Source: Gammaproteobacteria bacterium
GTDB lineage: Bacteria; Pseudomonadota; Gammaproteobacteria; JAADGQ01
Assembly: GCA_021648145.1 (NCBI GenBank)
Contig: JAKITI010000005.1
Span: forward strand, 82,427 to 146,426
Direction: 5' to 3'
DNA: 64,000 nucleotides
Position numbers and translations under genes: made by a program. Below are positions 1-64,000 of the stretch, one piece after another (the first letter of the stretch is position 1; every line of letters starts with the position of its first letter). Below the pieces are notes generated by a model, which did no database searches, was not told the origin of the DNA, and saw only the letters and a list, made by a program, of their open reading frames with translations.

Positions 1-934
1 TCTGAAAATCTCCATCCAATTTTGCATGAATCGTACTTTCAGGAATATTTTTCCCTGTCATTTTTGTATTCAGATCTATTTTGTAATCAAACTTTTCACC
101 TTGAATATTAATATGCCCTTGATGAGCACTAAAATCGGATTCACCTATCAATGGCCAACTTAATTGTTGCCACTGAATATTGGAAAAATAGGGTAAATTT
201 TCATCAAGTGGCTTTGCATTTCCATTAAAAATTAACGCCACAACACCAGAGAGATCTCCCTCAAACTCAACATCTTTGACGCTATTAAATAACCTTAAAC
301 TCAGAGTTTCATCCTGACCTTCAAGTAACTGCCTAGCAACCACCTGAGTTTTAATATCCATAGGATAGTCACCACTCAACTGGAGCGACCCCGAAAGCTC
401 TGCCGTATATTTTTGATAATCTGCACTGAGATGTTTAACCACCAACTGGTCACCCTTGAGCGCACCTTGTAAAGCAATATCGTCAATATCAAACTGCTTT
501 CCTGATGAGTGAATTTCCAGACGCGTGATCTTTAGTTCATCCAATTCAATCGCAATCGGTACAACAATATTGGGTAATGAAATCACCTGTTTGTTTTGAT
601 CTTTGGGTTGATTGATGTGCACAACAACACTATCTGCACTCAGGTTTTTTATGCAGAGCGTACCTTTCAACAAACATGACAAATGCCACTGGCTGTGAAT
701 ATTTTCCAGTTTTACAACGTTACTCTGATCGTCCCAGTGAAATGAATTTATCTGCAAACCCGACCATAAAGAACCTGCCTGATAATCAATTGTCAACCGA
801 GACTCGAACTCATTAAGTTGATTAATCACCCAATTGCTGCCAATAGGGCTGCCAACAATCCAGACCAAAGTCATCAGAGCGCTCAAAGTCAGTAGCAACA
901 AAAAAGCCGTGATTCGAATCAACAACCGTTTCAT
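1..934 (-). CDS. tamB: TamB-like translocation and assembly module inner-membrane subunit. Only the N-terminal ~311 codons are present; the gene runs off the left edge.
   Basis: My own minus-strand translation from ATG 934-932 gives MKRLLIRITAFLLLLTLSALMTLVWIVGSPIGSNWVINQLNEFESRLTIDYQ..., which has an N-terminal membrane anchor. There is an ATGA start/stop overlap with the upstream Omp85-family gene, as in tamA-tamB operons. The ORF is absent from the track because it is open at the window edge. I checked only the first ~60 codons by hand. Confidence 0.7.
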   Translation of the reverse strand, partial: MKRLLIRITAFLLLLTLSALMTLVWIVGSPIGSNWVINQLNEFESRLTIDYQAGSLWSGLQINSFHWDDQSNVVKLENIHSQWHLSCLLKGTLCIKNLSADSVVVHINQPKDQNKQVISLPNIVVPIAIELDELKITRLEIHSSGKQFDIDDIALQGALKGDQLVVKHLSADYQKYTAELSGSLQLSGDYPMDIKTQVVARQLLEGQDETLSLRLFNSVKDVEFEGDLSGVVALIFNGNAKPLDENLPYFSNIQWQQLSWPLIGESDFSAHQGHINIQGEKFDYKIDLNTKMTGKNIPESTIHAKLDGDFQ

Positions 935-2757
935 AGCTGAGGTCCGATAGAGATATGCAAACGTTTGGGGACTTTTTCTTCGCTGATGCCAAACCCAACA
1001 TCAATGCGCAACAAGCCAATCGGAGAATTCCAGCGCATCCCGAAACCCACTCCCCTGCGAACAGGATCACTATTTTTGTTGAAAGCACGACCCGCATCAA
1101 CAAAGACCGCCCACCCCCAGTTTTGTGAAAAATAGTTGTTGTACTCCAAACTCCCTACCGTCAAATAACGCCCACCGACCAATTGACTCTTCGATGAAAC
1201 CGTTTGATAATCAAAGCCACGAATACTTTGATCCCCTCCTGTAAAAAAACGGTGAGTAATGGGAACTTTGTTAAAATCATTGGTACTCAAAAAACCCAGC
1301 TCGGCTCGGCTCAGAAAGCGGTGACGATGGCTCAACTTCCACAACCATTTCCCCGAAGCGGTTATTTTTTGTAAATCAATATCAGATCCTAACTGACGAC
1401 TGGCACCTTGCAATATCAGATTATAACGATACCCCCATTCTGCCAGGCGGGCTGACTGCTGAACCGTTTTAGACCAACTCATTCCAGGCAGCAGAAGGTT
1501 CGATTCTTGCCACGCCTCCCCCGTGACTTTAAAACGCTCCTGCTCCCAACGCAGTGAAAGCACTTTTTGCCAATCTTCCAGTGAACGTGAGTGGCGCAAT
1601 AAAGAAATTGTATTCAACCTGCTTTCACTGTCATCCAGAATCTCTTTCTGTATTCCACCCTTAATTTTCAGATAACGTGTTTCGGGTCGTTTAGAAAAGG
1701 GAACTTTATATTCAGCACTCAAAGATTGAGCCACCTGCGAAACTGCAATTCTAGCTCTGACTGAATCACCTCGGGAATTCACGTAAGGTCGAGACCAATC
1801 AGTTTGCCCACGCGCCCCTGTATCTGTGGCAAAACCCAAGCCTAAACTGACTGAATTTCTCTTATTGGGCACCAGTTTCACATGCAATGGAATTTTATTT
1901 TCATCAAATATGGCCTCTTGCTGAAGCTCGGCTCTTACACTTTTAAAATAGCCGCTACTACGAAGAGAGTTGGTCAACATGCTTAGATACTTTGATTCAT
2001 AAGGGGCATCCAGTGGAAATGGAACCCATTCCTGTAAGCGTTCACGGCTGATCGGACTCTCATCAAAAATGATCTCTCCAATTTGATAACGCCGCCCACT
2101 ATCAAAATGCAACAAGATATCTGCTTGCAGTTTTTTTGGTATTACTTCAATACGATGTTTTAAATAACCCGCATCAAAATAACCACGAGAACGTGCTAAT
2201 TTACTGAATAATGACTTATATTTTTCATAGTCACCATGATTAAGAATCTTGCCTTTGGAAAGGGGGTTGCTTGCCAGAAACTTTAAAAATTCAGGATCTT
2301 CTTTTGCTTCACCATCCAGAATAAATTGGACACGAGCCACTCGTACCGGCTGGCCGAGATGAATAGTGATACGAATCGTTGTATCGTTTTGTTGCTTGAT
2401 GACATGGGTTGTACTTGAGCTTAGGTAATAACCCACTGCTTGCAAGGCTTTCGATGACTCTTTTTTGATCATCTTGACAAAAGTAGCAACATCCTCATTT
2501 TTGTCACTGACCGGCTGACCAATATAAACACGAACTTGATCCTCTATCGTAGAGTCATCAATGCCATCAATTTCAATATTGATATCGGCCCAAGCAAATT
2601 TGGCAGGCAAACATAAAAATGACACTAAAAAAATAAGAGATATAAATCTTAGAGCGAGACAGATCCAAGATGAAGGTAAGTCAGGTAGCCACCACTCAGA
2701 AGAGTAATCTACCGCTGTTGATTGCCGCTCGCGCTCTGTTCCAAGGGCTTGCTGCAT
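931..2757 (-). CDS. tamA: Omp85-family outer-membrane protein, autotransporter assembly factor TamA-like
   Basis: 608-aa ORF with a signal-like segment (LIFLVSFLCLPAKFAWA), POTRA-like N-terminal part and a C-terminal surface-antigen beta-barrel (...GVGFGMRWNSPIGLLRIDVGFG...). It is followed by tamB with overlapping stop/start. The true start may be internal. Confidence 0.8.
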   Translation of the reverse strand: MQQALGTERERQSTAVDYSSEWWLPDLPSSWICLALRFISLIFLVSFLCLPAKFAWADINIEIDGIDDSTIEDQVRVYIGQPVSDKNEDVATFVKMIKKESSKALQAVGYYLSSSTTHVIKQQNDTTIRITIHLGQPVRVARVQFILDGEAKEDPEFLKFLASNPLSKGKILNHGDYEKYKSLFSKLARSRGYFDAGYLKHRIEVIPKKLQADILLHFDSGRRYQIGEIIFDESPISRERLQEWVPFPLDAPYESKYLSMLTNSLRSSGYFKSVRAELQQEAIFDENKIPLHVKLVPNKRNSVSLGLGFATDTGARGQTDWSRPYVNSRGDSVRARIAVSQVAQSLSAEYKVPFSKRPETRYLKIKGGIQKEILDDSESRLNTISLLRHSRSLEDWQKVLSLRWEQERFKVTGEAWQESNLLLPGMSWSKTVQQSARLAEWGYRYNLILQGASRQLGSDIDLQKITASGKWLWKLSHRHRFLSRAELGFLSTNDFNKVPITHRFFTGGDQSIRGFDYQTVSSKSQLVGGRYLTVGSLEYNNYFSQNWGWAVFVDAGRAFNKNSDPVRRGVGFGMRWNSPIGLLRIDVGFGISEEKVPKRLHISIGPQL

Positions 2758-2946
2758 GAGAAATTTAAATATGAAATATTAAAAAACGTGATATCAGTCG
2801 TTGGCAAATCCATATATACAAAAACGAGCACGAAATAACTTCTACATTTAACTTGCCCTTTGGCTCCAGTTCAAATTGATTTCACTGGAGCAAAGTTTCA
2901 ACGTAATTTGTATAAGCTATTCAGTGCTCATTCCTTTCAAGCAGTA

Positions 2947-3153
2947 TTAAAGAACAGAAACGTTCGCTGCTTGTGGACCTTTCTGTCCTTGCTCAACTTC
3001 AAACTGAACTTCCTGCCCTTCAGCAAGAGTTTTATAACCTGTGCTTGTAATCGCTCTGAAATGAACGAAAACATCCGCTCCATCTTCACGTTCAATAAAG
3101 CCAAAGCCTTTCTTTTCGTCAAACCATTTTACGCGACCAGTCGTGGTTGCCAT
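2947..3153 (-). CDS. cspA: Cold-shock protein, CspA family
   Basis: [35 protein letters not shown]... contains the canonical RNP1/RNP2 cold-shock motifs. I moved the start to the MATTTG methionine. The upstream intergenic region (3154-3460) is ~300 nt, consistent with a long csp 5' UTR. Confidence 0.95.
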
Positions 3154-3460
3154 AAGCAAACTCCAAATATTTTAGTTGATTGTAATTGAATGGTGTCAGA
3201 CACCAAATTGATAAGGTGCTGAAAGATGCAGGAATTACTTACGTAGCAAACAAGATGTGATATTAAATGCATTATCTTCGAAATTGTATAAACATAAATT
3301 ATAGCTGCTGTAATCTCTACCAGCGAAGTTAACTCTACCCTACTATCAAGGTAAAGTAAAAGAAATTTTTTATATTATCCGCCTGATGACCAGAACAACC
3401 TTTTCTGGTTCCCATGCTCAGGCAAGCAGTCAAACTCAATAAACAAAACAGGATTAGGTA

Positions 3461-4666
3461 TCAAGCCGTTTTAAATTGCCCTACCATACCCTCTAATTCT
3501 TGAGACAATCGAGCCAACTCTTCGCTGCTGCGACTGGTCTGCTCCGCACCGACCGAAGTTTGGGATGATAACTCACTGATAGATACAACACTGCTGTTAA
3601 TCTCTTCTGAGACAGCGCTTTGTTGTTCAGCGGCACTGGCGATTTGAGCATTCATATCGTTAATAGTATTAACAGCCTGGGTAATAGAATCCAACGAAGA
3701 ACCCGCCTGCACCGCTTGCTCTACACTGCTCTCAGTTCGCTCACGCGCACTGTTCATTACTTTTACAGCACTCGCGGCATTAGATTGTAAGCCTTCAATC
3801 ATCTCCTGAATTTCCTGGGTTGATTCCTGAGTACGGCTGGCGAGCGTTCGAACCTCTTCAGCCACCACTGCAAAGCCTCGCCCCTGTTCTCCTGCCCGAG
3901 CAGCCTCAATCGCCGCATTTAACGCCAATAAATTAGTCTGTTCGGCAATACCTTTAATCACATCCAGCACCGAACCCACGCCTTCACTGTCTTTTTCTAA
4001 AGAATCAATAACAACAGATGCTTTTTGTACTTCAGATGCGACCGCTTCAATCGCCTCTACGGTACTTGAAACCACACCCTTGCCTTTAGTGGCCTCACTA
4101 TCCGCCTCATGCGCTGCTGTTGATGCCTGCTCAGCATTACGCGCCACCTCTAACACTGAAGCAGTCATTTCAGTAATTGCTGTAGCCACCTGCTCAGTTT
4201 GCTGCTGCTGTGCAGACAAACCATCACTGGTTTGTGTCGCTGTCATACTCAGCTCTCTTGTAGCATCGGACAAATGCTTGCTTGATGCCATGATTTTATT
4301 CACCACACCCGTAAACTTCTCGGCCATGTCATTAAAAGAGCGCGCGACCTCACCCAACTCATCTTTTGCATCACACGTCACACGTACAGAGAGATCACCT
4401 TTTGCTATTTTTTGTGAACTTACTTTTAGCTCATTAATTGTGCCCATCATGCTGTAATAAAAACCAATCAAAAAATATAACCCCAGCACCGTGGTAAATA
4501 CCAGCAAACCTGAAGCTAAATGCTCTTGAGAACCTTTCACCTCAAAAAAAACTTGATACAATTCCTCCAGTATTGCCATGGAAAATATTACAATAATCAG
4601 GAGTATTTTTTGTGCGTACAATAACTTATTCATAATTGCTATCGCAGGAGTGAAGAGCGCTTTCAT
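3461..4666 (-). CDS. Methyl-accepting chemotaxis protein: two TM segments with a minimal periplasmic loop, HAMP domain and signalling domain
   Basis: Contains a HAMP segment ([30 protein letters not shown]) and the canonical tip [38 protein letters not shown]. The start is placed at MKALF (ATG 4666), which has AGGA upstream. The ORF track's maximal start is 4726. Confidence 0.9.
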
Positions 4667-4832
4667 ATAATACATTCCTTGTTTTAATAAATAATGATCT
4701 CTATGTAATAGCGCCCTCTCACTCAAAACTTTTAGTTACTGATATTAATTACTGCTTCAATCGAACACTTTATATTTAAGAATAATCGAAAAATAACTTC
4801 CAAACGATACTATTAAACAGTATCATTAATCC

Positions 4833-5087
4833 ATGAATAGCAAACAACAAAAAGCACTAAAAAACTTGTTTGATACTCCTGTTAAAAAAAATATCAAATG
4901 GACTGACATTGAAAAACTAATGTTGGGTGTGGATGGCCAGATCAGACAAGGTGATGGTTCGAGGGTACGTATAGTCTTAGGCGATATATCTCTAAATATT
5001 CATACACCTCATCCTCATAAAGAATTAAAACCTTATCAGGTTCGTGCTATTCGAAAACTGTTTATTGAGCGAGGTATAGAGCCATGA
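4833..5087 (+). CDS. hicA: HicA-family type II toxin (mRNA interferase-like)
   Basis: 84 aa with ...GDGSRVRIVLGDISLNIHTPHPHKELKPYQVRAIRKLFIERGIEP, which matches the long HicA variant pattern (GS..., HRPHP, final GI). Its stop overlaps the start of the downstream HicB-like gene (ATGA). Confidence 0.75.
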   Translation: MNSKQQKALKNLFDTPVKKNIKWTDIEKLMLGVDGQIRQGDGSRVRIVLGDISLNIHTPHPHKELKPYQVRAIRKLFIERGIEP

Positions 5088-5407
5088 AATACAAAGGGTA
5101 TGAATCTGTAATAAGATACAGTGATGAAGACCAAACATTTATTGGTGAGGTTATTAACACTCGAGATATTTTAGTTTTTGATGGCAATGATGTTTTTGAG
5201 GTCGAACAATCATTTCATGCGACTGTTGACGAATATATCAAAGATTGTGCAGCAGAAAAAAAAGAGCCCAACAAACCATTTTCAGGGCAATTTGTTATGC
5301 GTATCAAACCTGAGTTACACCGCAATCTTTTTATTAGGGCAAGACAATCAGGGTTGAGCTTGAATGCTTTTGTTAGTAAAAAGTTAAGTGAAATAAGCCA
5401 CTCATAA
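5084..5407 (+). CDS. hicB: HicB-family antitoxin with C-terminal ribbon-helix-helix
   Basis: MKYKGYESVIRYSDEDQTFIGEVINTRDILVFDGNDVFEVEQSFHATVDEYIKDCAAEKKEPNKPFSGQFVMRIKPELHRNL... shows the typical HicB N-domain followed by the FSGKF-type linker and an RHH tail. Confidence 0.8.
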   Translation: MKYKGYESVIRYSDEDQTFIGEVINTRDILVFDGNDVFEVEQSFHATVDEYIKDCAAEKKEPNKPFSGQFVMRIKPELHRNLFIRARQSGLSLNAFVSKKLSEISHS

Positions 5408-5423
5408 GCATAAATCCTGAACT

Positions 5424-6893
5424 ATGAAATATAAAGACTTGCGCGACTTCATTAAGCAACTCGAAAAATCGGGTGAACTTCTACGCATTACTGAAGAGGT
5501 TGACCCCTACTTAGAGATGACTGAAATATGTGACCGCACACTACGTGGAAAGGGCCCCGCATTACTGTTTGAAAACCCTAAAGGGTTTAATACCCCCGTA
5601 CTCGCCAATTTATTTGGCACCCCGCACCGTGTTGCGTTAGGCATGGGTGAAGATTCAGTAGAATCCTTACGTGAAGTGGGAAAGACTCTTGCCTACCTTA
5701 AAGAACCTGAAGCACCTAAAGGCATGAAAGATGCCTGGAGCAAGCTGCCCATATTTAAACAAGTATTGAACATGGCTCCCAAAGAGCTTAAAAGCGCACC
5801 ATGCCAAGCCATTACTCAATCAGGTGATGATGTCGACTTAGGCAAACTGCCTATTCAAACGTGCTGGCCAGGTGATGCAGGACCATTAATCACATGGGGG
5901 TTAGTGATTACCAAAGGGCCACATAAAGAGCGCCAGAACTTAGGCATTTATCGCCAGCAAGTGATTGGCCGCAATAAATTAATCATGCGCTGGCTCTCAC
6001 ATCGTGGGGGCGCGCTGGATTTTAGAGAGTGGCAACAATCTCACCCAGGAGAGCGTTTTCCAATATCTGTTGCGCTGGGAGCAGACCCTGCCACTATTCT
6101 GGCCGCTGTCACTCCCGTACCGGACTCTTTATCAGAGTATGCCTTTGCCGGTTTGTTGCGTGGTTCAAAAACTGAAGTCGTCCAATCTCAAACCAATGGC
6201 CTACAAGTCCCTGCCAGCGCTGAATTTATACTTGAAGGCTATATTGAGCCGGGTGAAGAAGCCCCTGAAGGCCCTTTTGGTGACCACACGGGTTATTACA
6301 ATGAAGTGGATACTTTTCCTGTTTTCACAGTAGAACGCATCACAAGTCGCAGCGATCCTATTTACCACAGCACCTATACCGGCCGACCACCTGATGAACC
6401 TGCTGTTCTGGGTGTTGCATTGAATGAGGTGTTTGTACCCATTCTGCAAAAACAGTTTCCAGAAATTGTTGATTTTTATCTGCCGCCTGAAGGGTGTTCT
6501 TATCGTATGGCAATTGTCAGCATTAAAAAACAGTATCCTGGCCATGCCAAACGAGTCATGCTAGGAATCTGGTCTTTTTTACGACAATTCATGTACACCA
6601 AATTTGTCATCGTAACGGATGATGATGTAAACGTTCGTGACTGGAAGGATGTGATCTGGGCCATGACAACACGCATGGATCCATCGCGCGATACCACCAC
6701 GATTGAAAATACACCCATTGATTACTTGGATTTTGCCTCACCCGTTTCAGGTTTAGGCTCCAAAATGGGTTTTGATGCGACCAATAAGTGGCCAGGTGAA
6801 ACCACCCGTGAATGGGGCGTGCCTATTGAGATGGATGAAACCGTTAAAAAGCGTGTGGATGAATTGTGGAGTCGTCTTGGAATTAAGTTATAA
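5424..6893 (+). CDS. ubiD: 4-hydroxy-3-polyprenylbenzoate decarboxylase (UbiD)
   Basis: 489 aa with the N-terminus [35 protein letters not shown]... The protein is colinear with UbiD over its full length. Confidence 0.95.
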
Positions 6894-6947
6894 CAATACT
6901 CAGCTCCCATGGCACAAACCATGGGAGCAAGGTATAACAGGTGCTGA

Positions 6948-7751
6948 CTATAAAGCCATCACCATTTCATTCGTTTTTTCAGCTTCCGCTTTTTCTAACT
7001 CAGCACTTTCCCATTCATCCCAACCATTACCGACACGCAATGCATCCAGCCAATTCAGGAATCGCGCAACATCTTCTCCTTGAAAAATAGAACCATGCTG
7101 CGGTGCAATCATATCAATATCCAGTTTTCTCACCATAGAGACCCACCGTGACTTGGCTTCATTCGATGGCATCCAGCGACGATGAAAATACTCCATATAA
7201 CCAATATGCTCTTGAAAATCTTTTACAAAAAGATCATCGTTATCTTCGGGTAACAACGCCGCACCAATATCTCCCGAAAACAGAATTTTTGCCTCAGCAT
7301 CGTAGAGACTCAAATTTCCCGATGAATGCATATAGTGTGCAGGCAATGCTTGCAATGGCAAATCTTCCAGCATCACAATGCCACCTTTATCAGGTATTGC
7401 ATTGATATTTTCCTCCAACACCCCAAAATGCGTAATAAACCCGACCCATACACTCGGCATATGCACTTTAATATGAGGCATCGCCTGAACCCATAATGTT
7501 AATGACGAAATAACGTCGGGATCCTGATGTGATGCAAAGAGACTATCCAGATTGCGCAAATCAAAATGTTTAGAGAGCTCTGCAGCCGTTGTCGAAAAAT
7601 TTTCAATTCCGCCCGGATCAAGCAACAAACCTTTACCATTTTTTTCAATCAAATATTGATTGGTATCAATAACTTCATCACGCTTGTTTTTATCTCGTCC
7701 AATGACACTCCAAACATGGCCATTTCTGCTAAAAAGTTGCTTTTTTATCAT
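6948..7751 (-). CDS. Metallo-beta-lactamase-fold protein of the flavodiiron / oxygen-binding di-iron (ODP-like) type, with no flavodoxin domain
   Basis: 267 aa. The layout follows the FDP N-domain: ...TNQYLIEKNGKGLLLDPGG, ASHQDPDV (in place of HxExDH), LPAHYMHSSGNLSLYDAEAKILFSGDIGAA, and IAPQHGSIF. It is co-directional with a mini-MCP-like gene 25 nt upstream. Confidence 0.55.
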   Translation of the reverse strand: MIKKQLFSRNGHVWSVIGRDKNKRDEVIDTNQYLIEKNGKGLLLDPGGIENFSTTAAELSKHFDLRNLDSLFASHQDPDVISSLTLWVQAMPHIKVHMPSVWVGFITHFGVLEENINAIPDKGGIVMLEDLPLQALPAHYMHSSGNLSLYDAEAKILFSGDIGAALLPEDNDDLFVKDFQEHIGYMEYFHRRWMPSNEAKSRWVSMVRKLDIDMIAPQHGSIFQGEDVARFLNWLDALRVGNGWDEWESAELEKAEAEKTNEMVMAL

Positions 7752-7776
7752 TTATTTATCCCTAAAATGAAGTAGT

Positions 7777-8424
7777 TCATGCTGTCTTTAATTCAACGAT
7801 TAATATAATTTCATCTAGCACAGAAGTGATTTTACTGGATTGATCTTTCAATATTTTGACCAGTGAACGCAACATATTTACCACCGCTTGAAAGCTCTCA
7901 CCCCCGCCTTCAGAGACCTCTGCTTCTACAGCAGAATATACCGAAAGGTATTGTCCTTTTTTTGATAGTTCCTTCAGTGGAGAAAGTTGCTCCTGCAACC
8001 GTTTAAATTGCCTCTTCAATGACTCCACCTCCAAGGCCTCATTTTTTTTCATTTTATCGACTGAATGGCTAAAAAATTCTCTGGGTGTTTTATCGCTTGA
8101 GGCTTCGTGTTTTTCAAGAATACGTTGAAACATTCTTTTATTATTATCCAGCGTCACGACTTTGGAAGAGAGAGAGACAACCTCATCAATAATTTTTCGG
8201 GTGCTGAGTATGCAGTGAGAAACATCATCACTCAGTAGCTGAATATCCTGCGTCAAGACCCTAAAAGTATTTCCATGACTGCCTGCTCGTGCAGCTGCAC
8301 AGCTTGCATTTGAAGAGAGCAATCGCATCCTTTTCGTCAGCGGCACCATTTTGTAAATTTCCGTATTGAGTGATACGCACCGCCTAAAAATATCCAGTTG
8401 CTCTGATGTCGATGAAAAATCCAT
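7777..8424 (-). CDS. Small soluble MCP-signalling-domain-like protein with two degenerate hairpin-tip motifs
   Basis: 215 aa with no TM segment. Residues 35-66 (LLSSNASCAAARAGSHGNTFRVLTQDIQLLSDDV) and 159-190 (YLSVYSAVEAEVSEGGGESFQAVVNMLRSLVK) both align with the MCP tip [30 protein letters not shown]. Confidence 0.55.
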   Translation of the reverse strand: MDFSSTSEQLDIFRRCVSLNTEIYKMVPLTKRMRLLSSNASCAAARAGSHGNTFRVLTQDIQLLSDDVSHCILSTRKIIDEVVSLSSKVVTLDNNKRMFQRILEKHEASSDKTPREFFSHSVDKMKKNEALEVESLKRQFKRLQEQLSPLKELSKKGQYLSVYSAVEAEVSEGGGESFQAVVNMLRSLVKILKDQSSKITSVLDEIILIVELKTA

Positions 8425-8533
8425 TTTTTACTCACCATTTATAATAGTTAAGAAGTGAAAAGTTAATCCGCTTGATTAATCAGGTAAAATCTGTATATTT
8501 TGGTTCTATCGGCTCTATACGAAAAAACTGTAA

Positions 8534-8770
8534 ATGCGCATCTACATGCAAATAACCCCAAAAGACCAACCCCTTCGCTTTTGTCACCTATTGGTACAGC
8601 AAGATTTACTCGGCAGTTGGGTCTTTATTAAAGAGGTCGGTTATCAAGGCGCGGCGGGACGCATCAAACGTGAACTTTGCAAAGATCAGTTGCACGGACA
8701 AAAAGTACTGACTCAACAACGCGATCTGATGCTAAGAAAGGGATTTCGTGTCGTATTCTCAGAAAATTAA
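8534..8770 (+). CDS. Small WGR-domain-like protein
   Basis: 78 aa: MRIYMQITPKDQPLRFCHLLVQQDLLGSWVFIKEVGYQGAAGRIKRELCKDQ...RKGFRVVF. From memory, this matches the short proteobacterial WGR-domain family pattern. Not verified by search. Confidence 0.5.
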   Translation: MRIYMQITPKDQPLRFCHLLVQQDLLGSWVFIKEVGYQGAAGRIKRELCKDQLHGQKVLTQQRDLMLRKGFRVVFSEN

Positions 8771-8800
8771 ACCTAACATGCGTATTCACAGGAGTTAAAT

Positions 8801-10390
8801 ATGAATGACAGTAACCGATTAGCATCGGACTTATCTCCTGATTTGGGGCTGGATCAATTCCCGCAAGAGCCTTTTGATGATACAGATTCTCCTGAATTTT
8901 TTTACCCTGAGCACACCCGTATTCAGCGCTTACGTCTTTTATTACACCTTACATCACTGGATGAAATATTATTAATCATCGGCCAGCCAGGGGCTGGAAA
9001 AACAATGTTACTCAAGCAGTTTTTACTTCAAGCCAAAGAGAATGCTTCGGTCAATTTAATTGATGTTTCTGATATAAAAAATGAGATCCAGTTTCTCACG
9101 TCAATCGCTGAAGTCCTCGGCCTTGATCTGACTCAAAAAGAACCTGAACAGCCTTTAAAACATCAAATTCTTGATGCAATCAAAGATCTGCAACAAACAA
9201 AATTACGCACAATCCTAGCCATTGATAATGCTCACAAGTTAAACATAGAGTGCCTTCAATGCATAGAAGCGATTGTTCGTCATACCCAGCAACATAGCAA
9301 GCCTCTGCACATCGTGATCGCTGGGGATACCGAGATCCAGGAAACATTAGAACATCCAGACCTTAAAGCGCTAAAACAGAGCATTCTTCATACATTTGAA
9401 ATCCCACCTTTTGATGAACATCAAACGAAAGAGTATATTCTGCATCGCCTGCATGCAGCCAATTATCATAACCACGCATTATTTACACCTGCAATAATTA
9501 AAAAAATTTATAAACAATCAGAAGGGCTGCCTGAACGCATCAATACATTAGCCCGCCAAACCATTAACTCACAGGAAGAGCTGGCATTATTTGCATTTGA
9601 GACAACGACAGAAGAATCACAAGAAGAAAAGCCGACTTTAGCTTTTGTCCAAAAAATTAAAAATATGTGGAATACAAAAAGGCTTATTCCAGTCATACTG
9701 ATTGCCAGCGTTATTGCATTCATTTTTATTTTACAAAGCATCATCAGTAACCACTTTACCGATGAAACAACCACTCAACACACAGAAGCACTTATATTAC
9801 CCACAATTGACAAGACGACACAGCAACCTATTGCCACGAACAAAATAACAGAAAATTCAAACAACTCTTATTCGGCAACAAGTCAAATACCACCTAACAC
9901 CACCAATCAACAAACAACGCCAGAACCCACCGCAACCGAAACACCGCAGCACCCCAAAGAAGCAGAGCCTGAAATTATTCAGGAAATAGTCAATACCCCT
10001 AAGCCCATATCAAAGCCACCGATTACCACAATACAACAAACAAAAGCTGTGCCTGTTCAAACAGAAAAACAGACGACAAAAACACCTGCGATAAAAAACA
10101 AAGAGTGGGTTAACAAACAAAACGAAGAGCACTATACTTTACAGATATTTGCAGTCAGCAAAAAAGAGGCGATGCTTGACTTTATCCAAGACAATCAACT
10201 CATGGATCAAAGCACCTACTTAGGTTTTGAACGTAATGGTACAAATTTATACGTGATGTTCTATGGAAGTTATGAAAATCGTGACCTTGCCTCTAAAGCA
10301 ATCAACAATCTTCCCGTCTCACTTGCAAGCTTCAAGCCCTGGATACGCAGTTATGGCAGTATTCAAGAAGCAATAAAAAATAACCCATGA
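8801..10390 (+). CDS. ExeA/MshM-like AAA ATPase, then a TM segment, a Thr/Pro/Gln-rich linker and a C-terminal SPOR (peptidoglycan-binding) domain
   Basis: Has a Walker A motif (GQPGAGKTMLLKQF), Walker B-like ILAIDNAH and the TM segment LIPVILIASVIAFIFIL. A low-complexity linker spans ~9780-10090. The SPOR-like end reads EHYTLQIFAVSKKEAMLDFIQDN...LYVMFYGSYENRDLASKAINNLP. Confidence 0.7.
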   Translation: MNDSNRLASDLSPDLGLDQFPQEPFDDTDSPEFFYPEHTRIQRLRLLLHLTSLDEILLIIGQPGAGKTMLLKQFLLQAKENASVNLIDVSDIKNEIQFLTSIAEVLGLDLTQKEPEQPLKHQILDAIKDLQQTKLRTILAIDNAHKLNIECLQCIEAIVRHTQQHSKPLHIVIAGDTEIQETLEHPDLKALKQSILHTFEIPPFDEHQTKEYILHRLHAANYHNHALFTPAIIKKIYKQSEGLPERINTLARQTINSQEELALFAFETTTEESQEEKPTLAFVQKIKNMWNTKRLIPVILIASVIAFIFILQSIISNHFTDETTTQHTEALILPTIDKTTQQPIATNKITENSNNSYSATSQIPPNTTNQQTTPEPTATETPQHPKEAEPEIIQEIVNTPKPISKPPITTIQQTKAVPVQTEKQTTKTPAIKNKEWVNKQNEEHYTLQIFAVSKKEAMLDFIQDNQLMDQSTYLGFERNGTNLYVMFYGSYENRDLASKAINNLPVSLASFKPWIRSYGSIQEAIKNNP

Positions 10391-10397
10391 CACACAC

Positions 10398-10425
10398 AAA
10401 AGGGAGCTCACACTCCCTTTTTTAT
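10398..10425. terminator. Rho-independent terminator between convergent genes
   Basis: aaagggag-ctcaca-ctcccttttttatt: a GC-containing stem followed by a T-run, 8 nt after the stop at 10390. An A-run on the other side could serve ppa on the minus strand. Confidence 0.7.
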
Positions 10426-10441
10426 TATTGAATTATGAAAA

Positions 10442-10978
10442 TTACTTCAGCGAATCTTCGTAACGCTTAACACCTTCAATAATTTCAGCTTTAGCTTCAT
10501 CTACACCCACCCAATTTTCCACTTTAACCCATTTATTAGGCTCCAGATCTTTATAATGTTCAAAAAAGTGAGTAATCTGGTCGAGTAACAGTTGCGAAAG
10601 ATCTTCAGGTTTTTTGACATTAGAGTAAATCTTGCTGAGCTTATCAACAGGCACTGCAATCAATTTTGCATCAAAACCTGCTTCATCCGTCATGCGAAGC
10701 ATTCCGACTGGGCGTACGCGTATGACCGCACCACTTACTAAAGGAAATGGTGTCACGACCAATACATCAACAGGGTCACCATCATCAGATAAAGTGTTTG
10801 GCACATAACCATAATTGCAAGGATAGTGCATGGCTGTGCTCATAAAACGATCAACAAATAGTGCACCGCTATCTTTGTCTACTTCATACTTTACTGGATC
10901 ACTATGAGCAGGAATTTCGATAATGACATTGACATCGTTAGGTACATCTTTGCCCACACTGACTGCATTTAAACTCAT
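10442..10978 (-). CDS. ppa: Inorganic pyrophosphatase
   Basis: [74 protein letters not shown]... is colinear with family I PPase. The start is moved to MSLNAV, which is preceded by AGGAGA. Confidence 0.95.
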
Positions 10979-11223
10979 TGTTTTAATTTCTCCTGTTTGA
11001 TTGTTCACTTCACCGAGAACAAACCATCCTGTTCTTACGATGAGTGTATAACTTTATAAAGATTGGAAATAGAAAAGATTATGAAACGCAACGAATTATA
11101 GCGTTCTCGTCGCTAAATCTCAAAAATGCAATCAAACACAATATAAATCATGTCGTTTTATTGCCAAATCAGGCATAGTTTCGATTATAATATTTGCAAT
11201 ATTCAATCAAAGAGGTATTCGCT

Positions 11224-12893
<1,670 letters not shown>

Positions 12894-12967
12894 TCTGGTT
12901 TTAAAGGGATCGCACAATAGGTAAGTTATTTCGTGACCGCTCCTTAGTTAAACATGTTGGATTGATT

Positions 12968-13519
12968 ATGTGCACAATTGATCGAAAACAAAGTTTAGAG
13001 TTGACTCCGCAAAAGTCAATATTTTTCTATTTGCAGAACGGATGGCTACGTGCTGTTCTGTTTGCCCTGATTTGGTGGATACTCACTGATGGCGTGGCCG
13101 CTTCATGGCTGGTTGGCGCGCCAGTGGTGGTGCTGGCGACATTGGCCAGCATGGCGCTACTGCCCCCTTTTTCCTGCTCCTTGCTCGGAGTTGTACGATT
13201 TGTACCTTTTTTTCTCTGGCGCTCCCTGTGTGGCGGAGCGGACGTGGCCAGACGAGCCCTACATCCACGGCTGCCAATCTCTCCAGGAGTGTTTGATTAC
13301 CCATGGCGATTGCCACCAGGGCTGCCTCGACTCTTTATGGCCAACACCGTAAGCCTGCTGCCAGGGACGTTGAGCGCCGAGCTAAGCGAGAAGTATCTGC
13401 ACGTTCATGTGCTCGATCAAACCGTTGCGTTTACCGAGTCATTGAAGGTATTGGAGCAGCAGGTGGCCGGAGTGTTTGGAATTAAGTTGCTGGAAACAGA
13501 CCGCTGCGGGGGTAAGTGA
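12968..13519 (+). CDS. mrpE: Mrp/Mnh antiporter subunit E
   Basis: ...WLRAVLFALIWWILTDG...LLPGTLSAEL...LHVHVLD is the typical MnhE layout. The start is uncertain: ATG 12968, TTG 12962 or TTG 13031. The last would give a typical ~162-aa protein and coincides with the G+C jump. Confidence 0.7.
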   Translation: MCTIDRKQSLELTPQKSIFFYLQNGWLRAVLFALIWWILTDGVAASWLVGAPVVVLATLASMALLPPFSCSLLGVVRFVPFFLWRSLCGGADVARRALHPRLPISPGVFDYPWRLPPGLPRLFMANTVSLLPGTLSAELSEKYLHVHVLDQTVAFTESLKVLEQQVAGVFGIKLLETDRCGGK

Positions 13520-13522
13520 GCG

Positions 13523-13795
13523 ATGGAGCTGTTGTATTTGGGCGTGGCGCTGTTTCTCTTATTGACGTTGATTGCCGGGCTGTGGCGCGTATTGCGCGGC
13601 CCGACAGCGGCAGACCGTATGCTTGCAGCGCAGTTATTTGGCACCACTGCGGTGGCCTCTCTGCTGCTGCTGGCGCAAGCGTTTGATCAGCCACCGTTGC
13701 GTGATGTGGCGCTGGTGTTCGCACTGCTGGCGGCAGTAACCGCCGTTGCCTTTGTGCGACGTATCTGGGCAGCTGGAGAGCAGAACCGTGACTGA
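13523..13795 (+). CDS. mrpF: Mrp/Mnh antiporter subunit F
   Basis: 90-aa three-TM protein containing LRGPTAADRMLA..., the MnhF signature region. It starts 3 nt after the mrpE stop. Confidence 0.8.
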   Translation: MELLYLGVALFLLLTLIAGLWRVLRGPTAADRMLAAQLFGTTAVASLLLLAQAFDQPPLRDVALVFALLAAVTAVAFVRRIWAAGEQNRD

Positions 13796-14081
13796 CACCC
13801 TGACATCACTACTGTTGATTACCGGGGCGATATTCTTTTTGGCGGGAACCGTTGGCCTGCTGCGTTTCCCCGACATCTATACCCGCCTGCATGCGCTGAC
13901 CAAGGCTGACAACGTGGGGCTGGGACTGGTGGTTGTAGCCCTTGCCCTGCAGGCGGAATCACTGGCCGCTGCGGGCAAGCTGCTATTGATCTGGGGGCTG
14001 GTGTTGCTCGCGGGCGCCAGTATTGCCCATTTAGTGGCCACCACAGCGCGGCAAAGAGGGATTAAACCGTGGAAGCGGTAA
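13788..14081 (+). CDS. mrpG: Mrp/Mnh antiporter subunit G
   Basis: VTDTLTSLLLITGAIFFLAGTVGLLRFPDIYTRLHALTKAD... is the canonical MnhG N-terminus. GTG 13788 overlaps the mrpF stop. The ORF-track maximal start at 13746 was rejected. Confidence 0.8.
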   Translation: MTDTLTSLLLITGAIFFLAGTVGLLRFPDIYTRLHALTKADNVGLGLVVVALALQAESLAAAGKLLLIWGLVLLAGASIAHLVATTARQRGIKPWKR

Positions 14082-14374
14082 CTCTGTTGCAGCAGGCATT
14101 CGATGCCGTGCTGGGGGTCGCTTTGTTATGGCTGGCCTGGCAGGCGCTGGCAAGTCCAGAACTGTTTCGGGCGATTGTGCTGTTTATCGCCTTCGGGCTG
14201 TTGATGGCGCTGGCCTGGGTGCGGCTTGATGCCCCAGATGTCGCCTTGGCTGAGGCGGCTATCGGCGCGGGTCTGACAGGTGCTCTGTTACTGGCGGCAC
14301 TAGCAAGGCTCGAATCAAAAAACAAAACAGAGACCCGCCACAAGCGTGACAGGGAGAGCGGAAAGCATGACTGA
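14069..14374 (+). CDS. DUF4040 / MbhD-like subunit (equivalent to the C-terminal part of MrpA)
   Basis: 101 aa with three TM segments: ...ALLWLAWQALASPELFRAIVLFIAFGLLMALAWVRLDAPDVALAEAAIGAGLTG. The GTG start overlaps the end of mrpG. Confidence 0.7.
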   Translation: MEAVTLLQQAFDAVLGVALLWLAWQALASPELFRAIVLFIAFGLLMALAWVRLDAPDVALAEAAIGAGLTGALLLAALARLESKNKTETRHKRDRESGKHD

Positions 14375-15050
14375 TGAGGCTAAACATCCACAGCTGTTTC
14401 GGTGGCTGCTTGTGGGGCTACTCTCTGTTCTGGCCGCAGGGCTTGGCTACGCGATACTGAGCCTGCCAGCGTTGAGTCCTGGTTTGAGTGAACAGGTCGC
14501 GTTAAAACTCGACACCAGCGGTGTAAGCAATCCGGTCACTGCGGTGCTGCTTAACTTCCGTGCTTACGACACCTTGCTAGAGTTGGCTGTGCTGCTGCTG
14601 GCACTGCTGGGAATCTGGTCACTCGGGAGCATTCAGGAACGCCACGAGCCATCCCCCGGCCCAGTGCTGGATATGCTATCGCGCCTGCTGGTTCCGTTAC
14701 TGATTCTAGTAGCTGGCTACCTGCTGTGGGTTGGTTCCCACGCGCCGGGCGGTGCCTTTCAGGCCGGTTCGGTGCTGGGGGCAGCCGGGGTGTTGTTGTT
14801 GCTAGCGGGTTGGCGTATTGAAGCTCAATTTACGGGACTATCACTACGTATTGTGCTGGTCATGGGGCTGGGAGTGTTTGTGGTGGTGGGGGTCGTGGCA
14901 ATACTCCAAGGGGGGCAGCTACTGGAATACCCACCCTCATTTGCCGCCACACTGATACTGCTGATCGAGGCCGCAGCCACCGTGTCTATTGGTATTACCT
15001 TGGCCGCCCTGTTTCTGGGTGGTCGACCGGAGACAGAGGAGCGCAGATGA
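14367..15050 (+). CDS. mrpB: Mrp/Mnh antiporter subunit B
   Basis: Carries ...GVSNPVTAVLLNFRAYDTLLELAVLLLALLG, the MnhB signature, and ...HAPGGAFQAGSVLG. ATG 14367 overlaps the upstream stop and has GGAGAG upstream. Confidence 0.8.
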   Translation: MTDEAKHPQLFRWLLVGLLSVLAAGLGYAILSLPALSPGLSEQVALKLDTSGVSNPVTAVLLNFRAYDTLLELAVLLLALLGIWSLGSIQERHEPSPGPVLDMLSRLLVPLLILVAGYLLWVGSHAPGGAFQAGSVLGAAGVLLLLAGWRIEAQFTGLSLRIVLVMGLGVFVVVGVVAILQGGQLLEYPPSFAATLILLIEAAATVSIGITLAALFLGGRPETEERR

Positions 15051-15355
15051 ACGCCGCTTTCCTCTATGCACTGGTCGGAACCGGACTGTTTACTCTGGGT
15101 CTCTACGCTTTGATTATTCACCCGCACCTGCTGCGCAAGATCCTCGCCCTTAATGTGATGGGCAGTGGGGTGTTTCTGGTATTGGTGGCACTCGCGGCTC
15201 GTAGTGATGGGGGCGCACCGGATCCTGTTCCGCACGCCATGGTGATTACCGGCATCGTGGTGGCCATTTCGGCCACAGCTCTGGCGCTGGCACTGCTGCT
15301 GAGAATGCAGGCTGAAACAGGTCGGGCTGAGCTTCCCGAAGAGCCGTTGGAATAA
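15047..15355 (+). CDS. mrpC: Mrp/Mnh antiporter subunit C (NuoK-like)
   Basis: 102 aa: MNAAFLYALVGTGLFTLGLYALIIHPHLLRKILALNVMGSGVFLVLVA...DPVPHAMVITGIVVAISATALALAL. ATGA overlap with mrpB. Confidence 0.85.
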   Translation: MNAAFLYALVGTGLFTLGLYALIIHPHLLRKILALNVMGSGVFLVLVALAARSDGGAPDPVPHAMVITGIVVAISATALALALLLRMQAETGRAELPEEPLE

Positions 15356-15361
15356 CTACTG

Positions 15362-16807
15362 GTGCCTGTGTCAATACTGGATATCCACTGGGGTGTGTTG
15401 GTCATTTTGTTGCCACTGGCCGGTGCTGTGGCCTGTTTTTTGTGGCCACGGCGTAACGTACCGCTGGGCCTGGTTAGTGCATTGGGTATTGTCACCTGCG
15501 TCGCAGGGCTGGGCTGGCAGGTGGTGAAACAGGGTACGCAACGCTATGAAGTTGGCGGTTGGGGCGCGCCGCTAGGTATCGACCTTTACGCTGATGGCCT
15601 GAGTTTGCTGATGCTGATGGTAACGGCAGTGGTGGGGCTGAGCATCAGCGTCTATTCCTGCTGCTATTTTGATCGAGACAAAGGGCAACATTTTTGGCCG
15701 CTGTGGTTGTTACTGTGGGCAGCGCTGAACGCCCTGTTTCTCTCCGCCGACATATTCAATCTCTACGTCACCCTAGAGCTGATGGGGTTAGCAGCAGTGG
15801 CGCTGGTGGCATTAGCTGGGGGTGCGCATGCACTGAACGGTGCTATGCGTTACCTGCTGGTCAGCCTGCTGGGGTCGCTGTGCTATCTGCTGGGTGTTGC
15901 GCTGCTCTATCATAGCTTTGGTAGCGTTGACATTGCGATATTGGCCACGCGGGTAGAGCCTTCCCCCGCCGCGTGGGTAGCGATGGGGCTGATAAGTGCC
16001 GGATTGCTGCTTAAAACGGCGCTGTTTCCGCTGCACTTTTGGCTACCATCGGCCCATGCTAGTGCCCCGACACCCGTAAGCGCGCTGCTGTCCGCGCTGG
16101 TGGTGAAAGCGTCGTTTTATATTTTGCTGCGTCTGTGGCTGGAGGTCTTCCCTCTGGCCAACGCCGCGCTGGCTCAGTTACTGGGTTTGCTCGGCGCGGC
16201 GGCTGTGCTCTGGGGCGGATTTCAGGCGCTGCGCCAGACGCGACTTAAATTGCTGATCGCCTACTCCACCGTGGCACAAATAGGCTATCTGTTTCTGGCC
16301 TTTCCGTTGGCGAGCATCACTGGCTGGAGGGGGGCGCTCTATCTGCTGCTATCCCACGCCGCAGCCAAGACGGCCATGTTCATGGCGGCTGGCAACATCC
16401 TCTATTTTGGCGGACATGATCGTATTGCCGACCTTGATCGTGTCGTGCAGCAACTGCCCCTAACGATGACTGCCTTTGCCCTGGCGGGTGTCAGCATTAT
16501 GGGTCTGCCACCCAGTGGCGGATTTATCGCCAAATGGCTGCTGTTGGAGGCGGCTATTCGTTCGGGGCAGTGGTGGTGGGGAGTCATCCTGATTCTGGGC
16601 GGAATGCTCACCGCCGCTTGGGTCTTCAAGGTTATTGGCTACGCCTTTACCCAGTCCGGGGCACCCCACAACACCAGGACAGTGCCCATTAGTATGGAAT
16701 GGACCGCTCTGGCCATGGCATTGCTCGCCATTGCGCTGGGTCTATTTGCCCCCTGGCCGCTGGCATTAATGGAGATCGGTTTACCTTTTGCTGGGGAGGC
16801 GCTATGA
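15362..16807 (+). CDS. mrpD: Antiporter-like subunit 1 (MrpD/NuoN-M family)
   Basis: 481 aa with a GTG start. It has the TM5 Glu (NLYVTLELMG), the TM7 Lys plus WLP motif (LLLKTALFPLHFWLPSAHASAPTPVSALLSALVVKAS) and the TM12 Lys (HAAAKTAMFMAAG). Confidence 0.85.
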   Translation: MPVSILDIHWGVLVILLPLAGAVACFLWPRRNVPLGLVSALGIVTCVAGLGWQVVKQGTQRYEVGGWGAPLGIDLYADGLSLLMLMVTAVVGLSISVYSCCYFDRDKGQHFWPLWLLLWAALNALFLSADIFNLYVTLELMGLAAVALVALAGGAHALNGAMRYLLVSLLGSLCYLLGVALLYHSFGSVDIAILATRVEPSPAAWVAMGLISAGLLLKTALFPLHFWLPSAHASAPTPVSALLSALVVKASFYILLRLWLEVFPLANAALAQLLGLLGAAAVLWGGFQALRQTRLKLLIAYSTVAQIGYLFLAFPLASITGWRGALYLLLSHAAAKTAMFMAAGNILYFGGHDRIADLDRVVQQLPLTMTAFALAGVSIMGLPPSGGFIAKWLLLEAAIRSGQWWWGVILILGGMLTAAWVFKVIGYAFTQSGAPHNTRTVPISMEWTALAMALLAIALGLFAPWPLALMEIGLPFAGEAL

Positions 16808-18300
16808 ACTGGGATACCGGGCTGCCACTGCTCGTTCTTGCCAGCTCACTGTTGCCGGGATTGGTTATTTTTTTTCTGCCCGAGGAGCGCGTTGCAGCCC
16901 GTACCCGCTTAAATTTGGCCGGTGCCGTACTCAAACTGGTGCTGGTCGGGGTGATGATCTGGGGTGTTTTTCACGGCCACCATTACGAGGCTCGATTGCC
17001 CCTGCTGCCGGGACTGGATCTGGTGCTACGTGCAGATCCTCTATCAATGTTGTTTGTAGTGCTTTCAGCAGTTCTGTGGCTGGTAACAACCGTCTATGCC
17101 ATCGGCTACCTTGAGGATTCGCCGAACCGCAGCCGCTTTTTCGGATTTTTCAGCCTCTGCGTGACCGCCACGGTTGGGGTGGCATTGGCTGGCAACCTGA
17201 TTACCTTTTTGCTGTTTTACGAACTGCTAACCCTCGCCACCTACCCGCTGATTGTGCATCGTGGCACCGACGAGGCGCGCAAAGCCGGACGTACCTATCT
17301 GATCTACACCGTTGCAGGCGGCGCTTTGTTGCTGATCGGCACAGTATGGCTGTACACCCTTACCGGCACCCTGGAGTTCACCGCACGCGGTTTTTTATCC
17401 GTTCTGGATGAATCACACCACACAGCCCTGATCGTCATATTCATACTCTTGATCGCCGGCTTGGGCGTGAAGGCCGCTCTGATTCCCCTGCATGGCTGGC
17501 TACCACAGGCAATGGTAGCCCCCGCTCCGGTAAGCGCATTGTTGCATGCGGTTGCGGTAGTGAAGGCGGGTGCCTTCGGTATCGTGCGCGTGGTCTACGA
17601 TGTCTATGGCATCCAGTTTGCAGCGAGCCTAGGGGTGATGTTGCCATTGGCGATAGTGGCCGCTGTAACTATTATTTACGCTTCGATGCGAGCACTATTT
17701 CAGGATGATCTGAAACGCCGACTGGCATTCTCCACCGTCAGCCAGGTTGCCTATATCGTGCTTGGCATCGCTATTGTCGGTCCTATTGCGGCTGTCGGTG
17801 GCTTGGTGCATCTGGTGCATCAGGGCGTGATGAAAATCACCCTGTTTTTCTGCGCCGGCAATCTGGCCGAGACGCTGGGAATTCACAAAGTCAGCGAAAT
17901 GAATGGTGTCGGGAAGCGCATGCCCTGGACCATGGCCGCCTTTACTATCGCCGCCTTTGGCATGATTGGCGCGCCACCACTGGCCGGTTTTATCAGTAAA
18001 TGGTATCTGGGGTTAGGGGCACTGGATGTCGGACAGGGATGGGTGGTTTTTATCCTCGCTGGCAGCAGCCTGCTTAACGCGGCCTATTTCCTGCCTATTC
18101 TGTACGCTGCCTGGTTCAAGGAGCCAGTTGGCTCATGGCCTGCCGAGCGTTGCTTCGGGCGGCATGAGACGGCGTGGGCGCTATTGGCGCCACCACTGGT
18201 GACCGCTTTTCTCACCCTGACCCTGGGCTTGCTGGCATCAGCGCCGTTCAGCCCGCTGCAATGGGCGCGTTTTATCACAACTCTGGAATATGCGCCATGA
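16804..18300 (+). CDS. Antiporter-like subunit 2 (MrpD/MrpA-NuoL family)
   Basis: ATG 16804 overlaps the upstream stop (ATGA). Motifs present: FLLFYELLTLATYPLIV, GVKAALIPLHGWLPQAMVAPAPVSALLHAVAVVKAG and HQGVMKITLFFCAG. Confidence 0.85.
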   Translation: MNWDTGLPLLVLASSLLPGLVIFFLPEERVAARTRLNLAGAVLKLVLVGVMIWGVFHGHHYEARLPLLPGLDLVLRADPLSMLFVVLSAVLWLVTTVYAIGYLEDSPNRSRFFGFFSLCVTATVGVALAGNLITFLLFYELLTLATYPLIVHRGTDEARKAGRTYLIYTVAGGALLLIGTVWLYTLTGTLEFTARGFLSVLDESHHTALIVIFILLIAGLGVKAALIPLHGWLPQAMVAPAPVSALLHAVAVVKAGAFGIVRVVYDVYGIQFAASLGVMLPLAIVAAVTIIYASMRALFQDDLKRRLAFSTVSQVAYIVLGIAIVGPIAAVGGLVHLVHQGVMKITLFFCAGNLAETLGIHKVSEMNGVGKRMPWTMAAFTIAAFGMIGAPPLAGFISKWYLGLGALDVGQGWVVFILAGSSLLNAAYFLPILYAAWFKEPVGSWPAERCFGRHETAWALLAPPLVTAFLTLTLGLLASAPFSPLQWARFITTLEYAP

Positions 18301-19598
18301 ACAGTACGCTGAGCCTGTTTCTGTTGCTAGCGGTACCGTGCTTACCACTGTTACTGGCATTTCCAGCACTACGCTCGCGCCTCACCTGGCCTTGCCATAT
18401 CGCCCTTTTACCGGTGCTTATTCTTGTGGTTATCCCGGTGGATATTTCCATTGATCTGCCCTGGCTGTTGCTTGGCACTGGACTTGCTATAGACAATGCG
18501 TCCCGAATGTTACTGGTGATGTCACTGCTACTTTGGGCGGTTGCCGCGACTCTTTTACATCGATCCAAAAAGAGACCTGAGGACGGTTATCGCGCGACCT
18601 TTTTTTTGCTCACCCTAGCGGGTAATCTGGGAGCGATTCTGGCGACTGATCTGGTCAGTTTTTTCGCACTTTCAACACTGATGGGGTACGGATTTTTTGG
18701 CCTGCTAGTAACAGCAGGCGGCAAAGGGTCAAAGCGAGCCACACGAGTCTACCTGGCATTCCTGATTTTGGCGGATCTGGCACTATTTGAAGCATTGTTG
18801 ATCGCCGCTGCAACGAGCGACGGAGATCTGGGCTTCGCCGCAGTGCGCCAGACAATGGCCGAGTCGCCCTCCTCGGGCTTGTATCTGTTGATGGTGCTCA
18901 CCGCTTTTGCGGCCAAGGCTGCCATCTGGCCGTTGCATGTCTGGTTGCCGTTGGCCTTTCGTGCTGCCCAGCCGGGAGTGGCTCTGCTGCTGGGCACTGT
19001 TCCCGTGGCTATCGGGCTGCTTGGGCTTGTACGCTGGCTGCCGCTTGGCGAGATTGCCTTGCCTGGGCTGGGGTTGATCATCCAGGGGCTGGGCATAGCG
19101 GCAGTGCTCTACGCCATTCTGGCGGGGGTAAAGCAGGCTCAGATAAAGATGTTACCCGCCTATGCTTCCATTGTTGCCACGGGGTTATATCTCACCGCCC
19201 TAGGAGTGGGGCTGGCCGATCCTGTGATGTGGGATCGTTACGGATATCTGGCGCACTATTTCATTGTTTTTCTGGGACTTGGATTGGCTGCACTGACCGC
19301 TGGCATCGGCTGGCTGGAGGCGAGAAAGCCATTTTCTGTTGCTCCAGAAAAACAGGAAGACAACTCGACTCAGTGGTTTGAACGCTGGCCTGGTGCACTC
19401 CTGTGTTGGGGCAAGCAGATGGGGTTTAACACCTTGCCTCAATTGCGTGCTGCATGGCTGGCTAAAGTGGGGCAGCTCTGGCAATTCCGTGTATGGCAAA
19501 AGATGTTGGCCGATAGCGAGTATTCCCTGCAACACTGGACTGTTGCAATCACCCTGTTTCTGTTGTTGGCGATTGTAATCACGTTTATCGCCAAATGA
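18297..19598 (+). CDS. Antiporter-like subunit 3: a degenerate Proton_antipo_M-type protein with a C-terminal amphipathic helix and a terminal TM anchor
   Basis: ATG 18297 overlaps the upstream stop (ATGA). AAKAAIWPLHVWLPLAF retains the TM7 Lys/WLP motif. The TM5 position reads SFFALSTLMG, with no Glu. I found no equivalents of the TM8 and TM12 Lys. The tail is ...WFERWPGALLCWGKQMGFNTLPQLRAAWLAKVGQLWQFRVWQKML...WTVAITLFLLLAIVITFIAK. Confidence 0.7.
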   Translation: MNSTLSLFLLLAVPCLPLLLAFPALRSRLTWPCHIALLPVLILVVIPVDISIDLPWLLLGTGLAIDNASRMLLVMSLLLWAVAATLLHRSKKRPEDGYRATFFLLTLAGNLGAILATDLVSFFALSTLMGYGFFGLLVTAGGKGSKRATRVYLAFLILADLALFEALLIAAATSDGDLGFAAVRQTMAESPSSGLYLLMVLTAFAAKAAIWPLHVWLPLAFRAAQPGVALLLGTVPVAIGLLGLVRWLPLGEIALPGLGLIIQGLGIAAVLYAILAGVKQAQIKMLPAYASIVATGLYLTALGVGLADPVMWDRYGYLAHYFIVFLGLGLAALTAGIGWLEARKPFSVAPEKQEDNSTQWFERWPGALLCWGKQMGFNTLPQLRAAWLAKVGQLWQFRVWQKMLADSEYSLQHWTVAITLFLLLAIVITFIAK

Positions 19599-19660
19599 GC
19601 ACTCACTGGAAACGTTGAATCACCCTGTATCCGTAGACACCTTGGTATATTGGATTATTT

Positions 19661-20281
19661 TTAATTTTTTAACCGGATAGTAGTGGCATTCCACAGTGAA
19701 CTTATCGCTGCAATACCTCGCATTCCGTAGTGATGAGCGTCGTCAAGATCATTGAGGCTCATTCCTCCCAAAGCATATACGGGCATATTTGCGATACGAC
19801 AGAGCCGCTCCGCTTCAAGCCAGCCTAAAACCTCACCATTCGGATGAGAGTTTGTATCTTTGATCGGTGATAGCACAATAAAATCAATACCCATCTGATT
19901 GGCTTTTTCGATCTGCTCAGAATTATGGCAAGAAGCCGCCAACCGCTGCCCATGCATTTCAGGTCGTGTTGATAAAGACATGAGCTGAGTGCTCGTTAAA
20001 TGCATTCCAGCCAACTCTGGTAGATAAGTTGAATTAAATAACAATACAGCATCATACTGATCACAAAGCAGCGCTACTTTTTCAGCGAGCACAGCATACT
20101 CATCTGGCATGACTGTTTTTGCTCGAAATTGCACCAAGCGAACCCCCTTTTTCAGGCAACCCGCTAGAGTCTGAAGATATAAATTGTATGGATCAGTCGG
20201 CTCGGGCGTAATCAGGTAGCATTCAGGCAAAATAATCGACGTAATAGCCAACCGATATTTCCTGTATGTTATTTTGGGCAT
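19661..20281 (-). CDS. thiE: Thiamine-phosphate synthase
   Basis: ...CYLITPEP...GVRLVQFRAK...DFIVLSPIKDTNSHP...VYALGGMSLNDL...GIAAISSLW. The start could instead be TTG 20230, which overlaps the stop of the upstream small ORF. Confidence 0.85.
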   Translation of the reverse strand: MPKITYRKYRLAITSIILPECYLITPEPTDPYNLYLQTLAGCLKKGVRLVQFRAKTVMPDEYAVLAEKVALLCDQYDAVLLFNSTYLPELAGMHLTSTQLMSLSTRPEMHGQRLAASCHNSEQIEKANQMGIDFIVLSPIKDTNSHPNGEVLGWLEAERLCRIANMPVYALGGMSLNDLDDAHHYGMRGIAAISSLWNATTIRLKN

Positions 20282-20498
20282 ACTGCAGATAGCGACTCAC
20301 CTTGTCGCCTGAAGCCATAGAAGCTGAACTGTATAAAGGGTCTGACGATGCCTGCTTACTAAGTACCTCACCCTCTACCACCTGCTCATATTGCACAGGC
20401 GGTGTGTTCAAAGGTATAGGCGCGCGCGATTCACTTGGCCTGTGTGAAGCCACCATACCAGAAGCGTATGACTGAACAACTGAACCAGAAACGTTCAA
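20223..20498 (-). CDS. Hypothetical 91-aa protein (weak call)
   Basis: The ORF lies between the yfaZ-like gene and thiE on the same strand. Its stop would overlap a possible TTG start of thiE by 8 nt. The Ser/Gln/Tyr-rich composition has no recognisable motif. Confidence 0.3.
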   Translation of the reverse strand: MNVSGSVVQSYASGMVASHRPSESRAPIPLNTPPVQYEQVVEGEVLSKQASSDPLYSSASMASGDKVSRYLQYAQNNIQEISVGYYVDYFA

Positions 20499-20516
20499 AA
20501 AACAGACCCAGATTTA

Positions 20517-21080
20517 TTAAAAAGAAAATTTAAGACCAAAGTGCCCAGTCGAATCAATTGTGGCATTGTTTCCATTAATTTTTGTTGTCATTCTGCGGTA
20601 CCCTACATAGACCGATGCTTGTGGCAACACACCATATTCAACAGTCACTTTATATGCAAGAAACCGATCAGCATCCATAAATGATACAATATCAGGGGCA
20701 TAATTTAGCTGCCCTGTCACCCCAAAGCGATCCAGCGTTGGAGGTGAGTAACGTACCGTAACACCTGGCGCTAAAGCAGCAATATCAACGTTGTCGGGGA
20801 ATGTTGCGAAAAGCTTGAGCCCAACCCCAAGAAACAAGCCAGGCGCATTCGCTCCCACCTCATCAATCACCTGAATTCCCAGATTGCCAACTACGTCATC
20901 ATCTTCGGTATACAAAAACCCAATATTAAACTCCGCGTTACCTGGCTGGGTTTTTTGCAGCAAGGTACTGTAGTCCAGAGTTGCACTGTCATTGCTTAAT
21001 GCCAGATCAATAGTGCCTGCACCCACAACAGAGCAAAAGCCCAGCAAAGACACTCCAGCCAAAACACTCAACTTTTTCAT
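20517..21080 (-). CDS. Small outer-membrane beta-barrel protein, YfaZ-like
   Basis: Has a signal peptide (MKKLSVLAGVSLLGFCSVVGAG), an alternating beta-strand pattern and a C-terminal ...HFGLKFSF aromatic terminus. Confidence 0.5.
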   Translation of the reverse strand: MKKLSVLAGVSLLGFCSVVGAGTIDLALSNDSATLDYSTLLQKTQPGNAEFNIGFLYTEDDDVVGNLGIQVIDEVGANAPGLFLGVGLKLFATFPDNVDIAALAPGVTVRYSPPTLDRFGVTGQLNYAPDIVSFMDADRFLAYKVTVEYGVLPQASVYVGYRRMTTKINGNNATIDSTGHFGLKFSF

Positions 21081-21205
21081 CCGACATCCCTCTATAAATT
21101 ATTTATACTTAAACAAGCGCAGAATAAGTCTTTTATCAACACCATGCAATGCCAAGGAGCTTCTTTAGCTTGCACCGCTCATCGTGGTACACGATACTGT
21201 CAAGT

Positions 21206-21769
21206 ATGAATGATACAAATAACCTGACCAACCAGTTCCTTATTGCAATGCCCACGTTGCTTGATCCCAACTTTTATCACAGCGTCATCTACATCTGTGA
21301 ACACAACAGTCATGGCACCATGGGCATTATTATCAATCATCCTCTCGATATGGCTCTGGGCGATATTTTGACACAAATGGACATCGCCGCTGTCAATGAT
21401 GGCATCAAGCAAATGCCTATCTATCATGGTGGCCCCGTTCAAGTTGAGCGTGGCTTCGTTTTACATCGCCCTTCAAGCGATTGGGATGCTGAAAGTAAAG
21501 TTGCCGATGATATCGCTATCACAACATCTCGCGATATCCTGATCGCTTTAGCCAAAGGCGAAGGACCCGATGATGCACTGATTGCTCTCGGTTATGCGGC
21601 ATGGGAGCCAGGGCAGCTTGAGCAAGAGATTGCTGAAAATTCCTGGTTAACCTGCAACGCCAACCCTGCAATTATTTTTGATACTCCCAATCAAAAGCGC
21701 TGGTCAGATGCCGCTACATCAATTGGCTTCAAACTGGAACAGCTCACTCACCAGGTCGGCCATGCCTAA
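21206..21769 (+). CDS. yqgE: YqgE/AlgH family protein (UPF0301)
   Basis: MNDTNNLTNQFLIAMPTLLDPNFYHSVIYICEHNSHGTMGIIINHP... is the canonical family N-terminus. Confidence 0.9.
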   Translation: MNDTNNLTNQFLIAMPTLLDPNFYHSVIYICEHNSHGTMGIIINHPLDMALGDILTQMDIAAVNDGIKQMPIYHGGPVQVERGFVLHRPSSDWDAESKVADDIAITTSRDILIALAKGEGPDDALIALGYAAWEPGQLEQEIAENSWLTCNANPAIIFDTPNQKRWSDAATSIGFKLEQLTHQVGHA

Positions 21770-22217
21770 CCCAAAACCGAATCATTCACAAAAATTGGGT
21801 TGCCGTACACTATTAGGGTTTGACTTTGGCACTCAAAAAATTGGAGTGGCAGTGGGTCAAGAACTCACCGGAACAGCGAGACCATTGCAAGTTGTACGAG
21901 TTGTCAATTTGAGACCCGACTGGTCGATGATTACGGAAATTTTTAATACATGGAAACCCGATGCCGCTGTGGTCGGCATTCCTCTCAATATGGATGGTTC
22001 AGAGCAACCCATGACAGCATCGGCCCAGCGTTTTCAGAGGCAACTGGAAGGCCGTTACCAACTGCCCGTTTATGCCGCTGATGAACGCCTCACCTCTCGA
22101 GAGGCAGAAAGCATTTTATATGCCGGTGGAAAACGTGGCAAAGTTCAAGCAGGTGAACTCGACCCTATAGCGGCTCAACTTATCTTAGAAACCTGGCTGC
22201 AAGATTATAATAAATAA
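21762..22217 (+). CDS. ruvX: Holliday-junction resolvase-like RuvX (YqgF)
   Basis: ...RTLLGFDFGTQKIGVAVGQ...DAAVVGIPLNMDGSEQ...ADERLTSREAE. ATG 21762 overlaps the end of yqgE, the usual yqgE-yqgF pairing. Confidence 0.9.
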   Translation: MPNPKPNHSQKLGCRTLLGFDFGTQKIGVAVGQELTGTARPLQVVRVVNLRPDWSMITEIFNTWKPDAAVVGIPLNMDGSEQPMTASAQRFQRQLEGRYQLPVYAADERLTSREAESILYAGGKRGKVQAGELDPIAAQLILETWLQDYNK

Positions 22218-22232
22218 CAAGACACTATATAA

Positions 22233-22739
22233 ATGACTCATACTCAGGCAGAAACAACAGTTTTAATCTCCAACATAAGCCGTGAACTTAAAGTACGCAT
22301 TGACGCAGGAGAGCTATGCAACCCTGCAATGATAGGAATTCATACAGGTGGCACATGGGTTGCGATGCGCATTCACCAACAACTTGAGCTCGAAACCCCA
22401 TTAGGTGAACTGAACATCTCTTTTTATCGTGATGATTTTTCACGAAAAGGAATGCAACCACAAGTCAGCCCATCCCACCTCCCCTTTAAAGTGGATGATC
22501 GCCATATTATTCTGGTGGATGATGTGCTCTATACAGGTCGCACCATTCGCGCTGCACTGAATGAAATTTTTGATTATGGCCGCCCTGCCACCATCACTTT
22601 AGTTGTGCTTGCAATGCGAGATGGACGTGAATTACCGATTCAGGCCGATGTTGTTGGCAGCCATTTTGAGTTAGAATCTCATCAACAAATAAAACTGCAA
22701 GGCCCTGATCCTTTAAGTTTACGCATTATGGATATATAA
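22233..22739 (+). CDS. pyrR: PyrR, bifunctional pyrimidine operon regulator / uracil phosphoribosyltransferase
   Basis: Has the PRPP-binding loop HIILVDDVLYTGRTIRAAL. It is 168 aa and lies upstream of pyrB. Confidence 0.9.
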   Translation: MTHTQAETTVLISNISRELKVRIDAGELCNPAMIGIHTGGTWVAMRIHQQLELETPLGELNISFYRDDFSRKGMQPQVSPSHLPFKVDDRHIILVDDVLYTGRTIRAALNEIFDYGRPATITLVVLAMRDGRELPIQADVVGSHFELESHQQIKLQGPDPLSLRIMDI

Positions 22740-22753
22740 GGAGCTGATTCACT

Positions 22754-23749
22754 ATGAATACCAGGGATGACATCCCGCTTTTTGCGAGCTCTCCGACCAA
22801 TATTCAAGTCGATAATAAAGGTCGATTACGCCATTTTTTATCCATAGAAGGTCTCAAGAAAAAAGTTCTTTGTGACATTCTTGATACTGCAGAATCTTTT
22901 TCCAGTGTTCCCGAACAAAGTATTAAAAAAGTCCCTTTACTGAGGGGTAAAACGATTGTTAATCTATTTTTTGAAAACAGTACTCGCACCCGAACAACGT
23001 TTGAATTAGCCGCCAAACGACTCTCTGCTGATGTGATTAATCTTAACATTACCACCTCAGCCGCCAGCAAAGGTGAGTCGCTGCTGGATACATTGCATAA
23101 CCTGGAAGCCATGCACAGTGATATGTTTGTAGTACGTCATGCCCTGAGTGGCGCGGCTCACTTTATTGCTCAGCATGTATCGCCAAACATAAGCGTCATC
23201 AATGCGGGTGATGGCCAACATGCTCACCCCACACAAGCACTGCTCGACATGTTCACTATCAGGCGGCACAAAGGTGAATTTGGTGCATTGAAAGTGGCTA
23301 TTGTGGGTGATATTTTACACTCTCGTGTCGCACGTTCGCAAATTCAGGCGCTGACCACACTAGGAACCAATGAAGTGCGCATTATTGCCCCTAAAACTCT
23401 CATCCCTGCACATGCGACAACCCTCGGTGTTCATATTTACCACGACCTGAAAGAGGGTTTGCGAGGCGTTGACGTTGTGATAATGCTGCGCCTTCAGAGT
23501 GAACGAATGCAAGGCGCGCTTCTTCCCAGCGAACATGAGTATTTCCACCTATTTGGCTTGACGGAAGAAAAACTGGATGTCGCCAAATCGGATGCCATCG
23601 TAATGCATCCTGGCCCCATCAATCGTGGCGTTGAAATGGATTCAGCCGTTGCCGACGGTGTGCGTTCAGTGATTCTTGAGCAGGTCACTCATGGAATTTC
23701 AGTCCGCATGGCGGTGATGTCGATGGCCATGCAGCAGGGAGAAAATTGA
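22754..23749 (+). CDS. pyrB: Aspartate carbamoyltransferase catalytic subunit
   Basis: Carries [27 protein letters not shown] and HPGPINRG motifs. Confidence 0.95.
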
Positions 23750-25032
23750 TGAGCCGACTCTCTATTATTAATGGACGCTTGATTGACCCTGCCAACAATA
23801 TTGATGCCCCGCATGACATTCATATTAGCGATGGAAAAATTATTGCACTGGGTAATCCACCACAAGGCTTTAGCGCAGATCGTACTCTGGATGCCAGCAA
23901 CAAGATTGTTTGCCCAGGACTGATTGATCTACGTGCCGCAATGCGAGAGCCAGGGCTTGAGCATATCGCCACTATTGCCAGCGAAACGCGCGCGGCAGCC
24001 AGTGCAGGGATTACGACATTATGCTGCCCACCCGACACCCTACCCATTATCGACACGCCAGCCGTTGCCAACCTCATTCGCTATCAAGCCAACCAAGCAG
24101 GTTTCGCGCGAGTTTTACCATTAGGCGCACTGACCCAGTCGCTTATCGGTGAGCAGATTAGCGAAATGGTTGCTCTCAAAGAAGCAGGCTGCATTGGTGT
24201 CAGCAATGCGCTCAGCCCCATCACCAATACGCTCGTCATGCGTCGTGCAATGGAATATGCCGCCACTTATGATTTAACGGTATTTCTTCATGCCGAAGAT
24301 GCTTGGTTACGCAACGACGGCTGCGTCCATGAAGGTGCCATGAGTACCCGCTATGGTCTGCCAGGAATACCTGAAGCAGCGGAAACAGTCGCCGTTGCCC
24401 GCGACCTTGCACTCATTGAGCAAACAGGCGTACGCGCCCACTTTTGTGGTTTATCAACCGGACGCGCGGTACGCATGATTGGCCGAGCCCAACATGATGG
24501 CGTTAACGTCAGCGCCGATGTCACTGCACATCATTTACACTTGAGTGAAGTGGATACCGGCAAGTTCAACAGCATGTGCCACGTTCGCCCACCACTGCGC
24601 ACGGAGCGCGACCAAAGCAGTCTGCGAATGGGTTTAAAACAAGGAATAATCAGTGCCATTTGCTCTGACCATCAACCGCATAATGCGGATGCAAAGCTGG
24701 CTCCTTTCAGCGCCTCTGCTCATGGTATTTCTGCGTTGGAAACCTTGTTACCGTTGTCACTTAAATTGGTGGACGAGCTGCATTTATTGTCACTTTCAGA
24801 AGTGATCGCCAGCTTGACTCAGAAACCCGCCAGTATTCTTGGCATTGATGCAGGTACGCTCAGTATTGGTCAGACTGCAGACATCTGCATTTTTGACCCT
24901 GAACACGAATGGATATTGTCTGAAAACGCTGTGCAAAGTCAGGGTTTAAACTCCCCCTTTCTTGGCTGGGATCTGAAAGGCCGAGTATTTCACACTCTGC
25001 TGAATGGAAGAGTTGTTTTTGAACTTGAATAA
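23749..25032 (+). CDS. pyrC': Dihydroorotase-like protein, predicted non-catalytic (PyrC')
   Basis: Colinear with class I DHOase, but the first metal-binding motif reads IDLRAAMREPG instead of DxHxHxREPG. Its ATG overlaps the pyrB stop by 1 nt. This is the pyrR-pyrB-pyrC' order known from pseudomonads. Confidence 0.8.
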   Translation: MSRLSIINGRLIDPANNIDAPHDIHISDGKIIALGNPPQGFSADRTLDASNKIVCPGLIDLRAAMREPGLEHIATIASETRAAASAGITTLCCPPDTLPIIDTPAVANLIRYQANQAGFARVLPLGALTQSLIGEQISEMVALKEAGCIGVSNALSPITNTLVMRRAMEYAATYDLTVFLHAEDAWLRNDGCVHEGAMSTRYGLPGIPEAAETVAVARDLALIEQTGVRAHFCGLSTGRAVRMIGRAQHDGVNVSADVTAHHLHLSEVDTGKFNSMCHVRPPLRTERDQSSLRMGLKQGIISAICSDHQPHNADAKLAPFSASAHGISALETLLPLSLKLVDELHLLSLSEVIASLTQKPASILGIDAGTLSIGQTADICIFDPEHEWILSENAVQSQGLNSPFLGWDLKGRVFHTLLNGRVVFELE

Positions 25033-25050
25033 TAAAACCTCAAAAATTCC

Positions 25051-25782
25051 ATGACCGAATTTATCGAAAACGTCAAAATCCTCAAAAACCAAGCCAGCAC
25101 AAAAGCATCTAGCTACTGGTTTATTTTGACTGTTCATGCACCAAAAACAGCTCTGCATGTACTGCCTGGCCATTTTGTATTTATTAAAGATAAAATATCG
25201 TCGGTCATACCGGTCATGCTTGCCAATAAAAAGTCAGGCTATGTTGATCTGCTTTATCGTGTGACCGACACTCAAAACTCGTACCTGATCGAAAAAAAAC
25301 CAGGTGATACACTTAATTTGATATCGCCTATTAGAGAAGCTTTTGAATATCATGAAAGCCGCCCTCGCCCTCTGCTCATCAGTGATGACCAAGGTCTTGC
25401 ACCTATTATATTTTTAGCCTCAGAACTTCGCCTCAATAAAAATTGCAGGCCTTTTGTCATCATGAATTCAGAAACAACGTTTCCTTTCAGAGCGATACCC
25501 TCTCAATTTATGATCCCTGGCATTCCTGATGGCATCACCGCTGCGATGCCCCTGCTGGAAGATTGGAATATACCTTGTCGCCTAACGAGCCCACAAAACT
25601 TGCCTGGGTGTTTTGATGGAGATATTGTCGATCTTGCAAGGCAGTGGATTGAAGCACTGCCCACTGAGCAGCTCAATCAAATTGAAGTTTTTATCTGTGC
25701 TTTTCAGCCTATGTTGGAAAATATTATCCGGCTATGCGAACAATACAAACTACCTTGCCAAACATCATTCGCCCATACATAG
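25051..25782 (+). CDS. PyrK-like / ferredoxin-reductase-fold protein with degenerate cofactor motifs
   Basis: 243 aa with the FNR-like layout (PGHFVFIK, KPGDTLNLISPIREAF, RPLLISDDQGLAPIIFLASEL). The nucleotide-binding GGxGxxP is replaced by DDQGLAP. There is no C-terminal Cys cluster for a 2Fe-2S centre. Confidence 0.45.
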   Translation: MTEFIENVKILKNQASTKASSYWFILTVHAPKTALHVLPGHFVFIKDKISSVIPVMLANKKSGYVDLLYRVTDTQNSYLIEKKPGDTLNLISPIREAFEYHESRPRPLLISDDQGLAPIIFLASELRLNKNCRPFVIMNSETTFPFRAIPSQFMIPGIPDGITAAMPLLEDWNIPCRLTSPQNLPGCFDGDIVDLARQWIEALPTEQLNQIEVFICAFQPMLENIIRLCEQYKLPCQTSFAHT

Positions 25783-26663
25783 GCCGTTTTGCCCCATCCC
25801 CCACCGGCCCTCTACACTTCGGTTCACTAATTGCTGCCGTCGGCAGTTATCTTCAGGCCAGATGCAACAAGGGTCTATGGCACATACGCATTGAAGACAT
25901 TGACCCACCGCGTGAAGTCCCTGGTTCAGCTAGCTCTATTTTGTTTACCCTCGAAAAATATGGTTTTCAATGGGATGGCTCCGTACTCTATCAAAGCCAA
26001 CGTGGAGATTATTACCAAGCGGCATTGGATTCATTACTAGAAAATCAGCAAGCTTACCGCTGCACATGTTCACGCAAAATGATTCAAAAAATCGCCCTGC
26101 AAGGTAGAGAAGGGCTCATCTATCCAGGCACCTGTCGCCACGCCGAAAAAAAAACCGACAAGCAGTGCGCCATTCGTATTCGCTGTCACAACCGAGCCAC
26201 TGTATTTGATGATGCAGTGCAAGGACGAATCAGTCAGCACCTCGAAACTGAGGCGGGAGATTATGTAATATACCGTTCAGATGGTTATTGGGCCTACCAA
26301 CTGGCGGTCACCATTGATGATGCCGCACAAAAAATCAGCGAAGTCGTACGTGGCTCAGACCTGCTCTACTCCACACCCCGCCAAATTCACCTGCAACAAC
26401 AACTGAACTATCCAACACCTAACTACCTACACTTACCCATTGCCATTAATCAACAAGGTAAAAAGTTAAGCAAGCAGACTCGCGCGCCCGCACTTTCCGT
26501 AGACAACCCACTGCCCACTCTGATAAAAGTGCTTCAATTCTTAAACCAATCTCCCCCTGAAACACTACAAGATGCGACTTTGCATGAATTTTGGCTGTGG
26601 GCCATCCAGCACTGGCAGCCAGATATTATTCCCAAACAACAAAGCATCATCACAAATGATTAG
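25734..26663 (+). CDS. gluQ: tRNA glutamyl-Q(34) synthetase (GluQ-RS, YadB)
   Basis: ...YIGRFAPSPTGPLHFGSLIAAVGSYLQARCNKGLWHIRIEDIDPPREVPG... plus KLSKQ. It overlaps the previous ORF by 49 nt if the first ATG is used. Confidence 0.9.
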   Translation: MRTIQTTLPNIIRPYIGRFAPSPTGPLHFGSLIAAVGSYLQARCNKGLWHIRIEDIDPPREVPGSASSILFTLEKYGFQWDGSVLYQSQRGDYYQAALDSLLENQQAYRCTCSRKMIQKIALQGREGLIYPGTCRHAEKKTDKQCAIRIRCHNRATVFDDAVQGRISQHLETEAGDYVIYRSDGYWAYQLAVTIDDAAQKISEVVRGSDLLYSTPRQIHLQQQLNYPTPNYLHLPIAINQQGKKLSKQTRAPALSVDNPLPTLIKVLQFLNQSPPETLQDATLHEFWLWAIQHWQPDIIPKQQSIITND

Positions 26664-26700
26664 TACAAATTACGAAACACTCTATCACTCGCTACAGGAA
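26648..26700. repeat. Left copy of a 53-bp direct repeat (end of gluQ plus the first 15 codons of cmoB)
   Basis: catcacaaatgattagtacaaattacgaaacactctatcactCGctacaggaa recurs at 31518-31570 with 2 mismatches (TA in place of CG). Confidence 0.9.
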
Positions 26701-26790
26701 GTATTTACAATTCGAGTGAATCTAATCAGAGTAATCTCGGCTCGACCTATGCACAAAAATGAAAGAAAAAGTTATGAAAAATATTCCTGA
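26656..26790 (+). pseudogene. Chimeric remnant: cmoB codons 1-15 fused in frame to the C-terminal ~29 codons of a BrnT-type toxin
   Basis: Translation is MISTNYETLYHSLQE|VFTIRVNLIRVISARPMHKNERKSYEKYS*. The second part matches the BrnT C-terminal pattern (..IRIISARKAxKxERKxY). Its stop overlaps the brnA-like ATG at 26774. Confidence 0.55.
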
Positions 26791-26997
26791 ATTTACATCA
26801 GAATCAGAAGAAAGAGTTTTTTTGGAAAAAAACGAATCCAGTGACTATCTTGATTGGAACCAATCAAAGATTGCAATCTTCCCCAGCCTGAAACCAATGA
26901 CCAAGGCAAAATTTCTTTAAGGTTGCCAGAATCTATGCTGGCACAAATCAAAGTAGAAGCAAATAAACGAGATACCCCATATCAATCGGCGTTATAG
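26774..26997 (+). pseudogene. brnA: brnA-like antitoxin (CopG/RHH type), 5' copy: native N-terminus intact, frameshifted, 3' end missing
   Basis: MKNIPEFTSESEERVFLEKNESSDYLDWNQSKIAIFPSLKPMTKAKFL* is followed, in another frame, by RLPESMLAQIKVEANKRDTPYQSAL*. A 2-nt length difference from the 3' copy around 26908-26915 breaks the frame. Confidence 0.65.
26818..26987. repeat. brnA-internal homology block, copy A
   Basis: ~170 bp, roughly 90% identical by eye to 31268-31435. The homology ends 15 nt before the stop codon of the minus-strand cassette gene at 27002. Confidence 0.85.
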
Positions 26998-27001
26998 CTC
27001 G

Positions 27002-28673
27002 TTACACATCTGGGACTTCAGCCCAACCAATATCACCTAATTCATTTTCGAGATAGATGTTATCAGTCAAAATAAATTCAAAATTATCACCTGTATCTGC
27101 TACACAATCATTTAATTCATTGGGTGGCCCCAAAGGTTCGCCATACAGACCCCAAGCATTGCTGTATTGCATCGTGCTATTGGTCACAGCGAAAGATGCA
27201 CACTGTATGACTGAAATATTTCCCGACACGTTTTGATCGTGGTAACTCCACCCTCCTCCATATTCAACCGTGACATAATCCAACTCCAAGTAGACATCAA
27301 ATTTGGGGTAATGATCATGGCCATTATAGAATACATAGGTGCCAGTACCAACCACATGAATACCTTGCCAATAACTTGGCGTTTGCTCAAGTCCAGTAAA
27401 TGTTATCGGATCAGTGGCAGTGCCGATCGCTGTTAACCGACTAAAATGATTAACACCGGTCACAAGTTTAAGTCCAGATCCAGAGTTGAAAATAATAGTA
27501 ACACCTGCTTCCACGATCATTTCACCACGAATCTCAAATGACCTATTCTCGTCCGTCAAGAAATAAGAAACACCCAAGTTCTTCCATAATCCTGTGAGAA
27601 ATTCATCATAAGAAACATGAATAGTATCATCTGCATTGCCAGTGTAATCACTTTCTGTATCCAAAAACCTAACTTTAGAAGCATATAAAGAAACAGGGCG
27701 ACCATTGCCTGTCAAGGTATTATTTTCAAAGTCAAATTGTACTACGCCACTGTCAAGACCAAACTGTAGCTTAAGTCCTAGATCGCTTGCGTTGCGTAAA
27801 GTGCTATTTTTAATTGTTAGTGCCAAAGTTCCGGACATAATCTCCTCCACTTCAATATTATTAACACCATATTCAACGGCAACATACTCCAGACGGACAC
27901 TATTCTCAGCTAAAGGCTCAGCCAAACTATAACTGTCAACGATATAAATACCTTGCCAATAACCTGGTGTCGCTTCTTGCCCACTAAAAATAATCGGCTG
28001 CGTATTTGTACCTACAGCATCCAAATACGCATTTTCCTTCACCTCAAGCTGAGTTCCTGCGGCAAATTCCAAGCGTACTCCAGGCTCAATAGTGAGCTTG
28101 GCTGAGTTGTCGATAATTATTCCATTCGGCGCTTGATAACAAGGTTGATCTAATGTTGTATCAGCCGTGATATTCCACTCTGTAATTATGCTACAGGTAT
28201 TATCCACAACATCTGTAATTGTCAATACCGCTGTTGTATTACCTTCCAAGCCAGTGTTTGTAGATGGATTCGTCAGTGCAAGTTGCACTGTCTCATCACT
28301 TTCCACTGCGCTGTCTGTCATGACTTGCACGGAAAATGTTTTTGCCTCGCTGTCATTTGCTGCCCAGTTCAGTGTTCCCGATGCCGCCGTAAAATCTTCA
28401 CCATCCATTGCAGTACCATTAGTAGCAGTGTAATCAACACTGATTGCCTCAGACATATCACCCGTACGATTCACCGTAATGGTCATACTGGGTACATTTT
28501 CTGCCACGCTAGTAAGTCGCTGCCGAGAATGATACGCTGGAGGGTATGATGTCACCCCCGTTACTGTCACTATCTCCTCCGCAGGCAGACATTGTTAATA
28601 GTATTAAAATGATCAAGAAATATTGGAGATACCCCAAAGCCTGTACAGCGTTGAGATTTTGTATTTTTTTCAT
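27002..28673 (-). pseudogene. Secreted lipoprotein with an N-terminal Calx-beta domain and two ~190-aa beta-helix-like repeats. It is interrupted by a 1-nt frameshift, or a sequencing error.
   Basis: Upstream frame, from ATG 28673 preceded by GGAGAG: MKKIQNLNAVQALGYLQYFLIILILLTMSACGGDSDSNGGDIIPSSVSFSAATY*. The track ORF continues in the other frame with ...TSVAENVPSMTITVNRTGDMSEAISVDYTATNGTAMDGEDF. Removing one nt near 28511 restores VSFSAATYSVAEN..., a canonical Calx-beta start. Internal repeats: PIIFSGQEATPGYWQGIYIV and PITFTGLEQTPSYWQGIHVV. Confidence 0.7.
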
Positions 28674-28926
28674 CGCTCTCTCCTGCCTTTTATTTTTTCT
28701 TCAATACTTCGAGAAAACCAAAAATACTATAGCACAAAAACAACGGCTCGAACCTCCTGAGCCTTGTCCAATATGGAAATAATCGGGGTCAGGGCTCAAT
28801 GCCAGCAAGTTAAGTAACTTCTCAAAAAGTCAGGACAAGAGCAGTGTTGTAGGTAAACAACCAGCGTAGTAATATATATAAAAATCATTCGCCACGGCGG
28901 ATAAATAAGACAAAGAGAAACTAATA

Positions 28927-31263
28927 ATGAAAAAAATAGTATATTTTTTTAATATTGCGCTGATTATGATAGCTATGTTTAGTATCAATAGTTTGTATGC
29001 ACAACCTCTGATACCCGGTAACTGGGAACTCACTTTTGAAGAGAATTTTGATGGTGACTCGCTTGATCCAGATAAATGGGTTACAGGAGGCACTAATTTT
29101 AATGCTGTTGGCGGAAACTCCCCTGATAATATAACGGTACGTAATGGCAATGTTGAGATAAAAGCAGAGAAAAGACCTTTACTATATGCTGGCGAAAATC
29201 ACGAGTATGTTGGAAGTGAAATTACCACCTTCCAAAAATTCAGACAAAAATACGGCTATTTTGAAGCAAGAATAAAATACGATGCAATCACAGGCGTTTG
29301 GCCTGCCTTTTGGACAATGCCTGATAGAGGTAAGTACGGTAACCCAAATCAAAATCGTGAAAGTTATATTAAATTTGATTTAAGCACTTTCGCTACTCCG
29401 ATTACCTCTGCAAAGCTAAAAATAAGAGTAACAGCGTTTACTAACAGCGACGTATATTCAGATGTATCAATTCACAAATTACTATCAAACAACTGGGATG
29501 AAAACAGTATTACCTGGAATAACAAACCAGACTTTTATCCTGGCTGGTTGGCACTATTTTACGCAACCACTGAAGCAGACAAAATAAATGAAATTACCGA
29601 AGGGGAAGATTTGGTAATTGATGTTACCGATTATATAAACAGTCAAATCTCCGCAAGTGAAAATGCCGGTTTTGCACTGGTCGATTTGTCGATGCGCTCA
29701 AACCTTATAACATTTGGCAGTAAAGAGTCTGCCGCAGAAGCTGATAGACCACGCCTTGAGATAGATGGTTCCAATATATTTACCACTGATGATGCTTATG
29801 TAAGGGCAGGCATCCATGCAGACAATAACTACGGCAGTGATACAAGATTAGAAGTGAAAGACCCATGGGAGTCTACGTCAAGTACACGCGACGGTGGTAT
29901 GGAAATAGATATCATGGAGTCATTAGGTGTTTGGGGCGATCATGTAACAGCATACACTGTCCATTGGGGTGGTTATGGCGCAGATCATCAATATAGAGTT
30001 TCTGGTGAAATAGATATAGTACCCACTGATGATGGTTATCATGTTTATGCAGTGAATTGGCAGCCGGGACGCATTGATTTTTATATTGATGACCAGCTTT
30101 TATGGACTTTTGAAGACCCAAACGTGGGCAGTGTTGAGTCTTACATACGCCTTACAATGAACCTTGGTGGTTGGAAATGGAGCGGCAATGAGATTATAGA
30201 TGATGCAAATCTACCAGCTAATCTATATGTTGATTATGTGCGGGTTTATGAACATAATCCTACTGAAGACAACGTTACTCTAACAAATGGATCTTCGCTG
30301 GTTGCACAAGGAGAGGTGGCAACCGTTTCAGTAGCTTATGAAGCGTCAACAACTCGTGATATTACCGCTGTACTTAAGCTTAATGAAGCCCCTTTTACCG
30401 AATACACCTCAGTAACAAAAAGTGTCAGTGCTGGCGTTGGTAATGCACAACTTGCATTGAGCATACCCACTACAGTACCAATAGGCACTAATTATAGTTA
30501 TCAGACATATATAACGCCAACTGGAGGTGATTGGCTTGATAGTCTTGATGATATGGAAAAATCTCCCGTAGAAGTAGTGCTTGGAGGCTCTAATGACAAA
30601 ATCCATTCAGTTAACGGGCCTTTGCAAGTTAGTCAAGGTGAAGTGATAACCATTACTGTGGATTATGGCGCGCTAGATGACCGAGATATCAATACCGTTT
30701 TACAACTTAACGAACCACCTTGGACTACGTATGGCTCAGCAACAAAAAGCGTCACGGTTGGCGTTGACGCAGTCGATATTACATTTACTGTAGACAGCGA
30801 TGCACCGGAAGGAGTTAATTACCAGTATCAAACCAGCATTACCCCTACAGGTAGCAGTTGGCGTGACCGATTAGATAGTAAAAATCAAGCACCGGTAACA
30901 GTAATAAGTGCTAGCAATTTTGACGATAAAATCAACTTTATTTCAGGTCCAACATCGGTTAGCCAGGGGGAGATCATAACCGTTTCAGTCGATTATGAAG
31001 TATCAGCCAATCGTGATCTGCAAGCGGTTTTAAAACTCAATGAATCGCCTTGGACAACTTATGCTACTGAGATAAAAAATTTACCAGTAGGCACAGGTAC
31101 TGCCCAGTTCGTATTTGCTATACCCAACAATACTCCTGCAGGCGCGAATTATTTTTATCAAACACAACTTACACCAACTGGGGGGAATTGGACTAGTCGT
31201 TTTGACTATATGTACCAAGCACCAGTAGCAGTAACGAGTAATAATCAACTAGGGTCGGAGTGA
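28927..31263 (+). CDS. Secreted glycoside hydrolase family 16 (laminarinase-like fold) with a nested ~185-aa insert and three C-terminal ~110-aa tandem repeats
   Basis: Has a signal peptide (MKKIVYFFNIALIMIAMFSINSLYA/QP). GH16 motifs are FDGDSLDPDKW, YGYFEARIK, GVWPAFWTMP, catalytic GGMEIDIMES, YHVYAVNWQPGRIDFYIDD and LYVDYVRVYE. WPAFW and EIDIME are separated by ~190 aa rather than a short loop. Confidence 0.8.
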   Translation: MKKIVYFFNIALIMIAMFSINSLYAQPLIPGNWELTFEENFDGDSLDPDKWVTGGTNFNAVGGNSPDNITVRNGNVEIKAEKRPLLYAGENHEYVGSEITTFQKFRQKYGYFEARIKYDAITGVWPAFWTMPDRGKYGNPNQNRESYIKFDLSTFATPITSAKLKIRVTAFTNSDVYSDVSIHKLLSNNWDENSITWNNKPDFYPGWLALFYATTEADKINEITEGEDLVIDVTDYINSQISASENAGFALVDLSMRSNLITFGSKESAAEADRPRLEIDGSNIFTTDDAYVRAGIHADNNYGSDTRLEVKDPWESTSSTRDGGMEIDIMESLGVWGDHVTAYTVHWGGYGADHQYRVSGEIDIVPTDDGYHVYAVNWQPGRIDFYIDDQLLWTFEDPNVGSVESYIRLTMNLGGWKWSGNEIIDDANLPANLYVDYVRVYEHNPTEDNVTLTNGSSLVAQGEVATVSVAYEASTTRDITAVLKLNEAPFTEYTSVTKSVSAGVGNAQLALSIPTTVPIGTNYSYQTYITPTGGDWLDSLDDMEKSPVEVVLGGSNDKIHSVNGPLQVSQGEVITITVDYGALDDRDINTVLQLNEPPWTTYGSATKSVTVGVDAVDITFTVDSDAPEGVNYQYQTSITPTGSSWRDRLDSKNQAPVTVISASNFDDKINFISGPTSVSQGEIITVSVDYEVSANRDLQAVLKLNESPWTTYATEIKNLPVGTGTAQFVFAIPNNTPAGANYFYQTQLTPTGGNWTSRFDYMYQAPVAVTSNNQLGSE

Positions 31264-31529
31264 GGCTATTTTGGGAAAAGAACGAATCAAGTGACTATCT
31301 TGATTGGAACCAAGCAAAGCTTGCAGCCTTCCCCAGCCTGAAACCAACGACCAAGGCAATCTCTTTAAGGTTGCCAGAGTCTATGCTGGCACAAATCAAA
31401 GTAGAAGCAAATAAACGAGATATTCCATATCAATCATTGATGAAAATGTGGTTAAGTGAACATTTGTCGTATAACGCGGGTTCAACTCGTAAGCTAGGCA
31501 GCAGGGTGCGCTCCATGCATCACAAATGA
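31260..31529 (+). CDS. brnA: brnA-like antitoxin, 3' copy: lacks the native N-terminus, carries the RHH part and a novel tail. Possibly a pseudogene.
   Basis: (GTG)RLFWEKNESSDYLDWNQAKLAAFPSLKPTTKAISLRLPESMLAQIKVEANKRDIPYQSLMKMWLSEHL... Homology to copy A begins exactly at the GH16 stop codon. The last codons run into the 53-bp repeat and overlap the cmoB ATG. Confidence 0.55.
   Translation: MRLFWEKNESSDYLDWNQAKLAAFPSLKPTTKAISLRLPESMLAQIKVEANKRDIPYQSLMKMWLSEHLSYNAGSTRKLGSRVRSMHHK
31268..31435. repeat. brnA-internal homology block, copy B
   Basis: See 26818-26987. The two copies are in direct orientation. Confidence 0.85.
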
Positions 31530-31570
31530 TTAGTACAAATTACGAAACACTCTATCACTTACTACAGGAA
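31518..31570. repeat. Right copy of the 53-bp direct repeat (continuous with intact cmoB)
   Basis: catcacaaatgattagtacaaattacgaaacactctatcactTActacaggaa. Confidence 0.9.
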
Positions 31571-32506
31571 ACAGCTCTAGAGCCTTGGTTGAAAACACTG
31601 CCAAAACTGGTTGATGCCGCCTTTGCACCCTCAAATCATGGCGATCTGGAAAAGTGGCAAACCTTATTAAGTCAGCTGCCCACGATCACACCTTCCAGTA
31701 TCGACCTGAATGCAAGCAGCATACGAATTGGTGAATCAAGCGATTGTGATATTGACACTCGAAACCAGTTAGAGAAAATTTTACGTCAATTTCACCCCTG
31801 GAGAAAAGGCCCATTTAATCTGTTTGGCCTACAAATTGATACAGAGTGGCGCTCAGACTGGAAGTGGAATCGACTCAAAGAACATATCGAGCCATTAACT
31901 GACCGCCGAGTCATCGATATCGGCTGTGGCAGTGGTTACCATTGCTGGCGAATGGTGGGTGCGGGAGCGAAACAAACCATAGGGATTGATCCCATGCTTC
32001 TGTTTGCTTCTCAATTTAATATCATGCAGCATTACATCAACAACCCAACCGTACACCTGTTACCTTTAGGTATTGAAGCATTACCTTCGAACAGCCGTGC
32101 GTTTGATACCGTATTTTCTATGGGCGTACTCTACCATCGCCGCTCCCCCTTCGACCATCTGTTTGAATTACGAAGCTTATTGCGCCCAAACGGCCAGCTC
32201 GTATTAGAAACATTAGTCATTGATGGCAGCCTCGGTGAAACAATTGTTCCAGAAAAGCGTTACGCAAAAATGCGTAATGTCTGGTTTTTACCTTCAACAC
32301 TCACATTAGAATCGTGGTTAAAGCGCTCTGGCTTCAAAAATATTGAATTAATTGATATCACACAAACTGGGGTGAAAGAGCAACGCAGCACAGAGTGGAT
32401 GCAGTTTGAATCACTTACAGACTTCTTAAACCCAAGCAACCCAAACCTGACAATTGAAGGCCTGCCAGCTCCTAAACGTGCAATATGGCTTGCGACTGCC
32501 CAATAA
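31526..32506 (+). CDS. cmoB: tRNA U34 carboxymethyltransferase CmoB
   Basis: MISTNYETLYHLLQETALEPW...FHPWRKGPFNLFGLQIDTEWRSDWKWNRL...IDIGCGSGYH. Confidence 0.95.
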   Translation: MISTNYETLYHLLQETALEPWLKTLPKLVDAAFAPSNHGDLEKWQTLLSQLPTITPSSIDLNASSIRIGESSDCDIDTRNQLEKILRQFHPWRKGPFNLFGLQIDTEWRSDWKWNRLKEHIEPLTDRRVIDIGCGSGYHCWRMVGAGAKQTIGIDPMLLFASQFNIMQHYINNPTVHLLPLGIEALPSNSRAFDTVFSMGVLYHRRSPFDHLFELRSLLRPNGQLVLETLVIDGSLGETIVPEKRYAKMRNVWFLPSTLTLESWLKRSGFKNIELIDITQTGVKEQRSTEWMQFESLTDFLNPSNPNLTIEGLPAPKRAIWLATAQ

Positions 32507-32566
32507 AAGAAAAAATTTGATAGAATACGTTGCTTCCACTTTCTCAGTTTTCAGGAACGCAGCACA

Positions 32567-32806
32567 TTGGCCAGAAAAAAAAACGAGCCTAACTTTGAAA
32601 AGTCGCTTGAAGAGCTTGAAACGCTGGTTGAAACCATGGAAAACGGTGATACCAGCCTTGAAGATTCACTTAAACATTTCGAGCGTGGCATTGAACTGAC
32701 TCGACTTTGCCAGAAGTCACTGAAAGAGGCGACACAAAAAGTGGAAATTCTTATTGGCAAAGACCGGCAAAACACTTTAAAGCCTTTTACGGATCTCGCA
32801 GAATAA
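32567..32806 (+). CDS. xseB: Exodeoxyribonuclease VII small subunit
   Basis: FEKSLEELETLVETMENGDTSLEDSLKHFERGIELTRLCQKSL. Part of the xseB-ispA-dxs synteny. Confidence 0.9.
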   Translation: MARKKNEPNFEKSLEELETLVETMENGDTSLEDSLKHFERGIELTRLCQKSLKEATQKVEILIGKDRQNTLKPFTDLAE

Positions 32807-32807
32807 A

Positions 32808-33701
32808 ATGGATGATTTGCTAAATATCATGCACAAATATCAAGCACGCGTAGAGCATGTGCTTGACCAATGGCTGCCAAGCGAAAAAACACTACCTGGC
32901 CACCTCCATGAAGCCATGCGGTATTCCGTTTTGAATGGCGGCAAACGCATTCGACCCATATTGGTCTATCTCACGGGTGAAGCGCTCGGATTAAAACCTG
33001 AAACACTTGATGGCCCAGCCTGTGCGATTGAGCTTATTCACGCCTACTCATTAATCCATGACGATCTACCCGCGATGGATGATGATGATCTACGACGCGG
33101 CCAGGCAACATGCCACAAAGCCTTTGATGAAGCCACAGCAATCCTTGCCGGTGATGCCCTGCAATCTCTTGCTTTCCAGATTTTAGCCCAAGATGAAAGC
33201 ATGCTCAAAGACCCACAAATCCGACTCCATATGATTCAAAAGCTTGCCGTGGCAAGCGGCTCCCGCGGCATGGTCGGTGGGCAAGCGATTGACTTGCTTT
33301 CAGAAGGGAAAACCATTTCACTTGTTGAACTGGAAAATATGCACATACTTAAAACAGGCGCACTTATCCGCGCCAGTATACAGCTCGGCGCTATGAGCTC
33401 AGTGACACATGAGCCTCACACTCTGAAAAATCTTGATCACTACGCCAAGTGCATTGGCTTAGCCTTTCAAGTCAAAGATGACATTCTTGATGTTGAAGGT
33501 GACACTCAAACACTTGGCAAACCTCAAGGTGCCGACCTCAAGCATGATAAGTCCACCTACCCTGCGTTAATCGGCTTAAAAGAAGCCAAGCAAATGGCTG
33601 AAGATCTACATCAGAATGCACTTCATAGCCTAGATGCATTAGACAATAAAGCTGACCCATTGCGCTGGATTTCGCAATACATCATCCAACGAAACAACTA
33701 A
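32808..33701 (+). CDS. ispA: (2E,6E)-farnesyl diphosphate synthase
   Basis: Carries the two Asp-rich motifs [17 protein letters not shown] and FQVKDDILD. Confidence 0.95.
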
Positions 33702-33718
33702 AAGTATTGGCTGAACTC

Positions 33719-35599
33719 ATGGAAAATCAACACCACTACCCGCTGCTTGAAAAAACGAACATGCCCGAAGAACTGCGGCAATTAGATATCACTGAACTTC
33801 TCAGCCTAGCAACCGAAATTCGCCACTTTATGATTCAGTCCGTGGCTAAAACAGGTGGTCACCTCTCTGCGGGACTGGGCACCGTTGAACTGACCATCGC
33901 ACTGCATTACGTATTCAACACACCGAGTGATAAATTAGTCTGGGATGTTGGTCACCAAAGCTATCCCCATAAAATTCTTACGGGCCGCCGTGAACAGATG
34001 GCAACACTTCGCCAAAAAGGGGGGCTTTCAGGGTTCAACAAGCGCAGTGAAAGTGAGTTTGACAGCTTTGGTGTTGGCCACTCCAGCACCTCAATCAGCG
34101 CAGCGTTAGGCATGGCGATTGCCAGTGAACAGCGAGACGATGATCACCATGCCATTGCCATTATTGGCGACGGCTCAATGACGGCAGGCATGGCATTTGA
34201 AGCCTTGAATCATGCCGGTGACCTTGATGCCAACCTGCTCGTCGTCCTGAATGATAATGATATGTCTATCTCAAAAAATGTAGGCGGCCTTTCTAAATAC
34301 TTTGCTCGTGTCATTTCTGGAAAATTTTATTCGACCATCCGTGAAGGCAGTAAAACACTTCTGGAACGTATGCCCACCGTCTGGGAACTGGCTCGCCGTA
34401 CAGAGGAGCATGTAAAAGGCATGGTCGTCCCTGGCACACTGTTTGAGGAGTTGGGCTTTAACTATATTGGCCCTATTGATGGCCATGATTTGCCCAAACT
34501 CATTAAAATATTCGAAAATCTGAAAAATCTCAAAGGCCCACGTTTTTTACACATAGTCACCCAAAAAGGGAAAGGCTTTACTCCGGCAGAAAATAACCCA
34601 ACGTCTTATCATGGTGTTCCTAAATTTAACCCTGATACAGGCGAAAAGGTTCGATCCCCTACAAATGGCCCCACCTATACCGAAGTATTTGGTGAGTGGT
34701 TGTGTGATACGGCAGAAAAAGATGAGCGCCTGATCGGTATAACGCCTGCCATGCGCGAAGGCTCTGGTATGGTCGAATTTTCTGAGCGCTTCCCCAAACG
34801 CTATCTGGACGTGGGAATTGCAGAACAACACAGCGTCACCCTCGCAGCCGGTTTAGCATGCGAAGGAATGAAACCTGTTGTTGCAATCTACTCCACCTTC
34901 TTGCAACGCGCTTATGATCAATTGATTCATGATGTCGCCCTGCAAAACTTACCCGTTATGTTCGCTATTGACCGTGCGGGTATTGTTGGTGCAGATGGCC
35001 CCACACACGCAGGTGCATTTGATATTAGCTTTTTACGCTGCATTCCTAATATGTTGATTATGGCACCCAGCGACGAAAATGAGTGTCGGCGAATGCTCGA
35101 CACAGGTTTTTTACATGACGGCCCCAGCACAGTTCGTTACCCACGCGGTGGTGGCTCGGGTGCTACCATCAATAAAGAGCAGATCACCCTGACAATTGGC
35201 CAGTCCCGATTAGTCAAAGAGGGTAAAAAAGTTGCCATCCTTGCATTTGGCAGTATGTTACAAGCCGCATTAAAAGCTGGGGAGAAATTAGATGCATCAG
35301 TCGTCGACATGCGCTTTATCAAACCCCTTGATGAAAAGATGATTGAGCAGATGACCAATAATCATGAGCTACTCATCACTATTGAAGAAAATAGCCTTCC
35401 AGGCGGCGCAGGCAGTGCCGTCAATGAATTTTTAGCTTTTAGAAATATTCAATGCTCAATGATCAATCTCGGCCTGCCAGACAAGGTTACCGGTCAAGGC
35501 AACCGTGAACAACTACTCACTGAGTATGGGTTGGATGCTAACGGAATTATTAATGCCGTAACATCTCACCCTGAATTTTTTAAAACTTCCGTTACTTAA
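33719..35599 (+). CDS. dxs: 1-deoxy-D-xylulose-5-phosphate synthase
   Basis: [36 protein letters not shown] and [23 protein letters not shown] 33719 is preferred over TTG 33707. Confidence 0.95.
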
Positions 35600-35628
35600 C
35601 AATACTTTAACCTGCTATATTTATTCCC

Positions 35629-36009
35629 ATGACCGCTTGTTATACATTAAAAATCATTACCGAATTTGCCTCCGCCCATAGCTTACGCGATTACCCAGGG
35701 GAGTGTCGCCGTCTGCATGGCCACAACTGGAAAGTCGAGGTTGAAATTATCTCGCACCAGCTTGATAAGCTAGGCATGGTTATTGATTTTAAAGCTGTAA
35801 AATCAGCCACTAAAACGATTACAGATCAGCTTGACCATCACTATCTAAATGAAATTGAACCATTCAACAGGATTAATCCTACAGCAGAAAATATTGCAGC
35901 ATTTTTATATAAATCACTGTCAGAAGAAATTAATGATGAAGTGATACAAGTTAAAGCAATCACTTTATGGGAAACAGAACGTGCCAGTGTGCACTACACA
36001 GAGAGTTAA
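35629..36009 (+). CDS. queD: 6-carboxy-5,6,7,8-tetrahydropterin synthase
   Basis: [26 protein letters not shown]. 126 aa. Confidence 0.9.
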
Positions 36010-36011
36010 AA

Positions 36012-36812
36012 ATGCCTACAACAAACAGACCCAGACCTTCCATTGCTGACGTACAAAATAGCCCAGACAGCCGTCAAATTGCTATCAATAAAGTAGGCAT
36101 TAAAGATATTCGACACCCTATTCGAATCAAAGATCGTAGTGATGGAGAGCAGCATACGATTGCAAACTTCAATATGTATGTTGACCTCCCCCACAACTTC
36201 AAGGGCACGCACATGTCCCGCTTTGTGGAGATATTAAATACGCAAGAGCATGAGATATCTATCGCATCATTCAATGATATGCTGCAAGAGATGGCGGTAC
36301 GCCTTGAAGCAGGCTCAGGCCATATTGAGATGAATTTTCCATATTTTATTAGTAAAGTCGCGCCTATTAGCCAAGTAAAAAGTATGCTGGATTATGATGT
36401 GACTCTTTACGGCGAAATCACTGATGGTGAAAGTTTTGTTGATATTAAAGTGGTCGTTCCTGTCACCAGTTTATGCCCTTGCTCGAAAAAAATATCAGAG
36501 TATGGCGCGCATAACCAGCGCTCACACGTCACAGTAAAGGTACGCACAAAAAGCTTTGTATGGATTGAAGACCTGATTGATTTAATTGAAAAGGAAGCGT
36601 CCTGTGAAATTTTTGCTCTACTCAAGCGACCTGATGAAAAATATGTCACCGAAAAAGCTTATGACAATCCAAAATTTGTTGAAGATATGGTACGTGATGT
36701 CGCCGCACACCTAAATCAAGATTCACGCATTTTGTCTTATACCGTTGAATCAGAGAATTTTGAATCCATTCACAACCATTCGGCATATGCTTTAATTGAA
36801 AAGAAAGTTTAG
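36012..36812 (+). CDS. folE2: GTP cyclohydrolase I type 2 (GCYH-IB / FolE2)
   Basis: ...[29 protein letters not shown]...[19 protein letters not shown]...SLCPCSK...NQRSH. Start taken at MPTTNRP. Confidence 0.9.
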
Positions 36813-36892
36813 CAACCTCTCCTGAATTCAGCTCTACAGACCTTAATAGATATCATTTATTTACGTACAAACATCTGTACTTATCAAAAATC

Positions 36893-36933
36893 TTCCAAAA
36901 AAAAGAGGAAGGGATTGATCCCTTCCTCTTTTT
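36893..36933. terminator. Bidirectional rho-independent terminator
   Basis: An A-run, then the 11-bp perfect stem agaggaaggga/tcccttcctct (36904-36914 / 36919-36929) with a 4-nt loop, then a T-run. It lies between convergent folE2 and the 36974-38464 gene. Confidence 0.85.
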
Positions 36934-36973
36934 AGTACAACATCATATACTTATTTCTATATGACTTTTTCCA

Positions 36974-38464
36974 TTATGGAACCACTGGTCCAGATGCAGG
37001 GCCTGCTGGAGGAGCCATAGACTCATCTGCGGGTACCGTTGATGTAGCACCCGTTCCATCTGCACCTACTCCTGTATCAACAATGGTATCCCCTGCTGAG
37101 ACATCTTGTGTACCACCCGTGGTATTGTCAGCCTCTACAACAGCTTCCTGATCAGGATCGGCTGCACCTGGTGCTGAAAACCCTGGAATACCAGTAATGC
37201 CGTTCCCACCTACAGCTGGGTCATTAATATCACCAGGTTCAGGACGATCTTCAGAGTAACCATGTGGATGAGGCTGTAACAAACCAGACAAACCGGCAGT
37301 ACCAACAGGCGGAATGTTTGGAGTCCATCCATTCAGATCATTCTCACCACGCTCTACAATGCCATCATCATCATTCGAAAATAGCTCAATCGGACGTGGA
37401 AAAGCCGCAACAAAATCTACGTTTGTTGCCCATGAATCCAGGCCACCCTGTTTACGAATATCTGCTTGGCGTTGGCCACCACCAGTACTTGCAAAACCAA
37501 CCTCTTTTACAACACCGTCCGTACCATAGTTAGTGACTTGCACATGACCAAAATCACCCGCGCCACCTAAACCAAGCTGCATGCTTTGCCCGATACCAAA
37601 GGCCTGAACACGATCACCACCTTCCCAGGTAACTTGTGGTGTATAGCCCAGAATATCGGAAAATAGCCCAGTAACACCTGTCGCACCACCCGCATCCGTA
37701 GTGCTTGCACCCGCAAGCTCTTCAAATACAAACGATGTACTATCACCAATGCCTGTCTCCAGACCATTTTTATCCAAAGCAACCCCTTGAGTCATCAAGA
37801 GTGCGCCACCCGTTTGCTCATTGTTAATATCGAATTCAGTATTCAGCCAGAAACCAAAATTAAATGATTGGCCTGTGATTGTCAGATCGTTACCCGCACC
37901 TGTAGAACCACTACCGATATAGTAAGTATTGCCTATATCAACTTCAACACCATTATCTGCTGTTGCCCAGCCTGTATTGATGACTGCAATCAAATCAAAC
38001 CGATACGCCGCATCAGTGGCACTACCTGTACCATAAGGTCGACCTATCACAGGGCCACCGCCATCTGCTGAAGTAAAGTAATCACGAATTTGTGATTTCA
38101 ACATCACACCATCAGTTTGCTGTGGCGATGAGATATTCTGAGAATAGTCAACTTTAATAATAGACTCATCAGAGAAGCCAAGCGAGCCCGGCGTACCATT
38201 AATCGGCGAACCAAATTCTCGAGGATCATTAGCGTCAACAATAACTTGACGGATATAAGATTGACCATCAACAGAAAACTGCGATTGCAGAAAACCATCA
38301 TCACGAATCAAATCCACACCGCCTAATATGTCAACAATTTGTCCATCTTCAACATACCAGCCATCAAATGGCACTGGCGCAGGCGCTTCTGCGTAAACAA
38401 CTCCACTCAACATTGGAGCCACAGCCGCTGCAACTGTAAATATACGTATTTTCTTCATTATCAA
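36974..38464 (-). CDS. Secreted hypothetical protein, Gly/Thr/Asp-rich with a Pro/Gly/Ala/Thr low-complexity C-terminus
   Basis: Has a signal peptide (MIMKKIRIFTVAAAVAPMLSGVVYA/EAP). I recognise no motif in its 496 aa. Its own terminator is at 36893-36933. Confidence 0.7.
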   Translation of the reverse strand: MIMKKIRIFTVAAAVAPMLSGVVYAEAPAPVPFDGWYVEDGQIVDILGGVDLIRDDGFLQSQFSVDGQSYIRQVIVDANDPREFGSPINGTPGSLGFSDESIIKVDYSQNISSPQQTDGVMLKSQIRDYFTSADGGGPVIGRPYGTGSATDAAYRFDLIAVINTGWATADNGVEVDIGNTYYIGSGSTGAGNDLTITGQSFNFGFWLNTEFDINNEQTGGALLMTQGVALDKNGLETGIGDSTSFVFEELAGASTTDAGGATGVTGLFSDILGYTPQVTWEGGDRVQAFGIGQSMQLGLGGAGDFGHVQVTNYGTDGVVKEVGFASTGGGQRQADIRKQGGLDSWATNVDFVAAFPRPIELFSNDDDGIVERGENDLNGWTPNIPPVGTAGLSGLLQPHPHGYSEDRPEPGDINDPAVGGNGITGIPGFSAPGAADPDQEAVVEADNTTGGTQDVSAGDTIVDTGVGADGTGATSTVPADESMAPPAGPASGPVVP

Positions 38465-38742
38465 ACCCTCCCAAACTACGGCGTTTTTTATTATTTATTA
38501 GTTGTTTAGCAAAAATTAAAACAACCCCTGACTGACATCCTACCTATACATCAGGTATAACGTCAAGTATTTTAAACGCTCTATTTTATATAGAAAAGAA
38601 AAAAAGAAAAAAGTCTTGGCTGTTACAAAGGGTTTAGATCTAAATTTAATTGATTTGCTCTTAACAATAAAGGCTGTAAGATGATGATCAGGTATTAATT
38701 TTTTACTCATAGGTTCCAAGAGTAAACAGAGGGAAAATATCT

Positions 38743-40890
38743 ATGAAGCCAGCTAGGGCACTTCAATGGCCGCCGCTTTTTTTGTTCCTGCTCTCTATTA
38801 CTTTATATGCATCCTCAGGAAGATCTGACGACAATGCGGAAAACGCAACATTTCTAACAGCAGAAGAACGCGCTTGGATTTTAGAGCACCCAATCCTGCG
38901 TATCGCTCCTGCGCCCAACTTTCCTCCCATTGAATTTTTTGATAAACAAGGCCAACACCAAGGTATTACGGCTGATTTTTTCAAGATTATTGAGAAAAAA
39001 ACAGGATTACAATTCAAAGTTGAACAACTTGAAAGCTGGGCGCATGTGCTTGTAAAAACAAAGCAGAAAGAGATTGATCTATGGGGAGAGGCAGCTCGAA
39101 CTGAAAAGCGTGAGCAGTACATGCTGTTTACCTCACCCTATTTAAGCTTTCCCGCAGCAATAATAAATCGCCAGGGCGAAAGCAACCACCTCACACTGGA
39201 TGACCTTACAAACCTTTATGTCGTCAGTATTGATGGCTACGCTTCTCACGAATACCTTAAAACGAATCACCCTGATATTAAACTTATCACTACACCAAAC
39301 ATCAAAGCTGGGCTAAAAATGGTCTCGTTTGGTTTAGCCGATGCCATCGTTGTCAATACCGCGCCTGCATCCTATTACATTCAAAAGATTGGATTAAGCA
39401 ACCTGCAAATTGCTGGCCAATCAACGTTTAGCTGGAGTCTTGCAATTGCTTCACGCAAAGACTGGCCGATACTGAACTCTATTTTACAAAAAACTCTGGA
39501 TAGCATTAGTGACACGAAAAAAGAAAAAATTATTACAAAATGGATATCACTTGATAAGCAAGCCTTCGTTGAAAAGCGCTCATTTTGGCTCATAATTGCT
39601 CTTATTACGGCCATAGCAATTGTATGCATGGCTATTGTTCTATTATGGAACTTTAGCTTGAGAAAAATGGTTCACAAAAAAACGTTAGAACTACACGGTG
39701 AGCTTGAACGTCGCAGAGAAGCTGAAGAAGCCCTGAAAAGCAGTGAAGAGCGCTTAAATAATTTTTTTGATGCCTCATTTGAAGGGCTGTTTTTACACGA
39801 CAAGGGAAAAATTCTGGACATCAATCCAGCCACAACTGAAATTTTTGGCTATAAAGCAGAGGAATTACTTAACCATAACTTGCTGGAATTCGTTAGCCCA
39901 GATCGCCGTCAAAATATCACCGAATTAATGGCAACGGGCGAACCGGGAACCTATGAAACAACTGTGATTAAAAGTGATGGAAAACCGATTCCAGTCGCTG
40001 TACGAGCACGAACCATTGAAACTGAAACCAAAGAAAAAATAAGGATTGTATCTCTCAGCGATATCAGTAAACACAAACAAGCTGAAGCGGCACTCAAAAA
40101 AGCTTACGATAATCTGGATCATATTGTGATTATGCGCACCAGTGAACTTGAGAAAGCGAACGAACGCCTGACTGAGCTCGATCAATTAAAATCCATGTTC
40201 ATAGCCTCCATGTCTCACGAGTTGCGCACACCACTTAATTCCATTGTTGGTTTTACTGGCATTATTCTTGATGGCATGTCAGGTGACATCAGCAAACAAC
40301 AAAGAGATCAGCTGACTCGAGTTTATAGCTCTGCCAAACACCTGTTGTCGCTTATTACTGACATCATTGATATTTCAAAAATAGAAGCGGGCCATACCGA
40401 TGTTTACCCCGAATCATTTATATTGGATGAACTCATCAACGAAGCGCTTCAAACCACTCAGCCACACCGTGAAAAAAAGGGATTAGCTCTCGACTCAATC
40501 ATCCCATCAGGCATTCAAATGTATACCGATAAAAAGCGTCTGCTGCAATGCTTACTCAACTACCTTAGCAATGCGATTAAATACACTGAATATGGAAAAA
40601 TTGAAATCAAAGCAAATGACCTGGATGGTCACGTTGAAATTATCGTGAAAGACAGCGGCATTGGCATAGATGACGAAGCGCTCACTCGCCTGTTCCAGCC
40701 CTTCGAACGTATTGATACACACCTACGCATCAAAACACCTGGCACAGGTTTAGGATTATATTTATGTAAAAAAATTACGGTAGAAATATTGGAAGGTAGT
40801 GTTGCTGTAGAAAGTGAATTTAAAAACGGGAGTACTTTCTCCCTAAAAATTCCAAAAAAATTAACCCACAAAAAGCCGTGGCCTCATTAG
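38743..40890 (+). CDS. Sensor histidine kinase: periplasmic family-3 solute-binding domain, TM, PAS, HisKA, HATPase_c
   Basis: Contains an SBP_bac_3-like region (LRIAPAPNFPPIEFFDKQGQHQGITADF...), the TM segment FWLIIALITAIAIVCMAIVLLW, a PAS domain, the H-box FIASMSHELRTPLNSIVGF, the N-box LSNAIKYT, and the G-boxes DSGIGI and GTGLGL. Confidence 0.85.
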   Translation: MKPARALQWPPLFLFLLSITLYASSGRSDDNAENATFLTAEERAWILEHPILRIAPAPNFPPIEFFDKQGQHQGITADFFKIIEKKTGLQFKVEQLESWAHVLVKTKQKEIDLWGEAARTEKREQYMLFTSPYLSFPAAIINRQGESNHLTLDDLTNLYVVSIDGYASHEYLKTNHPDIKLITTPNIKAGLKMVSFGLADAIVVNTAPASYYIQKIGLSNLQIAGQSTFSWSLAIASRKDWPILNSILQKTLDSISDTKKEKIITKWISLDKQAFVEKRSFWLIIALITAIAIVCMAIVLLWNFSLRKMVHKKTLELHGELERRREAEEALKSSEERLNNFFDASFEGLFLHDKGKILDINPATTEIFGYKAEELLNHNLLEFVSPDRRQNITELMATGEPGTYETTVIKSDGKPIPVAVRARTIETETKEKIRIVSLSDISKHKQAEAALKKAYDNLDHIVIMRTSELEKANERLTELDQLKSMFIASMSHELRTPLNSIVGFTGIILDGMSGDISKQQRDQLTRVYSSAKHLLSLITDIIDISKIEAGHTDVYPESFILDELINEALQTTQPHREKKGLALDSIIPSGIQMYTDKKRLLQCLLNYLSNAIKYTEYGKIEIKANDLDGHVEIIVKDSGIGIDDEALTRLFQPFERIDTHLRIKTPGTGLGLYLCKKITVEILEGSVAVESEFKNGSTFSLKIPKKLTHKKPWPH

Positions 40891-40946
40891 GGAGGCTCTG
40901 ATTAAGTCTGGTCGCACCAACCCAAGGATGTATACGGAAATAGAAC

Positions 40947-41843
40947 ATGAAAATTTTAATTGCCGAAGATGATGAAAACTCAAGACTACTCCTGGAAACC
41001 GCACTCACAGCACAAGGCTATACCGTGGAGAGCTCAAGTAATGGCCAGGACGCATTAGCCTTAGCCGAAAAATCACCTCCCTCATTAATTATTTCTGATA
41101 TTTTGATGCCACAAATGGATGGGTTTGAGCTCTGCCGTCATATTAAAGGCAACCCAAAACTACAGCATACCCCCTTCATTTTTTATTCGGCAACATTTGT
41201 CGAAAGCCTTGATGAACGTTTGGCATTGGCGCTTGGTGCGACACGCCTCATCGTAAAACCAATAGAGATGTGGATCTTGCTTGGTATTATCAAGGAGACA
41301 CTTGAGCTTGCAGATACAGAGCGACTGAATTCACCACCCACTGAAAGCGATGAACAACGGATTGAAAACCTTTACGCCGAACGACTCTCCAGAAAGCTGA
41401 CCAAAAAAGTCAAGGAGCTGGAGTGGGAGCGTGAAATTCTTATGCAAAGCGAAGAACGTTATCGCTCACTTATTAATGATGCATTAAATATTTCATCTAT
41501 TGCAATCATCATTCTGGATAGCAAATATAAGGTCACCTGGTTCAACCAGACACTTGAAGAATATTTTGATATACACCTAAGCCAAACTATCGGTCTACCT
41601 GCAGAGCAATTTTATACAGAGAAAATAAAGGACTCCTTCGAACACACTGACTGCCTTTTAGAGATCAAAAACTCAATTACACGCAGAAACCATATCAAAC
41701 ACTTGGAATGTTTACTCAAACCTGATCACAACAGCGAAGCACGCTGGCTTGAATACAACAGCAAGCCCATTCACTCTGGGCTTTACAAGGGCGGTAGAAT
41801 AGAGCATTTCACAGACATTACACGCTATAAGCAGATTGTTTGA
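40947..41843 (+). CDS. Response regulator: REC domain, coiled-coil linker and PAS-like domain, with no recognisable output domain
   Basis: The REC part reads MKILIAEDDENSRLLLETAL...LIISDILMPQMDGFEL...LIVKP. The C-terminal PAS-like region ends ...GRIEHFTDITRYKQIV*. Confidence 0.8.
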   Translation: MKILIAEDDENSRLLLETALTAQGYTVESSSNGQDALALAEKSPPSLIISDILMPQMDGFELCRHIKGNPKLQHTPFIFYSATFVESLDERLALALGATRLIVKPIEMWILLGIIKETLELADTERLNSPPTESDEQRIENLYAERLSRKLTKKVKELEWEREILMQSEERYRSLINDALNISSIAIIILDSKYKVTWFNQTLEEYFDIHLSQTIGLPAEQFYTEKIKDSFEHTDCLLEIKNSITRRNHIKHLECLLKPDHNSEARWLEYNSKPIHSGLYKGGRIEHFTDITRYKQIV

Positions 41844-41920
41844 ATCTGTCTAATTTAAAATTAGAGCGCTGCAAGCCGATAAAAGTGGCTCAGGGTTTAC
41901 AGAATGAGCACGAGTTAATC

Positions 41921-43141
41921 ATGGAAAAGAAAGGAATCAAAAAAAGTACTTTTATCTGGGAAGGGCTTGACAAGAAAAAAGCCCGCATAAAAGGTGAGAT
42001 GGAGAGCACCAGTATCGCACTGGTTAAAGCCACATTACGACGCCAGGGAATTATGCCGCTCAAGGTCAAGAAAAAGGCCAAGCCCCTGTTCGGCGCATCA
42101 AAGAAAAAAATAACCCCTAAAGACATCTCTATTTTTAGTCGGCAAATGGCCACCATGATGAGTTCGGGTGTGCCTTTAATTCAATCATTTGAAATTATTG
42201 GCCGTGGCCACGAAAATCCGAGCATGCAAGATCTGATCATGGCAGTAAAAGCCGATGTTGAAGGTGGAAATTCACTCGCCGATGCTCTGCGAAAGCACCC
42301 TAAGTATTTTGATAACTTGTATTGCAACCTTGTTCATGCGGGCGAACAAGCCGGTATACTAGAAACTTTACTGAATAAAATTGCACTCTACAAAGAAAAA
42401 GTAGAAGCCATTAAAGGGAAAATCAAAAAAGCGATGTTTTACCCCATTGCTATTATGATTGTTGCGTTTGTTGTCACAGCAATATTACTGCTTTTTGTTG
42501 TTCCACAGTTTGAAGCCATGTTCACTAATTTTGGAGGAGAACTTCCCGCTATGACAAAATTTGTCGTAGAATTATCCCGTGGACTACAGGAGTGGTGGTG
42601 GGCCATATTTGGCTCCATTGCACTTGTCATTATTGCATTGGTTCAAGCTAAAAAGCGCTCTCACAATGTGGCACGAACTATGGATCAGATGATACTTAAG
42701 GCTCCAATCATCGGCAACATTATTACCAAGGCAATCATAGCGCGCTACGCACGTACACTCTCAACCATGTTTGCAGCAGGCGTGCCACTGGTTGAAGCAA
42801 TGGGTACCGTTGCAGGTACCGCAGGAAATATTATCTACACAAACTCAATACTGCGCATGCGAGATGAAGTCTCCACAGGAACAACACTGAATCAATCCAT
42901 GCGCCAAAGCGGCATATTCCCCAACATGGTCGTGCAGATGGTCGCCATTGGTGAAGAGTCAGGAGCACTTGACTCCATGTTAAGCAAAGTGGCCAGTTTT
43001 TATGAGGAAGAGGTTGATGATGCCGTTGATGGATTAAGCAGCTTACTGGAGCCGATCATTATGGCCTTCCTCGGCGTCATCATCGGTGGCCTTGTGGTTG
43101 CCATGTACCTGCCTATTTTCAAAATGGGCGAAGTAGTGTAA
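41921..43141 (+). CDS. pilC: Type IV pilus assembly platform protein PilC (GspF family)
   Basis: MEKKGIKKSTFIWEGLDKKKARIKGEMES...FSRQMATMMSSGVPLIQSFEIIGRG is colinear with PilC. The ORF-track start at 41840 was rejected. Confidence 0.95.
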   Translation: MEKKGIKKSTFIWEGLDKKKARIKGEMESTSIALVKATLRRQGIMPLKVKKKAKPLFGASKKKITPKDISIFSRQMATMMSSGVPLIQSFEIIGRGHENPSMQDLIMAVKADVEGGNSLADALRKHPKYFDNLYCNLVHAGEQAGILETLLNKIALYKEKVEAIKGKIKKAMFYPIAIMIVAFVVTAILLLFVVPQFEAMFTNFGGELPAMTKFVVELSRGLQEWWWAIFGSIALVIIALVQAKKRSHNVARTMDQMILKAPIIGNIITKAIIARYARTLSTMFAAGVPLVEAMGTVAGTAGNIIYTNSILRMRDEVSTGTTLNQSMRQSGIFPNMVVQMVAIGEESGALDSMLSKVASFYEEEVDDAVDGLSSLLEPIIMAFLGVIIGGLVVAMYLPIFKMGEVV

Positions 43142-43154
43142 TACTTAGAGAACA

Positions 43155-44045
43155 ATGCATTTAATCATTTATTTACAAGAATCCCCGTTACTTTTCATTA
43201 CTGTCGCGGGGTTACTCGGCTTAGTGGTGGGCAGCTTTCTCAATGTGGTCATCTATCGTTTGCCCGTTATGCTGGAACGAGAGTGGCACGCGCAGTGTGA
43301 TGCCCTGATTGAAAATGAAGACATTCAAACTGATACGCCAAAAAAAAATGCCGAGCCCTTCAACCTTGCCGTCCCTCGATCCACTTGCCCTTCGTGTGGT
43401 CACATAATCAAAGCATGGGAAAATATCCCTATTATCAGCTACCTGTTGTTACGGGCTAAATGCTCAAAATGTGACACCCATATCTCTTGTCGGTACCCCA
43501 TTATTGAAGGCATCACGGCACTGTTATCTGTCACTGTTGCATGGCATTTTGGTTTTACCTGGCAAACAGGCGCAGCGTTATTGCTTACCTGGGCACTGAT
43601 CTGCCTTACCATGATTGATTTTGATCACTACCTTTTACCTGACAACATAACCCTTCCTTTTTTATGGGCAGGATTATTGCTGGCTTTATTCGGTATATTC
43701 ACTCACCCTGCCGATGCAATTATCGGTGCGATTCTGGGCTACATGATTTTATGGTCAATATACTGGGTTTTCAAACTGCTCACCGGCAAAGAAGGCATGG
43801 GGTATGGTGATTTCAAGCTGCTAGCTTTACTAGGGGCGTGGATGGGCTGGCAAGCTTTACCTGTGATCATTCTATTATCATCATTAGTTGGAGCGATTGT
43901 TGGAATTTCATTAATTGCTTTTAGAAATCATGACAAAAGCAAGCCCATTCCGTTTGGCCCTTATCTCGCGACAGCAGGTTGGATTTGCCTGATCTGGGGC
44001 AGTGATATTACTAATATTTACATGCGCTGGGTCGGGCTTGCTTAA
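43155..44045 (+). CDS. pilD: Prepilin peptidase / N-methyltransferase (A24 family)
   Basis: Has the Cys-rich N-domain (CPSCGH...CSKCDT) and the catalytic region GMGYGDFKLLALLGAW. Confidence 0.95.
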   Translation: MHLIIYLQESPLLFITVAGLLGLVVGSFLNVVIYRLPVMLEREWHAQCDALIENEDIQTDTPKKNAEPFNLAVPRSTCPSCGHIIKAWENIPIISYLLLRAKCSKCDTHISCRYPIIEGITALLSVTVAWHFGFTWQTGAALLLTWALICLTMIDFDHYLLPDNITLPFLWAGLLLALFGIFTHPADAIIGAILGYMILWSIYWVFKLLTGKEGMGYGDFKLLALLGAWMGWQALPVIILLSSLVGAIVGISLIAFRNHDKSKPIPFGPYLATAGWICLIWGSDITNIYMRWVGLA

Positions 44046-44048
44046 GCA

Positions 44049-44648
44049 ATGTTAGTCGTGGGTTTAACGGGTGGAATCGGTAGCGGAAAAAGTACCGTAT
44101 CAGCGATGTTCAAAAAAATGGGTACCCCTGTTATTGATGCTGATCAGATTGCAAGCGCACTCGTCAAACCTGAGCAGCCCGCACTAAAACAGATTATTAA
44201 TGCCTTCGGGAAGGATTTGTTGAATCAAGCTGGAGAACTTGATCGCAATAAGATGCGGAAAATCATATTCCAGAGCACCTCAAAAAAAAAGGTGTTGGAA
44301 TCTATTTTGCATCCACTGATATGGGAATCCATGCTGCATCAAATTTCATTATTAAAAGCCTCCTACTGCATTCTTGATGTTCCACTATTACTGGAGTCCA
44401 GAAAAACGGATCAAGTTGACCGAGTTTTAGTCATTGACGTACCAATCAATATACAGAGTGAAAGGGTTCAGGCTCGCGGCCATTTATCAAGGAAAGAAAT
44501 TGAAACCATTATTGCAGCACAAATAGATCGGCCGTCTCGTCTTTGTGCTGCGGATGACATTATCGTCAATGATAAAAGCCTTGTTGAACTACAAATCACA
44601 GTGCAACAGCTACATCAAAAGTATATAACACTGGCAGAAAATCATTAG
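44049..44648 (+). CDS. coaE: Dephospho-CoA kinase
   Basis: [18 protein letters not shown]-loop. Part of the pilC-pilD-coaE synteny. Confidence 0.9.
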
Positions 44649-44712
44649 CAGCTTGCGCTGTTTTACAGAATACCGTAGTCTGCCAAACTGTTATTCACAA
44701 TACTTTATTATC

Positions 44713-45030
44713 ATGGCCGATACTCTCAACCATCTTACCCAAATACTCGAAGAGCGTCGTAATGCGGCTCCTGAATCATCTTATGTCGCCAGTTTACATG
44801 CCAAAGGGTTAGACACCATTTTGAAAAAAGTGGGTGAAGAAGCCACTGAAACTGTCATCGCTGCAAAAAATGGTGACAAACAGCAGGTAATTTATGAAAC
44901 GGCCGATCTATGGTTTCATTCTATGGTGATGTTAAGTCATATGAACCTGACATCCGATGATATATTAAACGAACTGGAACACCGCTTTGGAACATCAGGT
45001 CTTGCAGAAAAAGCGGCGAGAAAAAAGTAG
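44713..45030 (+). CDS. hisE: Phosphoribosyl-ATP pyrophosphatase
   Basis: [55 protein letters not shown]...[13 protein letters not shown]. Confidence 0.9.
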
Positions 45031-45036
45031 AGAATC

Positions 45037-45300
45037 ATGTTTGATATCGGTTTTTGGGAAATCGCATTAATTGGTATTATCGCACTACTCATCGTCGGCC
45101 CAGATGAGTTCCCTTCACTGGTGCGTAACATAAACCGATGGGTCAATAAGATACGCCGCTTTATTCAAAACACAAAAGCTGATATCAATCAGGAGTTGCA
45201 CAACGCTGAAATCCTGCAGCTGGAAAAAGATGGCAAAATTGATGACCACGAACACCTTGAATCCCTGACGACTAGCCAAAAAAAACCAGATCAATTATGA
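45037..45300 (+). CDS. tatB: Twin-arginine translocase TatA/TatB-family protein (TatB-like N-terminus)
   Basis: MFDIGFWEIALIGIIALLIVGPDEFPSLVRNINRWV... is a TM segment plus amphipathic helix. No tatA or tatC is adjacent. Confidence 0.6.
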   Translation: MFDIGFWEIALIGIIALLIVGPDEFPSLVRNINRWVNKIRRFIQNTKADINQELHNAEILQLEKDGKIDDHEHLESLTTSQKKPDQL

Positions 45301-46598
45301 AGCCCAACAAATATCACCTTCTGCTATTGATGCTCAGTTTCAGCTTAAATTCAGCGTCTAGCTGGGCTCAACCAACATCAGCACCAGAAACCCCCATTAG
45401 CACAGCAAAACTACCTCTCAATGAACTCCAGACTTTCAGTCAGGTGTTGCACAGAATCAAAAGCGATTATGTTGAACCAGTAAAAGACAGCAAACTACTG
45501 GAAGATGCCATTCGTGGCATGTTAGCAAACCTTGACCCACACTCAACCTACCTTGATAAAGACGAATACAAAGCGCTACAAGCAGGCACCTCGGGTGAAT
45601 TTGGTGGGCTCGGCATTGAAATCAGTACAGAAAATAATTTTCTTAAAGTCATCTCTCCAATTGATGATACACCCGCCAAACGTGCAGGAATCAGTAGCGG
45701 TGACTTAATTATACGTATTAATGATAAATCCACTAAAAACCTCTCACTAAATGAAGCCATCAAACTTCTGAGAGGCAAACCCGGTAGCACCATCACCCTC
45801 ACCATCGTACGTGACAGTGAGGAACGCCCCTTTGATGTTGAAATAACACGCGCCATTATTGAAGTTAAAAGTGTTAAAAGCCGACTGCTTGAAGATCAGT
45901 TTGGTTATATCAGAATAACGCAATTCCAAAGCCGCACCGCTGAACGTCTGCTGCGCCATATCAGTCAACTCCGTAAAAAATCAGAGGGTGAGCTCAAAGG
46001 TTTAATACTTGACCTGCGTGACAATCCCGGCGGAGTACTCGGTGCAGCCGTGGCGGTTTCGGATGCCTTCATTGACAAAGGCTTAATTGTATACACTGAA
46101 GGGCGTGTTGCTGATTCAGATATGCGCTTCAATGCCACCCCGACAGATATTCTTAAAGGCCGTCCTATCGTGGTATTAGTCAATAGCGGCTCTGCCTCAG
46201 CCTCTGAAATTGTTGCAGGCGCTCTTCAAGACCATCAACGTGCGGTGATTATGGGAAGCCAAACCTTTGGTAAGGGATCAGTACAAACGATTCAACCCAT
46301 TAGTAACGGCGCAGCATTAAAGCTAACCACAGCACGTTACTACACACCCTCAGGCCGTTCCATTCAAGCCGAAGGCATTGAGCCTGATATATTACTGGAT
46401 CATCTGGCACTCACCCAAAATGATTTATCAGAAAACCAAACCGTTTTTGAAGCAGATTTAAAAGGCCATCTGGAACAAAAAAGTACAAATAAATCTGATA
46501 GCAAGCTTGAAGACTCAGCTCATTCAATCAATGACTATCCATTATATGAAGCATTAAACCTTCTGAAAGGGCTCTACATTTTACAAAAGGATACCTAA
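45297..46598 (+). CDS. ctpA: Carboxy-terminal processing peptidase, S41A family
   Basis: Has a PDZ region (GGLGIEIS...ISPIDDTPAKRAGISSGDLIIRIND) and the catalytic region LDLRDNPGG...SASASEI...GSQTFGKGSVQ. Confidence 0.9.
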   Translation: MKPNKYHLLLLMLSFSLNSASSWAQPTSAPETPISTAKLPLNELQTFSQVLHRIKSDYVEPVKDSKLLEDAIRGMLANLDPHSTYLDKDEYKALQAGTSGEFGGLGIEISTENNFLKVISPIDDTPAKRAGISSGDLIIRINDKSTKNLSLNEAIKLLRGKPGSTITLTIVRDSEERPFDVEITRAIIEVKSVKSRLLEDQFGYIRITQFQSRTAERLLRHISQLRKKSEGELKGLILDLRDNPGGVLGAAVAVSDAFIDKGLIVYTEGRVADSDMRFNATPTDILKGRPIVVLVNSGSASASEIVAGALQDHQRAVIMGSQTFGKGSVQTIQPISNGAALKLTTARYYTPSGRSIQAEGIEPDILLDHLALTQNDLSENQTVFEADLKGHLEQKSTNKSDSKLEDSAHSINDYPLYEALNLLKGLYILQKDT

Positions 46599-46601
46599 GG
46601 G

Positions 46602-47414
46602 ATGTCTTTGAAACGACAAAGACCGTTAATCATATGCAAGGCTCGGCTGCTTTGCATGACGTTACTGTTTTTTCCAGCATTGCTCTCTGCACAACCTCAA
46701 ATTGCCATCATCATTGACGACCTGGGTTACTCATTAGAGCGAGATTCACGCGCGATTGATCTGCCAGGCTCCATTGCTTATGCATTTTTACCCAATACCC
46801 CACATGCGAAAAAACTCGCCACAAAAGCATTCCAGCAAGGAAAAGAAGTTTTATTGCACCAACCCATGGCATCCATTGATGATAATAATCTGGGCAGCGG
46901 TGGCTTGACTCTTAACATGACAGAGACAGAGGTTACTCAGACTATTCGTGACAATCTACAAGCCATTCCCCACGCCATCGGCATCAACAACCACATGGGT
47001 AGCCTGCTCACCCGCCACCCGGGTCATATGCAATGGGTGATGAATGCAGTTCGTCAACAGGGGGATTTATTTTTTATCGACAGCCGAACAGCCCACCAGT
47101 CCGTCGCCTATAAAATGGCCAATGAGACTCAAGTTCCAAGCTTGCAGCGTGATGTTTTCCTAGATGCCTGGGTCAATCCAAATAAAATTCGACAGCAATA
47201 TAGAAAATTGCTCAAACTCGCCAAGAAAAAAGGCTATGCCATTGCAATAGGCCACCCCTTCCCCGAAACCATCAATATGTTAAGGCAAGAGTTACCCAAC
47301 CTCAAAAGTCAGGGAATTGAACTGGTTTCACTATCAGAGCTCGTGCGACAGAAGAATCTACCAACAAAGACTCAAGAAAAGACCTATCTGGTAAAAAAGA
47401 AGGTTTTGTATTAG
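46602..47414 (+). CDS. Divergent polysaccharide deacetylase family protein (YibQ-like)
   Basis: IAIIIDDLGYS..., ...INNHMGS... and IAIGHP motifs, plus an N-terminal signal/anchor. Confidence 0.8.
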   Translation: MSLKRQRPLIICKARLLCMTLLFFPALLSAQPQIAIIIDDLGYSLERDSRAIDLPGSIAYAFLPNTPHAKKLATKAFQQGKEVLLHQPMASIDDNNLGSGGLTLNMTETEVTQTIRDNLQAIPHAIGINNHMGSLLTRHPGHMQWVMNAVRQQGDLFFIDSRTAHQSVAYKMANETQVPSLQRDVFLDAWVNPNKIRQQYRKLLKLAKKKGYAIAIGHPFPETINMLRQELPNLKSQGIELVSLSELVRQKNLPTKTQEKTYLVKKKVLY

Positions 47415-47450
47415 CATCCCGTAAACCCATACGTTAATATATCAACGACG

Positions 47451-47924
47451 TTGCGGTCTCAAGGAAGAGAAACAGTGAGCCAGATTAAAATAGAGAAACA
47501 AGGACAGTTCGCATTTTCTTTGATCGAAGTACTTATTGCCCTTTTTGTACTTTCAACGGGGCTGTTAGCACTCGCGGGGCTCCAGATAAAAAGCATTCAA
47601 ACCAGCCACCATGCTTACCTGTTCACTCAGGCAACTCTTCAAGCTCATGATATGGCCGAACGCATAAAATCTAATCCGACGTTCAACTATAAAAATACAA
47701 ACAGTGTTTCAAACAAGCCAAACTGCTTTTCCAGAGCCTGTTTACCAAAAGAGATCGCCCAATACGACATTTATGAATGGCAACAAAACATTGCATTATT
47801 GCTGCCTGATGGCGTTGGAGCCATACAAGAAAACGGACTCAATAATTTTACTATTGAGGTCAATTGGCTCAACCAGACTGATCCACAAAACCACCACAGC
47901 TATCAACTCGAATTTAACTTGTAA
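47451..47924 (+). CDS. pilV: Type IV pilus minor pilin / modification protein PilV
   Basis: FSLIEVLIALFVLSTGLLALAGLQ...AHDMAERIKSNP...C..RAC...YEWQ. The start is uncertain (TTG 47451 or GTG 47475). Confidence 0.75.
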   Translation: MRSQGRETVSQIKIEKQGQFAFSLIEVLIALFVLSTGLLALAGLQIKSIQTSHHAYLFTQATLQAHDMAERIKSNPTFNYKNTNSVSNKPNCFSRACLPKEIAQYDIYEWQQNIALLLPDGVGAIQENGLNNFTIEVNWLNQTDPQNHHSYQLEFNL

Positions 47925-48458
47925 TTGTACTCCAAGAATCAAAAAGGGCTCACGCTCGTTGAGCTTATGGTGGCTACATCACTCGCCGCCCTCATCTCTA
48001 TTGGTTTGTGGCAAATATTCATATCAACCAAACAGAGCTATCTCTATCACGAAAATATCGCTCGCCTATTAGAAAACAGCCGCCTTGCGATCATGCTGCT
48101 CAGCAATGATATTCGTTTAGCCAACACAGCCACTTTAAACACAGAAAAAGGGGATGAACGCCTTGAAATTTCCTACCATGCGACACGCGATTGTAATAAT
48201 AATCGCGTCAAAAGTTCTGAACAACCTGTCGTCAATCAATACTTTTTAAAAAACAGCACGCTCATGTGTAATGGCAATGGTGGAACCCCCCAACCACTCG
48301 TCAACGGGATTGATGAAATGCAATTTTTATTTGGTCAGGGTATGAGCAATTCAGTCAACCAATATACAAAAGATCCATCAAAAAATAACGTTATCAGTGT
48401 GCGCATTACGCTCACCATGCAACAAAGATTATTCACAACAACGATCAAGCTCCCCTGA
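47925..48458 (+). CDS. Prepilin-type minor pilin, PilW-like (short)
   Basis: (TTG)YSKNQKG/LTLVELMVATSLAALISIGLWQIF..., followed by a PilW-like region (SYLYHENIARLLENSRLAIMLLSNDIRLA). At 177 aa it is shorter than typical PilW. Confidence 0.55.
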   Translation: MYSKNQKGLTLVELMVATSLAALISIGLWQIFISTKQSYLYHENIARLLENSRLAIMLLSNDIRLANTATLNTEKGDERLEISYHATRDCNNNRVKSSEQPVVNQYFLKNSTLMCNGNGGTPQPLVNGIDEMQFLFGQGMSNSVNQYTKDPSKNNVISVRITLTMQQRLFTTTIKLP

Positions 48459-48538
48459 TTCAAGTAAAAAGCAGCTTTCCGCATGAGCAAGCTCTCGTTA
48501 TACTGGCAGCTCCCTATGAACCGGTCAGAGTTGCAAAT

Positions 48539-49363
48539 ATGGTGCTTTCTTTATTTAAAAAACAGCCGCTTCTTGAAGAAGAGATTATTGATTTGCTCTT
48601 TAACACATTTGCCTGGTCACTGAAAAACTTCGGCACGGATACTTTTTATAATGAGTCTATATTGGTCACACCTTCTGACCAACATTTTCCCGGGCGAGAA
48701 AGTAGCGTTGAGGGTATGGCAACACTCATTCTGGATCGTGTCAAAGGTTATGCGGGTGTACCCCACTGGCCGACACGCCTGATCAATCAGCACCACTACA
48801 ATACTGACCCAGCTACAGAACCCAATATCCAGCAAGCACTTGAAAATTCTAACGAGTTAAAACTGCCACTACTTTATGAGCCCCAGCAAGTTGCTAATCC
48901 GCCGGCAATGATCGCCAACTATGCTCACGCCCTGGCTCATCACCTAGGCTGTCAGGCTCAAGAGCCGCCCCCCTGTGATGAAGAGCAGTGGCCACACATA
49001 ATGGAAATTGTCACGGTTTATATGGGGTTTGGCTTAATCATGGCCAATACCGCCCACCCCTATAAAGGAGGAGGTTGTGGACGGTGCCGTTCCCCTGCGA
49101 TGGATCGTAGTGGTTTTCTGGCTGAAACTGAAGTCACCTATGCGCTTGCAATCTTCTGCGTTCTGAAAGAGATCCCCATTTCAGAAGTTAATGTCCACCT
49201 AAAAGGTTCGCTCCGATCTTTTTTCAAAAAAGCGATGAAAGATGTTGTGAATCAAAAAGAGGCTTTGGCCGCATTGCGAAGCATCAATCAAGCATCATTG
49301 TTACGTGGTAAAAGAGTATCTGACCATGGGCAGTGCTCTGAATTTGTAGAGTTACCCAAATAG
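48539..49363 (+). CDS. Hypothetical protein
   Basis: 274-aa ORF with host-like composition and no TM segment or signal peptide. It contains YAHALAHHLG and GGGCGRCRSP. I do not recognise the family. Confidence 0.6.
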   Translation: MVLSLFKKQPLLEEEIIDLLFNTFAWSLKNFGTDTFYNESILVTPSDQHFPGRESSVEGMATLILDRVKGYAGVPHWPTRLINQHHYNTDPATEPNIQQALENSNELKLPLLYEPQQVANPPAMIANYAHALAHHLGCQAQEPPPCDEEQWPHIMEIVTVYMGFGLIMANTAHPYKGGGCGRCRSPAMDRSGFLAETEVTYALAIFCVLKEIPISEVNVHLKGSLRSFFKKAMKDVVNQKEALAALRSINQASLLRGKRVSDHGQCSEFVELPK

Positions 49364-49391
49364 ACTCTTTTCTGTCACTGTGCTCACTCCT

Positions 49392-51494
49392 TCACTTGAT
49401 TCGTCTAGCCTCAAAAATCCCGCGTAAATGAATTAATTTTTCCAATACTGAAGCCAGTTGTGCTGGATCACCAATATTCAAAGTCAAGCGCATTCTCGCC
49501 TGCTGCAAGCTTTTATCTGTAAAGGTATTTACCGCATTCACATTAATTGAGTATTTGGATAAAACTGCCATCACATCACGCAGCAAACCCGTTCGATCCA
49601 ATGCAATCACTTCGATATCAATTTCATAACTTTGAGTCTGTTTTCCACCCCAGATGACATCAACAAATCGCTGAGGGTTCCGCTCCCTCAATGCCGCTAC
49701 ATTTGAACAATCTTCACGATGAATAGTGACTCCCCGACCCTTTGTAATAAAGCCTACGACTGGATCCTCAGGAAATGGTTTGCAACATCGAGCTAAAGTT
49801 GTCATTAAGCCATCAACACCTTCAACAACAAGGTTACTTTTTAACTGGTTCGAACTTCTTTCATGCCTCTTTAAAAGAAGTTGCTGTTCTTTTTCTTTAT
49901 CTTTGGGTGTTTTAAGTGAATTTAATACCTGATTAACTCCCAGATCACCACGTCCAATAGCAGCATAGAGATCATCAACTTGATGCAAGTTAAAGGTTTT
50001 ACTCAGGGAGTTTAAAACCGAATGACTCGGCAATACACCCATTTGCTTAGTGATTGAGGTTTTACCTGTATGAATATGCTCTTCTCTAAATTCACGCTTA
50101 AACCAGGACTTGACCTTTGACCGAGCTCGAGAGGATTTCAAATAACCAAAATGCTGAGCTAACCAATCACGGCTGGGTTGCGCATCTTTGGCAGTAATAA
50201 TTTCAACCGTTTGACCATTCAATAACGAGAAAGTAAGAGGAACCATCTTCCCGTTCACTTTAGCACCACGGCATCTGTTTCCAACCTCTGAATGAATATG
50301 GTAGGCAAAATCCAGCGGCGTTGCATTGAAGGGCAACTCCACAACATGGCCTTTAGGTGACAGTACATAAATTCGTGAGGGCTTTTGAAGCGAGACATCA
50401 ATGGCTTCGGTTTGATTGAGCGCATCACGTAATGATTCAAGTTGCTCCTCCAGCTCTTTGTCCCTTTTCCCTCCTTCTTTATAGCGCCAATGTGCGGCCA
50501 CACCCAATTCAGCATACGCATGCATTTCGTACGTACGAATTTGAATTTCTACTGTTTTACCTTCAGGGCCAAGAACCGCAGTATGCAGACTTTGATAATT
50601 ATTCGCTTTCGGCGCTGCGACATAATCATCATATTCACTGGGAATAAATTGCCACAAATCATGCACAACACTTAATGCCGAATAACAAGAAGAGAGATCT
50701 TCAACCATGATCCGAACAGCTCGCACATCGTATAAATCAGAAAACTTTAAATCCTTTTTCTGCATTTTTTTCCATATGCTGAAAATGTGCTTGGCTCGAC
50801 CCTGAACTTCCACCGCCAAACCCGCATCACTGAGTTTAGTTTGCAGCTCATCAACAATGCTCTGCATGTATTGCTCACGATCAACTCGGCACTCTTCTAA
50901 CTCTTTCGCAATTTTTTTATATTCGACAGGATGCAAATAGCGAAAGGCTAGATCCTCCAGCTCCCACTTGAGCTGCCCAATACCTAAACGATTTGCCAAG
51001 GGAGCAAAAACTTGTTCCGTCTCTTTTGCAATTCGATGCTGTTCAGGTTTTGTGAGCTGTGTTAAACGATGCATTCTTAGCACTTGGTACGCCAGAATAA
51101 TAAATACCACACGGATATCTTTCATCATATTTAACAGCATCATGTGGTGGCTGCTACTGTCGCTTTCTCCCAAATTGCCTTGAAGTGTATCAACCCAGCG
51201 CTGTTCCAGATTGATCAACGTTTGTGATTGAATTGCCAGATCACAAATTGAAGCAGAATAAACCTCAGCCATCGTAGATTGGTCAAATACCCCAAGCTCT
51301 AAGCTTGTCAGTAATATGGCCGCAACAATGGTTTCACTATCGACATTGAGATGATCTAAAATTTCGGCAATTTGATTCTGATCATTACTGTTTGATCGTT
51401 TTTTATTACCAGAAAAAACTAAAGCCGATTGAATGAGTTGAACATCACTTTGGCTAAAATTTTTACTCCATTGATTAATGCGTTGTCTTTTCAT
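49392..51494 (-). CDS. relA: GTP pyrophosphokinase, RelA-type (degenerate hydrolase domain)
   Basis: Has the synthetase region (...RAKHIFSIWKKMQKKDLKFSDLYDVRAVRIMV...YQSLHTAV...EIQIRTYEMH) plus TGS and ACT regions. The N-terminal HD motif is absent. Confidence 0.9.
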   Translation of the reverse strand: MKRQRINQWSKNFSQSDVQLIQSALVFSGNKKRSNSNDQNQIAEILDHLNVDSETIVAAILLTSLELGVFDQSTMAEVYSASICDLAIQSQTLINLEQRWVDTLQGNLGESDSSSHHMMLLNMMKDIRVVFIILAYQVLRMHRLTQLTKPEQHRIAKETEQVFAPLANRLGIGQLKWELEDLAFRYLHPVEYKKIAKELEECRVDREQYMQSIVDELQTKLSDAGLAVEVQGRAKHIFSIWKKMQKKDLKFSDLYDVRAVRIMVEDLSSCYSALSVVHDLWQFIPSEYDDYVAAPKANNYQSLHTAVLGPEGKTVEIQIRTYEMHAYAELGVAAHWRYKEGGKRDKELEEQLESLRDALNQTEAIDVSLQKPSRIYVLSPKGHVVELPFNATPLDFAYHIHSEVGNRCRGAKVNGKMVPLTFSLLNGQTVEIITAKDAQPSRDWLAQHFGYLKSSRARSKVKSWFKREFREEHIHTGKTSITKQMGVLPSHSVLNSLSKTFNLHQVDDLYAAIGRGDLGVNQVLNSLKTPKDKEKEQQLLLKRHERSSNQLKSNLVVEGVDGLMTTLARCCKPFPEDPVVGFITKGRGVTIHREDCSNVAALRERNPQRFVDVIWGGKQTQSYEIDIEVIALDRTGLLRDVMAVLSKYSINVNAVNTFTDKSLQQARMRLTLNIGDPAQLASVLEKLIHLRGIFEARRIK

Positions 51495-51502
51495 GGAATT
51501 TT

Positions 51503-52177
51503 TTAGTTCGCATTAATTTTTTCCAATAATTGGTCAACAATATTTTTTAAAGACTCCACATCCACTCGCAAAGCCGATACTTCATCGCGTAAATCATCTA
51601 ATTCACTGGAGCGTTGGCTGAGGACTGGTTGACTTAAACCTGGTAGTGATGAAGAGATTTCATCGGCTGGCTCAGCAAATAAGTGCTGGTAACGAATCTC
51701 CCTTCGTCCCGGCTCTCGCGCCATCGGTGAAACAAAAGGCCCACTCTCTTTTTCGATTAAAGCTTTTAGAGTGGATTCGGCATCTGCCAGTGATGCAAAA
51801 TGACACATTCGACTCGTACGAGTACGAATTTCACCCACAGTTTGTGGGCCACGAACAAATAGTACCGACAATACACCTAACTCATTTTGAGAAAAATCAT
51901 ATTGCTGAGTCAGCGTGTCACTGAGTTTATGTGCATACTTTAATACTCTGGCTCCAGCCATTTGCTGGTCACGCGCCAGATTCAGTTCAATCAGGCCTTG
52001 AGTGGCATCCAGAACATCAGATTCAGAGAGCGCCATCACCGGCTCACGGTTCGACTTCTGATTGCATGCATTGGTTAAGGCACTTAAAGTCAGCGGATAA
52101 TAGTCAGGTGTCGTCAGCTGTTTTTCAATCAAACAACCTAATACGCGGATTTGGAAAGTATTTAAATCTAGTGTCAT
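51503..52177 (-). CDS. yceH: YceH family protein (DUF480)
   Basis: MTLDLNTFQIRVLGCLIEKQLTTPDYYPLTLSALTNACNQKSNREPVM... is colinear with YceH. The start is moved to MTLDL. Confidence 0.85.
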   Translation of the reverse strand: MTLDLNTFQIRVLGCLIEKQLTTPDYYPLTLSALTNACNQKSNREPVMALSESDVLDATQGLIELNLARDQQMAGARVLKYAHKLSDTLTQQYDFSQNELGVLSVLFVRGPQTVGEIRTRTSRMCHFASLADAESTLKALIEKESGPFVSPMAREPGRREIRYQHLFAEPADEISSSLPGLSQPVLSQRSSELDDLRDEVSALRVDVESLKNIVDQLLEKINAN

Positions 52178-52260
52178 ATCATCAGTAATAAAAAGAGTAA
52201 TGAAGGGGCTTTGAAGTATTATAATAAAAAGCACTCGACTAAGGTAACCTTCCTTTAATT

Positions 52261-53088
52261 ATGAAGCTAGAAAAACATATAGATATCGATAGTTCAGACA
52301 AAACTGCTGTTGATATTCTGTGGGAGTCAACAGAGTTAACAAAACAGACCATCAAGAAAACTATGACAAAAGGCGCGGTGTGGTTGACCAGAAGCCAGCG
52401 TACACAGCGTATCAGACGAGCAGATAAACAGTTAAAACTAAACGACAGGTTACATCTTTATTATGATACGGAGGTTCTAGAAAAGCAGCCTGACGATGCC
52501 ATTTTAATTGCAGACGAAGATCTATACAGTATCTGGTTTAAACCCTACGGAATGCTCTGCCAAGGTTCAAAATGGGGAGATCATTGCACCATAAACCGCT
52601 GGGTGGAAAAAAATCTGAGCCCCCAGCGCCCCGCTTTTATTGTTCATAGACTTGACCGTGCTGCCACAGGCCTGATCATTATTGCACACCAGAAAAAAGT
52701 AGCCGCCTACTTTTCCAAATTATTTCAAAATCGCCAAGTTGAAAAGCACTACCAAGCCATCGTACATGGCCAATTTCCTGACCAGAAAATATTGGATTCA
52801 GAGGTTAATAACAAACCTGCAATAAGCCATACTACATCCCTTAAATATGATATTGAAACAGACCAGTCAACCATTAAGGTATCAATAGAGACCGGCAGAA
52901 AGCACCAGATCAGACAGCACTTATCAGAAGCAGGTTTTCCAATCGTCGGCGATAGACTGTATGGCAAAAAAATGGCTCCATATGATAAAGACCTGTGCCT
53001 CACATCCTGCTATTTATCTTTCGCCTCTCCCGTGGATGCTACAAAAAAAGTTTACACCTTGCCGGAAGTACTATTTTCTATAATTTAG
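52261..53088 (+). CDS. RluA-family pseudouridine synthase
   Basis: Has the catalytic motif VHRLDRAATGLIIIA, plus ...KHYQAIVHG and ...GRKHQIRQHL. Confidence 0.85.
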   Translation: MKLEKHIDIDSSDKTAVDILWESTELTKQTIKKTMTKGAVWLTRSQRTQRIRRADKQLKLNDRLHLYYDTEVLEKQPDDAILIADEDLYSIWFKPYGMLCQGSKWGDHCTINRWVEKNLSPQRPAFIVHRLDRAATGLIIIAHQKKVAAYFSKLFQNRQVEKHYQAIVHGQFPDQKILDSEVNNKPAISHTTSLKYDIETDQSTIKVSIETGRKHQIRQHLSEAGFPIVGDRLYGKKMAPYDKDLCLTSCYLSFASPVDATKKVYTLPEVLFSII

Positions 53089-53091
53089 GGA

Positions 53092-54096
53092 TTATTCAAC
53101 ATATTCTGCTATCATTTTTTGATAATGGTTGAAACGTTTTTGGCTGATTTTATTTTCACTCAGAGCCATATGGATGGCACACTTGGGTTCACTTTGATGA
53201 GCACAGTTAGAAAACCGGCACATTCCTATATGGGGCCGTAACTCTTTAAAGCCATGCAACACATCACCTGCTGATATATTCCACAAACCAAAATCCCGAA
53301 CGCCAGGGGAATCAATCAATTCCCCTCCGCTCGGCAAATGATAAAGCATTGAATTGGTTGTCGTATGCTTTCCTTCTCCAGTGGCCTCAGACACTTCTCC
53401 AATCCTCATGTCTTGCTCAGGTAGAAGATGCTTAATTAAAGATGATTTTCCGACACCAGAAAGCCCGACAAAGATACTGATTTTATTCTTAAGCACATCT
53501 AACAACGAATCAAAACCAAAGCCCAGAGTTTGACTCGTTTTGATCACTTGATAGCCAATATTACTATATTCAGCTTCAATATTATCAATCAAGATCTGGC
53601 TTTGTGAATTCAATAAATCAATTTTATTAAGCAAAACAATCGGCCTCGCTGGCAAGTTTTCAGCAGCGACCAAGTAGCGGTCAATTAAGTAGGGATTAGG
53701 TTCTGGCAAAATAGAAGAAACGATCACGATCTGATCAATATTAGCGGCCATCGGTTTCAGCTTGCCGCCAAACCCAGGCTTTTGCAAAAGCGTCTTTCGC
53801 TCTTCAATTGCAACAATTACCCCTACATTTTCATTTTTTTTATCTTGTTGCCATATGACCCAGTCACCACAAACAATCGCCCCAACATTCTGCCTGGCAA
53901 AGCAACGAAATACTTTTTTATCCGCATCTTCAACAATCAGGCTTTGACCAAAATTGGTAATCACCTGCCCAGATTGCTCAGATCCCAATCCATGCTCAGA
54001 TATATTTCCCAATATCTGATCAGACTTCTCTCGTCGCTGCTGCTGCCTGTGATGAATACGTCGCTTTTGCTGCTCACTGATCCGACGTTTAGCCAT
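53092..54096 (-). CDS. rsgA: Ribosome small-subunit-dependent GTPase A
   Basis: Shows the circularly permuted GTPase order (LLNKIDLL before GLSGVGKSSLI) and a C-terminal zinc knuckle (CRFSNCAHQSEPKC). Confidence 0.95.
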   Translation of the reverse strand: MAKRRISEQQKRRIHHRQQQRREKSDQILGNISEHGLGSEQSGQVITNFGQSLIVEDADKKVFRCFARQNVGAIVCGDWVIWQQDKKNENVGVIVAIEERKTLLQKPGFGGKLKPMAANIDQIVIVSSILPEPNPYLIDRYLVAAENLPARPIVLLNKIDLLNSQSQILIDNIEAEYSNIGYQVIKTSQTLGFGFDSLLDVLKNKISIFVGLSGVGKSSLIKHLLPEQDMRIGEVSEATGEGKHTTTNSMLYHLPSGGELIDSPGVRDFGLWNISAGDVLHGFKELRPHIGMCRFSNCAHQSEPKCAIHMALSENKISQKRFNHYQKMIAEYVE

Positions 54097-54207
54097 AAAT
54101 ATATCTCATTAATTCAAATTTTTATTTGATTTTATGTTAAAGTAAAAAACTTGAGCTTATTACTCAAGTATTAAACAAATCTAAAATATAAAGTAAGGTT
54201 ATAGCAA

Positions 54208-54381
54208 ATGAACGTAGATCAACACCTCAAAGTAGCACAATGGCATATTGAACAAGCAAGATTGCATGCAACAGAAAGCGATTATAGCTGTGGTTGTCCT
54301 GCTAATGAGCATGACCAGAAAGCGATCAACGCGGTTGAATCTGGCATTATCAAAGAAGAAAAATCCTGCTCAGTTAAGTAA
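54208..54381 (+). CDS. Possible small Cys-containing protein (57 aa), below the ORF-track length cutoff
   Basis: My own translation gives MNVDQHLKVAQWHIEQARLHATESDYSCGCPANEHDQKAINAVESGIIKEEKSCSVK*. It is followed 20 nt later by a hairpin. It sits in an otherwise empty 425-nt gap. Confidence 0.3.
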   Translation: MNVDQHLKVAQWHIEQARLHATESDYSCGCPANEHDQKAINAVESGIIKEEKSCSVK

Positions 54382-54400
54382 GCTGACCTGATTTTCCGAT

Positions 54401-54423
54401 AGGGGTGACCTCACCCCTATTTC
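54401..54423 (+). terminator. Possible terminator hairpin
   Basis: aggggtg-acct-cacccct (7-bp GC-rich stem) followed by atttc. The T-run is weak. Confidence 0.4.
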
Positions 54424-54521
54424 AAAAACTCCCTTCAAATTATTCCCCATACCTCTTGACCCGCCCAGGGGAACAGGATAAAACAGTTGTTTCAGTTAAA
54501 TATTCAGAATATATCAACTGC

Positions 54522-56252
54522 ATGAACAGCAAAGCACTTTATCTACGCCTGATGAGCTATGTACGCGTCTATTGGCGTATTTTCATCGTTGCTCTTATCG
54601 CAACTGCAATCACGGGTTTAAGTGACCCAGCAATTGCTGCCATGATGAAACCACTGATTGATGGTAGCTTTGTGGAGCGTGACCCTGATTATATAGTATG
54701 GGTGCCATTGGCATTTATTGCACTTTTTATGATACGTGGAATTTCAACTTATTTAAGCACGATTGCACTAGCCTGGGTGGCCAATAAAGTAGTGTTAGAC
54801 TTACGGAAAGAGATGTTTGCCAAGCTCCTTGTTTTACCTTCCGACTATTATGCCAATACCAATTCAGGAAGTCTGATTTCCAAATTCACTTATGATGTCA
54901 ATCAAGTCAGCTCAGCAGCCACTCTGGTTTTAGTTGTGCTGGTTCGTGATTCATTAGCCATTATTGGGCTATTGGGCGTGATGCTCTACTTTGATTGGCA
55001 GTTGACCTTGATTTTTTTCCTCATCATTCCTGTTATTGCTATTGTTATTAAAGTCGTCAGCAAGCGAATGAGAAAGCTGAGCCATTTATTACAAAACTCC
55101 ATGGGTAATTTAACCCACATTCTGGAAGAGACAATCAAAGCCCAACGTGTAGTTAAAGTCTTTGGCGGACATAACTATGAAAATAAACGATTTAAAGCAA
55201 CAGCCAACTGGTTGCGGCGTTATGAAATGAAGATCAAAGGAGCATCTGCGCTCAGTGTTCCTGTCGTTCAATTTGTTGGCATTCTTGCATTGGCTGTCAT
55301 CATCTATATTGCATCAGCCAATCAGGAGGTGACAGCAGGAAGCTTTTTGTCGTTTTTAGCCGCCATGGCGATGCTCTTCTCACCGATCAAGCGCCTAACG
55401 AGTATTAACGAACACTTGCAACGTGGGCTTGCGGCTGCAAACAGTATTTTTGCATTTATTGATGAATTTCCTGAGCCAGACAATGGCACCAAAAAAATTA
55501 AAAATGTGACAGGGAAAATTGAATTTAAAAATATTCACTTGAAATACAAAGCCAGTGAAGAGTCCGCACTTAACAACATTAATTTATTGATACAAGCGGG
55601 TGAAACCGTCGCACTTGTTGGGCAATCAGGCAGTGGAAAATCGTCTCTGGCTAATTTAATTCCACGACTATACCTACCAACTGACGGCCAGATTTTATTA
55701 GACGATACTCCTATTGAATCACTCCAACTGGATTGTTTACGATCAAATATCTCAATCGTCACTCAAGATGTCATTTTGTTTAACGATACTATTGAAGCGA
55801 ATATCGCCTATGGTTCTTCATCTGGCAGTAGTAAAAAAGAGATTCTTGCGGCAGCAAAAGCAGCACATACCATGGAATTCATTGAAAAACTACCGGAAGG
55901 TATTAAGACTCTTGTCGGTGAGAATGGAGTACGCCTGTCGGGCGGTCAACGCCAACGTATCGCTATTGCTCGTGCCCTGTTAAAGAATGCGCCCATTCTC
56001 ATTCTTGATGAAGCAACCTCAGCACTGGATAATGAATCAGAACGCCACGTACAAGCCGCACTGGAAGCGGCCAAACAAGGGCGTACAACTTTGATCATTG
56101 CCCACAGGTTATCTACGATTGAACAAGCTGATAAAATTGTTGTGATGAAACAAGGAAAAATTATTGAGACCGGCACTCATCAAACATTGTTGAATAAAAA
56201 AGGCGCTTATTCAAAACTTTACACACTACAATTTGAACAGGGAAGTGTTTAG
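54522..56252 (+). CDS. msbA: Lipid A export ATP-binding/permease protein MsbA
   Basis: Six-TM ABC exporter domain followed by an NBD with GQSGSGKSS, LSGGQRQRIAIARAL and ILILDEATSALD. Start taken at MNSKALYLRLMSYV. Confidence 0.9.
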   Translation: MNSKALYLRLMSYVRVYWRIFIVALIATAITGLSDPAIAAMMKPLIDGSFVERDPDYIVWVPLAFIALFMIRGISTYLSTIALAWVANKVVLDLRKEMFAKLLVLPSDYYANTNSGSLISKFTYDVNQVSSAATLVLVVLVRDSLAIIGLLGVMLYFDWQLTLIFFLIIPVIAIVIKVVSKRMRKLSHLLQNSMGNLTHILEETIKAQRVVKVFGGHNYENKRFKATANWLRRYEMKIKGASALSVPVVQFVGILALAVIIYIASANQEVTAGSFLSFLAAMAMLFSPIKRLTSINEHLQRGLAAANSIFAFIDEFPEPDNGTKKIKNVTGKIEFKNIHLKYKASEESALNNINLLIQAGETVALVGQSGSGKSSLANLIPRLYLPTDGQILLDDTPIESLQLDCLRSNISIVTQDVILFNDTIEANIAYGSSSGSSKKEILAAAKAAHTMEFIEKLPEGIKTLVGENGVRLSGGQRQRIAIARALLKNAPILILDEATSALDNESERHVQAALEAAKQGRTTLIIAHRLSTIEQADKIVVMKQGKIIETGTHQTLLNKKGAYSKLYTLQFEQGSV

Positions 56253-56261
56253 CTCGGATAA

Positions 56262-57140
56262 TTACTCAACCACACGCTGCCCAAACAGCAGCACCCAACC
56301 CTCTTTTTGAACAGGTGGTTTGATATCAAACCAAGCTGAGTAAGCCTTAGCAACGGCATCAGCCTGTTCGCTTAATATTCCTGACAGAGCAATTTGCCCG
56401 CCTATTTTGACTCTTGAAGCTAGTTCAGAGGCCAGTTCAATCAACGGTTGGGCTAGAATATTTGCAACCATGATATCGACAGGCTCGACTTCAGCCTCTT
56501 CTGGTAGTTTGACAACGATACGCGTTTGAACACTATTTTTTTGTGCATTATCCAAGGTAGCTTCAAGTGCCTGTGAGTCGTGGTCAATCGCCACAACCTG
56601 CACTGCACCCAGTTTGGCGGCGGCAATTGCAAGAATTCCAGAGCCACAGCCATAATCCACTACTTGCTGGTCAGCCAAGTCAGTTTGATCCAGAAACGAG
56701 AGGCAAAGCGCTGTCGTCGGGTGCGTGCCCGTTCCAAAAGCAAGGCCAGGATCGAGTAAAATATTCACTGCTTCAGGGTCAGGAGCCACTGTCCAGCTCG
56801 GTATAATCCAGAGACGAGAGCCAAAACGTATAGGATGAAAATCATCCATCCAGGCACGCTCCCAAACTTTGTATTCTAACTCTTCAATCGCAAAATCAGG
56901 CAGTTTTTCTTCACCACGGGTTTCATATAATTGCTTTAAAGCAACATCAACATCACTTTGAGTTTCAAACAGAGCGATCACATAGTTCCCTTTCCACAAC
57001 GCTGTTTCACCCAGTGGCGGCTCATAAAGTGGTTCATCACCGCTGTCTTGCAGTGTGACAGCCAGCGCACCGATGTCTGAAAGCTGTTCAGAGAGTGGCT
57101 CAACAGCCGATTGCTTTACTTCAAATTTCAACTGAAACAT
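56262..57140 (-). CDS. prmA: Ribosomal protein L11 methyltransferase
   Basis: MFQLKFEV...; FGTGTHPTTALCL; VVDYGCGSGILAIAA. Lies downstream of accBC, the usual arrangement. Confidence 0.9.
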   Translation of the reverse strand: MFQLKFEVKQSAVEPLSEQLSDIGALAVTLQDSGDEPLYEPPLGETALWKGNYVIALFETQSDVDVALKQLYETRGEEKLPDFAIEELEYKVWERAWMDDFHPIRFGSRLWIIPSWTVAPDPEAVNILLDPGLAFGTGTHPTTALCLSFLDQTDLADQQVVDYGCGSGILAIAAAKLGAVQVVAIDHDSQALEATLDNAQKNSVQTRIVVKLPEEAEVEPVDIMVANILAQPLIELASELASRVKIGGQIALSGILSEQADAVAKAYSAWFDIKPPVQKEGWVLLFGQRVVE

Positions 57141-57206
57141 AAGAATCTTAAGAGTGTAGAAAGAGTGCATTGACCGAATTTTCATCGGTCAGCAACAAGG
57201 TTTGAG

Positions 57207-58550
57207 CTATTGCAGCCCTAATTTTTTTTCTAAATAGTGAATACTTGTTCCACCAGTCTGAAAAGCAGCATCATTCATAATATCCTGATGCAATGGAACA
57301 TTTGTTTTAATACCTTCGATTGAAATTTCTTTCAACGCCGTACGCATACGTGCCAAAGCTGTTTCACGTGAATCACCATGAGCAATTAATTTACCAATCA
57401 TTGAGTCATAGTGTGGTGGCACGGTATAACCATTATAGATATGAGAATCAACACGAATTCCTGGCCCACCTGGGGCGTGATACTGTGTAATCATCCCTGG
57501 TGATGGCATGAAATTTTTAGGGTCTTCCGCATTAATTCGACACTCAATGGCATGACCATTGAGTTTGATATTTTCTTGCTTGAAGGCCAGTGGATTGCCT
57601 GCCGCAATAAGTAACTGCTCTTTAACCAGGTCAACGCCTGTCACCATCTCTGTAACAGGATGCTCCACTTGCAAACGGGTATTCATTTCAATGAAATAAA
57701 ACTCACCATTTTCATAAAGGAACTCAAAAGTTCCTGCCCCCACGTAACCAATTTGTTTACAAGCCTCTGCACATCGCATACCAATTTTATCGCGCATCGC
57801 TTCAGTAATACCAATTGCAGGAGCCTCTTCAATCACTTTTTGGTGGCGGCGCTGCATTGAGCAGTCACGCTCCCCTAGGTGAATCGCATTACCATGCTTA
57901 TCCGCCAACACTTGAAACTCTATATGGCGGGGGTTGCTGAGAAATTTTTCCATATAGAGTGTGCCATTTCCAAAAGCGTTGATTGCTTCGGTACGTGTCA
58001 CAGTGATCGCGTTACTTAAAGCCGCTTCACTGTGAACCACGCGCATTCCCCGGCCACCACCACCACCAGCCGCTTTAATAATAATGGGGTAACCAATGCC
58101 TTTAGCCAATTCCAGATTCACTTTGGCATCATCCCCCAACGGCCCATCAGAACCTGGCACACAAGGAACACCGGCCTCTTTCATGGTTTTAATCGCAGAA
58201 ATTTTATCCCCCATGATGCGAATCGTTTCCGCGCGAGGGCCAATAAAAGTGAATCCACTCTGTTCAACACGCTCAACAAAATCAGCATTTTCCGAGAGAA
58301 AACCATACCCTGGGTGAATGGCCGTGGCATCAGTGATTTCTGCTGCACTGATAATCGCCGGCACATTCAGATAACTTTCAGCGGATGCCGGTGGCCCAAT
58401 ACAGACCGATTCGTCAGCCAGACGAACATGCTTCAGATCACGATCTGCTGAAGAATGTATCGCAACAGTCCTAATACCAAGTTCACTACAGGCACGTAAT
58501 ATCCTGAGCGCAATTTCACCACGATTAGCGATTACAACTTTATCAAGCAT
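57207..58550 (-). CDS. accC: Acetyl-CoA carboxylase biotin carboxylase subunit
   Basis: [21 protein letters not shown]...[10 protein letters not shown]...[14 protein letters not shown]. Confidence 0.97.
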
Positions 58551-58597
58551 TTTTTTGCTCACTATATTCTGCTGTTTTAAGGTATCGATATGAATAA

Positions 58598-59029
58598 TCA
58601 AGCGATAATAAACATCGGCTGCCCATACTCAACAGGCTGCCCATCTTCAACCTGAATCGCAGTGATCACACCCGATTTATCGACCTCAATCTGATTCAAA
58701 ATTTTCATCGCTTCAATAATGCATACGATATCACCCTCTTTCACTTGATCTCCAACCTCAACAAAAACTTTAGCCTCCGGTGACGGTGAGCGATAAAAGG
58801 TACCTATCATAGGTGAGTTCATCGTATGCCCAGGTGGGCTGTCATCAACAGAAGCCGTACTCTGATCAGCAGCCGAAGGTGCCGCAAGTGCAGGTGCCAC
58901 AATAACCGGAGCTGAAACTTGACTATGACGACTGATACGAACCGACTCTTCGCCTTCGTGAACTTCAATTTCTGCCAGATCAGACTCCTCCAGCAATTCG
59001 ATCAACTTTTTAACTTTACGTATGTCCAT
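58598..59029 (-). CDS. accB: Biotin carboxyl carrier protein
   Basis: Has the biotinylation motif [13 protein letters not shown]. Confidence 0.95.
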
Positions 59030-59498
59030 TATTTAACCCGATAATTTTAAAATTTGTTTTTTTATTTAAATAGTCAATGCCCGCTTGCAGAGCCAGCTCA
59101 TAACCTTTGGCACCTAAGCCACAAATCACGCCCACAGCAATATCAGAAAAATAGGAGTGTTTGCGAAAGGCTTCGCGTGCATGAACGTTTGACAAGTGAA
59201 TTTCAATAAATGGAATCTCGACAGCACTCAAAGCATCACGCAATGCAATACTGGTATGTGTAAATGCGGCGGGATTAATAATAATAAACTCAGTGCCATC
59301 ATCGCGCGCTTGTTGCACGCGATCGACCAGTTCATGCTCTGCATTGCTCTGGTAAAAACCCAGTGAGTGACCCGCTTTTTTGGCCTGTTCGTCCAAGCGC
59401 CCATGAATACTGGCCAAAGTATCATGGCCATAATGCTTGGGTTCACGCCCACCTAGTAAATTGAGATTAGGGCCGTTAAGCACCAGAAAGTTTGCCAT
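59016..59498 (-). CDS. aroQ: 3-dehydroquinate dehydratase, type II
   Basis: [24 protein letters not shown]...[16 protein letters not shown]...[14 protein letters not shown]. Confidence 0.95.
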
Positions 59499-59600
59499 GA
59501 CTCTTCCTGAAAATATTGGTAAAGCTATTCAGAGGATTGTGCCCAACGTGTCTATCATTGTCCAGACTTTTTATGTGATTTTCTGGGAGTTCGCGGCAAC

Positions 59601-61469
59601 TTAACCTTGACTCTGCCCATTCAAGGCACTGAGTACCCCTGAAAGATGACTTTGAAACTCTTCAAGGTTCATTTCACCTACAATACGGTAACCCCTTAAC
59701 TCATCACCATTACGATCAAAAAACAGAATGCTCGGCGGCCCAATCAGTTCAAACTTATTCAATAACGCTTTATCCAACTCGTCGTTTTCGGTCACATCCG
59801 CTTGCAAAGTCAGCATACCCGACAATATTCGCATCACGGATGGATCAGAAAATACATTACGCTCCATTGTTTTACAGGAGATACACCAATCGGCATAAAA
59901 ATCGAGCATCACGGGCTGCCCTTGTGCTTTTGCAAGCTGCATTTTTCGCTCTAATCCTGCCAAGCCCTTAATTGATGTGAAAGCCAGGTGCTCAGATACG
60001 GCATTCATATTTGTCGAACCACTCGAAAAACTCAATTTTTTGAGTGGTTGCAGTGGATCTTTGCCGCCACTCGCTGCACCAAACATCAGCAACACACCGT
60101 ACAACAACATGACTAAACCACAACCTTTCCATAAGGTTCGCCAACCTGTTTTTTCAGCGGGTAATGGCTCCAGTGCGCCCATATAAATGGCTGAAATAAT
60201 CAATAAAACCGCCCACAACATTAAAGTGGCCGATTCTGGAATAATGCGCTCCAACATCCAGATGGCAACGGCCAGCAACAACACCCCAAAAACAGCTTTG
60301 ACTGCATTCATCCAGCCACCACTTTTCGGCAACCACTTACCGGCTGATGTGCCAATCACCAATAACGGCATCCCCATTCCCAAAGCCATTACAAACAGCG
60401 CCATACCGCCCAGTAAAGCATCACCGCTTTGGCCAATATAAATCAACGCTCCTGCCAAAGGTGCCGCGACACATGGCCCAACAATCAATGCCGATAACAC
60501 GCCCATCACTCCAGCGCCCATCCATGTTCCACCTGACTGTTTATTGCTGTGCGCTGTGAGCTTGCTTTGTAAACTTGCGGGCAGTTGCAGCTCATAAAAG
60601 CCGAACATTGATAGCGCGAGCAATACAAAAACCACACTAAAGGCACTAATAACCCATGGATTTTGAAACATAATCTGGACATTTGCGCCAAACAAACCCG
60701 CGATCACACCGGCAACCGCATACGTGGCTGCCATCGCTAAAACATAAATCAAAGACAATATAAACGCTTTACGTGTGTCTATCTTTTCTCCTTGCCCAAC
60801 GACAAGACTGGAGAGAATCGGGATCATCGGAAATACACACGGTGTGAGCGCCAGCAGTAATCCAAATCCAAAAAAGGTTAATATTGTCCAGAAAAAGCCA
60901 TCATCACCTAATGAGCTTGTAATGCGATCTTGCTCGGAAACAACGGTCGGCGTGATTGATTGGGGGGCACTTTGACTGGGCGTGGAAGCCACGACCCCAC
61001 CCCCTGATGTACTGATCGCAGAAAGTGCCACCGGCATAGATTCTGTTTGGGGTGGATAACAAAAGCCACTATCCGCACAGCCCTGTGATTTTGCTTCGAG
61101 TGTAAATTCAGTGGCTTGATTGTCGCTTCGAAAGATCGTTAAATCAACAACCGCCTGCCCATAATAAACCTCCATTTCACCAAAATATTCATCATATTTG
61201 AGCTCACCTGGCTTAGGAAAAGAGACTTGAGTAATCTCAATTCCCTCAGCCTCTTTGATTTTGAATTTAAACTTATCCTTATAGAGGTAATAACCTTTTG
61301 TAATATCCCACTTGGCGCGTAGTGTATTTTCATCCACCACATCAACAGTAAAAATAAACGCCTCTTCAGGCCTGAGCGGCTCATTATTAAAAACTGCGCC
61401 CACAACATTAGAAAATAACAGCAGTAATAAAACAGAGAAACTCATTAATGGTCGTTTAAAGAAATTCAT
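59601..61469 (-). CDS. dsbD: Thiol:disulfide interchange protein DsbD
   Basis: Consists of an N-terminal periplasmic domain, a central TM domain (LTPCVFPMIP...GPCVAAPL) and a C-terminal thioredoxin domain (YADWCISCK). Confidence 0.9.
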   Translation of the reverse strand: MNFFKRPLMSFSVLLLLLFSNVVGAVFNNEPLRPEEAFIFTVDVVDENTLRAKWDITKGYYLYKDKFKFKIKEAEGIEITQVSFPKPGELKYDEYFGEMEVYYGQAVVDLTIFRSDNQATEFTLEAKSQGCADSGFCYPPQTESMPVALSAISTSGGGVVASTPSQSAPQSITPTVVSEQDRITSSLGDDGFFWTILTFFGFGLLLALTPCVFPMIPILSSLVVGQGEKIDTRKAFILSLIYVLAMAATYAVAGVIAGLFGANVQIMFQNPWVISAFSVVFVLLALSMFGFYELQLPASLQSKLTAHSNKQSGGTWMGAGVMGVLSALIVGPCVAAPLAGALIYIGQSGDALLGGMALFVMALGMGMPLLVIGTSAGKWLPKSGGWMNAVKAVFGVLLLAVAIWMLERIIPESATLMLWAVLLIISAIYMGALEPLPAEKTGWRTLWKGCGLVMLLYGVLLMFGAASGGKDPLQPLKKLSFSSGSTNMNAVSEHLAFTSIKGLAGLERKMQLAKAQGQPVMLDFYADWCISCKTMERNVFSDPSVMRILSGMLTLQADVTENDELDKALLNKFELIGPPSILFFDRNGDELRGYRIVGEMNLEEFQSHLSGVLSALNGQSQG

Positions 61470-61640
61470 ATACGCTCGATTATTTTAAAGTTAGGAACGA
61501 TCACAAAGTACACGCTGTTATTTTATAAGATTTATAAATCATTCATAGTGACAGCAATCACCCTTGTGAGTTCGTTCAGCGCCCATATCATAAACTTTCT
61601 GGTATTCTATTAACATGTGACGACTATCGGGAATAAAATC

Positions 61641-62123
61641 ATGAAAGTACTGTTTTTACTATTTTTAATCATCCCTATCATTGAGATTTATCTGCTGATT
61701 CAGGTCGGCAGTATTATCGGTGCATTTTATACTATTTTATTGATTGTATTAACCGCCATTGTGGGCGCATTTTTATTGCGAATTCAAGGGATTGCGACGT
61801 TTCGACGGGTTCAAGAAAATATCGCCCGAGGAAAAGTCCCCGCTATGGAGTTACTTGAGGGCCTTATGTTGCTTGTGGGTGGCGCACTCTTGCTAACACC
61901 TGGATTTTTCACCGATGCCTTGGGCTTTGTTTGCTTAGTGCCCACATTACGTCGCGGTGTCATTCGTCTGTTTTTATTTCAGAAAATAAGTCGAATGCAA
62001 GGTCAGGGGTTCCAGCAAAGAACAGGGCAACAATCACATGACTCAAATATTATTGAAGGAGAGTTTCATAGCGTGGACGATAAAAAAAGCCCTGCAGATA
62101 AAAACAATAAAATCGAACCATGA
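61641..62123 (+). CDS. fxsA: FxsA family membrane protein
   Basis: MKVLFLLFLIIPIIEIYLLIQVGSIIG...LTAIVGAFLLRIQG...LLLTPGFFTDALGF. Confidence 0.85.
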   Translation: MKVLFLLFLIIPIIEIYLLIQVGSIIGAFYTILLIVLTAIVGAFLLRIQGIATFRRVQENIARGKVPAMELLEGLMLLVGGALLLTPGFFTDALGFVCLVPTLRRGVIRLFLFQKISRMQGQGFQQRTGQQSHDSNIIEGEFHSVDDKKSPADKNNKIEP

Positions 62124-62142
62124 GTATTAACCCCAGCAACAC

Positions 62143-62910
62143 CTAATCTCGTAACGTGTTAAACGAACGTACCGCCCATGCCAATGTGATGCCAGCAAAA
62201 GCAAACATCACCAGCAGCCCCGTCATGTAAACGTTAAAGTCGGGTGTGCCAATCAAAATTGCCCGCACAGCATCAACGGCATAATTAATAGGATTTATCG
62301 TTGCAATATATTGAATCCATGTCGGCATAAAGTTTTCTGGCACCATAGCGCTGGAAAAAAACATCAACGGCAATGTCATCAAGTTACCGATCATCACCAA
62401 AGGCTCTTCGCGCTGTAAAACAATCGCAAAACCGTTTGATAATGCAGCAAAGCCAATACCCAGCAAAAAGACGATCAATAATGCCATAATCACATGCAGG
62501 GGATTAAAGCTCATAGCTGAGCCAAAAAAGAGCCATGCAACGATCAAAATAACAAACACCTGTGCGATCACCTGCACAGCGGAATGAAGAATGCGGCTGA
62601 GAACAATGGCCACACGTGAAACGGGGGAAACCAGCATTTTATCCACTGAACCGGCTGTAATTTCCCGCAGCAAACTCACTCCCGACCATGACGAGCCAAA
62701 CAGCACCGTCATGATCAAAACACCTGGAATAAAAAAGTCGATATAACTGGTTTCCGGTGGAAACCCTGGGACTCGCGCCATATTTTGAAAAAGTTGCCCA
62801 AAAATCACCAACCAGATGAGCGGCTGAATCAGTGTAAACAGCGACCACATGGGCATTCTGATTGTGATTTTCATGTACTTGGCAAATAGATACCACGTAT
62901 CTGCTAACAT
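62143..62910 (-). CDS. ABC-2 type transporter permease
   Basis: 255 aa with six TM segments. Lies downstream of a DrrA-like ATPase gene on the same strand. Confidence 0.8.
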   Translation of the reverse strand: MLADTWYLFAKYMKITIRMPMWSLFTLIQPLIWLVIFGQLFQNMARVPGFPPETSYIDFFIPGVLIMTVLFGSSWSGVSLLREITAGSVDKMLVSPVSRVAIVLSRILHSAVQVIAQVFVILIVAWLFFGSAMSFNPLHVIMALLIVFLLGIGFAALSNGFAIVLQREEPLVMIGNLMTLPLMFFSSAMVPENFMPTWIQYIATINPINYAVDAVRAILIGTPDFNVYMTGLLVMFAFAGITLAWAVRSFNTLRD

Positions 62911-62970
62911 TTATTTAACCTTTTTTAAAATTTTTATATCGAATAAAAGCTCAAAAGTAACGACTTTCAC

Positions 62971-63003
62971 CCTCGTTCCCATGCTCCAGCGTTGGGAACG
63001 AGG
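62971..63003 (-). other. Intercistronic stem-loop between the ABC ATPase and permease genes
   Basis: 11-bp perfect inverted repeat cctcgttccca (62971-62981) / tgggaacgagg (62993-63003) with an 11-nt loop. No U-run follows on the transcribed strand. Confidence 0.5.
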
Positions 63004-63022
63004 TGTCACTCTTCAAAGTATA

Positions 63023-64000
63023 TTACTTTTTCCACTTTTCCTGCTGCTTTTTCCAGTCACCCTCTTCCCACTGGTCATCGCTTTTACCCCCGTTGCCCTT
63101 GTTCCAATCACCTTTCTGTGGCCGCTGCTCTTCTGATGATTCTTTTTGGAGCTCAGGGATTTTTTCAATCTGTGTTAGTTTTTCTGCACCAGAATCAGAG
63201 GCTGTTGAGTCAGCAGTCGCCTCTTCATTACTCTCTTGCCATTGCTTCGCCCACTTACCGCCGCCGCCTTTGCCTGCCCACTGCTTCCACCACTCATCAC
63301 CGCCCTCTTCTTCACCTGACTCAATACTTGAACCTGTATATTTCAAGAAAACATCATCCAGTGTAGGGCATGTCAGCATCATTGTTTTTAAAGTAATGCC
63401 TTCTTTACTTGCGATGGTTGCAAGACGTGGAATACTTTCAGCGCCGTTATCCACATAAACATATAGCTTGTCACTGTCCCACGTTGCTCGACTAACATAA
63501 TCCAGGTCTTTCAGATTCCAGGCAAATGCCTGAACACTCTTATCAACCTGGTCAAACGTCAGTACAACAGAGTCACCATGAATTGCATTTTTCAATGCTT
63601 GCGGTGTATCCAGCGCCTGAATTTTACCCTGACTGATAATGGCGACACGATCTGCCAGACTATCGGCCTCTTCCAGATAATGAGTCGTCAATAAAATAGT
63701 CAGGCCAAACTCTTTATTCAGCTTTTCAATGTATTGCCACAACATCTGGCGGCTTTTGATATCCAGCCCCAGTGTGGGTTCATCTAAAAACAGTAATTTG
63801 GGACGATGAATCAGTGCGGTTGCAATATCCAGTTTACGGCGCATTCCGCCTGAGTAGGTCGCAACGGTACGATCCAGCGCATCCTTCAGGTCAAAATAGG
63901 TCGTGAGTTCTTCGATACGCTCTAGAATTTCTTTGCGCTTCATCCGGTAGAGCTGGCCTTGCAATATAAGATTTTCCCGCCCCGTCAAAAAGTAGTCGAC
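63023..64000 (-). CDS. ABC transporter ATP-binding protein (DrrA/ABC-2 type) with a ~100-aa Trp/Lys/Glu/Gly-rich C-terminal tail. The N-terminus lies beyond the right edge.
   Basis: Has the signature YSGGMRRKLDIA, Walker B LLFLDEPTLGLD and H-loop LTTHYLEEA. The frame stays open to position 64000 (...VDYFLTGRENL). The tail begins after ...TLDDVFLKYTGSSIE. Confidence 0.85.
   Translation of the reverse strand, partial: VDYFLTGRENLILQGQLYRMKRKEILERIEELTTYFDLKDALDRTVATYSGGMRRKLDIATALIHRPKLLFLDEPTLGLDIKSRQMLWQYIEKLNKEFGLTILLTTHYLEEADSLADRVAIISQGKIQALDTPQALKNAIHGDSVVLTFDQVDKSVQAFAWNLKDLDYVSRATWDSDKLYVYVDNGAESIPRLATIASKEGITLKTMMLTCPTLDDVFLKYTGSSIESGEEEGGDEWWKQWAGKGGGGKWAKQWQESNEEATADSTASDSGAEKLTQIEKIPELQKESSEEQRPQKGDWNKGNGGKSDDQWEEGDWKKQQEKWKK

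Follow-up and report, generated by a model that had tools for sequence, protein, structure and literature searches.

In a 64,000-nt stretch of a gammaproteobacterial contig (the window), a GC-rich block of nine genes lies between hemB and a gene for a TMP-TENI domain protein. The locus raises the questions of whether this block is native to the genome or foreign, when it could have arrived, and what it may encode. We consider it probable (about 0.85) that it is a horizontally acquired operon for an Mrp-type (CPA3) cation/proton antiporter, inserted between the two flanking genes and derived from a higher-GC gammaproteobacterial lineage. This reading draws on base composition, gene content, the lack of the block at the same site in relatives, the recovery of both junctions in independent assemblies, and phylogenetic discordance. 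The gene acquisition is clear but of an ordinary kind.

Genes and base composition of the block

Pfam assigned all nine genes to Mrp/Mbh families (Table 1), in the order mnhE, mrpF, mnhG, MbhD-like, MbhE/MnhB, mnhC and three MrpD-like genes. A preliminary description made from the sequence alone had proposed a nine-gene Mrp/Mbh-type operon. It had also described the genes as tightly coupled, and indeed all junctions are overlaps or gaps of at most 6 nt: in order, a 3-nt gap, GTGACTGA, a 13-nt overlap, ATGACTGA, ATGA, a 6-nt gap, ATGA and ATGA. From the sequence, the likely start of mnhG is the GTG at 13788, which overlaps the mrpF stop in the second of these junctions, and the longest open reading frame begins at 13746; the MbhE/MnhB protein starts at GTG 14346 or ATG 14367. 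Only MnhG reached a curated NCBIfam cutoff, and the other eight of the nine proteins scored below equivalog cutoffs. The operon has no full-length MrpA; the MbhD-like protein is the counterpart of part of the MrpA C-terminal domain, and the C-terminal part of MrpA models also matches the MbhE/MnhB protein. The best PDB matches of D1 are 6cfw_H, 6u8y_H, 6z16_D and 7qru_D, and residues read from the alignment include the TM5 Glu and the Lys of TM7, TM8 and TM12. Within the operon, D2 is the best-conserved protein, reaching 91% identity to relatives; in D3, the Glu of TM5, the Lys of TM8 and the TM12 segment are missing. Of the flanking genes as first named, hemB was confirmed and thiE was rejected, since the thiE model score was below its cutoff; the best NCBIfam match of this protein is NF006530, "Nudix family hydrolase", at positions 125-314 of 315.

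Table 1. Features of the locus, in window positions
Feature	Position	Strand	Remarks
hemB (porphobilinogen synthase, ALAD)	11886..12893	+	left-flank host gene, intact up to stop codon
left orphan spacer, 63 nt	12894..12956		beyond hemB stop
mnhE/mrpE	12962..13519	+	TTG start, alternative ATG 12968; Pfam PF01899, 1.2e-25
mrpF	13523..13795	+	Pfam PF04066
mnhG/mrpG	13788..14081	+	Pfam PF03334; TIGR01300 67.9 bits vs cutoff 63.1
MbhD-like (DUF4040) protein	14069..14374	+	Pfam PF13244, 9e-20; NF009159 DUF4040
MbhE-like + MnhB/MrpB domain protein	14346..15050	+	Pfam PF04039, PF20501
mnhC/mrpC (NuoK-like)	15047..15355	+	Pfam PF00420
antiporter-like subunit D1 (MrpD/MbhH/NuoN type)	15362..16807	+	Pfam PF00361, PF00662
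antiporter-like subunit D2	16804..18300	+	charged residues as in D1
degenerate third antiporter-like subunit D3	18297..19598	+	covers only first 195/294 Pfam domain positions
right orphan spacer	19599..19690		beyond D3 stop; from 19661 supplies TMP-TENI C-terminus
TMP-TENI domain protein, stand-alone	19661..20281	-	right-flank host gene, convergent with hemB; Pfam PF02581 only

The abrupt change in composition first seen in hand counts of single 60-nt lines (21/60 G+C at 1-60 and 39/60 at 14101-14160, both exact) was borne out along the block. In 1-kb windows, G+C was 0.556-0.585 at 13-19 kb and 0.506 at 19-20 kb, against 0.39-0.47 (about 42%) in the flanks on both sides; across 13.03-19.6 kb it was 55-63%, and 200-nt windows placed the steps at about 13000-13100 and 19500-19600. 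Third codon positions are G/C-dominated, as described: GC3 was 0.559-0.688 (mean 0.625) in the nine operon genes and averaged 0.404 (sd 0.047, maximum 0.512) in the 47 other open reading frames of the window. The density of shadow reading frames was likewise confirmed, with 24 of 60 aa or longer within the block and 4.85 reading frames per kb there vs 2.68 outside. The raw tetranucleotide distance to the host mean was raised in the block (0.040-0.049 vs 0.012-0.020 elsewhere), but this signal was weak once corrected for base composition.

One possible explanation that requires no transfer is that the operon is native and owes its high GC to hydrophobic proteins rich in Ala, Gly, Leu and Val, together with selection for G/C-ending codons. 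Amino-acid composition alone lifts the expected GC from 0.439 to 0.498, an effect equal to about 45% of the operon's GC excess, and the other hydrophobic proteins of the window (GRAVY above 0.5) lean to higher GC3 (0.40-0.51). However, the observed operon GC3 of 0.623 compares with only 0.437 expected if the same proteins took the host's synonymous codons.

The insertion site and its junctions

In four genus-level relatives (L087, L089, L170 and L171), hemB and the TMP-TENI gene adjoin without the block, which largely refutes a native origin. These contigs show 82-88% DNA identity to the window and synteny on both sides, extending over about 20 kb in L087 and L089, whose contigs are long enough; HemB is 95-97% identical in amino acids to that of L087, L089 and L170, and PyrB is 96-97% identical to that of the empty-site relatives. 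The two genes are separated there by 160 nt or by 1 nt, and in L170 and L171 they overlap by 4 nt. Alternatively, the block was ancestral in the host genus at this site and was deleted towards L087, L089 and L170, so that the window represents retention, possibly of an older foreign acquisition. The window, L170, L087 and L089 are about equidistant (quartet informative sites 65/56/40, with no topology clearly favoured), and if the root lies on the window branch, a single loss is no less parsimonious than a single gain. However, the three kinds of empty site (4-nt overlap, 1-nt spacer, 160-nt palindrome) differ from one another, as do the TMP-TENI C-termini, and they look less like scars of a deletion than like the usual compact ends of convergent genes.

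DNA homology with the empty-site relatives stops at 12883-12894, and alignment with operons elsewhere (L001, L003, L090 and L093) begins at about 12957. Neither the host relatives nor the DNA preceding the operon at other loci has detectable homology to the left spacer between these points. AT-rich for its first 70 nt or so, mnhE is nonetheless homologous to relatives there. The right spacer repeats the 3' end of D3 (19533-19563; repeat family D15) in degenerate form at 19604-19634, and from 19661 it encodes an altered C-terminus of the TMP-TENI protein, ...SSLWNATTIRLKN* vs ...SSLWSF* or ...SSLWIT* in relatives. As judged from these alignments, the foreign DNA would extend from about 12957 (the mnhE start) to 19598, and the inserted segment with both orphan spacers would measure about 6.8 kb. 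The GC steps do lie near the edges first proposed, but the left limit had been put at about 13030 and the length at 6.6 kb.

An assembly or binning chimera, in which a foreign fragment was joined into a host contig, might be suspected from the metagenome-type assembly, the abrupt composition switch and the lack of a mobility signature. However, each junction is crossed by a contig of its own, the two coming from different assemblies or projects. L172 (JGI 3300001391) matches window positions 11771-13994 at 98.0% and spans the left junction; it is identical to the window for 200 nt there, including the left spacer, and encodes an identical mrpF protein. L169 (VAPF01065242.1) matches 19521-24238 at 99.64% (17 SNPs), spans the right junction and includes the right spacer. 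Furthermore, the operon interior is found in L091 at 99.67%, the divergence level of the host flank, and two false joins, both precise and both within one intergenic spacer, would be required for a chimera. L172 and L169, being independent, refute this explanation for practical purposes.

A tRNA and Rfam search of the entire window gave no match, and at the block we found no flanking repeats, mobility genes or target duplication; the preliminary description had likewise noted no integrase, transposase, tRNA or convincing direct repeat. The block resembles clusters of "additive HGT" into an intergenic spacer, without integrase and tRNA site, which have atypical GC or GC3 and are absent from close relatives at the syntenic site; unlike classical genomic islands, it lacks tRNA, integrase and direct repeats, and the insert is exactly one operon. 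For the horizontal acquisition that we prefer, the landing site would be the very short spacer that separates hemB from the convergent TMP-TENI gene. Since tRNA, integrase and target duplication are lacking, integration was probably either illegitimate or microhomology-mediated recombination after transformation or transduction, or involved a larger insert that was trimmed afterwards.

Relatives of the operon and the age of the transfer

The best matches of the Mrp proteins are in higher-GC Gammaproteobacteria outside the host's own lineage, as expected from the transfer first proposed; relatives of the operon include vestimentiferan tubeworm symbionts, Chromatiales MAGs and hydrothermal-vent metagenome contigs. 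D1 and D2 are 84-86% and 89-91% identical, respectively, to this higher-GC clade, and D1 has more than 100 matches at 78-86%. Housekeeping proteins are discordant with this pattern: outside the host genus, Dxs identity falls from 97% and 84% to at most 72%, and HemB identity is at most 79%. A tree of D1+D2 places the window within a group of operons, most of which have a flank GC3 of 0.56-0.80, and in other contexts, on contigs of 55-60% GC (L001, L003 and L006), the operon and its flanks have similar GC3.

At nearly all loci examined, the GC of the operon exceeds that of its flanks, and in at least six other low-GC contexts its GC3 is higher by 0.14-0.22, as a native origin might predict; something other than recency could keep the operon GC-rich. 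However, operon and flank GC3 match in low- and mid-GC hosts (0.30 vs 0.27 in L156, 0.32 vs 0.32 in L163, and 0.50 vs 0.50 in L104, with L106 as a further such host), so high GC is not intrinsic to the operon. Moreover, the low-GC contexts share no flank synteny and are therefore separate insertions. Taken with the empty sites, these results make a native origin very improbable.

The block had been called un-ameliorated and its transfer recent, but neither is shown. Operon GC3 in the window (0.62) is below that of the nearest relatives (0.65-0.73), part of the GC excess is the amino-acid effect given above, and the nearest sampled operon has only 76-82% DNA identity. This distance would fit long residence, as under ancestral presence in the genus. 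However, GC3 still far exceeds both the host value (0.40) and the host-codon expectation (0.44), which argues against very long residence, and the window operon is nearer to unrelated higher-GC contigs than to L090, the sole candidate from the host genus. We thus regard ancestral presence as unlikely. Under horizontal acquisition, the recipient would be a marine gammaproteobacterium of about 42% GC from a sparsely sampled lineage, and the donor a higher-GC gammaproteobacterium, with none closer than the identity just given among those found.

In most relatives, a CPA2 gene (Na_H_Exchanger + TrkA_N) is translationally coupled upstream of mnhE, and a Usp gene is sometimes coupled to the operon. 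The CPA2 gene is absent in the window, so the operon, described as complete, does have its nine genes, but its completeness is doubtful. Under horizontal acquisition, the incoming DNA would have been trimmed exactly to mnhE...D3, with loss of the CPA2 gene.

Predicted activity and known Mrp and Mbh systems

Group 3 Mrp (CPA3) clusters have irregular gene orders, e.g. mrpCD1D2EFGAB in Aphanothece halophytica and Synechocystis-type clusters (Ito, Morino and Krulwich 2017, PMC5703873). In the window operon, as in these, the MrpD-type subunit is duplicated, short separate A/B-type proteins take the place of a single long MrpA, and the small subunits C, E, F and G are all present; circular permutation of CD1D2EFGAB gives its order, EFG-A'B-C-D1-D2. 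It differs in the third, degenerate MrpD-like gene, in that its subfamily occurs in Gammaproteobacteria, and in that most of its relatives are coupled to the CPA2/TrkA_N gene and sometimes to the Usp gene. We found no biochemical test of any member of this subfamily in the literature. Canonical Group 1/2 Mrp systems (Bacillus, Anoxybacillus, Dietzia; PDB 7qru, 6z16, 7d3u) share the MrpB, C, D, E, F and G homologues and the conserved Glu and Lys of D1 and D2, but in the window the C-terminal domain of MrpA stands apart, as MbhD and MbhE, and the gene order is different. The membrane arm of Pyrococcus furiosus MBH/MBS (MbhA-H; PDB 6cfw, 6u8y) has the same order (E/F/G-like, MbhD, MbhE, B-like, C-like and the MrpD-like H) and the Pfam MbhD and MbhE domains, and MbhH (6cfw_H) is the top PDB match for both D1 and D2. 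Unlike MBH/MBS, the block has no hydrogenase or ferredoxin-oxidising peripheral-arm genes (MbhI-N, NuoB/C/D/H/I-like) in or beside it, and a stand-alone antiporter rather than a redox-driven pump is thus predicted.

By analogy with the solved Mrp and Mbh structures, E, F, G, MbhD, MbhE/B and C may form the cation-translocating module, and D1 and D2, with their MrpD/NuoN-type charged residues, may provide proton channels, D3 being degenerate. Exchange of Na+ (or K+) for H+, driven by the proton-motive force, would be the activity of the complex; this ion specificity, and indeed antiport as such, are extrapolated from the family. The operon is co-directional with hemB and begins 68 nt downstream of it, and simple consensus scans of the plus strand of the left spacer found no promoter-like or terminator-like site, so the operon is probably transcribed by read-through from adk-hemB. 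The block is predicted to carry an accessory stress or ion-homeostasis function.

Insertion site and junctions

The GC-rich block between hemB and the TMP-TENI gene is a Group-3-like Mrp antiporter operon that was horizontally acquired, and its insertion site is confirmed. Through homologues of the TMP-TENI gene and exact-protein look-ups, we found four contigs of 42-46% G+C with the gene order of the window, that is, pyrC-like, pyrB, pyrR, ruvX, DUF179, YfaZ and TMP-TENI on one side and hemB, adk, ppa and onwards on the other. L087 and L089 span both flanks, and L170 and L171 are short and extend leftward only into hemB (see the table). Protein identities between the window and these relatives are 95-97% for HemB, 96-97% for PyrB, 94-95% for UbiD and 90-92% for Adk. 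In all four contigs hemB and the TMP-TENI gene are adjacent and convergent, with a 4-nt overlap in L170 and L171, a 1-nt spacer in L089 and a 160-nt palindromic spacer in L087, and none has an Mrp block at this site; relatives in which hemB lies next to 'thiE' without the block, proposed as a check in the preliminary description, are thus at hand. The L087 spacer is a near-perfect palindrome with arms of ~50 nt, unique among the 172 loci fetched. Because L087 carries this palindrome where the window carries the block, one convergent intergenic site took up different insertions in different lineages. A HemB scan of genome contigs for the empty site gave no syntenic locus among the best 80, which are 68-79% identical.

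A second presence/absence difference lies less than 2 kb from the Mrp site: an extra 513-aa Polysacc_synt (flippase-like) gene occurs between DUF179 and YfaZ in L087 and L089 and is absent from the window (~21080-21150) and from L170 and L171. On the hemB side, an AAA_16/AAA_22 + SPOR protein of the window has only 60-62% identity with the orthologues at the syntenic position in L087 and L089, and its neighbours are 85-95% identical; this gene is fast-evolving within an otherwise conserved block.

Coordinates of the operon genes, flanking features and compared loci
Feature	Sequence	Coordinates (strand)	Pfam or source
MnhE	window	12962-13519	PF01899
MrpF	window	13523-13795	PF04066
MnhG	window	13788-14081	PF03334
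MbhD/DUF4040	window	14069-14374	
MbhE + MnhB	window	14346-15050	PF04039 (MnhB/MrpB)
NuoK-like MnhC	window	15047-15355	PF00420
Proton_antipo_M protein D1	window	15362-16807	PF00361
Proton_antipo_M protein D2	window	16804-18300	PF00361
Proton_antipo_M protein D3	window	18297-19598	
TMP-TENI gene	window	19661-20281 (-)	
AAA_16/AAA_22 + SPOR gene	window	8801-10390 (+)	
Empty-site contig	L087		ENA ERZ23495399
Empty-site contig	L089		GCA_054016435.1
Empty-site contig	L170		VAPL010407521.1
Empty-site contig	L171		Logan SRR6439370
Palindromic spacer	L087	10571-10730	
Polysacc_synt gene	L087	7392-8933	
Polysacc_synt gene	L089	1115-2656	
CPA2 gene	L001	4445-6148	
CPA2 gene	L003	5870-7555	
CPA2 gene	L006	4779-6440	
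Usp gene	L001	6927-7898	
Usp gene	L006	7083-8339	
Operon copy	L090	7522-14243	ENA ERZ23495399 scaffold_167

The DNA homology of the window to the empty-site relatives ends to the left of the block at 12883-12894 and to its right at 19690, and homology to other operons covers ~12957-19598, which replaces the edges first assigned to the island. Since the two homologies end apart, orphan spacers remain at 12894-12956 and 19599-19690. Within the right spacer, the 31 nt at 19604-19634 repeat in degenerate form (74% identity, including the exact 11-mer AATCACCCTGT) those at 19533-19563 in the 3' part of the gene for D3, the last of the three MrpD-like proteins (D1 to D3) that end the operon; this copy may be an integration scar or a small tandem duplication. 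The right spacer also gives the TMP-TENI protein a new C-terminus, ...SSLWNATTIRLKN* instead of ...SSLWSF* or ...SSLWIT*. A link between this spacer and the L087 palindrome was considered, and the two have only a 12-mer in common (GTGGCATTCCAC, window 19684-19695; shuffle p ~0.012), a weak lead. The label thiE given earlier to the TMP-TENI gene has to be withdrawn, as TIGR00693 scores 76.4 bits, below its cutoff of 145.1, and the best match is the C-terminal half of NF006530, 'Nudix family hydrolase'. The gene encodes a stand-alone domain, the counterpart of the C-terminal half in Nudix(MutT)-TenI fusions; the Nudix half is also missing in the closest homologues (P0122-P0126, 72-76% identity, from the host genus), and nearly all more distant ones are fused Nudix + TMP-TENI proteins.

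The block might be thought to be an assembly artefact, but independent assemblies rule this out. L172 (JGI 3300001391, SWIR1_1004665) matches window 11771-13994 at 98.0% identity and spans the left junction, where the 200 nt centred on it are identical save a two-base swap in mnhE (13028-13029). L169 (VAPF01065242.1) matches 19521-24238 at 99.64% (17 SNPs) and spans the right junction, reaching into the 3' end of D3, and L091 matches the operon interior at 99.67%. Thus, the island exists in closely related strains, bounded by the same junctions, its divergence equals that of the host flank, and the concern raised at first about a chimeric contig is removed. In the 3' part of hemB (12626-12818), 25 of the 37 substitutions relative to L172 fall in a 193-nt patch, with two in the adjoining 1.1 kb over the junction into the island. 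No sampled relative is closer in this patch, and either recombination over a short tract or a mixture of strains beside the insertion may account for it.

Composition, discordance and transfer

The compositional island of the preliminary description is real. In 1-kb windows G+C is 0.556-0.585 at 13-19 kb and 0.506 at 19-20 kb, compared with 0.39-0.47 on either side, and in 200-nt windows it steps at ~13000-13100 and 19500-19600; the earlier hand counts of 21/60 and 39/60 are exact. GC3 of the nine operon genes is 0.559-0.688 (mean 0.625). The 47 other long ORFs in the window average 0.404 +/- 0.047 and do not exceed 0.512, and its other hydrophobic proteins (GRAVY 0.56-1.01) have values of only 0.40-0.51. 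The excess of shadow ORFs also holds, with 24 of at least 60 aa within the block and an ORF density of 4.85/kb inside against 2.68/kb outside. In raw tetranucleotide usage the island lies 0.040-0.049 from the host mean, and the rest of the window 0.012-0.020. After GC correction the island is not separable from the host in tetranucleotide usage (r 0.69-0.81 inside, 0.63-0.90 elsewhere), and thus the tetranucleotide signal is mostly base composition. When the nine proteins were re-encoded with host synonymous codon usage, the expected GC and GC3 were 0.498 and 0.437, between those of host genes (0.439 and 0.397) and those observed for the operon (0.570 and 0.623). Therefore, ~45% of the GC excess is due to membrane proteins rich in Ala, Gly, Leu and Val, and the remainder is foreign codon usage.

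The host Dxs has matches at 97% and 84%, presumably the host's own species and genus, and then at 72% or less, with Sulfuriflexus, Sulfurivermis and Thioalkalispiraceae at ~69-70%. HemB is at most 79% identical to the best of the 80 species-representative genomes returned. D1 and D2 are 84-86% and 89-91% identical, respectively, to proteins of operons in compositionally different contigs, an outcome in favour of transfer in the protein best-hit check suggested at the outset. These identities place the operon in discordance with the housekeeping genes, and it is far closer to other lineages than they are. Atypical composition, an empty conserved site in relatives and phylogenetic discordance, the operational signs of transfer, are thus all present and agree with the horizontal transfer proposed in the preliminary description.

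The whole operon is found again in numerous genomic settings that are unrelated. Database homologues of D1 at 78-86% identity number more than 100, and their source names include Gammaproteobacteria MAGs, a Chromatiales bacterium, Lamellibrachia endosymbionts and a hydrothermal-vent metagenome; exact protein look-ups gave no match for D1 and HemB of the window and did match the TMP-TENI protein and MrpF. In L001, L003 and L006, contigs of 55-60% GC, the operon GC3 (0.61-0.78) is near the flank GC3, so the composition of the window operon is the native one in such hosts; over 12963/13030-19576 the operon DNA is 76-82% identical to that of these relatives. When D1 + D2 of 52 loci were placed in a neighbour-joining tree, the window nested with L001, L003-L006, L093, L094, L096 and L102/L103, the flank GC3 of its neighbours being mostly 0.56-0.80, with the exceptions of L090 (0.46) and L139 (0.87), and most other operons of low-GC hosts form a separate clade.

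Operon GC3 rises with the GC3 of the flanks (slope 0.67, r 0.83) over the 36 loci for which the flanks could be used. High GC is not obligatory for the operon, because the two are fully matched in low- or mid-GC cases (L156, 0.30 vs 0.27; L163, 0.32 vs 0.32; L104, 0.50 vs 0.50). A GC3 excess of +0.14 to +0.22 over the flanks was found in at least six low-GC contexts (L111-L113, L123/L124, L129, L144/L158 and L090), which have no flank synteny save in near-identical pairs, and the related hosts L144 and L158 keep the offset after ~5-15% protein divergence. Repeated transfer from mid- or high-GC donors is the simplest reading of these contexts. The offset contexts without synteny and the retention in L144 and L158 also allow an explanation that we regard as improbable, namely that the operon family is an unusually mobile, self-contained cassette without mobility genes that spreads repeatedly in marine sulfur-cycle Gammaproteobacteria and keeps its GC-rich codons for long in low-GC hosts by synonymous-site selection or biased repair, rather than by recent arrival. 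In that case the GC offset of the window could not serve as a clock, and one could use this family as a natural system to ask why amelioration fails to take hold in some transferred operons.

Timing, entry and expression

Roughly equal distances (82-84% DNA identity) separate the lineage of the window and three empty-site lineages from one another, and the four-taxon quartet is split into 65, 56 and 40 informative sites, which leaves room for the view that one ancestral loss gave the block-free lineages. However, the composition of the operon, its position in the tree and the dissimilar, compact empty sites favour a gain on the branch of the window over such a loss. The gain cannot be called recent, as in the preliminary description, since no donor more than 82% identical in DNA was found among the sampled relatives. 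'Un-ameliorated' is likewise too strong, for the operon GC3 of 0.62 is somewhat below that of the nearest relatives (0.65-0.73), a difference compatible with partial amelioration.

Classical integrative genomic islands have an integrase or transposase, a tRNA or tmRNA attachment site and flanking direct repeats. In contrast, the block lacks the tRNA/tmRNA site, the integrase and the flanking repeats, as was noticed from the outset. The 64 kb contain no tRNA or tmRNA and gave no Rfam match, flanking direct or inverted repeats are limited to short matches at chance level (e.g., 12858-12873 and 19496-19511, 14/16, both in coding sequence), and up to 10 kb away on each side every gene is a syntenic host gene that the relatives have as well. 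The DNA may have been taken up by transformation or transduction and integrated illegitimately or through microhomology, or a larger insert may have been trimmed. The operon is co-directional with hemB and starts 68 nt downstream of it. A consensus scan found no promoter-like or terminator-like site on the + strand between hemB and the operon, and neither junction gave an informative signal in such scans. The operon has lost the gene found upstream of it in other hosts and, presumably, the promoter with it. Read-through transcription from adk-hemB is probably the source of expression because of the shared direction, the lack of a promoter- or terminator-like site and the loss of the upstream gene.

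With the empty site in four relatives and each junction confirmed independently, this is a clean, well-controlled case of additive transfer: without mobility machinery, an entire operon for a membrane complex came to lie in a housekeeping region, and a low-GC vent/sediment gammaproteobacterium thereby gained a predicted cation/proton antiporter from higher-GC neighbours, plausibly for adaptation to salt, pH or a Na+ cycle. It leaves current understanding unchanged, its value being that of a worked example and an annotation correction; what is memorable is how very clean the empty-site evidence is, that no mobility signature was found and that the operon family repeatedly shows a GC offset in low-GC hosts.

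Subunits, class and partners of the antiporter

In a Pfam search all nine ORFs fall in Mrp/Mbh families, and the co-encoded small subunits MrpB, C, E, F and G each score above the gathering score. The gene coupling is as tight as first described, every junction being an overlap (ATGA, GTGACTGA, ATGACTGA or 13 nt) or a gap of 3 or 6 nt. D1 and D2 cover the full length of their Pfam domain, have as top solved-structure matches MbhH (6cfw_H), the MBS H subunit (6u8y_H) and MrpD (6z16_D and 7qru_D), and in the alignment retain the antiporter-like Glu of TM5 and Lys of TM7, TM8 and TM12. D3 aligns only to the first 195 of the 294 domain positions; another residue stands in place of the TM5 Glu, the TM8 Lys is missing and a deletion has removed the TM12 segment. 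Because D3 is degenerate and yet conserved at the operon end in all close relatives (59-69% identity), its sequence suggests a structural rather than an ion-conducting role.

Mrp/CPA3 antiporters are defined in part by Na+(K+)/H+ antiport for which the complete complex is required, and their MrpA consists of an antiporter module like NuoL and, fused to it, a C-terminal MrpB-like domain. The block resembles these antiporters in its small subunits and in an MrpD-type subunit with the key Glu and Lys, but it has no full-length MrpA, the C-terminal domain of which is present as separate MbhD-like and MbhE-like proteins. D1 and D2 have a Proton_antipo_N domain and neither fits MrpA models better than MrpD models; one of them may fill the MrpA role. 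In the respiratory complexes Mbh, Mbx and MBS, the Mrp-like module is encoded with a redox arm like NuoB/C/D/I and a NuoH-like subunit. Neither redox-arm nor NuoH-like genes were found in the block, which has nine membrane subunits only, in its flanks or beside the operons of relatives, and because the redox arm is absent, the operon is predicted to be a stand-alone antiporter, not an Mbh/Mbx-type respiratory complex. Group 3 Mrp systems have all subunit types, an order other than ABCDEFG and a duplicated mrpD and/or mrpB, and the cyanobacterial order is mrpCD1D2EFGAB (PMC5703873). The window operon agrees with this group in its order E-F-G-MbhD-MbhE/B-C-D-D-D', and E-F-G-A'-B-C-D-D is a circular permutation of the cyanobacterial one.

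Most relatives have a CPA2 gene (Na_H_Exchanger + TrkA_N) 5' of mnhE and in translational coupling with it, through an ATGA overlap in L003, and some relatives have a Usp domain gene that separates mnhE from mrpF or is joined to either in a fusion. The pairing of the CPA2 gene with this Mrp subfamily appears to be uncharacterised. Both genes are missing from the window and L090, so that of the 'complete' nine-gene operon in the preliminary description the nine Mrp/Mbh genes stand and the word complete is doubtful. No significant remnant of a lost CPA2 gene was found 5' of mnhE, the 35 nt before 12957 being ~46% identical to the relatives. The subfamily, annotated by homology only (among the nine proteins MnhG alone reaches an NCBIfam curated cutoff), deserves to be flagged for its gene order and its frequent coupling to CPA2/TrkA_N and Usp genes; it is very widespread in marine sulfur-oxidiser metagenomes and apparently often transferred. 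The operon copy in L090, from the same metagenome as the empty-site contig L087, has an 84% identical D1 and fused MbhD and MbhE. The right flank of L090 has a host-like tetranucleotide profile (distance 0.0086) and no shared gene by which to test kinship; L090 may come from a member of the host genus that carries the operon at another locus.
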